From: Octopus vulgaris
Taxonomy: Eukaryota
DNA: 64,000 nucleotides
Assembly: GCA_951406725.2 (NCBI GenBank)
Contig: OX597832.1
Location: 18,972,001-19,036,000, forward strand
Direction: 5' to 3'
Each line of letters starts with the position of its first letter. Position 1 is the first letter of the stretch. A program made the translations under genes and the position numbers. Of this stretch, positions 1-64,000 are shown piece by piece. Below the pieces are notes generated by a model. The model saw only the letters and a list, made by a program, of their open reading frames with translations, searched no databases and was not told the origin of the DNA.

Positions 1-683
1 AGATCGACCTCTTTAAAATCTCGGCTTAGATCACATTTTGAATTCATAAAGGAAAATAAACCGGGTGTCAGCTGTGCAAATATAAATGTAATTTATTAAC
101 TTGAAAAATTCAAAACAATCGCGTCGATTTAGTAGCCTATATATTAAGGACATTTTATTAATCTACGTATATCTACGGTTATACATACAATAGTAAGTGT
201 GTTCGTGTGTGCGCTCGCTTAAGTGTGTGTGTGTTTGTAGGGAGAGAGAAATTTGTGAATGTAAGTGTATATGTGTACAAATGTATACAATCAACATTTT
301 GTCTCCTCGTTTGCCACCTTAATTTTATTTGAATAATAAAACCTGACGTACCATTTATCAGACTTACATACTAATATCGTACAAGCGTTTGACCAACTTA
401 GGGATTCTTCTCGTTGTTTAATTAATGGGGGATACGTGTCACTCAGATAGGTTTCTATCGTCTCCAAAGCGACCATGCCGCAATGCAGTCTTGGGCATAC
501 AGTCAGAAGAGATGGTCACGGAAGGAATAGGTGAAGCATAGATGCGCTTCATTTCAGTTCAAATGTGGATTAACACAATCAGTGGCAGACATCACTTTAT
601 TTATAATATATTGATAAATATATACGCATACACAGGGGCGCGTGCACACACACACATACGCATGTAAATGTATGTATATATAT

Positions 684-784
<101 letters not shown>

Positions 785-892
785 ATAAATAGATAGATAG
801 ATAGATAGATAAATAAATAGATAGATAGATAGATAAATAGATATATATGTATGTATGTGTATGCATGTATACATATAAATATATATAGAGTT

Positions 893-1070
893 AATCCAAA
901 CAAGAAAGCACAAAAAAAACACAACAACGCGAGGACGTGGAACAAATATAATATTATTGGACGCTCAGGAAAGAAGGAAATAAGGAGGGTTTAACGTTTC
1001 GAGTGGAGCTCTTCGTCGGAAACATAGGAGAAGGAAAGATCCAGAGAAGGGAAGACAGAGGAAAAAAATC
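893..1070 (-). mobile_element. Penelope-like element terminal fragment with minimal hammerhead-like motif
   Basis: Minus strand 989-1023 reads GTTT-CCGACGA-A-GAG-CTCCA-CTC-GAAA-CGT-T-AAAC. This matches the layout of minimal type-I hammerheads known from Penelope-like element ends. A similar motif occurs at 50344-50378. Confidence 0.4.
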
Positions 1071-1560
1071 GCAGATAGATAAATAGATATGTAGGTAGGT
1101 AGGTAGGTAGGTAGGTAGGTAGGTAGGTAGGTAGGTAGGTAGGTAGGTAGGTAGGAAGGTAAGTAGGCAGGCACGCAGTTAGGTAGCTATTTAGCATATA
1201 CATATGTATACTTTTATATATAAATATATGCGTATAATTAAATGCAAATGTTCCCCAATAATCCATCGTGTTTACGCATAGAACGCTACTTAAAACGCTT
1301 TCGTTTCAAAGAAGCACAACGGTGAAACGTACGTAGGAATCTAATGATATAATTGTATTTTATCATATTACCTCCTACAACTGCTATGCTTATCATAACC
1401 AGTAAAACCACTACGCAAACTAATAACTTAAGCATTTTAGTTGATACGATGTGGGTGATGTCGTAATTTACCTGGAGGTCTGATATACATGAATACGATG
1501 AATGAGTGTTCTAATTTTGCCGAACCACATGCAAAAGAGAATTGTTTTGTTTTTTTTTAT

Positions 1561-1870
1561 TTATGCGCCCTTTTCAAGCCTAAATTGGCTCATGGGCCCG
1601 GTTTCCTGGTTTCTGTGGCGTATATGTTCCCCCCAGCTGGACGGGACGCCAGTCGATCGCAGCGTTACTCCTCAAGAAGCATGAAGAGAGGGTGACAGAA
1701 AGTTGGGGCGAAAGAGTATAACAAGGGTCGCCACCACGCCCTGCCGGTGCCTCATGGAGCTTTAGGTGTTTTCGCTCAATAAACATACACAACGCCAGGT
1801 CTGGGAATCGAAACCGTGATCCTCCGACCGCGAGTCCGCTGCCTTAAACCACTAGGCCATTGCTCCTCCA
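1561..1870 (-). mobile_element. tRNA-derived SINE, family A head with a V-domain-like 3' part
   Basis: Minus-strand head TGGAGGAGCAATGGCCTAGTGG (A box) ... GGTTTCGATTCCC (B box), shared with the copies at 17249, 18005, 35315 and 52052. The 3' part contains CTGCGATCGACTGGCGTCCCGTCCAG...AGAAACC. Confidence 0.8.
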
Positions 1871-2353
1871 CGGAATTATTTATAGTGATGAAATATTCCT
1901 GCTACACATTACTTCACTTGCTTCATCAAATCAACGTTGTCTGAAGAGGAGCACGCCGCAGAATGAGTCAGGAATCGAAGTGACTGCAGATCATCGTGAG
2001 TGGAAACCGGTTTGCTTATGAACACAACGCATCAGCCGATATAGTAATTAAAACCATGATAGGTAGAGACTGAAGAACACTGAGCATGATTTGAATTTGA
2101 GATAACCATAGAGAATATTCGCCGTTGAACTGAAGATTATTGCAGTCAACATAATAAAGACATTGTTAAAACGTGAACTCGCGGATTAACAGCAACGATG
2201 CATTAGCTCGACGAATCACATTTTCTATATTTCCGTCGTTTATAATATAAAGGCCACGATTGATAATTTCCATATGGATGTATGCATGAATGTACATATA
2301 TATATATATGTATATATACATCCATACATATATATATATCCATACATATATAT

Positions 2354-2405
<52 letters not shown>

Positions 2406-2500
2406 ATGCATATATATATATAAATATATATACATACATACACACACACGCACACATATATATATATATATAATATATATATATATGCATATACATACAT

Positions 2501-2624
<124 letters not shown>

Positions 2625-3194
2625 GGTCTATAAAGAAAAAGAAACATATTGTCCGAGTTAATGTAATTTACTGAAGAAACAGCATGGAAGCAAATCCAAT
2701 TTTGCTGACGTAACATTTGTTTGTATTGGCCATACAATCAATAAAACCGTTCTGCAAGTACACCAGAGGGTGCCAGCTCCTTGTAACTTTCAATATAAAC
2801 AACTGCATCCATACACAAGAAAGACCGAGACACATGTATCCACAGACGCATATGTATATACATACACAAACATACACTGTGACAAATATTTAAAAATACA
2901 AACAAAAGAAACACAAGAAAAGAAAATCGTACAAATATGTTTCTACGATGCTCAGATACATTTTGAATGCTACACACATACACAGAAGTATATAGATTTA
3001 AACACTTACGTAAATACAAACTCATACATACATACGTACATACATACATATATACATAAATATATATATATATACATACATATATATATATATAATATAT
3101 GTATATATATATATATATATATAATATATGTGTGTGTTATGTATATATATATATATATATATATATAATATGTGTGTGTATATATATATATATA

Positions 3195-3283
<89 letters not shown>

Positions 3284-3618
3284 ATATATATATATGTATG
3301 TACATGTATATATCTACACACACAGCAAGAACGTTGGTCGTTCAGACGTAGAAGTTGCGTAATCCAAACGTGATCTAAGATTTTAATAGTGTTTGTGTAT
3401 ATGTCTTTAATGAGCAAAGTATTTCAGAAATACGAACACAAATACACTCGCACAGAGTCTTAACACGTTTAAATGTAGTAATAAACACAAACATGTGGTC
3501 ATACAAACACAACTGCATTTGTCAAAATTCTAAACAACTTTACATACAAACAAATTGAATAGAGACACACTTACTTCCGCAGACACACAGTGAGACATCT
3601 GTACGTACAATCACAGAT

Positions 3619-3661
<43 letters not shown>

Positions 3662-3663
3662 TT

Positions 3664-3715
<52 letters not shown>

Positions 3716-4159
3716 TACTTATATATATAATATACACATACATATATATATTATATATGTATATATTATGTATATATGTGTGTGTTTAGAATAAATATGT
3801 ATATTTTCTGTTTGTTAATGAGGAATATAATTACATTTATCTATATGAGAGCGAAAAACATTACAAAACTGTCTGTAGAATCGTATGACATTTACGTCAT
3901 TTCAAATATAGATGTTACATCTTCTTAGTGGTAAATCTATCTGGATATTATTCTTTGATGTTAATCTATAGCTTCACAGTTTGGAATAAACAAATAACGT
4001 AAAGAAAATAAGAGGAGATCATTGAAACACACAACCGCAACGGCAATTACATGAATGTACAGTACATACCATATAAACTTACATAGTCATATTTCAGTAG
4101 ATACGTGAAGAGATATGTTATTCACAGGAAAGTATGTATTATGTATGTATGTATGTATG

Positions 4160-4650
4160 ATCGTCTCTTTGCAACAGCTCAGGTACAGGGAAAGGCTGAA
4201 ACAGCTAAGACTCTACTCCCTGGAGAGAAGACGGGAGATGTACGCAGTCATATATACCTGGAAGATCCTGGATTGAATTGTGCCAAATTTTGGCATTGAA
4301 AGCTACACCAATGCCAGAACGGGACGACACTGCATAGTGCCAAATATACCAGCAACGCCATCACGCTCCAGGACCAGTTACTGCAACAGCCTGGGTTTCA
4401 AGGGCCCACAGATTCTTAATATTCTCCCAAGGTTTCTGAGGAACTTGCACAAAGTCGATGTAGGGGATTTTAAATCAAAGCTGAACTTCTTCCTGTCGAA
4501 AGTCCCAGATGAACCTACCTCACGGCAAGAGGTGAAAATGAGGGTAGCTATATCAAACGCCGTTCTTCACAAAGTGCTACATATTATAGGAGGCTCTTAG
4601 TAATAACGGTGGTGCATCAGCATGGCCACAGTTCTGAGCTGAAACTAGAG
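4160..4650 (+). mobile_element. 5'-truncated LINE 3' end (CR1/L2-group ORF2 C-terminus and 3' tail), decayed
   Basis: Translates IVSLQQLRYRERLKQLRLYSLERRREMYAVIYTWKIL, then (ORF 4280-4600) LGFKGPQILNILP...FKSKLNFFLSKVPDEP. This is a typical post-RT region. It ends in GGTGCATCAGCATGGCCACAG...CTGAAACT. Confidence 0.75.
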
Positions 4651-4839
4651 AGAAAAATATATATATACATAAGTGTGTGTGTGACTGTGTAAGAAATAGA
4701 TTTATTGATGTTCGTTGTTGAAATATCGATGGTGGTCATTAGCAAATTTTGAAGGTACGTTTCTTTGGACCAAATCATTTCCAAGAATATATTCTTAAGA
4801 ATAGAGTCGGTTCTCAAATGACATCAACCTCCTCCTTAA

Positions 4840-5955
4840 TCTGAGTATGCACTAAAGTAAAGGTGGCAATTAGCGACGCATTCGCTTGTCTGATTCCTTT
4901 TATGGAAAGTGTAAACAGGCATCTTCACAGGATAAAATATATATGTCTCTAGCGGGAAAAAATCTAATTTTTTATTTGAAGAAAAGGGATGCTTAAAAGG
5001 ATTTAAGGGTACTAATGTCGCAGTGAAGAGCTGCAAACGGCACCAAACACCTTGTGCGTGACCTGGATAGACGATAGAAAGTCTTACGACATGTTGCCTC
5101 ACTCGTAGATTCTGAAAACATTCAACAGGCTTTGAATAGCTGAGAACGCGTGTGCATTAATTTAGAGCAACAATGCCTAGTGGTAAAACACGTCTTAACT
5201 GTAACAACCTGCACTTAGCCGAGGTAACAATCAAAAGTGGTATCTTTCTAGGAGATATTTGTTTATCTTTCTTATTTATGAAGGACTTATCCAGCTTCCT
5301 GACACCCAGGGCAGAGAAACGTACTATATACACTGGTAGGCCATTTATACAAGCACACCAGTTTGTTCTATGCAAAGTCAAAGCGCGCTATGAACTGAGT
5401 AAAATGGACGTCTCAACCACCTTCTTTTCATAATTGATACAATTGTGTTCGCAAAAACAGAGCCTGAATTGGAGAAGCTGGATGAGACAGTGTAGTCGGG
5501 CATCAAAGATATAAGAATGCAATTCGTGATCTCAAAATGTGAGGCGCTCACTTTGAAGTGTAGGAGAAGAGCAGATTATAAGGGCATAGAAATGCTAAAC
5601 GGAGAGGGAATGGAAGGTCCGTATGTTGGTGGGCACAAATATCCGAAGCTTGATATTATGCACAGAGTAAAAGGTTACCACTGAATATTTGAAGCGCCTC
5701 GAGGTCAAAACTCTACGCAAGAACCTTGTAACTGCCATCAATACATGCGATGCTGCTGTAGTCCGCTATACTGCCCCCATTTTGAAATGGACCCTAGCGG
5801 AGATTGACGAACACGGTCGTACTACTCGATAGATGATGTCAATGCATGCTACTCTTCACTCTAAGTTGAACGTACAGAAACTCTCACTGACAAAGTGTAA
5901 AGGTAGATGTGGCCTGATTAGCGTACGGGAGTGCATCAACAGTGAAAGAGGAAAC
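4840..5955 (+). pseudogene. Decayed reverse transcriptase region of an R4/Dong-like non-LTR retrotransposon
   Basis: Frameshifted motifs appear in the expected order: EKGC.KG, TWID.RKSYDMLPHS, VTIKSGIFLGD (cf. RGIFQGD), LNHLLFI.D, KDIRMQFVISKC, NLVTAINT...VVRYTAPILKWT, KGRCGLISVRECI. Confidence 0.75.
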
Positions 5956-5956
5956 T

Positions 5957-6106
5957 AGTCGATTACATCGACCCCAGTTGTACTTCATTTATCGACCCCG
6001 AAAGGATGAAAAGCAAAGTCGACCTCGGCGGAATTTGAAATAAGAACGTGTAGACGGACGGAATGCTAGCAAACATTTTGACTGGCTTCTGCCGGCTCGA
6101 CGGCCT
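5957..6106 (-). mobile_element. SINE family C fragment
   Basis: Contains TCGATTACATCGACCCCAG...TTTATCGACCCCGAAAGGATGAAAAGCAAAGTCGACCTCGGCGGAATTTGAA, matching the full copy at 28570-28800. Confidence 0.8.
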
Positions 6107-6630
6107 ATTCTTCCAAATAATTTGAAAGTTTGACACAAGGTCAACAATTTCGGGGAATGGGATTAATCAATTACATAGATCTTAGTGATTTCAGTCCTTG
6201 TGCCTTTAGGAGAAATGACTATTATTGTTATTGTTGTTGCTGTGGTTGTTATTATTGTTGTTGATGCTGTTGTAGTTGTTGGTGTTCTATTTGTTGTTGT
6301 TGTTGTTGTTGTTGTTTTGTTGTGTATGTCGTTGTTGTCCGATTGAGATTGGTAAAATATTTTCGAACGGAACAAGGAAGATAATCCATCAGCAAAATCC
6401 CTAAACTTCAAACGTGTCAAAACAGAGAAATATAGGTAACAAGTGAAGAACAAACAGAAAGCGGGAGAGAGAGAGAGAGAGAGAGGAAGAAAAGGTAGGA
6501 ACAGAACAGAAGGATAACAATAAAAGAAGGAAATACAGCGTGAGAGAGAAAGATAGAGAGCCAGAGATAACAAGAGACAATAGAGAAAGTAAGGACAGTA
6601 GAGGAAATGAGAGAGAAAGAGAAAGAGAGC

Positions 6631-6669
<39 letters not shown>

Positions 6670-7309
6670 TGAGAGATGAGAGTAAGCGATGAATAAAAAG
6701 AAAGAAATTTGGAAAGAAAAGGGACCTAGCGATGTGTACAGAGATAGGAAATGAAAAGAAAATATGAAGGCATAGACAAAGGAAAAGCGATAGAAGGATA
6801 GACCAGAGACAGGATCTGAAACAGCGTAGATATATCTAACATAATAGAGAGGGTAAGAGAAAAATGGGGAGAAAGAGAGAGAGCAAGATAGATAGAGGGG
6901 GAATCAAAGGGAGGAAGAGGGATACTGCAGGGTGAGGAAAGGAAAATTTCAGAAGGCAATGAAGAGAATAACAATGGAAATGATATGAATGTCTTTAAAA
7001 CGATTTCTACGGCTATCTGTAATGGTTTGTTGTCGTCACACACAGAGATAACAAGTGTTATTTATCTCAAACGAAATAAATGGTCGCCAAACCATGCGCC
7101 ATCTTGCATCATACACCAGCCAGCCAGACCCCTTGCCTTGATCCATCTACAACACATCGAAAGCATTCGGAAGTTTTCTTTGCAAACTGGCTCTTTACAT
7201 ATTACGCGTTCTATTTATCCTAGATAGCTAAAGTTCAGACGTTTGATTAGAATCGGAGCAACAGAGGATATATCAAATGCACACACACACACACACATCC
7301 ACAGATTTA

Positions 7310-7340
<31 letters not shown>

Positions 7341-7374
7341 CGCATGAATGTGTTTCTGCACATACAAATACATA

Positions 7375-7412
<38 letters not shown>

Positions 7413-7443
7413 TGTATCTCTCGCTCTCTGACTCTCTCTCTCT

Positions 7444-7537
<94 letters not shown>

Positions 7538-7653
7538 TTATGTATGTATATATGTATATATTTATATATCTAAATACATGTATATGAGATACGTACGTGC
7601 GTTAGCATTTTTCTGAAAGCGCGTATGTGACACGGAGTGTATATATATATATA

Positions 7654-7697
<44 letters not shown>

Positions 7698-7880
7698 GTG
7701 TGTACAGATATACACGTTAATATGATGAAGGCGTACGTGGTCGATCTTGTATGAAACTATAATTGAAGTACATTATCCTTGTACGAAACCATTGATTCTG
7801 TGCACATCTATGCAAATATAAGTATACAGGAAATTCTCTCCCTCTCGCTACGCACCCTCTACATATATATGTATATATGA

Positions 7881-7947
<67 letters not shown>

Positions 7948-8435
7948 AATATATGTATGTATATATATATCTATATGAGTGAATGTATATCTGTATATAT
8001 AAAACTATATTGTATTTATACTTGTGTGTATGTTCGTGTGTGTGCGTGTGTGTGCCCTCGAACGCGTGGTTGTGTATACACAACCTTTTATCGTCGTAAT
8101 TATCAGAATTCCCACCATTATAGGTATCATGAAATACATTTCCATCGACATTGTCCTTATCAAGATCCGATCCAATTCCGTACGTGATATTATCATCCAA
8201 ATATAAGCGCACAAACACACACACACTACTAACGTATGTATGTATATGTATTCATTTATTTATGAAATTTTTGATTTTTTGTGTGTAGCTCTGGGCCAAG
8301 TCGTAAATATCGGTATGTGAATTCTGCATAAGTGTATCTATGTGTATATTTACGGGTATTTTTGCAATATCTGAAGAACATTATCTAAACACATAATATT
8401 AATATTGGTTATCAAATTAAAATTATCATATATAT

Positions 8436-8544
<109 letters not shown>

Positions 8545-8678
8545 TATGTATGTATGTATGTATATATTCCTAGGTCAAGTTTAGATAAAGTACTAGATTT
8601 TGTTTTTTTTAAGTATTTTTTAGGTATTGTTATGTTTTTTTCACTTCCTGAAAATCTTTCAACAATAATTTTTTCGCA

Positions 8679-8950
<272 letters not shown>

Positions 8951-9694
8951 GTTTTTCTTTTTGGTATTGTTGTTGTTGTGGTTATCAATCTTATTGCTCC
9001 TATTTTTATTTTCCTGATAACGTTACTGATGTTGATCATAATGCTGTTCTTGTAGTTTTTTGCAATTCTTTTCTTCTTGTAATTTTTTTTTCCTGATTAT
9101 TTTTCTTCTGATGTTTGTAGCTGACTTCTTTTTTTCCTTTTGCTTTTTCTATGCCGGCAAGATAAGCGCGGCCTGTCTCGGCTCTGTTTGAAATGTCAGC
9201 AGATTATCAAAAAGTTTTTACTTCACAATAAGAGCGACAGAGATATCAACGTTATATACAAAGATGGCTGCCTTTTGATGATAGTCTTGCCGTCTTTATA
9301 TCATCATTTTGTTCGTCATATTTTTCGCTGATTTCTATTTGGTTATCGTTGTTTGTCTTTTTGTTACAGTTCTTCGTGTTTGTCGTGTTTAAATCGGTTG
9401 ATAGTTAACGGTGTTAAATTGGTAATATCATTTATATGATGGAGAAGGCGGCGCTGATCATAGCGATGACATTTTTGACCAAGCGGGGAGGAGCGATCTA
9501 GTTTTTGATTTTGTTGACTGATGTTAGTCAATATTCGCTCCGATATCAATCTGTTGACAACGCTTTGCCGGCTTAACTTGAAGTACTCAGTTTTTGATGT
9601 AGCTTTTTTTTCTTGCGTGTTATTTCAGTGTGTTTCTGCCTGCTATATTTATAAATATGGAATGAGTAACACTGTTTTCTATCACTGTATTTGG

Positions 9695-9751
<57 letters not shown>

Positions 9752-9793
9752 TATGTGTGTTTTTGTGTGCGCCTGTGTGTCTGTGTGAGCATA

Positions 9794-9851
<58 letters not shown>

Positions 9852-10060
9852 ATATATATACAAATAAATGTATATGTATATGTGTGCACATATTATGTAA
9901 ATATGCATGTATGCAGGTATATATATATATATGTCTATATTCCGGCAGCGCCCAAGCATAGCTACGGTCAAATGAATGGATAAAGAAACTCATTCCATCT
10001 GATTTTCTGGGCATTTGGTATATCATAACTGCCTCGACAAGTTGGGTTACAGCTCTTCAT

Positions 10061-10137
<77 letters not shown>

Positions 10138-10344
10138 ATGTCTGTCTGTCTGTCTTTCTATCTATCTGTCTATCTATCTATTTATCTGTTTATCTATCTA
10201 TCTGTTTGTCTATCCATTAGTCTATTAATCTAATTAATGGTTTGATTATCTAATTACCTGTCTGTCTGTATTTCTGTCTGTTTGTATATCTATCTGCTTA
10301 TTTCTTTTATTCTTCTCCTTCTTATTATTTATTGCACTTTATAC

Positions 10345-10545
10345 AGCGCTGAACTGCCAGAAAGTTAAACATACTGGACGAAATGCTTCACTGTATTCCA
10401 CCCGTCGCTAGGTTCCGAGTTCAAATTCCGCCAAGGTCCACTTTGCTTTTTCTCCTTTCCCTGTCAAGAAATTAATTACCAGTGAAACACTGGAGTCGAT
10501 GTAACTGACTGGTCCCTACCCCGCAAATTTCAGGGCTTTTGCCTT
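10345..10545 (+). mobile_element. SINE family C, diverged copy
   Basis: B box GAGTTCAAATTCC followed by GCCAAGGTCCACTTTGCTTTTTCTCCTTTC...ACTGGAGTCGATGTAA. Confidence 0.7.
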
Positions 10546-11343
10546 TATTTGAAGTAATTATTTATGTCTCTTTATCACCATTGATATTATTATGAAAAAT
10601 AGCAGCTGCAGAACCACCAAGGAAACTTCTATCACTTTACCCAACTGACACAATAATTAGAACATAGAAATCTTAACATATTTGCACTAAACCTTAAAAT
10701 CGGATTGTAATTTTAAGGAATATTTTTTTCCTGAATATCCATTAAGCTAAATTTTACCTTCATCTCGAATATTTCCGTTAATTACATCACCATCAACTCA
10801 TGATATAATCTCCATACCATCTTGAAGTTGCACTTACATATTCAAAGGTCCAATCACCAAGAAAGTAAGGAAGCATGGTAGGGTCTGTTATTGAACGTCA
10901 TTTATCAGACAGCGCGTAATAACGCGATATCTGAAGCAGATCTCTCATTCACGTAGACAACAAATAACAACTTTATATGCATGAGAGTAAGAAAATATAA
11001 CATTAAAATTGAAGGTTATCGAGAATGATAAACATAAAGGTAATTACAGCAGAGGAGAGTTTTCTAATTTTGTAACATAGCATAAGATTCCAAAACTGTA
11101 CGTTCATTCTCGAATATGAATAAAACACAGAGATATATTTTGTTTATGTTTCTGGTTGAAGAGTTAAGAGGGGGATATTTAAATAACTTGAGACCCCCTA
11201 GTGTGGAAATGGTTAATTGAAAATCATATTATCATGTTGAGAATTCATTAAAATTCCTTGGAATGTATATATGTGAATATCGTTGCTCATTTACACAGAC
11301 ACACAAACACACACATATATATATACATACATATACACACACA

Positions 11344-11378
<35 letters not shown>

Positions 11379-11418
11379 TACGTGTGTGTATATATATATG
11401 TATATATATATATATGTA

Positions 11419-11473
<55 letters not shown>

Positions 11474-11707
11474 GTATGTATATATATACCACACATACAC
11501 AAATATACATAGAGACAATCATATATACATACTTATAATCCAGTGAGTTAACACAGATCCTGCATTGATATATACATTTCTATACGCACAGATAAATATA
11601 TCATGTTGAGAAGCATAAAATCATTGATACATAAATACATACCTACACTTATACGCATAAGTATATGACCATGTATGAACATATGCATTTATGTGCATCA
11701 ACATATG

Positions 11708-11762
<55 letters not shown>

Positions 11763-11788
11763 GTACATACACATAAATGCATATGTTC

Positions 11789-11819
<31 letters not shown>

Positions 11820-12866
11820 TACACACACATATATATGTATGCATATATGTTAGCACATATATACATGTGTATGTGTGTTATTCCATAGGTACAAGATATG
11901 CATATATATATGCACATGTATCCGTATATATGTAATTTTATATAAAAATGTAAGTGTATATTTACTGGTGTGCGCGAATGAGTGTGCAAACACATCTAGG
12001 AACTAGAGTATATTTGAGTTGTCTAATTAATTTTCACGAAACTGATTTCAAAATTTTAAACAATTAATGAATATATTTTTCATAAAATCTAAATGTCTTT
12101 CTCGCCATGATATGTCAGCAAAACCAAAGAAATAACGGTTGTTATAACACTGAAATGTGTATTAATCTCTCTCTCTCTCCATATAGATATCTCTGTCTCT
12201 CTACCAAGCTGTTTATATGTATTTTGCTTCTCATTGCTTCTTTCAAATGCGTCTCGTATACACCTATATCCCCGTGCAAATATACATACGCGGTTATACA
12301 CATGTACTCATATGCATACGCACGTTCATGACCCCCTTTCCCCCACACACATATGTGTGTATGTGTGTCTCTGTCTCCTCTGTGTCTGTGTGTGAGTCTG
12401 TTTCTGTGTGTTTCTGCCTGTGTCTATCTTTGGATTTATAATGAGATGCCAGAAGCTGTTCATATAAATACAGAAGACATAGCCAAGCCTTTCAGAGCCT
12501 GGAATACATTCTTATATGTTTACCGGTAACAATCAATGGCGGTTAACATCAAAGGTTTAAGTATATCGCCAGCCAATTTGCAATTTCAAATTTGTACAAC
12601 ATTTATACCCATGGTTATAAATGACTGAAGTTTTGAACTCCTCGGAATTATCAACAAAGTTTTTACACAGTATTATGACTTTCCTCAAAGACATGTGCTC
12701 GGATTTTCATCTTGTCTCTAATATTCTGAGAATATATTTTCGAACATTGCTACTTTAACTATGTTGTAATATCGAGATACAGGTAAGCACAACAACACCA
12801 TTATCGAGATGTTTACGGGGAAAACAGTGCACAAAGAAACACTTCCGCACGCACGCACGCACGTAT

Positions 12867-12942
<76 letters not shown>

Positions 12943-12949
12943 GCTGAGA

Positions 12950-13379
<430 letters not shown>

Positions 13380-13380
13380 G

Positions 13381-13489
13381 ACTGTTTGGTCAACCTGAAG
13401 ACACTTGCCTAAGGCGCCGAACAATAGGAATCAATTCAAACCATGTGGCTGGGAAGGAAACTGCTTACCACTCAGCCACGCCTGCGCCT
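13381..13489 (-). mobile_element. SINE family B head fragment
   Basis: Minus strand AGGCGCAGGCGTGGCTGAGTGGTAAGCAG...CACATGG...GCAAGTGTCTTC, homologous to 25850 and 49720. Confidence 0.75.
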
Positions 13490-13745
13490 ATATATACAAA
13501 CATGCGCCTGTGTGCGTGAGAGAGACGCCCGATCGCATAAATATGAAAAGCACGTAAACGCGCACACAACTCTTGACAAAAACTGCAAGCTTTCATACGT
13601 TTACGTACAAATACAAGAATGTTCACCTGCAAGTTCTCTAGTCTTCTATATGAACACAATAACATACATGCATCCTAAACACGCCTTCACGACTATGTAA
13701 CAGGTACGTAAGCACACATTTTCAGATGTACACACACACGCATAC

Positions 13746-13813
<68 letters not shown>

Positions 13814-13929
13814 CACCCCAACACACACACGGACTCTTACAAGCAATAACATATATGCAGCGGATATACACAGTTGTCACATATACACACGTATTAGTCA
13901 ACGACAGTATTCCCATAACGCTGATACAC

Positions 13930-14586
13930 ATGTGGTATTAAAATGTTCCCTGACTAGTTATGTTTTAAAAAATAAGTAACATATATTCCTAAGTTTTAAC
14001 GTCATCTTCCTCGAAATTGTCATCTTTCACAGCAATGCATCGGTTCCAACGTTCCTTTCACTTTTGGAATTCGGTCTGGAAGTCATTTTGCGTAAGTGAG
14101 TCAAGGACCATCTTTGATTCGTTCTGGACCCCGACAACTGTTTTAAAGCGGCGACCTTTGAGCTGTACATTTTATCTTGGAGAAGAGATGGAAGTCCGCT
14201 AGTGCTAAATCTGGTGAATAGGTCGGGATGAGGCCAAAGCGATATCATGTTGCTTTTGGCGAGAAATGACCGAGAAGAGCTCGGTAATAAAGTGCATTGC
14301 CGTCGTGAAGAATCCATATCTTTGCGATCAATAGATCCGGTCACTTTCGCCGAATGGCCTCCCTTGAATGCCTCAAAACTTCGTAGTGGAACTCTTGAGT
14401 GACAGTCTGTCTTTACGGGTGGAATTCTCTATGAACAATACCACATTTCTTGGGGTGACGCTCATTGCAGGTCTTCTAGATCACGTCTCGTCTTCCAAGG
14501 AAGTTCTTCCGCTTTTAAAGCACCCGTGCCACTCGAAACATTGCGTATGATCAAATGACTTGTCGTCGTAAGCTTCCTCCAAAAAC
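13930..14586 (-). mobile_element. Internally deleted mariner transposase relic
   Basis: On the minus strand the N-terminal segment QCFEWHGCFKSGRTSLEDE is joined near 14445 to GIVHREF...ILHDGNA...SPDLALADFHLFSK...LKGRRF...KERWNRCIA. It is truncated by the family D repeat at 14587. Confidence 0.75.
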
Positions 14587-15118
14587 GCTCTCATGGCTTT
14601 TGATAACTGATTGGAGGTTGTTTAGTCTTGGTATAAAAGATGGGATACAGCAAATCTTCTGCACAATAAGCACAGCTTTGCTTGTGAATTTTATGACCTT
14701 AACTAGTTGAGCATGTCTCTTGATAGCTGATGATAAGTGCATCTCTGCTCGCGAGCCGATGTAGTGAGGGAGCATCATAGCCACGAGTTGAGAGGAATTC
14801 TTTGGGGTTTGAATAATTCACCTCTGGAACCATGGGTTATTTATTTATCATCATTAAACAAACCTTATTTATTTATCATCATTAAACAAACCTTAGCGGG
14901 GCGGGCTATCCGGCCTTAAAAACATTCTAACAAGGCCCCACATGCAAGATAATGTGCTTTTTATCTTGATATAAGATCACAATGTGACGCACATATGGTT
15001 GTGATGCATGTGCCTGGTGTAACCTTATCATATGAGTAGTCATGATGTATATATTGGGCTTCGTATATTTGTACGTGAGTGTCCTTTTGATGGCATGCGC
15101 TACTCTCTCACTCAATAA
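14587..15118 (+). mobile_element. Interspersed repeat family D (TAA-tailed; possibly the 3' UTR of an R4/Dong-like LINE)
   Basis: Collinear with 20118-20626 and 51121-51366. All three copies end at the same CTCTCTC(A/T)CTCAAT sequence. Confidence 0.7.
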
Positions 15119-15658
15119 CGATAGTTAAAAAAAAAAGCATTGGAGGTTCGATGCATACCCTCCGCGCAGATAATCTTTTTCGCAAAATTAAGAAATCAAC
15201 TCATAAGTAAACGAAACCCTTGAATCCATCTGTGTACACACACACACACACACTCCTTTCTCTCACACACACAGTCGCTTTATCTATTTATGTATTTATG
15301 CATGTTTGTATATACTCACATGTGTCTACGCGCATAGGTCTATGTGCAAGCAGACGAGGGACGATTCATATGAAAAAGAAAGTGAACAGATTAATATGAT
15401 CACTTGCTTAACGGAAAATTTGCAAGTTGGATAATTAAGATAATTAACCCAAATGTTTATCATTTCGAGCCTCTAATCCTGATGAGTAATTTTTTACAGA
15501 AACGTTCAGCAGTTTTCCAGAATTTAGTGAACACACTGACAAACAGACGAAGACGAATGACTGCAATACACTGCTCTCGCTTATGCGTGCAACGTAATAT
15601 TAATGGTAATAACAACGTATATATAAAGTTGGGCATGTGTGTGTGAGTGTGTGCGTAT

Positions 15659-15695
<37 letters not shown>

Positions 15696-15881
15696 CTGTG
15701 TATATATGTGTGTGTGTATACATATATATGCATATAAATATGTGTTTGTATATATATATATACATATATAGATACACACAGACATACAGACACACAGACA
15801 CACAGACACACACACATTTATATATATATATATATATACATATATATATACATCCTCACACCTAGATATATATATATATAT

Positions 15882-15952
<71 letters not shown>

Positions 15953-16199
15953 TATTCATATGTATCTCCCCATCTCTATGCAAATATCGTTAAGATCTGA
16001 TCGATCCAATTAAAGACTCATTTTAATAAAGATTGAAACGAAAATGCAAAACAAGTAAAACAACAGAGTGAATGATAGAAACGTAAATTTTCCTAAATAA
16101 ACTTCATTTTTTTCTCTTTTGATTACATTTTATTGTTTGCTTGCTTTTTCACTTTTTTTTTTCTTTGCAATTTATCTGAGTAAAATTCATCATTCTTTT

Positions 16200-16847
16200 C
16201 ACCGGCGCTATCATCACTTTGATGCCTTTCATCATCATCTTATATTGTTCATCATCTTCTCAATTATATTCATCATTTTAGCCACCATCAACAACAACCT
16301 CAACGCTAACACCATGGTTATCTGCCACATCGTCAATAGCATCATCATCGTCATCGTCATCATCGCTCTCCTCCTCGTCATCATCACCATCATCATCAAC
16401 ATCAGCAACGAGGTCTTTGGTGCTTTAGTCATCATGATTGTCATCGTTTTGCATTCTTATCGTAGTTTTCAGCATACTCATTAACATCATTATTATTATT
16501 ATCATTCGCTTTCACATCAGCATCACCATCAACAGCAACAGCATTAGTGGCATTACATCGTCAGTATCATCAACATTCTTACCATCTCGATATTCATAAT
16601 CCTTATCTTCGATAACGTCGTCCTTTTTAGCATCATTATTACCACTGGAATTGTCGACATCATCACAATCGTCGCCCTCGTCTTGCTCTCATCAACATTG
16701 TTATCGTTGACATCATCATCATTAATTTTGTAGTTGTCATCATCGTAGTCGTCGTCGTCGTTATCATCATCATCGTCGTCGTCATCATCATCCTCATTAT
16801 CATCATCATCATTATCATCATCATCATTATCATCATCATCATCATCA

Positions 16848-16880
<33 letters not shown>

Positions 16881-16901
16881 TCATCATCATCATCATCATC
16901 A
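16200..16901. repeat. (CAT)n/(CGT)n degenerate trinucleotide tract
   Basis: Direct reading; source of the poly-D and poly-M ORFs. Confidence 0.9.
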
Positions 16902-17248
16902 CATCCTTGACGCAAAATGGAAAGCGCATTATTTGCTTCAAGGCGAGTTGTTCTTAAGCCTCGGATATGCAACCAAATAAATTCAATTTACAAAACTCAA
17001 CCTCAAAGAATGAATTTGATGAGTGTTCTAGTTCATGTATGATAGTTGCACAATACGCTCATTGAATTATTACCTCAGTATCGAGTATCCAACATACAAT
17101 TTACCCGTAATATAAACCCACCTACAGAATCAGCTTGTCATAATATGTGACAAGCCTATTAACATACGATCTTTTACACTTCAAAGCTTTCAGCAAAAAA
17201 CTTGCTACGTTGGCCAAAGGATATGGAGGAAGCTATTTCCTCACAAAT

Positions 17249-17631
17249 CGTGGCGCTCCGTCTGTTGCGGCGACGAGGGTTCCAGTTGATCCGGTTAACG
17301 GAACAGCCAATTCGTGAAATTAATGTGCAAGTGGCTGAGCATTCCACAGACACGTGTACCTTTAACGTAGTTCTCGGGGAGATTCAGAGTGACATTGAGT
17401 GTGACAAGGCCTTCCCTTTGAAATACAGGTACAACAGAAACGGGAAGAAAGTGTGAGAGAAAGTTGTGGTGAACGAGTACAACAGGGATCGCCACCACCC
17501 CGTGCAAGAGCCTCGTGGAAATTTAGGTGTTTTCCCTCGATAAAGACTCACAACGCTCAGTCTGTGAATCGAAACCGCGACCCTAAGACGGCGAGTCCGC
17601 TGCCCTAACCACTGGACCATTGTGCTTCCAC
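17249..17631 (-). mobile_element. SINE family A, full-length, with 11-bp TSD
   Basis: Collinear with 35315-35683. Flanked by the direct repeat TCCTCACAAAT at 17238-17248 and 17632-17642. Confidence 0.9.
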
Positions 17632-18004
17632 TCCTCACAAATAATTGTAACGAAATCGAATCCGTAACATTGATTACGAAACTTGTTTCCATAAAGACGG
17701 TCGTGGTGTTCTTCTAATCAGGAATCACGCCATTAGCCACAAAGGATAATCTCTAATTCGAGCCTACTCTGAGCTACTAAAATGCATTTGGCAACTTGAA
17801 GATCCACCCACCACACACGATAGACTGGCGGTTGCACGGGCGCGAAAGCTACGTTGGTATCCTCATTCCGTAAACGGTGGTTTTTAACGGGTGGAGAGCT
17901 GAACCATCCTGGGGTACAGAGGATTCGCAATCTAGACTAGGGTCTGAAATTTTTCCACACCATAGTGGATTACAACAGGATTCCTCTGCTTTGTGGCAGA
18001 AGTA

Positions 18005-18190
18005 GGAGGAAAGAGTGAGAGAAAGTTGTGGTGAAAGAGTACAGTGGGGTTCACCTCACCTCCGTCGGAGACTCGTGGAGCGTAGGCGTTTTTGCTCAAT
18101 AAACACTCGCAATGCCCGGTCTAGGAATTGAAAGCGCGTTCTTACGACCGCGAGCCCGCTACCCTAACCACTGGACCATTGCGCCTCCAC
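18005..18190 (-). mobile_element. SINE family A head and body
   Basis: GTGGAGGCGCAATGGTCCAGTGGTTAGGG head. Similarity to the other family A copies stops after CTTTCTCTCACTC. Confidence 0.8.
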
Positions 18191-18495
18191 TACGGTTGTG
18201 GTTGGACAGAGCTATAGTGAAAATTCATTTTATTGGTGTTGCTCTTTCTAATGCTGGTGTGGTACTACAATACGATTTTCACTTTTTTTTCTTTCTAGTG
18301 GGAATTTTTTATCTAAAGGTTTTCATTTTGTTCCACAGTCTTCCTTAACATTGTTCTATTATTACGAAGGTACTATTAGCTCTTTTTACGTATCATCGCC
18401 TGCGTATTTGCCTGTTGTATGTATAAATATTCCTATAAGCCTATTTGTATGTACATATTCACAAGTATGTATATATATGTGTATGTATATACATA

Positions 18496-18551
<56 letters not shown>

Positions 18552-18596
18552 TATATATGAATATACATATTATATACATATATATTTATAAGTATA

Positions 18597-18635
<39 letters not shown>

Positions 18636-19393
18636 ACACATACATGCACACAGGCTGCACTCATACACACAAATACGTTCGCATATTTAGTTATACATAT
18701 CAAATAATTTCTTCAAACGCTTTGTCCTATAAACCTTTTCTGGTAAAAAAAAACGAAAATATCATTGTTTCTTTCGAATTTGTTATTAAAATAATTTTTA
18801 TGTTGTTGACCTTATCATTGTTCTTTTCATTCCATTATTTCTATGTATAGTTTTCAAATATATTTTTTATACTATTTCCAATTTGTTTATATATGTGTAT
18901 ATATGATACTGATGGCCTTTGTTGTTGTTGCCGTTGTCCTGTTTATTTTCCTGATGTCTTTGGTCTAACAGTTGTTGTCGGTGGTTTCTTTATCACTGTT
19001 CTGGTTGTTATATGGTGTTTAAATATTTTCTTTCTTTACGTTTCTCAGATCATTGATAAATAGACACCCGTTACTCAACTTAATCGAGATGCTATGTCAA
19101 ATGTCAATTGATCAGAAATTGAATAGCAACCAAGCTCTGAAGTGGTGTTTGAGGGTTACACGCACACACACACATATATACAAACACACAAATGTACAAA
19201 CATTCACGAGAATGTTTATGCGTATTCACGTTCAATTTTCGTAGTTATTTTTGCTTATGTGTCAATTGGTTTGAGAGTATATATATTGGTGTGTTTCGTG
19301 AATGCCTTGGCGTCTTGGCTCTTTTAATTTTTCTTTGTTTTGTTCCTATTTGGTTTCCTTGTTTCATTATTTAACTAAAACAACCGGATAACA

Positions 19394-19730
19394 TTTTACT
19401 TGTTCCAGTCATGTGACTTTAGTCGAAGTAATCGACCCCAGGACTTATTCTTTGTAAGCCTAGTACTTATTGTACTTATTATTCCCGAACCGCTAAATAA
19501 CAGGGACCTAAACATCCCAGCATCGGTTGTCAAGTGATGGCGGGAGGACAAACACAGACAGAGACACACAAACATATACGGGCATCTTTCAGTTTCTGTC
19601 TACCAAATCCACTCACAAGGCTTTGGTCGGTCGAGGCTAAAGTAGAAGACACTTGCTCAAGGTGCCATGCAGTGGCACTGAACCTGGAACCATGTGGTTC
19701 GTAAGCAAGCTACTTACCACACAGCCACAC
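19394..19730 (-). mobile_element. SINE family B
   Basis: Homologous to 49720-50111 (ACCCCAGGACTTATTCTTTGTAAGCCTAGTACT; AGTAGAAGACACTTGC; GGAACCATGTGGTT). Confidence 0.85.
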
Positions 19731-19789
19731 ACAGCAAGCTACTTATCACACAACAATAAGGACACTGATTAAAACCTTGTCTTCGAAAA

Positions 19790-19935
19790 GCATGCAGCCT
19801 GAAATTTTGAAGAAGGCTACCTATTTCATCGATCCAGGAAAACTGAAGGGCAAGGTAGATATAGGTTGAATTTGAACTCAGAATGTAAAGATAGACAAAT
19901 AGCTGCTAAACATTTTGCCAGGCGTGCTAACCATG
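19790..19935 (-). mobile_element. SINE family C, diverged fragment
   Basis: GAATTTGAACTCAGAATGTA...CATTTTGCCAGGCGTGCTAAC. Confidence 0.6.
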
Positions 19936-19972
19936 ATTCAAATTCAACGTTTTGTGTTACAGTAATTTGACA

Positions 19973-20114
<142 letters not shown>

Positions 20115-20117
20115 CTG

Positions 20118-20626
20118 ATGCAGTACCAGGCTGTGGGTCTCATGGCTTCTCATCTTAAGTGATTGGAAATGTTATGAAGTACAGTGTTTTGTCTTAGTAT
20201 AAAAGATGGGTATAAAATATTCTGCTCAATACCACAGGCTGACGATATGTGAATCTGATCCCGAGCACAAGTAGTGGGGGAGCATCGTAACCATGTGTTG
20301 AGAGGAAATTTGGGGCGTTTGGATGATTCACCTCTGGAAACATGGGTGTTTCGTTCAACATCCTTAAGCAGCCTTTATTCGGGAACCTTTTGAGCGAGAT
20401 GGGCTCCTTGACCTGAAGAAAATTCTAACTTGGCCCCACCTGCAAGGTCATGCTCTGTTTATCTTGATATGAGATCACGCTGTCGCGCACATATGGTTGT
20501 GATGCATGTGCCTGATGTACCCTTATCAAACGGGTAGTCATGATGAGTATACTGGGCTTCCTATATCTTACTTCAGTGTCACTTTGATGACATGCGCTGC
20601 TCTGACTCTCTCTCTCTCTCTCTCAA
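20118..20626 (+). mobile_element. Interspersed repeat family D embedded in (TAA)n
   Basis: Collinear with 14587-15118. Long (TAA)n tracts lie on both sides (about 20017-20113 and 20640-20829). Confidence 0.75.
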
Positions 20627-20640
20627 TGATGATGATGATG

Positions 20641-20683
<43 letters not shown>

Positions 20684-20753
20684 CAACAATAATAACAATA
20701 ATAATAACAATAATAATAATAATAATAATAACAATAATAACAATAATAATAAC

Positions 20754-20828
<75 letters not shown>

Positions 20829-21476
20829 TACTCAGTTTGTCACAAGGCCAACAATTTTCAGGTAACTGATTCTCTCAACAGCTGTACCTTGTCGGTACTT
20901 TATTTCACAAATGTTTTCAATACAGAATTACCCCGGGTGGGTATTGTGCTCGAAAGGGAACACAAAATGTAAAGATTGCTTAATTTCTGTTATGTACTAA
21001 CGATACTCATCTTAACCTATATTGATACTAATTACAATAACCTATAGACATTCTTTTTCTCTCAGTGTTTTACAAAGATTTTCTTAAGAAATGAAACTGT
21101 TTTACGAGGTCGGGAAATGAATTTTCAATAAATAATCCGACCCTTTACGTTCTATGTCCAAATCATGTTGTTACCGCATTATCATTGCACTAAGCTCGAT
21201 ATACGTATGATTTACTGATATTTGCCCGAATTTTAAAAATCTTTCTTTTCTTCTAATTCTCTGTCTTTCTCTCTCTCTCTCTTTCTCTCACTCTTACTCT
21301 CTATCTCTGTCCACTTTCTCTCTCTCAATTTCAATATATATATCTGAGTGTATGTATATATATATATATATGTATATGTAAGTATGTATGAATGTATGTA
21401 AGTATGTAAGTATGTATGAATGTGTTTGACTCTGCGTGTGAATGTATGTGTATATGTATATATATATGTGTGTGTG

Positions 21477-21511
<35 letters not shown>

Positions 21512-21678
21512 ACATTTTGCTGTGAAATAGAACCGGTGTGTGTTGATTTATTATTGACATTATTACCTTCCCGATATTGAACAAAATGTTTCAACACTCG
21601 TGTTCACATGAAGAATCTCGCTATCCGAATACAAAATCGATGTGTGTGTGTGTAATATAAAGAGAGAAAGAGGGATAC

Positions 21679-21721
<43 letters not shown>

Positions 21722-22365
21722 CATGCATGCATGTATACATAGATATATACAATCGCATATATACATACATACATACATACATACATACATACATACATAC
21801 TTACATACATACATATAGCGCAAGGCAGCGATAGACATTTTAATATACTTCCATATACAGGCACACGGACACATAATTTAACACAACGATTTATCATACA
21901 AAACAGCATTGATCACACCACAATAGACAAGCAGTACAGTTTGAGCTTCAAAAAATATATTAATCATTTCAACACATGTTAAACATAATGGTCGGGAACC
22001 CGATGTCTAATATTCGGTAACTTAGTTACGATGGAAGTCAGAACTATGTAAGAATGGTTGCTTTTTCAGCGTGATAATAGCTGGGTTTTTTTTTTTTCTC
22101 GTTTGTTTATGCTTTTTTGTTTTGTTTTGTTTTTGTTAATATACTTTTGTCTCTGATACGTTATAATAACATTAGTGTGTTCGGAGTCTGTATACCTACA
22201 TACTAACAACCAATTACGAACATTGATAAATACATATGTATAAATTCATACAAACATACGCGCATTTATATATATTTATATATATATATATATATATATA
22301 CATGCGAGTGTATATGTGTATGTGTGTATGCATATATACATATATACATGCATATATATACATAT

Positions 22366-22451
<86 letters not shown>

Positions 22452-22452
22452 C

Positions 22453-22511
<59 letters not shown>

Positions 22512-22586
22512 TATAAATATACATATATAGATATATAGATATATATGCATGCACATACATATAGTTAGATATATAGACATAAATAC

Positions 22587-22642
<56 letters not shown>

Positions 22643-23588
22643 ATATATTTACATATATACCTATATATATAAAAATAGATACCCAGAGACTTATAGAAAT
22701 GTGTATGGTTGTAAATACTTGCACAAATGTGTTTGTGTGAGTGTGTGTGTGTGTGTGTATTGTGTATGTGTGTATGTGTGTGTGTGTGTGTGTGTATACA
22801 CACTCATATACGTATTTCGTCCTGTTTTATTTTTAATGGAAACTCGGTTGAACATATTTCAACTTTTTTTTTTCAGTTTCTATTGATGTTTCTTTCAGTC
22901 ATATGTTTGTTTATATGAATGAATGTATGAGTGAATGAACGAATGAGTATATTTGCGTATGTAATTCCACCTTGAGCGTACGTGTGTGCGAGCGTACACA
23001 CACATACGCATGTGCACGCGCACGAGCGTGAATACGTGTGCGGCTACGCACCCATCTACCTACGTGTATGCGTGCGCTTTTTTATACGTGTGAGACATTT
23101 CCCTTCGCGTTTTGTTTTATGCCTTTTACGAACGTCTTTATGTAGTCTAACAAATTTATGAAAGCGTTCGCTCTTTTGTTTAACAAATGTTATTGTAGTT
23201 TTAATCAATTGTAAATAGTAATTGTTGAGTCAATCACACCGTCAGTTTATATGTCAGTCAGCTAGCTTGTCCGTTACCTTACTATACACAAATCTGTAAA
23301 CTTTTCATTCATTTAGATCTTTTTGTGTTATAATCCTCATTATTTCATGCGTTCGTTTTCTCTTCTTCTTTTTCTCTCAATGTTATTTATTCTGCCTCAC
23401 TCACACTTTCCCTTTCACTCTCTTTCCCTGTCTCTCTCTCACTACTTTTTTCTGTCTCTCTTTCTTTGGTCTTTCTCTCTCTCTCTCACTCTCTGTCTTT
23501 TCAAGCTATCTTGTGAATCGTTTTTGTATTCCTTATATTCAACAGCTTTTTGTGGATTGTATGTAACGGGTTTTTCTATTATATATCA

Positions 23589-23640
<52 letters not shown>

Positions 23641-23770
23641 GAGTGTACAAGCGATTAAATATGTATCTATATTTACATTCACATATATGTATACACACAC
23701 ATATATATATATATATACATACATACACACACATATATACATATATATATATATGTATATATATATATAC

Positions 23771-23820
<50 letters not shown>

Positions 23821-23922
23821 CTGGCGTGTATAAGAATTTTTATTCCAAGGAGATTTTCAGCACAATATTTTTACATGGCATTATTTATAGGTATACATGT
23901 ACGTGTGTGTATGTGTGTTTGT

Positions 23923-23981
<59 letters not shown>

Positions 23982-25438
23982 TATACACACACACGTCCGC
24001 TTGTTCCTGTATACATATAAATATATATATACACACACACATACATGATATGTGTGTGTGTGATTGCACGTGAATTTTTTATTTTGTATGTACATTGTTC
24101 TTGCGTGTGAATGTATGCGCGTACTTATATCATCCAACGTGTTCTTTGCTTTTCCTGCTTCCCTTGCGCGTCGATGAAATATGATACTGTTCTTATCGCG
24201 TAAATTAACGCTAATTTTGATTGGTCAATCATTCCGTCAATGGCATTCCAGCTGTGAGAATCTCATATCTTGTAAATTTTATCAACCATTAAAATATTTA
24301 GTGCGTACCTTCTTATTTATGACTGTACGGTTTGATTTCATAGAAATTCAGATTTTAATTTTATATCGTAAATCCACCACCTAGGATATCCGTCCTCGAT
24401 TATTCCACCAAATTTTAACCTCTACAAGATTTCAGCACTCTTCTAAAATTTTCACTAACGTTTCACATTCCAGTTTTCGTTTCTTCCTTATATCTTTTCA
24501 TAGGTGGTGGTCTGAGAAGACATTTTAAGAAATAACAATAAATGCATGTAAGACGAAGTATATAATTTAATAACGTCTACCGTTAATAGGTTGTCACATT
24601 TAATCAACACTCTATTACAGGTGTATATGATTCGTCTTCCTATCATCAGGATTACCTATGTGAATTCACTTACGTCACTTGAGACTGCAACATAAATACA
24701 AGCTACAAAACTGACTCATTTCTATTATTAACAACTATTAACAATGTAGGTAACTCATCATCCTTTAATAATATATATACATTCGTCTGCAAAACATCGT
24801 ATATATTAATGTGACTAGACGAATATCGATTTCTAAAAGAGGGACAAAGCTTCGCAAGTTGTGGGAGGGAACATTTGATTGCATTATAGATAACATCTGA
24901 CTGGTATATATACCATCGAACGAGGAAACGTAATTAGACAAAATAGAACGTAGGAGATGTTTTATGGTATTTCAGCGTTCGTGAATCAGCGGACATAAGT
25001 GCATGATTTTCTTAAGGACCGTACCTTACCGAAGGTCACGTATTGAATAATCTGTTCTTTTATACAGAAGCTACTGTGATCAAAACTTTGCCAACGTCCA
25101 TCAGAGAACTGTGTTTATGTATTTGCTGCATGTTTTACTTTTGAATTTTTACCTGCATATATCAATATCGATCAGGCAGCAACATGATGGACCTCATTCA
25201 ACAATTAGCCATTCATGGTTTTAAAAGAAAGATTGCTACTTTTAAATGTACTTTAAAGGAGTACTCAATTCATTTCGTATGAGCTACATATATCAATATT
25301 TATAGCAACAGTTTAGAAATTCTTGGGCCTGCGAGTTTGCATGGGGCCAAATCAAATTGATAGTTTGTTTCTTTTAGTAGTAGTAATATTAGTAGCAGAG
25401 GTAACAGTAGCAGCAGCAGCAACATCAGTGGTGGTGGA

Positions 25439-25472
<34 letters not shown>

Positions 25473-25587
25473 GCCTCAATATTTATATGTGCCTCTCGGC
25501 GACAAAGCTCGGGGTCGACATGAGGTACGTCATTCAAAAATAAGCACTCATATTAATTCCGCTTGCTTTGCACATATCATTCTTTCC

Positions 25588-25784
25588 TCACAAAGGCCTG
25601 AAATTTTAGCGGGGGGAGGGGCTACTCGATTACACCAGCCCCAGTACTCAACTGGTACTTAATTTATCGACCCTGAATGGATGAAAAGTCGACCTCGATA
25701 GAATTTGAACTCAGAACGTAGCGAAGGGTGAATTATAGCTAACCATTTCGTCGAGCATGCTAACGACTCTGCCAACTCGCCGCT

Positions 25785-25785
<1 letters not shown>
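25588..25785 (-). mobile_element. SINE family C
   Basis: AACTGGTACTTAATTTATCGACCC...GAATTTGAACTCAGAACGTAG...GCCAACTCGCCGC. Confidence 0.8.
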
Positions 25786-25839
<54 letters not shown>

Positions 25840-25849
25840 TAAATATCAC

Positions 25850-26021
25850 AGGCGTAGGAGTGGCTGTGGGGTAAGCAGCTTGCATAGCAACCACATGGTT
25901 TCAGGTTCAGTCCCACTGCGTGGCACCTTGGGCAAATGTCTTCTACTATAGCCTCGGGCCGACCAAAGGATTGTGAGTGGATTTGGTAGACGGAAACTGA
26001 AGGACGTCCGTCGTATATATG

Positions 26022-26055
<34 letters not shown>

Positions 26056-26252
26056 TGTTTGAGTGTTTTCCCTGCTCCCAGCATCACTTGACAACCGATG
26101 GTGGTGTCTTTACGTCCCCGTAATCTAGCGGTTCGGCCAAAGCGACCGATAAAATTAGTACTAGACTTACAAAGAATGGTCCTGGGGTCGATTTGCTCGA
26201 GTAAAGGCGATGCTCCAGCATGGCCACAGTCAAATGACTAAAACAAGTAAAA
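25850..26252 (+). mobile_element. SINE family B, full-length
   Basis: Head AGGCGTAGGAGTGGCTGTGGGGTAAG, B-box-like GGTTCAGTCCC, internal (TG)n, and tail AAAGGCGATGCTCCAGCATGGCCACAGTCAAATGACTAAAACAAG. Confidence 0.9.
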
Positions 26253-26809
26253 GTGTAAAGCGTAAAAGAGCATGTGTATATAAAGCATAGAAATAGATGT
26301 GGAGACCAACAGACAGAAAAGAAAGTAGTATAGATGGATGTACAGGCCCATATAGATAAATATCATATATACATATGCTTGCGTGTAAGCTTGAATATTT
26401 GTATGTACCTCTCGGCGACAAAATTCAGGGTCGAGATGAGTTGCGTCATTCAAAAATAAACACGTGTATTAATTCCGCTTGCTTTGCACATCTCTTTCAT
26501 TCGTCATTCCTGTTATCGACGAAGCAGTAAATCCGTCCTCGGTCCGTTGGAAAGCTTTGTTACAAAAGTAGCTATTATTTTCAACATGCATGACATAGAC
26601 TAGATGAATAATTTAACCATAGCTATTTTAAAATAAAGCTTACTGTTGCTTCAATGTGTTTTATAAAAAATGCAGCCCTTAAAACTCATAAATTTAAATG
26701 TATGTACATGTGCGTGTGTATGTGTGTATGTACATAAGCGTAATAGACCCATTATGAATATATATATATACATACATATATATATATATCTATATATATA
26801 TATAGATAC

Positions 26810-26860
<51 letters not shown>

Positions 26861-27054
26861 CATATATATATATGTATCTATATACATATATATATATATA
26901 CATATACATATAGATATATATATGTGTATATATATATATACGTATATATACATTATACATATATTATTTGCTTCAGTCAATTGCCTGTGACAATTCTGGG
27001 AGAGCCGACTAGCATATAAATAAATAAATAAATAAATAAATATGTATGTGTGTG

Positions 27055-27112
27055 TATGTGTGGTAAGTAGCTTGCTTCCCAACCACATGGTACCGGCTTC
27101 AATCCTAGCGTA
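27055..27112 (+). mobile_element. SINE family B head fragment
   Basis: TGTGTGGTAAGTAGCTTGCTTCCCAACCACATGG. Confidence 0.65.
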
Positions 27113-27366
27113 CAGCAGTTAGAGGAAATCGCAAAAGATGGTAGGATGTGTATAAATCACCTCTTAGTGACAGAAGTACCATTATAAGGAATATTAATTT
27201 GCGTATCCAACTGAACTTGGTTGTATTGTTTAAACGCTTACAGTTGAGGTTATCATTCTCAGATATTGTCTTGTATAGAATTCGAGTCATAAATAGCAGC
27301 TTAAAATATATATATATATATACATACATATATATATGCTTATATTTATAAATAGAGAGAGAGATG

Positions 27367-27463
<97 letters not shown>

Positions 27464-28097
27464 GTAGGTAGATTGATAGCTAGATAGATCTGCATATGTG
27501 TGTGTGTACGTGTGGTTTGTATGGATTTATATATAAGTGTGTGAGTGTGTGCACGGATACATATACGTATATAAATACATATGCGTGTATGTATATATAT
27601 ATATATGCATGTATGCATGTTCTTGTATATGTAGGTATGAATGTATGTGTCCTATGTCTAAGTGTTTGTAGTTTGTTCTGAGTGTACATTTGCGTATGTC
27701 TGTATCAATGAACATATCCGTGTGTATATGTCGGTAGTGGCAGTGTATTAAATCACCCTTTGTGACGGTCAATAAAAAAGAAGGCGGCTGCATGGAAGGA
27801 TTTCAGAAAGGAATAAAATCTCAGTCTGCTACAGCTTCACGTCACGTAAGTACACAAAAGGTTTCAGTAAGTTCAAAACAAGTAAGTAAATAGAAAAATA
27901 GCCTTAGTACACAAATCTGCGACTAACCTATCTGTGAATATTTTGAGTATTATGTACACACGGCTATACCTATACACGCCTTTTAGAATACATAAACACA
28001 CTTGAGACACAAATAACATATAACTTACGAGGGTGAGCGTGTATGTTTGTGTATGTGTGTGTATATATATATATATGTGTGTGTGTATATATATATA

Positions 28098-28156
<59 letters not shown>

Positions 28157-28169
28157 ATGTATAGATAGA

Positions 28170-28207
<38 letters not shown>

Positions 28208-28332
28208 CATACATACATAGAGAGATAGATAGATAGATAGACAGATAGATATATAGTTAGATAGATAGGCTGATAGATAAATAGATACATAAATAGATAG
28301 ATCGACATATCGCTGGATAGATAGATAGATAG

Positions 28333-28363
<31 letters not shown>

Positions 28364-28569
28364 GATAAATATAAACATTTATGTGTTTGTGCATATGTGA
28401 GCATATTTTTGCGCGCGTGTGTGCGTGTATTTATACATGTGTGAAAGTGTATTTATGTGTGTGTGTATTGTGTGGTGCATGTGTGTGTGTTTATTACTTC
28501 ATAAGAGTTTAAATCGGCACTATTTTAATGACTGAAAATGAAGATAATCTCCCTATATATACATATATA

Positions 28570-28800
28570 TTTCTTTACTACCCAAAAGGGGCTAAACACA
28601 GAGGGGACAAACAAGGACAGACAGAGGAATTAAGTCGATTACATCGACCCCAGTGCGTAACTGGTACTTAATTTATCGACCCCGAAAGGATGAAAGGCAA
28701 AGTCGACCTCGGCAGAATTTGAACTCAGAACGTAACGACAGACGAAATACGGCAACACATTTCGCCCGGCGTGCTAACGTTTCGCCCAGCTCGCCGCCTT
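28570..28800 (-). mobile_element. SINE family C, full-length, with 24-bp TSD
   Basis: tRNA-like head GGCGGCGAGCTGG...GAGTTCAAATTC and central GCCTTTCATCCTTTCGGGGTCGATAAATTAAGTACCAG. Flanked by ATAATCTCCCTATATATACATATA at 28544-28567 and 28803-28826. Confidence 0.92.
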
Positions 28801-29356
28801 TTATAATCTCCCTATATATACATATAGGTGAGTGTACCTGTTTGTGTATGTATGAATGTGAGTGTGCGGTGGGGTAATAAATTTATGTAGTATCCAAACA
28901 TCAGATTTGCCTGTCTCTAATCGTATTCATCACAAGTGTCTTCATCACTTCAACAACACCAGAAAAACAATTAACCAATTCTTTTTTTACAACGCATCAA
29001 ATGATGCTACTCCATAGAATTGTCTTTCTTTACACAAGTGTAGCTGTGTACGTATACGTACTTACGTATTTGAATTTAAACATTCATATATAAAGCGAAA
29101 ACGATTCCATGCTTCTCGAATATGTACAATAGATTGATTTATCATTCTAAAATTTCATGTTTTGAATTTATATACATTGGCATATTACAGTACGGGCAAC
29201 GTTGCATTTCCCTTGCCAAGTCTAAAATAAACAGATCCTATATCTTAAGATATTTCTCCTTCTCAGACGTAACTTTCTTATATCGGTTACTCACTGGTAC
29301 GCAGCCATTTTGAACTACCACTATGTATTTTATATGTATATATATATATATATATA

Positions 29357-29733
29357 CACTTGCGTCAGAAATTAATTAGCACTTCTCAAATTTCTACATT
29401 AAATAGGTTAAATCAATTAACCTATGAGCTGTTCAAAACGTCTTACGCGATGAGAAAACTTAGTATGGTGTGATTTCGGTCCTTGCGAGGCGCTACCTAT
29501 ATCTATTAAACATAGGAAGATTTGTCTGCATCCGCACTCCAATTTGTTGCACTGCTATGTCAACATCATAAGGCTGTAGACTCTCAAACTGCTCTGCAAA
29601 CAAAGTTACGTCATCGTTCTGCGCAACAGTGAAATCGCAACAAAGCAATAGTTCGAGATATGGCCACTAGGTGACAGCACATACCTTGAGTGAAGAGCAA
29701 ATCAAGGGTGCTAATTAATTTCTGACGGTAGTG
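29357..29733. mobile_element. Tc1/mariner-type MITE (377 bp)
   Basis: 26-bp terminal inverted repeats (CACTTGCGTCAGAAATTAATTAGCAC vs CACTACCGTCAGAAATTAATTAGCAC, 24/26). TA on both sides, inserted in (TA)n, no coding capacity. Confidence 0.85.
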
Positions 29734-29772
<39 letters not shown>

Positions 29773-30703
29773 ATGTATACACCTTTGCTCTTCTTATAGT
29801 AAATATGTATCTAAATTTTGTACGATTCTTTTTTTGAGGCACAAACATTAACAAAACATGTCCTGCTAGGTAACAGCTCAAGTAATAACAGAATTATAAG
29901 TGGTTATCCAATCTTACGTGCAAACGCCCGTTTTGAGAGAAAGAGCGAGAGAGTGAGAGTTTTGCGTGTGTTTTGCGTGTACGCGTGTGTGCTTGCGTGT
30001 GTGTTGTGTGTGTGTGTGTGTGTGTGTCTGTGTCTGTGTCTGTGTCTGTGTGTGTGTTGTGTTTGTGTGTGTTGTGTGTGTGTGTGTTTGTGTGTGTTGT
30101 GTGTGTGTGTTTGTGACTGTCTTTGTATTTGCGTGTTTGCCTGTAAATGTTCCAACGCGTTTTGAATCGATTGTCCGCATTTTATTGTAAGGAGGCCTTG
30201 AAGAATTAAGTAACTTTTACATCATCCTTAACTCTGTGAAAATTGCATCAGCAGGACAATTGCATCAACCGGTGCAGTTGACAACAAACCATAGTGCTGA
30301 ATGAGAAGCCACGACAGAGGGCAAACATCTAGAATCATTCTTGTACGTCTTTTACATACCCCAAGTTAAATGATGGTGCGAGATCTGATGAAGCCTTCAA
30401 GCTAATTTTGCAATGTCCTGTGTACACAATCAAGCTCTGATATCTTGATTTAATCTTGCAAGCTTTCATATTCTACAAGTGTTTTCATAATGATGTGACA
30501 TTTTATATGCAATTCACAGAATCCATCGGCACCTGCCCATTCTTGCACCAGTCCGTCTTCCTTGGATTCCAACGTACCCTATCAGTATGAGGCACCGTGT
30601 ATTAGAACAAGCAATGAATGTGAGTAAAAGACGATCTCACCTTAAATAAGATTTAGCGCCTTCATGTTGTCTATTTTACATACGTTTATATATTTTCTTT
30701 ATA

Positions 30704-31269
30704 TTGGGTTGTCCGGAAAGTTCCTGTCGATTTTTAAAGGAAAGAAAAAGGTCAATAAGTACTTGCCATTACATTTTTAATCAACCAAATATGAACCATT
30801 TTGTTGCACAATGCGTCTCCTTGTTTCCTTTAACTTGAAAATACCCTCTTCCCAGAATTGTGGTGGTTTCATGGCAAAGAATTTATCAAGGTCTCTTTTT
30901 ACGTTATCCAAGGAATTGAAATTTTTACAATTAAGACTATTCTGCAGAGACCTGAATAAGTGGAAATCTGAAGGAGCAACTTCTGGTGAATATGGAAGTC
31001 GGGGAAACACATCCCAGCCGAGCAGCAGCAATTTTTGTCTGGTTCCCAAAGCATCAAGTGCCGCAAATGAACTTTCTTATCTTCCATTTTAAAGGGATAC
31101 AGAATTAACACAGGTTATAGGAACATAAACCTTCTTCCACGAAATGATAGCTTAAACCGTGCTCTAAATGGAGGTGTAGTCAAATCCTATTCTATGGATT
31201 CAACCATGTTCTGAAATAAGTCGAAAGGTAAGCTACTATAAATCAGCACGAACTTTCCAGACAACACAA
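30704..31269 (-). mobile_element. Internally deleted mariner element (566 bp)
   Basis: 30-bp TIRs (TTGGGTTGTCCGGAAAGTTCCTGTCGATTT, 25/30) with flanking TA. Start MEDKKVHLRHLMLWE (ATG at 31087) is fused to the C-terminus TRQKLLLLGWDVFPRLPYSPEVAPSDFHLFRSLQNSL...NGSYLVD. Confidence 0.92.
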
Positions 31270-31910
31270 TATTATATTATCTAATGATATGACAACTCCT
31301 TTACAATTGTCACATCAACAATACTATAGTTCTTTGAGTCAAGACGTTCTCAATTCCTTGCATTTATACTTTTGATTCGATGTTGAAAGATTCCATATTG
31401 TAATGTTAGTTTAAATTTCATTGGTTTTCTAGCATTGAAGAAGGGTTAACGTGTGATGTACACGTCAACAGTTTAAACAGTTCAATATATGATGCATTTA
31501 TTCATAGTGTGTATGTGAGTGCGTAAGTGTGTGCGTGTATGTGCATGTGTGCGTATGTGTGTGCATTTGTGCATATATATATACAGGCCCAAATTCATAT
31601 ATAATATGTTATATATACTTATATATATCTGCATTACATGTATTGGATACTCACACAACCGCAAACACACACACGTGTGATATGGATATATACATACGCG
31701 TGAAAGTCGTTTTGCGCACATTTATATATGTGTGTGTGTGTGTATGTGTGTATGTGCTTGTGCGTCGGTGTGAGTATATGTTCTTATATGTGCGTGGTGC
31801 ATTTTTGAATACATTTGTAGCAAACTTTTACTTTGCTCTAGATATCTTTATGCAAATATTATCTTCATGCGTACGCATGTACTTCTTGAAATGCAGAGCA
31901 CGTATAATAT

Positions 31911-31968
<58 letters not shown>

Positions 31969-31999
31969 GCCTATATACATACATACATACATATATATA

Positions 32000-32053
<54 letters not shown>

Positions 32054-32309
32054 TATATATACATATACATATATATTCATATATATATATAAATACATAT
32101 ATATATATACACACACACACACATATATATATATATGTGTGTGTATGTGTACATGTGTGTTTATGACTGTGTTTTTGTAGCTGTCGGCTATTGATATAAT
32201 TACTGTTGTTGTCATCATCGTGATCATCACCATCATCTATAGTAGTAACAGCAGCAACACCAACCGAAGTAGGAGTAGTAGTGTCAACAGCAGCAGCAGT
32301 AGTAGTAAC

Positions 32310-32383
<74 letters not shown>

Positions 32384-32942
32384 CAGCAGCAATGTGTTTT
32401 TTTTATTATTTGTTTGGTTTCTAGTTTATTTTTGTTTAGAATTTTTTTTTTTATGATTTGTTTAATCACGTTTCGTTAGTTGTCATTTTGTTTCTTTTAT
32501 TTATTCACTATTTCTCAAATGTGACCTACATTCCTAAGAAATGTCGTTACTGACGCAACAATAGTTTGTCTAGAGTCGGATATGTCTTTGGTCGTCCCGT
32601 TTTCGCAGATTTGTTGGGGAGATTTTTATGATGTTTTAACGTAAGTTTGATAGCCAAAATGTTTAACACCAGTTTATTTATTTACATTTTATTTGTAGTT
32701 ACCCGTCTTTTACTCTCTCTCTCTCTCTCTCTCCCTTTCATTCTCTGCCCCTTTCCCGTCTTTCTTGTATTTTCTCTTACCTTACATTCTTAATCATTTC
32801 ATGATTCCCCCCTAACGAATTTATTTATCTAACCGTTAATCTCGTCTTTGATCGCTTTTGTTTTACGTTTAATTTTTAATTGTTAATGTCTGCTAGATCA
32901 GACTTGTGTGGAACCTACTGATATATTTTATTTTATTACTTA

Positions 32943-33455
32943 ATAGCAGTATCGCCCGGCGTTGTTCGGGTTTGTAAGGGAAATAACTATATAAGCATTT
33001 TTAGAGAGTTACTTCCCTTATAGATGCCAATTCGGGTTTTCTTAGCCATTTCTGTTTTGGTGTCTTCAAGCCATGAAGTCGTTGTTCTAAAAGAATCCTG
33101 GTCTCCTTGACAACGCTTTACGTCGTTGATTTCCTTACACTCCCTTCCCCACAGCTTCACGAGGGAGGGAAGAAGGGGGAGAAGCAAACACGTGCAGGTG
33201 TGACCATGGACGCCAACTCCGCCGCCATCGACACACGAAAAATTATGCATTAAAATGGAATAAAAAATGATGTTAAATTATTTTTTAAATTGTAGACTCA
33301 TCGTAGACGCGCGCTAATACGCAGACGGGCTCTATATGAATCACGACTATAAGATACCCGAATTTGGTTAAACTGCACCGCAAAATGTGGGAGTAGTTAG
33401 GAATCAAAATCGAAGGGGACAGACACTCACACAACTACAGTTTTATATATAGAGA
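32943..33455 (-). mobile_element. Non-autonomous Helitron-like element
   Basis: Minus strand begins A|TCTCTATATATAAAA and ends with the GC hairpin CCCGAACAACGCCGGG, then CGATACTGCTAT|T (degenerate CTAG). Subterminal inverted repeat AAGGGAAATAACT / AGTTACTTCCCTT. Confidence 0.7.
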
Positions 33456-33856
33456 TTTTTTATTATTATCATATTCCCCTCGGTGTGTCTTGATCGTACA
33501 GTACCATGCAGAAACGCATTCATGCTTTAAACTATTCTATATATTTTCCTTAAAATATTGTCTACATACGACTGACGGCTGTATTATCCAGCCTGTCCAT
33601 TTTTTTGTTAAGTGAGTAGAAGGAATCATTCGAACATACTCTACTAGACCTTAAGAACGAAAATTTACTTATGTAGCGATAAACTGCATGGCATCCCCTC
33701 TTGAGATACTTCTGGACCCTGGAATGCACTGGAGTTCACTGTAGAATTTCCACTCACGAAGGAGCGATGCAAGATGTATCGATGCGATTGTTTTGATAAA
33801 TGAATTTCTAGTATAGTCTATCTTCCGTATCTATTGACTCTTTTGTATATCTTTTG

Positions 33857-34037
<181 letters not shown>

Positions 34038-34080
34038 TTATATGTACATACTTACATATATATATATATGTATATACATA

Positions 34081-34118
<38 letters not shown>

Positions 34119-34734
34119 TATATGGGTACAGGACGACACAAAGCATAAACAACATGAAAAATCGAATGCAAACCCGGTTTTGCGAAGATTGAAAGAAACA
34201 AATGTAAATCAAAAGAAGTAACACAAAGGACGATCCTTCACCAGTTGTCGACTGTTTATCTACTCCACATTTCGAGCAATTCACGACAATATAAGGTTTC
34301 GAAAAATAGTTGCCCCCGCGAACCAAAATAAAATTTGAGTTTTGCGGTGGGTCAAATCTGATAACAAAATAAGGACAGTAGAGACATGCAACAAACCAAA
34401 CGAAAACAAACGTGGAATGCCGTTAGGCCAGAGGAGGTAAGGTATCGAATGCTGGAGGAATATTCTTTCACAAGAGAAAATATAGAAAAGGAGACAGATA
34501 ATAATGCGTCTGGACTGTGTGACAGACTGACTGAAAAGAAAGATGATCACGTGAGGAAAAGAAAGATGGACGATGGTCACGTGTAAGCAACGAGCGAGAG
34601 TAGCGGAGGCAGAGAGACAGAACGGTGAAGGGGAGAAAAAAGAATTAGAGAAAGGATGAGAGAAAAAAATTGAAAGGGGGAGAAGGGGAGAAAAAAGAAT
34701 TAGAGAAAGGAAGAGAGAGATTGGTTGGCTTGTG

Positions 34735-34830
34735 GCTATAGTTGAAGACACTTGCCCAAGATGCCATGCAGTGGGACTGAACCCAGAACCATGTAATCGG
34801 GAAGCAAACATCTTACTACATAGCCACGCC
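34735..34830 (-). mobile_element. SINE family B head fragment
   Basis: GCTATAGTTGAAGACACTTGCCCAAGATGCCATGCAGTGGGACTGAACCCAGAACCATGT. Confidence 0.8.
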
Positions 34831-35314
34831 AACACCTCATGTCTATCTTCTATGTTTTATGTTTTTCTTCTCGGATATTTCGCTAATGTTCTAAATATGT
34901 CGCTCATATGCCTTCATTATATACAAATGTTTCTCAGACAACATATTGGCATATGGACTGATCTTTGGTAATGTGGTAAAGAATATGTGGTTTCCATGCT
35001 TCAAACACACAGGCAAAATAACTTATTTCGTTGACACGTTCAATAATCTGGAACGTAGATGTCTACTCACACTACGACTTCGAAGACGACAATTGATTAT
35101 TCAATTCCCTGGACGTTTCTCAAATGAAATATAACGTTTCTCCTTCCACAAGATATATGGTATTTCTTTGAGCATAGTACATCCTATCAGATATCTATAG
35201 ACGAATGCTTCAAAAAGTTTGGATACAACGATGTTGTTTCTTTAACTAACTTACATTTTTGTTTATGTATAAAATATATGTCCTCCTTATTTATTTATGT
35301 ATAAGGCATATATA

Positions 35315-35683
35315 TGGAAGCACTCCGTCGGTTACGACGACGAGGGTTCCGGTTGATCCGATCAACGGAACAGCCTGCTCGTGAAATTAACGTGTAAGTG
35401 GCTGAGCACTCTAGAGACACGTGTACCCTTAACACAGTTCTCGGGGATATTCAGCGTGACACAGAGAGTGACAAGGCCGGCCCTTTGAAATACAGGTACA
35501 ACAGAAACAGGAAGTAAGAGTGAGAGAAAGTTGTGGTGAAAGAGTACAGCAGGGATCACCACCATCCCTGCCGGAGCCTCGTGGAGCTTTAGGTGTTTTC
35601 GCTCAATAAACACTCACAACGCCCGGTCTGGGAATCGAAACCGCGAGTCCGCTGCCATAAACACTGGGCCATTGCGACTCCAC
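35315..35683 (-). mobile_element. SINE family A, full-length
   Basis: Collinear with 17249-17631. A and B boxes lie on the minus strand, and the tail is CTGTTCCGTTGATCGGATCAACCGGAACCCTCGTCGTCGTAACCGACGGAGTG. Confidence 0.9.
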
Positions 35684-36575
35684 TATATACATGGACGGGG
35701 AATGGAAGGAACAAAAAATGTGAAAATACAAAAGGGACGGAGTCCATCTGTGACACACTCAGAGGTTAGATTAACGGATAGATAAATAAATTCGTTATGG
35801 GCTGGGAATCAGGAAATGATTAAGAAAGTAAGGTAAGAGCAAATATAAGAAAGACGGAAAGGGGCAAAAAAAGAAATTCTGCCGACTATATCCAAGTAGC
35901 TCTAGATAATTGACATGACATGAAAAGCATATAAGAACGTTTCAATGCACGATTTAACTGTATTGCACCAACACATATTGCATCTAATTTGAAGGTTGTT
36001 CAAAGATAACTTAAACGAAGGCAAGTGGTCTATATTAACATGTGTTCAAGATTAATAAGTATCCAAATACAACCAAAAAGTAATTGATAAATCAATGTAG
36101 CAGAAGTATTGAGACATTTTCTCCATACTAAATTCTCTTTCTCTTTCCTACCCTGCGCGCGGGCACACACATACACATGTGGTTGTGAGAGGTAATTAGA
36201 TAGTGAGATAAAGAGAGAGAGAGAGAGAGATTTCAATAAGGAAATATAAAATATATCACAAATGAAATTTGAGCAACATGGGTAGTGGCCATGTCTAATT
36301 TAGTAACACCGCAAGCAAATATATCATCCATTTGCAAGCAGGGAATCATACTTCCAATTGCACGCACTTATTACACACAAACACAAAAACACACACACAT
36401 TTACATTTACGCACACACAAATACAAAAACACAAACACACATATATATACACATTTACAAATTTACATACATAAACACATACACATAAACATATATACAT
36501 ATATAGTGATATATATATATATATCTATATATACACTGATAGATTTAGTTTTATACACACTATATATATATATGT

Positions 36576-36665
<90 letters not shown>

Positions 36666-36674
36666 GTACATATA

Positions 36675-36709
<35 letters not shown>

Positions 36710-36945
36710 GATAATCTTCAACAGACGAATATCAAGATTTCTTCTATGTCCCCAAGTGATTAAGAGATTCTTAGTGGTGTGACCTTTAATTTCCAGTTAG
36801 CACACTTGTCGAGGATCTTCAACCCTCCAGGTATAGCATAGCTCTTGGTCAAACGAATCCAACACATTTCTGCTATACAATTATACACACACATACATAC
36901 GATCTGAGTCGGCTAATTTCAAGTAGACAGAGATTGCACACACAT

Positions 36946-36992
<47 letters not shown>

Positions 36993-37604
36993 TATATAAC
37001 TGCTCTAGCTCAGTAGGACTGAGGATGTCTTATAGAGGAAGTCTTAGTTCAAATTCAAAATGAACCCTACATCTGAATATGGCAGATTCACCCGAAATTA
37101 TGCCCGCAGCATTTTTTCATATGCCGGTTGAATGTTAAAGTGAATTTTGATCAGATTCCTTGATATAGAATTGTTTGACATTACATGCTGTTGTATGTTA
37201 TGCACATATGTGCGCAAGCACGCACACACACACTCTTTCTTTCTTTCTCTCTCTCTCTCTCTCTCTGTCACTCATACACGCACACTTACACATACACGTA
37301 CATACAAACATATGAATACATACGAATACATGCATACACACATATATGTATTATGGATATATGTGTGTGTATGGGTATAAATGTATGTATACATATGTAT
37401 ACGATTATCTTTGTAGGTGCGTGTGTACTCATTTATATATATATATATACATATGTATATGCTTATATACGCACGCGTGTGTGTAACTGTGCGTACATAT
37501 ATTTCTATTCACGTTTCATATATGAACCCACCACTCTTTCTCTGTCTCTCCCTCTCTTTCTCTGCACATATACATAAGTGTGTGTGTGTGTGTTTGTGCA
37601 TATG

Positions 37605-37667
<63 letters not shown>

Positions 37668-38276
37668 TGTACGTATGTATATATATATAAATCTGTATAA
37701 TAAATATCTGTATGTATGCATTTATATATGTATATATGCATGTGTCTATATATGTTTGTATGTATGTGTTTGCATGATTGTGTCTATATATATATATAAT
37801 ATATGTGTGTATGAGTTTTGTTAAATCTACTGTCTGACTACATACTTTGGCAAATATATCTGATATTTCTGCCAAAATTCTCTCATCATGCCGACGGGTA
37901 GAATAAAGGGAAATACGAATACATTAGTCTTTTCCAAGGAATAGCTCTAAAATGTTTTACAAAATATTCTTTTGACGATTTCTGAACGAGAGCCACTTGC
38001 CTGGTCATTTATTGGTCAAAGGTTAGCAACAACTGAAACAGAAAGACATAAAGAAGATCCATATTTGCTGCGATGTATGCTAGATAAATGTTCCAGTGAA
38101 TAGATTTGTTTTGACGTATGCAAAACAATGTTTATCTCTGTGACCAGTTCATTCGCAACCATTTATGCGAACTTCACCGTTGAAACATTAAACACGTTTC
38201 TGTATTCCTATCAGAAATGGACTGACTTATAAGAAGAAATATATTCCTAAATATATCATAATACATAATTAATGAA

Positions 38277-38328
<52 letters not shown>

Positions 38329-38621
38329 TTGTGTATGTGTGTGCGCGTGTGTGTGTGTGTGTGTGGGCGTGTGTATATGGAGGTGGGGTATATTTAGTTC
38401 TTATGTCTATATTTACGCTGACGTGTATATGTGTATTAATATTTGCACAAAGCTTCACTCCCACACACATATATGTGTGTGCGTGTACCTGTGTGTATGT
38501 ATAACTGTATATGTTCAAACATTTATATCTCACACACACACACACTCACATATTTATATATATGAACAGCAAGAGAGAGAGAGAATATATACAATATATA
38601 CATATATATATATATATATAA

Positions 38622-38715
<94 letters not shown>

Positions 38716-39504
38716 TTATATGTATATATATATATATATACATGTTAATAAGTGCCTTCAATGTGGTTCTCTCTGTTTCACTAAACATGAGAATGCATAC
38801 TTATGTACATACATCCTGCATACATACTTCCTACATATATACACACACACATACATACATACATACATGCATACATACATATATATATATATATATTCAT
38901 TTTTTTTCAATATTTTTCACGAGGTATATACATACCTTATTACCACTGCTAAATAGAAAGAGAGAAAAAGAGGGTCGGAGAAATGGAGATATACCGATAG
39001 AGGATGAGGAAGAACGAAAGAGAGAAAGTGAAAGAAAGGCAGTAAGATAGAAACCATGATGAAAGTTATATATATAAAATAAGCTGAACGAACAGATCAA
39101 TATGTTTATACTCTCTGGGGCATTGCACTGGTTCCTGTTTTCGCGTTCTAACCTTCGATGTCTGCTCTTAGCTTTTTAAATTTTGAAGATAGATTGCTCA
39201 AATAAGTACCGATAATAACATAAGAGCAGTCTCATAAAATATAGAGCTCCAATGTTCTCTAATATATATCCGTGTTAGACTGAAACAAATCACTATGTTA
39301 CGTTGTGTCTGCAGTTGTGTATGTGTCTGTTTATCTATGTGCCTCAGTGCTCAGGTTGGTGTTTGTATATCTGCTTGTGTGTGCGAGAATGATATCGCAT
39401 TAATTACTTCCGCAATGGCAGGTCACCTCAAATTTGGAAGAAAAAGCAATGCAATTAAACCTGTCTTATTTTTCAACGCAATTTCTCTATCGACACAGAT
39501 AGAA

Positions 39505-39571
<67 letters not shown>

Positions 39572-39823
39572 GACATTGAAATGATATGTCCGAGTTGCTT
39601 ATGCACAAAGTTTAACTCAGTCGTGAGTTACAATGTTTTATCCTGACAATTTTTTTGTTTTACAACTTTGAAGAGTTACACCGTCACTTTTCGAAATGCA
39701 ATTCATGGTGTCTGGTTATATTTTCAGTTTTCTCTTGGAAATCATGGGATGGATCAAACATTCGTGTTGTTTATGAATATCGGTTCCGTCGTGGAATCAA
39801 TGCATGTCAGACAGCTTGAAATA

Positions 39824-42800
39824 TTAATGAGGTGTTTGGTGAATGAGTGGTCGAATGAGTGCACTATACGTCGAGGGTTTGAGAAGATCCGGTCTTAATG
39901 AGGTGTTTGGTGAATGAGTGGTCGAATGAGTGCACTGTACGTCGAGGGTTTGAGAAGATCCAGTTTAATGAGGTGTTTTGTGAATGAGAGGTCGAATGAG
40001 TGCACTGTACGTCGAGGGTTTGAGAAGATCCGGTCTTAATGAGGTGTTTTGTGAATGAGTGGTCGAATGAGTGCACTGTACGTCGAGGGTTTGAGAAGAT
40101 CCGGTCTTAATGAGGTGTTTTGTGAATGAGTGGTCGAATGAGTGCACTGTACGTCGATGATTTGAGAAGATCCGGTTTAATGAGGTGTTTTGTGAATGAG
40201 TGGTCGAATGAGTGCACTGTACGTCGAGGATTTGAGAAGATCCGGTCTTAATGAGGTGTTTGGTGAATGAGCGGTCGAATGAGTGCACTGTACGTCGAGG
40301 ATTTGAGAAGATCCGGTTTAATGAGGTGTTTGGTGAATGAGTGGTCGAATGAGAGCACTGTACGTCGAGGATTTGAGAAGATCCGGTCTTAATGAGGTGT
40401 TTGGTGAATGAGCGGTCGAATGAGTGCACTGTACGTCGAGGCTTTGAGAAGATCCGGTCTTAATGAGGTGTTTGGTGAATGAGTGGTCGAATGAGTGCAC
40501 TGTACGTCGAGGATTGGAGAAGATCCGGTCTTAATGAGGTGTTTGGTGAATGAGTGGTCGAATGAGTGCACTGTACGTCGAGGATTTGAGAAGATCCGGT
40601 CTTAATGAGGTGTTTTCTGAATGAGTGGTCGAATGAGTGCACTGTACGTCGAGGATTTGAGAAGATCCGGTCTTAATGAGGTGTTTTGTGAATGAGTGGT
40701 CGAATGAGTGCACTGTACGTCGAGGATTTGAGAAGATCCGGTCTTAATGAGGTGTTTGGTGAATGAGCGGTCGAATGAGTGCACTGTACGTCGAGGATTT
40801 GAGAAGATCCGGTCTTAATGAGGTGTTTGGTGAATGAGTGGTCGAATGAGTGCACTGTACGTCGAGGATTTGAGAAGATCCGGTCTTAAAGAGGTGTTTG
40901 GTGAATGAGCGGTCGAATGAGCGCACTGTACATCGAGGATTTAAGAAGGTCCGGTCTTAATGAGGTGTTTGGTGAATGAGCGGTCGAATGAGTGCACTGT
41001 ACGTCGAGGATTTGAGAGGATCCGGTTTAATGAGGTGTTTTCAGCATGAATGGTCGAATGAGTGCACTGTACATCGAGGATTTGAGAAGATCCGGTCTTA
41101 ATGAGGTGTTTGGTGAATGAGTGGTCGAATGAGTGCACTGTTCGTCGAGGATTTAGAAGATCCGGTCTTAATGAGGTGTTTTGTGAATGAGTGGTCGAAT
41201 GAGTGCACTGTCCGTCGAGGATTTGAGAAGATCCGGTCTTAATGAGGTGTTTGGGGAATGAGTGGTCGAATGAGTGCACTGTACGTCGAGGATTTGAGAA
41301 GATCCGGTCTTAATGAGGTGTTTTGTGAATGAGTGGTCGAATGAGTGCACTGTACGTCGAGGATTTGAGAAGATCCGGTCTTAAAGAGGTGTTTGGTGAA
41401 TGAGTGGTCGAATGAGCGCACTGTACGTCGAGGATTTGAGAAGATCCGGTCTTAATGAGGTGTTTGGTGAATGAGCGGTCGAATGAGTGCACTGTACGTC
41501 GAGGATTTGAGAAGATCCGGTTTAATGAGGTGTTTTGAGAATGAGTGGTCGAATGAGTGCACTGTACGTCGAGGATTTGAGAAGATCCGGTTTAATGAGG
41601 TGATTTGTGAATGAGTGGTCGAATGAGTGCACTGTACGTTTAGGATTTGAGAAGATCCGGTTTAATGAGGTGTTTGGTGAATGAGTGGTCGAATGAGTGC
41701 ACTGTACGTCGAGGGTTTGAGAAGATCCGCTTTCATGAGGTGTTTTCAGCATGAATGGTCGAATGAGTGCACTGTACATCGAGGATTTGAGAAGATCCGG
41801 TCTTAATGAGGTGTTTGGTGAATGAGTGGTCGAATGAGTGCACTGTTCGTCGAGGATTTAGAAGATCCGGTCTTAATGAGGTGTTTTGTGAATGAGTGGT
41901 CGAATGAGTGCACTGTAGGTCGAGGATTTGAGAAGATCCGGTCTTAATGAGGTGTTTGGGGAATGAGTGGTCGAATGAGTGCACTGTACGTCGAGGATTT
42001 GAGAAGATCCGGTCTTAATGAGGTGTTTTGTGAATGAGTGGTCGAATGAGTGCACTGTACGTCGAGGATTTGAGAAGATCCGGTCTTAATGAGGTGTTTG
42101 GTGAATGAGTGGTCGAATGAGCGCACTGTACGTCGAGGATTTGAGAAGATCCGGTCTTAATGAGGTGTTTGGTGAATGAGCGGTCGAATGAGTGCACTGT
42201 ACGTCGAGGATTTGAGAAGATCCGGTTTAATGAGGTGTTTTGAGAATGAGTGGTCGAATGAGTGCACTGTACGTCGAGGATTTGAGAAGATCCGGTTTAA
42301 TGAGGTGATTTGTGAATGAGTGGTCGAATGAGTGCACTGTACGTTTAGGATTTGAGAAGATCCGGTCTTAATGAGGTGTTTGGTGAATGAGTGGTCGAAT
42401 GAGTGCACTGTACGTCGAGGATTTGAGAAGATCCGGTCTTAAAGAGGTGTTTGGTGAATGAGCGGTCGAATGAGCGCACTGTACGTCGAGGATTTGAGAA
42501 GATCCGGTCTTAATGAGGTGTTTGGTGAATGAGCGGTCGAATGAGTGCACTGTACGTCGAGGATTTGAGAAGATCCGGTTTAATGAGGTGTTTTGTGAAT
42601 GAGTGGTCGAATGAGTGCACTGTACGTCGAGGATTTGAGAAGATCCGGTTTCATGAGTTGTTTTGTGAATGAGTGGTTGAATGAGTGCACTGTACGTCGA
42701 GGGTTTGAGAAGATCCGGTCTTAATGAGGTGTTTGGTGAATGAGTGGTCGAATGAGTGCACTGTACGTCGAGGATTTGAGAAGATCCGGTCTTAATGAGG

Positions 42801-45052
42801 TGTTTTGTGAATGAGTGGTCGGATGAGTGCACTGTACGTCGAGGATTGGAGAAGATCCGGTTTAATGAGGTGTTTTGTGAATGAGTGGTCGAATGAATGC
42901 ACTGTACGTCGAGGATTTGAGAAGATCCGGTTTTAATGAGGTATTTGGTGAATGAGTGGTCGAATGAGTGCACTGTACGTCGAGGATTTGAGAAGATCCG
43001 GTCTTAATGAGGTGTTTCGTGAATGAGTGGTCGAATGAGTGCACTGTACGTTGAGGGTTTGAGAAGATCCGGTCTTAATGAAGTGTTTGGTGAATGAGTT
43101 GTCGAATGAGCGCACTGTACGTCGAGGGTTTGAGAAGATCCGGTCTTAATGAGGTGTTTGGTGAATGAGTGGTCGAATGAGCGCACTGTACGTAGAGGGT
43201 TTGAGAAGATCCTGGTCTTAATGAGGTGTTTGGTGAATGAGTGGTCGAATGAGTGCACTGTACGTCGAGGATTTGAGAAGATCCGGTCTTAATGAGGTGT
43301 TTGGTGAATGAGTGGTCGAATGAGTGCACTGTACGTCGAGGATTTGAGAAGATCCGGTTTAATGAGGTGTTTGGTGAATGAGTGTTCGAATGAGTGCACT
43401 GTACGTCGAGGGTTTGAGAAGATCCGGTCTTAATGAGGTGTTTGGTGAATGAGTGGTCGACTGAGTGCACTGTACGTCGAGGATTGGAGAAGATCCTGTT
43501 TGATGAGGTGTTTGATGAATGAGTGGTCGAATGAGCGCACTGTACGTCGAGGATTTGAGAAGATCCGGTTTAATGAGGTGTTTTGTGAATGAGTGGTCGA
43601 ATGAGTGCACTGTACGTTGAGGATTTGAGAAGATCCGGTTTAATGAGGTGTTTGGTGAATGAGTGGTCAAATGAGTGCACTGTACGTCGAGGATTGGAGA
43701 AGATCCTGTTTAATGAGGTGTTTTGTGAATGAGTGGTCGAATGAGTGCACTGTACGTCGAGGGTTTGAGAAGATCCGGTCTTAATGAGGTGTTTGGTGAA
43801 TGAGTGGTCGAATGAGCGCACTGTACGTCGAGGGTTTGAGAAGATCCGGTCTTAATGAGGTGTTTGGTGAATGAGTGGTCGAATGAGTGCACTGTACGTC
43901 GAGGATCTGAGAAGATCCGGTTTAATGAGGTGTTTGTGAATGAGTGGTCGAATGAGTGCACTGTACGTCGAGGATTGGAGAAGATCCGGTCTTAATGAGG
44001 TGTTTGGTGAATGAGTGGTCGAATGAGCGCACTGTACGTCGAGGATTTGAGAAGATCCGGTCTTAATGAGGTGTTTGGTGAATGAGTGGTCGAATGAGTG
44101 CACTGTACGTCGAGGATTTGAGAAGATCCGGTCTTAATGAGGTGTTTGGTGAATGAGTGGTTGAATGAGTGCACTGTACGTCGAGGGTTTGAGAAGATCC
44201 GGTCTTAATGAGGTGTTTGGTGAATGAGTGGTCGAATGAGCGCACTGTACGTCGAGGATTGGAGAAGATCCGGTTTAATGAGGTGTTTGGTGAATGGGTG
44301 GTCGAATGAGTGCACTGTACGTCGAGGATTTGAGAAGATCCGGTTTAATGAGGTGTTTTTTGAATGAGTGGTCGAATGAGTGCACTGTACGTCGAGGATT
44401 GGAGAAGATCCGGTCTTAATGAGGTGTTTGGTGAATGAGTGGTCGAATGAGTGCACTGTCCGTCGAGGATTGGAGAAGATCCGGTTTAATGAGGTGTTTG
44501 GTGAATGGGTGGTCGAATGAATGCACTGTATGTCGAGGATTTGAGAAGATCCGGTCTTAATGAGGTGTTTTGTGAATGAGTGGTCGAATGAGTGCACTGT
44601 ACGTCGAGGATTGGAGAAGATCCGGTCTTAATGAGGTGTTTGGTGAATGAGTGGTCGAATGAATGCACTGTTCGTTGAGGGTTTGAGAAGATCCGGTCTT
44701 AATGAGGTGTTTGGTGAATGAGTGGTCGAATGAGCGCACTGTACGTCGACGGTTTGAGAAGATCCGGTCTTAATGAGGTGTTTGGTGAATGAGTGGTCGA
44801 ATGAGTGCACTGTACGTCGAGGATTGGAGAAGATCCGGGCTTAATGAGGTGTTTTGTAAATGAGTGGTCGAATGAGTACACTGTACGTCGAGGATTGGAG
44901 AAGATCCGGTTTAATGAGGTGTTTTTTGAATGAGTGGTCGAATGAGTGCACTGTAGGTCGAGGATTTGAGAAGATCCGGTCTTAATGAGGTGTTTTGTGA
45001 ATGAGCGGTCGAATGAGTGCACTGTACGTCGAGGCTTTGAGAAGATCCGGTC
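39824..45052 (+). repeat. Tandem satellite, about 74 copies of a 70/71-bp unit derived from mariner transposase HTH-coding sequence
   Basis: Unit TTAATGAGGTGTTTGGTGAATGAGTGGTCGAATGAGTGCACTGTACGTCGAGGATTTGAGAAGATCCGGT(C). Copy number estimated as 5229 bp divided by about 70.7. Units are head-to-tail with no spacers. Confidence 0.97.
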
Positions 45053-45925
45053 TGGTGACTTTACTCTTGAAAATCAGATTCCGAGTAGATATGAGACCTA
45101 GGTGGATAATGGTAATTTGGAAACTGCATTGGAAGCGGATACATCTCAAACTACGCGTGAGTTAGCACCAAGGTTTCGTGTTTCGATTCCAACTCTAATG
45201 GACCCTCTGAAACAAATCGGCAAAGTAAAAAAGCTGAACAAGTGGGTACCACACGAATTGAACGAGCATCATACGATAAGTCGTCTTCAAACTTGCTGTT
45301 CTTTTCTGTCACGGCATATACACGAACCCTTTTTGCATCGTATTATTACGTGTGACGAAAAATCGATTCATTTCAACAACAGCAAGCGTTCTGTTTGGTG
45401 GTTGGGTGGAGACGAAAGACCAAGACACAAGCCAAAAAAAGAAAATTCACCAAAAATGCTAATGGTTTGTATTTGGCTGTCCAGCGCTAGTGTCATCATT
45501 CACAGCTTCATGAGAGCTTGGAATTCAATTACAGCGGATATATACATCAACCACTTGGATGAAATGATGAGTGAACTTGCAATTAAGCAACCGAGATTGA
45601 CCAATAAAGACAGAGCAATTACCTTGCAAGTCAATGCTCGATACACATATTGCACAAAGACCGCTACTGAAGGTAGCGGAACTGACCTTTGAAGTACTCT
45701 TTCATCCACCATATTCACCAAATATCGCACCAACTGACTATCACGTTTTCTAGGTGTTAGGCAACGTTTTGCAAGGAAAAAGCTTCAAATCTGAAGAAGA
45801 TTTAAAAAGAAAAAGTTTCGTGAATTTATCACATCTTGCTCTCCAGAATTCTTCGCTGCCGTGATAAACAAACTACAGATTGAATGACAAAATTGCATTG
45901 ATAATTTAAGTGCATACTTGATTAA
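45053..45925 (+). pseudogene. Mariner DD34D transposase pseudogene (linker and catalytic domain)
   Basis: ORF 45102-45692 has KWVPHELNE, FLHRIITCDEKSI and a degenerate LQVNARY. Frameshifted PPYSPNIAPTDYH follows. Confidence 0.9.
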
Positions 45926-45995
45926 CTGCATTGCTTTTTGTTGTGATGATGTTAACTTTTGGTTCAAAATCTGACATTTCATTCATAATGACATG

Positions 45996-46049
<54 letters not shown>

Positions 46050-46106
46050 GTTTAAATATATGTTTTGCAAGATTTTTTATGTGAAGTCGTGTGTTGAAAC
46101 AGATAT

Positions 46107-46279
46107 TGTTATATTTCGGAATGGTCATTTTGCCAGTTTAGGAGTGTGACGAAAGAACTCTGGCCGAAATAAGATTAAGATTAATGTAAAAAATAAATAT
46201 CACTGAAGCAAAATAACACCAAATATATAGTGCGTGTGTTTTTATTGGCTAAACTGGCAATATGACCATTCCGAAATGT

Positions 46280-46283
<4 letters not shown>
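46107..46283. repeat. 177-bp foldback with 35-bp inverted arms
   Basis: 46107-46141 TGTTATATTTCGGAATGGTCATTTTGCCAGTTTAG versus the reverse complement of 46249-46283: 33/35. Confidence 0.8.
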
Positions 46284-46358
<75 letters not shown>

Positions 46359-46379
46359 ATACATATATATATATACATA

Positions 46380-47692
46380 TTAAGTCGTCAAGTAGGACAT
46401 GTGTAGTAAGGTATATTGTCAATTTTGACCACTGCTCATTTTGCGTTTTATAAAGTATTCATAAATAATTTTTCTATTTTTGTTTAGAGATGGATAAGTC
46501 AGAAATTCGTACAGTTTTGAAATATGAGTTCTTTCTTGGAAATAGAGCATCACAGACAGCTCGGAATATTAATGGAATATTTCATTCTAATACTATTACA
46601 CAGCAGGCACTATCAAATTGGTTTGTAAAATTTCGTTCTGGTAAACTTGTCCTCACAAATGAACAATGCGCTCGACCGGAAACAAAGGTGGATAATGACG
46701 AATTGAAAGCCACCATTGAGTAAGATCCATTTCAAAGAGCTCGTGAATTATTGTTGTTGTTTGGTGTTAGCAAGCAAACAAAATGGACTCACCTAGTTCA
46801 AATCGGGGAAGGGAAAAGTTCGATAAGTGGGTTCCACATGAATTCAATGAAAATCAGAAACAGCAACGTTTTGCTACTTTCTCGTCACAAAAATAAATCA
46901 TTATTGAATCGAACTGTAACATGTGATGAGAAATGGATCCATACAACAACAGTAAACGTTCAGCACAATGGCTGGATAAAGACGAGACCAAAACGTATTC
47001 CAAAAGCAAAATTCATAAAAAAATGCTGATGGTGTGTGTTTGGTGGTCTGGCGTAGGTGTGAACTATTATGATTTCATTAAACCTGGTTCATCAATCACG
47101 GCCGAATTATACTGCAGCCAAGTGCACCAAATGATGCAGAAACCTACGAAAAAAACAACCTAGATTGGTCAACAGATCCACTCCTGTTTTATTGCCCGAT
47201 AACACCAGACCATACATCGTAAAATGACATTGGCGAAACTACAGTAGTTTGAGTTGTAAGTTCTCCATCATCCACTATAATCACCTGATCTTGCCCCCAC
47301 TTAACACCACTTTTTCCAGAATTTGGATAACTCTTTGACAGGAAAAAAAATTTAATTCCGACGATGCTGTAAAGCAAGGCTTCCAAGATTTTATTGACTC
47401 TAGATTACTAGACTTTACAGGTCCTGGCTGGATAAGCAACGGCTGAAATGGCAAAAGTGTATTTGTTCCTTTATTACCCACAAGGAGCTAAACATACAGG
47501 GGACAAATAAGAACAGTCAAACGGATTAAGTCGATTACATCGACCCCAGTGCGTAACTGGAACTTAATTTATCGACCCCGAAAGGATGAAAGGCAAAGTC
47601 AACCTCGGCGGAATTTGAACTCAGAACGTAACGGCAGACGAAATACGGCTACGCATTTCGCCCGGCAAAAGTGTATTGACAATATGGTTGCA
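46380..47692 (+). mobile_element. Second decayed mariner element (related family), interrupted by a SINE
   Basis: MDKSEIRTVLKYEFFLGNRASQTARNIN...WFVKFRSG (46490), KWVPHEF, VTCDEKW, SPDLAP, KWQKCI|DNMVAY. Multiple stops and frameshifts. Confidence 0.9.
47464..47663 (-). mobile_element. 5'-truncated SINE family C inserted in the mariner, with 14-bp TSD
   Basis: Close match to 28570-28770. Flanked by GGCAAAAGTGTATT at 47450-47463 and 47664-47677. Confidence 0.92.
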
Positions 47693-48446
47693 TATATATA
47701 TATAATGAATATAAATATGCATATAATATACATCTCATAGAATTATGAATATTACCTTCACAAGAAGGTTTCTAATTACATCAAGGGTATTCTAAGTGCC
47801 CTATTCTAGAACTGAACGTGCCAAAGATAAGTGAAACGTACTACAGTGTAAGTACTTGCAGAAATAATATTGTAATTAGGACAAATGAAATTATATTCTT
47901 TATCATTTTTCGTCGTCAGATTTCAAATCAGTATTATTTACGATTGCATGAGTGTAATTTGGTTACAATATACTGCGTCATCTTGCATGACATAATTCAA
48001 CAATGTTTTTGGGACACGACACGTAAAAAATATGTCTGACTAATGGATTATTACACGATAATTTCAAACACCGGTACAAGGTCAAGCGTTGAGAGACAGG
48101 ATATAATCTATTATCATCAACCCTAAAATTTTGAGAGTAGATATTTATAACGACCTTGGAAATTTGAAACAAAAAACTGAAGACAGGAGGAGTTGAACAC
48201 TCAATAAATACGAAAGAAATGAAATACTATATATAATTTTTTACGGCACAGTACCAATGCGTCACATTAACGATATAGTTAAAAGTTATAAGATTTTTTT
48301 GACACATACGAGCGCATTTCTTTACATATATATATACCTGTATACATGAACACATACAAGCAAACATATGGGTATGTATATATCTATATAAATACCTATA
48401 TATAAGCCTATATATATATATACATATATATATGCACATACACACC

Positions 48447-48500
<54 letters not shown>

Positions 48501-48519
48501 GACGCTCGCATATATGTTA

Positions 48520-48557
<38 letters not shown>

Positions 48558-49291
48558 CATATATATATACATACATATAACAGATATAATATATACGTTC
48601 ACTTACCTATATAAAGACTGTGGGGCGCAAGAAGATGATGGTAGTCCGTCATTGACACGCATATTGTCTATGCAGTTCAGTAATTCGTTGCAATAAATAT
48701 TGAATATATTTATTAAAATTCGTATATCTAGTTATCTACTTTGAACCTTGTCTTAAGAGATATACGTGTGCCCCCTTAAGTGAAATAAACTTGTTTCTTA
48801 TATATTTTTATATTAATCAATAAACTGAAGTTATACACTTCAATACAAGTCTATGCTAATTTCTTCTTTTTTTTTATCGTTTTTAATTTATATTTCTATA
48901 TGTATGTAATTTAAATGTGTTCATGCTGTTGGTTTCGAAAATGTCAAGCCGGAGGTCATATCTTTGCAACATATTACTACATCGCAATATAAATTTATAC
49001 TACGATATAGTATGTTCGTGGAATATATCTAATAAAACGGTGCAATCCAAATTTCATAGTGTTGTTAATAAATATAGATGTGGTAAAGAAAATATACAAA
49101 ACACAATCATACACAAACAATATTTCAATTTAGATGGTGTATTTAACGTCCATATGCCATCGTATTAACTTCCTTAAATCAATTGGAACCAAACATTTTC
49201 CTGAATTTGGTAACAATTCCGTATTGGTTGCAAAACTTTTCTATATATTAACTATGTGAGTAGGTGCGTAAAATATTAGAGTCTGAAGTTG

Positions 49292-49332
<41 letters not shown>

Positions 49333-49359
49333 GCAGTCTGAAGTTCTATACACAAACAA

Positions 49360-49390
<31 letters not shown>

Positions 49391-49399
49391 CACACAGAG

Positions 49400-49405
49400 G
49401 CAGAC

Positions 49406-49455
<50 letters not shown>

Positions 49456-49462
49456 ATCGATT

Positions 49463-49528
<66 letters not shown>

Positions 49529-49529
49529 C

Positions 49530-49575
<46 letters not shown>

Positions 49576-49585
49576 ATCGATTGTC

Positions 49586-49664
<79 letters not shown>

Positions 49665-49668
49665 TAGA
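49400..49668. repeat. (GATA)n/(GACA)n microsatellite
   Basis: Direct reading. Confidence 0.95.
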
Positions 49669-49719
49669 TTTTATTCTATAAATGTGATTTGGGTCGAAAT
49701 ATTTAAATACAGTTTTATT

Positions 49720-50111
49720 CTTTTATCTTGTTTCAGTAATTTCACTGCGGTCATGATGGAGCACCGCCTTTAGTCGCGGAAATCTACCCCAGGACTTATT
49801 CTTTGTAAGCCTAGTACTGATTCTATCGGTTTCTCTTGCCGAACCGCTAAGTGACTGGGACGTAAACACTAGCATCTGTTGTCAAGCGATGTTGGTGGGG
49901 GGGACAAACACAGACACACAAACATATACATACACGTATATATATCGACGGGGTTCTTTCTTTTCCGTATAACAAATCTATTCACAAGGCTTTGGTCGGC
50001 CCGAGGCTATAGTAGAAGACACTTGCCCATGATATCACGGAATGGGACTGAACTCGGAACCATGTGGTTGGTAAGCAAGCCACTTCTTACCACACAACCA
50101 CTCCTGCGCCT
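49720..50111 (-). mobile_element. SINE family B, full-length, probable 9-bp TSD
   Basis: Reverse-complement match to 25850-26252. AGTTTTATT at 49711-49719 and 50114-50122. Confidence 0.9.
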
Positions 50112-50269
50112 ATAGTTTTATTAATAAAATTCATATATCATATTTTCAGATAGCGTGAATATACTTCAGTTTATTTTCATGTTGTGTTGTTTTCAGACCA
50201 TGGAAGACTTACCACTATAGTGATAAGATATTGCCGTAGTTGACGTTTAGTCTGTTTTAATTATATATT

Positions 50270-50430
50270 AATACAAAAGACGAAGACGGTTGTGTAAACA
50301 TCAAACAGATGTATTAGTTTAACGCTCGTGAATTGAGAAGCTGTTTTACGTTTCGAGCCTACACTCTTCAACAGAAAGGAACACAGAAATAAGCACAGAG
50401 AAGAAATAAAAAAAGGTTTAGTGGATACCG
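50270..50430 (-). mobile_element. Penelope-like terminal fragment with degenerate hammerhead-like motif
   Basis: Minus strand 50344-50378 CTTT-CTGTTGA-A-GAGT-GTAG-GCTC-GAAA-CGT-A-AAA; same layout as 989-1023. Confidence 0.35.
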
Positions 50431-50434
50431 ATCT

Positions 50435-50560
50435 ATAAGAGTGTATAAAGATTTATACACGGAGAGAAGACTTGTAACAAGACTGCTTACATGCTAGAAA
50501 ACAAGTAAGAAATCCTGTCATGGGTCTTCTTTCCGTGTATAAATCTTTATACACTCTTAT
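50435..50560. repeat. 126-bp hairpin / MITE-like element with 37-bp arms
   Basis: 50435-50471 versus the reverse complement of 50524-50560: 36/37. Each arm contains the palindrome GTGTATAAA-NN-TTTATACAC. Confidence 0.85.
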
Positions 50561-51120
50561 GTAAATCATTATGTTATGACTTATGTTACGCATGCAAACC
50601 TATGATGATAAATTATTTTAATTTGTTACCCTTGTACTTCTACTTATATGATCAGGTCCTAAAGAATGAAATGTCGTATTTTGAACCGAAAGTTTAGTTT
50701 ATTTTATCTCAACAAAAAGCAATGCATTTAGACAAAGTATGCACATAAATTATCAACACAAGCTTGGTGCACAAGATAGTCGGACATTTTCTTTTATATA
50801 TATATTGAGAGATAGATAGACAAATGGAAAGATAGATAGATTCAGATGAATTAGGTACTTAAGTTGAAGCACCAAAAATTAGTGCAGTGTTCTCAGTACA
50901 ACTTCAAAATAAGGGGAATAAGATCAAAGTAAAATCAACATAAACAACAGGATATCCTGTTGCTTATTTTAATAGACACGCACGCGCGCGCACACACTCA
51001 CACAAAATTATGCCTGTATTTTGTATTGCATATACGACAGAGATCGATATTATATCGTGTTTCCATAGTTTGCTGGAAATATTGTATTTTTAGCTGGAAA
51101 TATTGCATTTTATTTTAGAA

Positions 51121-51365
51121 AAACAAACCTTCTAAAGGGACGATATGAACGGGATGGGCTATACAACCTGAAGAAAATACTAAATGGGCCCAACCTGCAA
51201 GGTTTTGCACTGTTTATCTTGATATGAGATCATCATGTTGCACCCATAAGTTTGTGATCCATGTGTCTGGTGTGCCCTTATCAGACGAGTAGTCATGATT
51301 GGTATATTGGGCATCGTATGTTTTATCCCATCGTCACTTTGATGGCATGCACTTCTCTCTCACTC

Positions 51366-51366
<1 letters not shown>
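51121..51366 (+). mobile_element. Interspersed repeat family D, 5'-truncated, with (TAA)n tail
   Basis: Matches the 3' half of 20118-20626 and is followed directly by (TAA)n. Confidence 0.75.
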
Positions 51367-51425
<59 letters not shown>

Positions 51426-51426
51426 C

Positions 51427-51478
<52 letters not shown>

Positions 51479-51574
51479 TGATGATGATTATGATGATTAT
51501 GATGATGATGATAATAACAATAACAATAATAATGATGTTGATGATGAAGAGGAGGAACAGGGGAAGGAGGAGGA

Positions 51575-51787
51575 GAAGAAGAAGAAGAAGAAGAAAAAGA
51601 CGAAGAAGAAGAAGAAGAAGAAGAAGAAGAAGAAGAAGAACGGTAGAAGAAGAACGGTAGAAGAAGAAGAAGAAGAACGGTAGTAGTAGAAGAAGAAGAA
51701 GAAGAAGAAGAAGAAGAAGAAGAAGAAGAAGAAGAAGAAGAAGAAGAAGAAGAAGAAGAAGAAGAAGAAGAAGAAGAAGAAGAAGAA
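51575..51787. repeat. (GAA)n microsatellite
   Basis: Direct reading. Confidence 0.95.
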
Positions 51788-52051
51788 ATACAAGAGTAGC
51801 ACACTCGACGGAAATCACAAAAAATTCAGACGCGAATACGAAAAAGTTCCCTTGCATGAACGCTTTATCGAAAAGCAAATGTCAGTTGTGGCTGGATTGA
51901 TCAGTATTCCTCATAGCGTCGGTAAAAAACAAAGGTCAGTAGGAGAGAAGAACTACTTAAACACACAATAGAAGTATGTCTTGATTGTGTGCAACATGAA
52001 GAGAAGAACAAAGATGAAAGCAAGTTACTTGTATGAAAACAACGAAGAACT

Positions 52052-52294
52052 GTGGAGGCGCAATGGCCCAGTGGTTAGGGCAGCGGACTTGCGGTCGGAG
52101 GATCGCGGTTTCGATTCCCAGACCGGGCGTTGTGTGTGTTTATTGAGCGAAAACACCTAAAAAGCTCCACGAGGCTCCGGCAGGGGATGGTGGTGATCCC
52201 TGCTGTACTCTTTCACCACTCTAAAGGCGGTGCTCCAGCATGGCCGCAGTCAAATGACTGAAACAAGTACAAAAAAAAAAAAAAAAAAAAAAAA
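52052..52294 (+). mobile_element. Chimeric SINE: family A head, family B/LINE-type tail and poly(A)
   Basis: GTGGAGGCGCAATGGCCCAGTGG...CTCTTTCACCACT joined at about 52221 to CTAAAGGCGGTGCTCCAGCATGGCCGCAGTCAAATGACTGAAACAAG, followed by an A-run. Confidence 0.88.
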
Positions 52295-52718
52295 CTACAA
52301 AAATATGCAATGAATCGGAAAATTCCAGGCATTGAAAATGTGAAAAAAAAAAAAAAAAAAAAAAATATGACTTTATGCAAAGTGTTTGGAGTGGAAACTT
52401 GGCGATTGAGTCTCAGGATTTGTGTTTGGCTGCAAAAGATCAAGCATGAAACACTAGATTCGTGAGTATGGATATTTATTTCACTGCTTCGACGAACAGG
52501 AGCAACATCGATCATGGAGGAGTTTCTGCATGTTGTAACACTTTAAGAAATAACTGGTGTATTGGAAAAAAATAGTGCTTTACATGGAACTACTGGCACA
52601 CTGCGTAAAATACAGTATTAGGTGCTTGTTAAGACTTGACAGTACAATTCTCTGGTACTCAGAATAACTTCACTGTCCAACTTATTCAATACTACTACTA
52701 TTACTACTACTACTACTG

Positions 52719-52803
<85 letters not shown>

Positions 52804-52826
52804 TGATGATGATGATGATGATGATG

Positions 52827-52875
<49 letters not shown>

Positions 52876-52916
52876 TAATAATAATAATAATTATAATGAT
52901 GATGATGCTGATGATG

Positions 52917-52974
<58 letters not shown>

Positions 52975-53976
52975 GGTACACTAATATGCATTAGAGAGAA
53001 TCACTTCATAATCTCTGAAATACAATACTAATAGAAAACAAATTAAAATTGGAATCTATGTAACAAAGTAAACTATACAAGAACTAAAAATAGATCTCAC
53101 TGAATTAAATGAAATTATTTACGCAGCGGCTTAGACAATTCAAACCAGTTCTATGCCTCTGAAAAAAAAAGTACGAAGAAACAAGCCGCATATTCACGTT
53201 CATATTTTGGATTTGAATATCTATGATTTTGAAATTTTACCACTTTTAGTTTTCAACTCGGAAAAGACAAGCTAGCTGCCAAAATATCGTTCAAAGATAT
53301 CTATTGGCAATCGCATCACTCTCTTCGTATCATCTATTTAACTTTGAGAAGAGTTGCGTCTTTTTAAGATATAGTAATGATAATTATAATAATAATAACA
53401 ACAACAACAATATTATATATTATATTTACAACAACAACAGCAACAAAAACAACAGCAGTAATTAACGTGATAGTGTTGCTGATCCTATTGATTATTGAAT
53501 GATGAAGATGATGATAATGATGTTGATGATAACGACGACGACGATGACGAAAACGATGACCAAGATAATGATGATGATGATGATGATAATGATGATGATT
53601 GTGGTGGTGGTAGTGGTGGTGGTGGTGATGGTGGCGATGAGAATGATGCAGATGATGACGACAGCAATGATGATGGTGATGATACGATGATGACGAATAA
53701 AGTCTTATTTATAATGGAAATATAAAGAGTGTCCTGAGCGAAAACACAAAACCAATTTTTACTGGACAAAAAACCACAACATATCAACTAAAATAAAGAA
53801 AATAAAGAAAGACGAAGACAGGTGGAGTACAAACAAACAAATCTATTAGTATGGCGCACACACACGCACACACACACACACACACGCGCGCAGACATACG
53901 CACAAACACATGCATATCTATGTCTACTTTGTATACAATGTATACATACATGGAGACATATGTCGGTGTGTACGTA

Positions 53977-54013
<37 letters not shown>

Positions 54014-54045
54014 ACATACACACACACATATATATATGTACATGT

Positions 54046-54094
<49 letters not shown>

Positions 54095-54350
54095 TCAATA
54101 AAAGCTTGCGCAAGCTTGCGTGTTTCTTAACGCTCTTATTCAACATATTCATTAAAACACCCTGTGCTTTTAGTATAACGTATATGCAAAGACATATATA
54201 TATATATAAGTGTGCGTCTGAGTGTGTACATATATATGCATATATATATGTATTTACATATGTATATACACATATACAGACATATCTATACATTTATGTG
54301 TGAATGTGTTTCTCTGAATCTATTTTGATTTGCCTATGCTACTTTGGTTT

Positions 54351-54573
<223 letters not shown>

Positions 54574-54898
54574 TGTTGTTGTTGTTGTTGTTGTTTTTGG
54601 TTGTGGTGGTAGTGGTGTTGTTGTTGTTGTTGTTGTTGTTACTATAACTGCTCCTACGTTCTTCTCATTATTCTTAGAGATATCATGGTTTTATTATTAT
54701 TGTTTGTTTTTTTTCTTGAGACTAAGAAACGAAATGAAAAATACTGGCACCTTTAGTGCAGTAGCTTTTAAACTAAGAGCAACTTTTCTAGACGATAATG
54801 TTCCGCGTGTACGTACGTGTTACAATAAGTATCTATGCATAGTATGCATTTATGTCCCTGCGTATCTATCTATCTATCTATCTATGCCTATCTATCGA

Positions 54899-55040
<142 letters not shown>

Positions 55041-55566
55041 TATATGAGTGTGTGTGCATGTGTGTGTGTGTAACGTATACATACAAACGGACTCACGCAC
55101 TCTATGCTCCTAAGCTTACGTTTGCAAAAAAACAAACATATTCGTCAACATACTGTATATATGTATGTGCTTGTGTTTATGTGTGCAAGAATATGTGTGT
55201 TTATCTGTATGTGTGCATGCGTGTGTGTGTGTCTCTGTGTGTGTGGCTTGAAAACGGTTGTTTGTTATTTCTTTATTGATGAAATTAGTATGAACAAATT
55301 TTCTTTTCTATATTTTGTTATTTTATGTCGAAAGTATAGTTTGCTTGCAGGATCATATTACTACAGAATAATGAAAAGATAAAAAAAGGAAAGAAACAGT
55401 AACTATTCTTCTCTATAGGTTTATGTAAGAAATCTAAAAGGGTGAAGAGAAAAAAAAAACAAGCAAACACGTACCATACACATACATTTCAATATATATG
55501 TTATATATGTTTGCGCTTCTGTGAGTTTGTGTGTTATTATGTATATTTACAGACACAGACATTTCC

Positions 55567-55631
<65 letters not shown>

Positions 55632-55644
55632 TAAACACATAGAC

Positions 55645-55675
<31 letters not shown>

Positions 55676-55825
55676 CGTGTACACGCATATATATATATAT
55701 ATATATACATGCATATACAAAAACGTGTAACTTAAAAGAGTGTTAAGTCACAACTAGTATATTTGCTTAGTAATCAATGATTTGAAAGCATAGTAAGTAG
55801 TAAGAAATGTGTTTTGCATATTAAT

Positions 55826-55898
<73 letters not shown>

Positions 55899-56005
55899 GT
55901 GCGTATTTTATATATATATATAAATTATATAAATATACATATAGCTATATGAATATATGTATATCTATCTATTTATGTATGTATGTATGTATCTATACTA
56001 CACAC

Positions 56006-56066
<61 letters not shown>

Positions 56067-56123
56067 TACATATATGCATATAAATAAATATATCTATTTA
56101 TTTTTCTATCTATCTATGTATCT

Positions 56124-56219
<96 letters not shown>

Positions 56220-56544
56220 GTATATATAGATATTACGTGTTTTTCTATTTTATAGTTGTTACGTTAGTTATTTAAAAGGGTCTCATAATTGTATTTGATG
56301 TTCTCTACGTTATTTTCCTATAATTTTGATCGCGTTCTCATGTAATGTTGTTGTTCTTCCGCTGATGTCATATCATACGATTGTTGTGTTCTTACTTAAC
56401 TTTGACATCTAAATGTAAGTCTGACTACAATATCTTTAACAGTATACGTTCGCGCCGCCATTTTCCAGACATAATTATCACTATTATTAACTATTTACAC
56501 TACCACTACAACTACTACTGCTGCTACTGCTGCTGCCACTGCTG

Positions 56545-56631
<87 letters not shown>

Positions 56632-56819
56632 ATATTAATAATGATAATAATGATAATAATGATAATAATGATAATAATAATAATAATAATAACAATAATA
56701 ATAATAATAATGATATATCAATTGTCCCTGTTGCTAATAGAATTCATCATCATCATGCTCATGATCATCATCATGATCATCATGACCATCATCATCATCA
56801 TCATCATCATCGTCATCAT

Positions 56820-56851
<32 letters not shown>

Positions 56852-56884
56852 GCACCATTATCATCATCATTACTAATATCTTTT

Positions 56885-57530
56885 CTTTATAAGTTTCAGT
56901 TGGCGATTTGCGGCGATGCTGGAGCACCGTGTTAACTCTGCTACATTTTCATTAAACCTGCTCCGATGGTATGTGGCATTTGGCGAATGAGGCAGTTTGA
57001 TATTGTTGCCTTCATCTGTGTTTCTTGCCGCAAGAGATGGTCATCTGGAATCCTTGACAGGGCAAGATATAGTCTTAATTTGTGGCACTTACATCCACTT
57101 CATGTAGGACCTTCAAGCTGTTGAAATACCTGGTCCTGTATGCTCGGATTTCTCTAATATGATATCGTGCCCTTTTCGCCCGTTTGCGTAACTTACAATG
57201 CCAAAGTGAGATACAAGTTCTTCTATATGTATACCATTACATATAATACCCACCTTCGTTCTGGGGAGTAGATTCTTAACTCATTCAGTATCTTGTAGTA
57301 GCAGTCGTACCGCATTGAGACGATCTCTTTTGGGTAGCTTCAGTGTATTGATTCGAGTTACATCGTTAATTTTACACTGTGTGATGGCCATACCTGGATG
57401 CAGAAATCTAAATGGTTGAGAAAATATGTCCTCCAGAAGACCATCGTAGTTTCCTGTTCGATTCTGAAAATTGCAGGATACATCCAGCCAACTGTCAGCC
57501 TTTTATAGCCAACTTCGTAATATACACCTG
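56885..57530 (-). mobile_element. Decayed LINE 3' end (CR1/L2-group), related to 4160-4650
   Basis: Minus strand HLDFCIQVWPSHSVKL...EIVSMRY...LRIYSPERR...RIPDD, ending in CGGTGCTCCAGCATCGCCGCAAATCGCCAACTGAAACT. Confidence 0.7.
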
Positions 57531-57674
57531 GAAAGATATATATATATATTTTCATTTCTATTCTACTCTATGTTACGTCTAACATGTTCAGAACACATAC
57601 ACACATGTAAGTAAATATCAATACTCCTGATATAAATGTATATATAGCCATAGATACAAGCACACACACACACA

Positions 57675-57739
<65 letters not shown>

Positions 57740-57746
57740 ACACACA

Positions 57747-57791
<45 letters not shown>

Positions 57792-57795
57792 GCAT

Positions 57796-57934
57796 TGTAA
57801 GGAGCTTGCTTCCCAACCACATGGTTCTGAGTTCAGTTCCGTAGCGCGACAGCTGCTGCATGTATTTTCTTCTATAGCCTCTGTCCGTTCAAGGACTTTT
57901 GACTGGAGATGGCAGACAGAAACTGAAAGAACCC

Positions 57935-57988
<54 letters not shown>

Positions 57989-58010
57989 GTGTGTGTGTGT
58001 GTGTATGTAT

Positions 58011-58042
<32 letters not shown>

Positions 58043-58258
58043 CTATGTTTGTCCTTCCACCAAACATCTCTTCACAACCGATGTTGTTGAGTGTACGTAC
58101 TCATAATGTAGTGGTTCTTGAATACAGAACAATACATTAAATACCAGGCTTAAAACGAATAAGTCCCAGGTTTGATTTATCGGACGAAAAAAACCCTTTA
58201 AATCAGTGCTCCAACACGGCCGCAGTCAAATGACTGAAACGTGTAAAAAGTTAAAAGA
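57796..58258 (+). mobile_element. SINE family B, diverged
   Basis: GTAAGGAGCTTGCTTCCCAACCACATGGTTCTGAGTTCAG head, internal (TA)/(TG) tract, and tail GTGCTCCAACACGGCCGCAGTCAAATGACTGAAAC. Confidence 0.8.
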
Positions 58259-58447
58259 ATATATATGTGTGCGTGTGTATCGATATATATATATTATATA
58301 TATTTGTATATATATACATATATATATATATACGTACATATATATTTAAAAGTATATATTTGTATATATATATGTGTATATATATACATATATATACATG
58401 TATACATGTATATACATATGAGTGTGTGTGTATCTTGTTAAATGATT

Positions 58448-58497
<50 letters not shown>

Positions 58498-59419
58498 TGT
58501 AAACCTACGAACTCTGGAACCTGAAAAGGAATAATGGATCATAATATCGAAAGTTTGTCATAGACATATTCTAAATTTGCCTGAGGTTTGCACATATATC
58601 GGAGATAAACTTTATTCTCACAACTTCATTCTCAGTACAATCTAACAATTCTGCATAAAATTATGTAATCAATTATAAATCTCCTTAAACAAATAATGCT
58701 AAAATACAAATCGAAGAAACTCAGAAAGGGAAGACAATTGCTTTACCGATAGAAGTGAAAACCGAAAACTTAAAAAGAAGATCGTAATTGGCCTCAAAAA
58801 TCTACGTGAAGAAAAATTATATCACGTTCCTTTTTCTTATAATTCTTTACTTTTTGGATTTTGGCAGTGATGGCTGCTATAGCTTTAGAAAATAACGTGT
58901 GGGAAAGTTACCATTTCTCACTGGAAAGCATCCAGCGAATATCTCTAACACTCTGTTAAAATATATATTTTTGAAATGTATTGTTAAACATTAAGAGAAA
59001 AAATAATTTATAAAGCTGTGGAAAATATATTATGACTAAAAAAAAAATACAACGCTGGACACATATTTTTTCAGCGCTTTAGATCAATAAGTCTATTCGA
59101 TCCGAGCATATGAACAACATCAACAACAGCAGAAATAAAAACTAAAAGAACAGATAATATGAAGGCTATTACAAACAATACAAAAACAACGGCAATGAAA
59201 GCGTTAACAACCAGCCAGTGCGTTTCGTTCCATGAATTAAAAATGTAATCATAATTTTATTTTTTTAAATCTCACACGCCTCGCATGATAATATAACTCA
59301 AAATTATATATATTTTCATTTAATTGTATTCAAAGCGTAGACTTTTACATTGCAATTTAAATGTTTGGCGTTCAAGTGATAAGCGTGGGCATCATTTGTG
59401 ACGATTCACGCATTGAAGC

Positions 59420-59467
<48 letters not shown>

Positions 59468-59494
59468 ATATATATATGTGTATATATTTATATA

Positions 59495-59621
<127 letters not shown>

Positions 59622-59766
59622 TCGACACTCGACACACACATATGCATCTATAATTTCAGCCTTTCAAACTTTTGTCAATAAATATAGATACACATTCATA
59701 TTCATAGGTTTGTGTGGGTGCAATATTGAGAGAAACTATAAATATATTGCTGCGTGTGCATGTATG

Positions 59767-59811
<45 letters not shown>

Positions 59812-59825
59812 CTAGATAGATAGAT

Positions 59826-59901
<76 letters not shown>

Positions 59902-61248
59902 TCATCTTTCTCTACACTTTATTTGAAACTTTAAAATAACCAACACCCACCACCCAAAAAACATGAGTAATATGGCCATTTCCTCCTTCTTCACACGTTC
60001 TATCTATATATGCATTATTTGTTTGTTTCTTCTATATTTATCCTAATCATTATTATTATTTACTTTTTAACTGTTTCTCTACTCTTCCATTACCTTTTAA
60101 TACACATTATTAGCAAAAAATAAAACATATGAAAGATAAAAAAATACGCTAACATCGTCATCAGAAAAAATGTCTGCCATAATATTTCGTATCGCCATTT
60201 TAGCAGTTTAGCAGTCTATATAGACCAAACGGTCACGCTTATCCAACTCTCACCGTCTGCGACACGCACAATTAATTTGCTTTTATTCTTAGTTGTTTTA
60301 TCATCTTTATAACATTTCACACGCACGCACACACACGCGGACTCACACACCCACACTCTCTTTCTTTCTCTCAGTCTCTCAGTCTGTCTGTCTCTCTGTC
60401 TCTGTCTCTGTCTCTGTGTCTCTCTCTTGCACACACATTTCCAATGTGTTTTATGCTCTCTCTATAAGTTGATGTCTCTCCTTTACTCTCACTCTCTCTT
60501 TCTGTATGTCTTCCTCACCCTCTCTACATATAAAAGTATATACATACATATATATATATATATATCAGGTAATATATATGTATGTGTGTGTATGTATGTT
60601 TCTGTGTGTATATATTATATGTTCATTTTCATTTATATTTCGCACGTACGTCATTTATCCTATTACTCTGCCCACTCTCAAACGTTGAGTATCTCTACCT
60701 CCGTATCAGATACATTCTATTTCTTCCGCACTTCCAGTCGGGATTCCCTTTTCCTCGTTCGTCCGCACTCTCACTTCACATCCCAATCCATTTATTATTG
60801 TTACTATATCCAACTCAATAAGAATTTCTAAAAAGTCTCCCTACCTATATTCTCTCCCTTTATTTGACGGCAGAAACACAATTGTTCCGTCGAACCTGAA
60901 TTCTTCTTATTATATTTATCCGTTTACAATATCTTCTTCTCTCTCGCCTTTTTCTCATTCATTATCCCTCTTTCTCTCTCTCACCTCAGCAAATAGAAAG
61001 ATTAACACCGGCGTGTCTCTAATAATCTTCATTTACTATATAAATGAATCAGTGTTGATGTGTGAGTGTTTGTATATTCCATGCAATATATTGTTATACA
61101 ACAATTTTTTAAAGTCTTACTGTTGATATCGTATATACATCGATAGTGTATATTTAATATCATATAAATTGTCACATGTATACATTTATGAATGTCAACA
61201 CACACTAATACAGAGATAAGTACACATGCGTCTGCGTGAGAATATGTA

Positions 61249-61287
<39 letters not shown>

Positions 61288-61384
61288 CTGTATAAACACA
61301 CATATTTATATACATATACGTATATATATACATATGTATATATATATATAAACATATACATGCATATCTATATATATGTACATA

Positions 61385-61415
<31 letters not shown>

Positions 61416-61683
61416 AGTTTCTATGTAAATACAAATAATATGCTACAGTGTGTTATTTATTTCCTATACTTTTTATATTTTTAATGCATTCCCAACTGCA
61501 AGCTACATTCTTGACGTTTCTATTTTTTGTTACTGTGCAATAGTAAATTTAGGCGGGAATATTATATATTTTTTTCAGGGCGCCTAAATAAATTATACAC
61601 TTATTTATTTTTATATATAATACACACATTCATTCACTCATAACTGCACAGGTACATCTATATACATGCACATATATATAATG

Positions 61684-61736
<53 letters not shown>

Positions 61737-61784
61737 TTGTGTGTAAGGGAAGGACCGGTACAAATTCATATGTATATGTATAAA

Positions 61785-61816
<32 letters not shown>

Positions 61817-61957
61817 CATATACATAAATACATATATTTAAATGTATGTTATTTATATATATGTACATGTTCTGTATATATATAAGCATGCATATACACA
61901 AATTTACTTAAATATATGTATGTGTGTTTGTATGTTTTTGTATGTGTTTGTGTGTGT

Positions 61958-62002
<45 letters not shown>

Positions 62003-62192
62003 TGTGTGTGTCTGTATGATTCCTCTGTATGAGTTTTTGTTTGTGTATTTATTCTACTTTCAATTTCCGTTATATTTTCAGGTTTGCAATTATTATATGG
62101 CTTCCTTAAAAAAATATAGAAATGGAAGTATTGATTTTACAAAGTACGCTACATGTAGCTGTTGTCGGTGTTGTAGTCATTTTTGTTGATGA

Positions 62193-62255
<63 letters not shown>

Positions 62256-62466
62256 CATTATTACTGCAACGTTTGGTTGTTGTTTTAATATTAAAAACCG
62301 TTTTTAGTTTAATATATATATAGAAGAAAAATTCATAAACAAGCATCGTCTATGAAGAGTTTCAGGGAATATTATTTTTTTGCATAACAGATATATATGC
62401 ATATATAAGTGTGTAATCGTGTGTCTGTGTATACGTGTGGAGATCTTTTGCGTATGAGCCTGTGTA

Positions 62467-62523
<57 letters not shown>

Positions 62524-62536
62524 TATATATACACAC

Positions 62537-62570
<34 letters not shown>

Positions 62571-62574
62571 TCAG

Positions 62575-62605
<31 letters not shown>

Positions 62606-63269
62606 CATACATACATATATGTATATATATATATATATATACAAATATCTAAACACGTATAATATATCTAGATATACTATCTGTGCCTATGTATATATAA
62701 GCATACAAACAGTCATACACACAAAACATTGTAAAGGAAGCTAAATCATTTGACTTCTGGTATTGCCTGCTTAGTTCGTTTCTGTTTACTTTCTGAAACA
62801 TGATGTAAAGCTACTGTAGCACTACTATCGGTAATGGCAGAGCATATATATATAATTCTTATTTGAAAATAATAATAATTTATGTTTTCAAATTTAATAT
62901 AATGGCAGCCCGATATAACTTCATCAGCGTTAGAAGGCAGATGAACATTAAAGTAAGCAAATTGTCATTATAGAACATCAAATGGCTACCAACGCGTCTA
63001 CTTGTAATATATTTGGTCGTTCATTCTGAGACGTTAGTGCAAATAGTGAAGATGAAGTGAACGACATGTTTTCGTTATGCATTATATGGTATTAACATTC
63101 AAGATTACTCATCAGATCGATCTGTTAGGTATAAATCTACCTTTTTGCACAGTTGGCAGTCTGTCCCTGTTACGATGCTAACTGAAATATCTATCAATTC
63201 TCTTCTCTCCAGCGAAATACATTGTCATCCTAAGTTTGTACTACGTAACAGATGTATGCATTTCAAATT

Positions 63270-63440
63270 TTTGGCACAAAGCCAGGAATTTCAGGAAAGA
63301 GTTTTAGTCAATTACATCGACCCCAATGCTCAAATATTACTTATTTTATCCACCCCGAAATGATAAAAGGCATATACGATCTTGGTCAGAAGAAATGCCG
63401 CATTTTATCCGGCGTATTAACGATTTTACCTCCTCACTGT
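63270..63440 (-). mobile_element. SINE family C, diverged
   Basis: TCAATTACATCGACCCCAATGCTC...TTTTATCCACCCCGAAATGATAAAAGGCA. Confidence 0.65.
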
Positions 63441-64000
63441 CTTAATCATAACAGATATATTAAGTTGATTTTTTTGTGCAGATTTACCTTTCTTAATCAA
63501 AGGTTTTCTGACGACAAAAGCAATTTTATAGTTCCTATTTACAATTTATTAGTTCCTATTATTATATTTTTCCTTTTTAAGCCAGATTTATTTTACAACG
63601 GGAATCATTACTACGAACACAAATGAGATTGTGCTTGCGTTGTTAAAATTATAAGTTTATATAAATTCATACCTTCTACAGGCACAATTATTTTATATAT
63701 CTCTCACTCACTCACTCTGTCACTCTCTGTCTCTTACTGTCTCTCTCTTTTTCTCACCGGCTCTCTCTTCTCCCGTTCTCTCTCCGCTTCTCTACGACAT
63801 ACGCACTCATACTTTGAACATAAAACATTTTCCTCTCATAAATCCACTAAAATTCTTGCATTAAAAAACCTTACCCATTAATCTGACTCTTTGCACGATA
63901 TCTTGTACTGTGCTAAGCTATTGTTTCAACGTAAGCTTATACTATGTCCGATAAACCTCCATGCCCCTTCTTTTGCATCCTAAACCTCCATACCCATTCT

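Follow-up and report, generated by a model that had tools for sequence, protein, structure and literature searches.

The window, that is, the whole 64,000-bp stretch of Octopus vulgaris DNA analyzed here, contains a mariner transposon copy whose transposase gene is interrupted by a long tandem array. The 5′ part of this host element (39567..39824, plus strand; ends ±2 bp, from alignment to 29 family copies) comprises a decayed left terminal inverted repeat (TIR), a 5′ UTR with a 14-bp deletion, and transposase codons 1 to ~27. The 3′ part (45054..45997, plus strand) carries the rest of the broken transposase (GDFTLENQ..., WVPHEL, TCDEK) and the right TIR. Between them lie the 74 units of 70/71 bp that form the array (39825..45053, plus strand), derived from transposase codons ~28–50, which encode the second half of the HTH_48 domain. 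Two (TA)n microsatellites detected with TRF border the element, one at the left end (39507..39570), where a TA target duplication is expected from the TA flanks of the family copies, and one at the right end (45999..46048). A second decayed mariner, belonging to a different family, follows at 46385..47455 (plus strand; ends not mapped) and contains the homologous helix-turn-helix (HTH) segment once. The locus is situated 19.0 Mb along a 71.8-Mb contig, and the window around the array is AT-rich with many microsatellites.

The host mariner and the source of the repeat unit

Comparison of the host element with the 2.8-Gb assembly (227 contigs) yielded 1046 candidates, of which 40 were scored; the best other family copies (best 40 of the 1046 candidates) are 77–82% identical to the host. 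The family majority sequence is 1287 bp long, including the A of each TA, has 31-bp perfect TIRs, and encodes the motifs WVPHEL, TCDEKW, QDNARPH, and YSPD.APTD at residues 114, 149, 242, and 270, with 34 residues between the last two aspartates (D,D34D spacing). The length of ~1.3 kb, the TIRs, the TA flanks, and the HTH_48, WVPHEL, D,D34D, and YSPDLAP-type motifs identify the family as mariner (D,D34D), and the last three of these motifs are those of the Hsmar1/SETMAR- and Mos1-type transposases. The host copy itself has decayed TIRs flanked by (TA)n and a transposase gene disrupted by stop codons, frameshifts, and the array. This copy differs from the family majority at 33 of 250 positions in the 5′ part and 132 of 937 in the 3′ part, the latter still matching PF01359 (E 6e-12), SETMAR 3K9J (E 1e-34), and Mos1 (E 1e-26). 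The best solved-structure matches were SETMAR 3K9J for the host and SETMAR 7S03 for the neighboring mariner.

Reduced to a single unit, the host is collinear with all 29 aligned family copies, each of which has the segment once; this collapse and alignment had been suggested in the preliminary description, which expected such a collinear element of roughly 1.3 kb. The reading frame enters the array as QTA*NINEVFGE*VV / NECTIRRGFEKIRS and reads RRGFEKIRSGDFTLENQ at its end. The boundary is ambiguous by 1 nt, a T shared by the two ends, which overlap by that nucleotide without extra bases. Collinearity and translation across the junctions thus agree with the proposed origin in place, in which a segment inside the transposase gene was amplified and the sequences on either side stayed in register. 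An independent insertion, for which a target-site duplication had been named as the hallmark, finds no such trace at the array ends, where only the 1-nt overlap was present.

The assignment of the unit to the HTH likewise stood. The 39-aa unit-bearing piece of the host matched no Pfam family; the neighboring mariner matches HTH_48 (PF17906) over residues 3–52 and aligns with SETMAR 7S03, so the unit, at codons ~28–50, corresponds to the second half of the first HTH. Presumably, it encodes the recognition helix of that HTH; coding for an HTH does not make the DNA a binding site. The neighbor, proposed as a built-in control, does carry the homologous segment only once (NINGIF...NWFVKFRSG), but it belongs to another family (66% to the majority of the host family), and copies of the same family are the better control. 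The capture of a coding, HTH-encoding segment had also been presented as special, which is not supported: for a random 71-bp piece of the host element, the probability of falling wholly within the open reading frame is 0.78 and that of falling within the first 52 codons is 0.07, and tandem repeats derived from open reading frames have already been published. The coding origin of the unit is what chance gives.

TRF describes the array as one long-period tandem repeat (39824–45053; period 71, 74.0 copies, 94% matches), and splitting into units gave spacings of 71 bp (47 times), 70 bp (24 times), 72 bp (once), and 69 bp (once), in agreement with the ~74 head-to-tail copies of 70/71 bp claimed beforehand. 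The units differ from each other at few positions, as had been noted (mean pairwise difference 4.2 of 71 positions, 5.9%), and 56 of the 74 are distinct sequences. The mean difference stays near 4 for all lags other than 10, where a recent duplication of a 10-unit (705-bp) block is visible (41094..42363, plus strand): units 19–26 (41094–41658) match units 29–36 (41799–42363) with 3 differences in 565 bp. This is the best 8-unit window, and the minimum in 500 shuffles of unit order was 10 differences. Some variants are regional, with T29C found mostly in units 7–39 and T61G mostly in units 43–72, and all four combinations of alleles occur in 10 of 15 pairs of common variants. A protein product of the array was considered and rejected, the longest stop-free runs on the plus strand being 47–52 codons, which also bears out the earlier statement that the array is not a multi-HTH protein. 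Frames on the minus strand reach 211 codons owing to the composition of the repeat.

Copy number and distribution of the array

We compared the array with contigs from 7 sequencing runs (X1, X2, X3, X5, X7, X8, and X9; X4, X6, and X10–X24 were left out). The junction between adjacent units is present in contigs of X2, X3, and X7 (organism A), X5 (organism B), and X9 (organism D), and the same 5 runs contain the 70-bp variant of the unit. In X1, which may be the source sample, one contig crosses the junction by a few bases only. X8 (organism C), low in depth, gave no junction contig, which says nothing on absence. The junction contigs of X7, tentatively an RNA run, have depths of 21–119 and are a lead rather than evidence of expression. 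The share of sampled words present in any one run was at best 0.19, as would be expected if the contigs collapse repeats. In X5, a 227-bp contig shows 9 differences from the 3′ flank; no paralog comes nearly as close, and we read this contig as the putative ortholog of the flank.

Depth provides a second view of the array. Unit contigs reach 575 in X3 against 19–46 for other contigs (ratio about 13–30), 646 in X5 against 49 for the ortholog (ratio 13), and 413 in X1 against 50–69 (ratio 6–8); the window predicts 21–25 times the single-copy depth if contigs follow common paths, and the ratios are not copy numbers. For X3 and X5, these depths are compatible with some tens of copies, and for X1 with a number below expectation. 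The number 74 is the count of the assembly, and the exact number is unconfirmed because no contig in the compared runs spans the array.

Because the junction stands in contigs from runs of 3 organism labels, the array is not an assembly artefact, and the concern that spanning data might reduce it to one or a few units is answered by those 5 runs, with the copy number of 74 remaining that of the assembly. An artefact, or strong inflation from a few units, would draw on the lack of spanning reads and on the X1 depth, which hints at fewer copies than in the window. It is nevertheless extremely improbable: the many distinct units carry shared, structured variants, the junction contigs stand at many times single-copy depth, and a haplotype join is plausible only for the 10-unit block, whose matching units show 3 differences over 565 bp.

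Within the assembly, the array is confined to one locus, which answers the proposed genome-wide search for the unit. An exact junction pattern allowing both family and array bases had all of its 60 matches in the array across 2.8 Gb, and a boundary-free dimer pattern (exact 15-base motif, period 60–90) had all of its 55 there; both searches cover the assembled sequence without diverged arrays. Used as a query, the dimer matched 39 other places once each, and the unit is 87–89% like the best other copies (both among the best 40 of 334 candidates). The other family copies compared numbered 66, of which 5 were dropped for short cover; 37 came from the dimer-query loci. None of the remaining 61 has the segment duplicated. 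The possibility that the segment is a duplication hot spot was rejected, as no second case was found in the assembly with the exact 15-base motif at period 60–90. The array has neither moved with nor escaped from its host within the assembly.

These properties bear on classification. The preliminary description called the array satellite DNA, a term that does not suit a 5.2-kb repeat at one locus, still inside its parent. Classical satellite families consist of long arrays that are independent of the parent element and number many thousands of copies or occupy several loci. It is also distinct from the tandem-repeat-carrying MITE and Helitron type (miDNA4, DTC84, and DINE-TR1), as no other copy of the family carries the array. 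Minisatellites are defined as head-to-tail units of 10–100 bp in up to ~100 copies (PMC3389668, PMC6947457). Unit size and copy number, the match of the unit to the transposon in place, and the single locus agree with a single-locus minisatellite derived from a transposable element (TE).

Timing and growth of the array

The host differs from the family majority at 13.5% of non-CpG sites, compared with 4–10% in the other 61 copies. It is the most diverged of the 62 copies compared, a rank that partly reflects the choice of copies by likeness, which favors low values, so that any dating is relative only. The differences look near neutral: pN/pS is 0.85 in the host and 0.75 in the other copies. 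Membership of the host in a separate active subfamily was rejected on this pN/pS and on the few shared differences (at most 11 of 159 with any one copy), and a local excess of mutations beside the array was rejected on the flat divergence, 10–16% across 9 bins.

Relative to the family, every unit carries 5 derived substitutions and 1 derived insertion, and a sixth derived substitution is missing from a single unit; the family base persists in 11 units at one further site and in 15 at another. The units are 3.6% from their inferred founder, or 2.2% by half the pairwise difference. Amplification most likely followed the decay of the host, because the units, with 6 derived substitutions and the insertion, are far less diverged than the host at 13.5%. 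The earlier proposal that amplification or homogenization came after the decay of the element agrees with this comparison (2.2–3.6% versus 13.5%). The fixed portion of ~10% and the 3.6% among units add up to the 13.5% of the host, which places the common ancestor of the units within the final sixth to quarter of the lifetime of the element. The low divergence of units dates the last homogenization, not the first duplication. The fixed derived bases include the first base of unit 1 and a position 8 bp from the end of the array; such edge positions are poorly reached by homogenization, which suggests that decay preceded the first duplication, and homogenization of an older array could also give this pattern.

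Taken as a whole, the array is very probably a single-locus minisatellite within a dead mariner, likely produced by local duplication and unequal exchange and likely functionless. A mariner copy would have inserted at a TA and decayed neutrally. A head-to-tail duplication of a single 71-bp piece would have followed once at least about two thirds of the decay had taken place. This first step would have involved no more than 1 nt of microhomology and may have been of a repair or replication type, a conjectural mechanism given that no clear microhomology is present. Two candidate triggers were rejected: hairpin-driven instability, as the dimer folds no better than shuffled sequences on either strand (z −0.24 and 0.21), and flanking direct repeats of 5–10 bp, as only 1 nt is shared. 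The dimer would then have expanded through unequal crossing-over, gene conversion, or slippage, gaining between one and ten units at a time, and the array would have stayed at its locus because the host cannot move. The block duplication, the four-gamete combinations, and the regional variants together form a pattern that we infer to be that of unequal exchange and conversion, processes for which models in tandem repeats have been described (PMC12628747, PMC6947457). Four-gamete patterns can also arise from repeated mutation.

A one-step origin was weighed against this stepwise growth. Amplification elsewhere or extrachromosomally, for instance by rolling-circle replication of a 71-bp circle, followed by reinsertion through homologous recombination, would be expected to leave a whole number of units between in-register flanks, as observed, and the variants are not strongly clustered among neighbors. 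However, the 5.9% difference between units, the regional variants, and the duplicated 10-unit block point to stepwise growth, the assembly contains no other copy of the junction, and a 71-bp DNA circle is very small for replication, all of which makes this route highly unlikely.

CpG content and relationship to known repeats

The unit contains 4 CpGs, as the preliminary description stated, and these are inherited, because the family majority has 5 in the same segment. Each of the 4 is kept in 68–71 of the 74 units. The host flanks keep 27 of 33 CpGs, with CpG transitions at 2 of 70 compared with 42 of 405 elsewhere, which points to a probably unmethylated history of these flanks. This retention and the inheritance of the CpGs speak against the suggested methylation role against the mariner family. 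When ranked by CpG retention, 31 family copies fall below and 31 above 0.45, two groups as would be expected if only some contexts were methylated. Within the array, 8 of 10 possible CpG transition types are present, compared with 9 of 25 at non-CpG C/G sites (p = 0.027, post hoc); without a site of assumed ancestral state, the figure is 6 of 8 (p = 0.10, post hoc). This may weakly indicate that some methylation is attracted by the array itself.

In octopus, methylation is described as concentrated on gene bodies and sparse on transposons, with a somewhat higher level on satellites, and as not being a major means of transposon repression (PMC9476566). A reading in which the array nucleates methylation or small RNAs, such that tandem amplification drew CpG methylation to a transposon piece unmethylated until then and the array may feed silencing of the mariner family, could appeal to the transition excess in the array, which has no counterpart in the host flanks, and to the relatively higher methylation of satellites than of transposons (PMC9476566). 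We regard this reading as very unlikely, given that the excess shrinks without the assumed site in a post hoc test, that the great majority of units retain each CpG, and that the unit is only 87–89% like the best other copies (best 40 of 334 candidates). The family, with copies 4–10% from the majority, is long dead and leaves little to silence, and the minor part reported for methylation in transposon repression (PMC9476566) argues in the same direction. A narrower possibility, that the fragment acquired germ-line CpG methylation solely through its tandem amplification while the flanks stayed unmethylated, is doubtful but somewhat less so. If true, the locus and its thousand single-unit relatives would constitute a controlled experiment on the first marking of a new satellite, in an animal whose transposons lack methylation.

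Precedents exist for both the expansion in place and the source of the array. The human genome is reported to contain 7,276 transposon-derived minisatellites, mostly single-locus and expanded in place without flanking direct repeats, with 5,747 of 5,932 clusters at a single locus (Ahmed and Liang 2012, PMC3389668). As in the octopus array, an internal piece of one transposon copy was expanded in place in these; the human examples include 15–17 units in old Alus, with 2–3 being typical compared with 74 here, and the octopus host is a DNA transposon and the piece coding (PMC3389668). A comparable source is described for CficCl-61-40 of Chenopodium (CACTA element Jozin, tnp2 domain), whose monomer is a transposase coding fragment with an array attached to its parent; the main satellite in this genus is described as seeded by a transposase fragment (PMC7320549). 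That repeat is a major multi-locus family said to have been replenished repeatedly (PMC7320549), whereas the octopus array occupies a single mariner locus and retains both flanks of its host.

According to one review, any transposon part can seed a repeat, with no conclusive preference (Zattera and Bruschi 2022, PMC9659126). Coding parts are the source of HinfI (CR1), PROsat (LINE-1 ORF2), and rye E3900 (gag), as in the octopus array, but these derive from retroelements and form large families (PMC9659126). The Tc1/mariner cases in its table are Mboumar, a mariner inserted in a satellite, and miDNA4, a MITE holding a repeat, which, as described there, differ from the octopus array in having no transposase-derived unit (PMC9659126). 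No tandem repeat derived from a coding piece of a mariner transposase was found in the literature searched, supplements being outside its scope. TE-derived single-locus minisatellites in their thousands and transposase-derived monomers are already known, and a new mechanism is not shown. The array is a genuine single-locus minisatellite of TE origin, and it is unusually long and clear-cut.

The array would be more important if it were methylated while its flanks are not. As it stands, its intact flanks and a large single-unit family representing the ancestor make it a tidy, datable record of the birth of a tandem repeat. It also shows a recent block duplication and unit variants common to 3 organism labels, and is usable as a marker and as a teaching case for unequal exchange.

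A direct repeat within the array unit

The consensus unit of the tandem array carries an internal 9-bp direct repeat with a 12-bp spacing (window 40548-40568), which arose from an insertion together with three adjacent fixed substitutions, and the common unit variants T29C and T41C occupy matching places within it. The repeat looks like a templated micro-event. Among other genomic copies of the host mariner family, the segment corresponding to the array unit contains a similar local copy in one (L026) and an 11-bp deletion in two (L014 and L019).

Mariners and other repeats in the window

The host mariner (39567-45997) and the neighbouring mariner of a different family (46385-47455) are each the most divergent element in their own sample, at 13.5% versus 4-10% for other copies and 8.1% versus 3.2-6.0%, respectively. 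The high divergence of both adjacent elements may reflect either a locally raised mutation rate or the selection of close copies for comparison by the search. A short interspersed repeat is present in two copies with similar translations, at 47470-47665 and at about 28596-28877, and the former copy appears to break up the neighbouring mariner at its 3' end. Further mariner sequences, both on the minus strand, comprise a 116-bp 3'-end piece of the host family (50651-50766; 89% identical) and part of the transposase of a third, distant mariner (30777-31076). Open frames at 4277-5433 may be parts of the reverse transcriptase region of a LINE. One contig from sequencing run X5 omits 750 bp of the window (45167-45918), with 4 letters in between, and is probably a host-family copy with an internal deletion.

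CpG retention among host-family copies

Across the host mariner family copies (L002-L030 and L061-L097), CpG retention shows two peaks, at about 0.1-0.4 and 0.55-0.95, and higher non-CpG divergence is associated with higher CpG retention (Spearman 0.50, p 4e-5). As a fossil map, dead mariner copies could show both where the germ line is methylated and where mutation is lower in methylated contexts.
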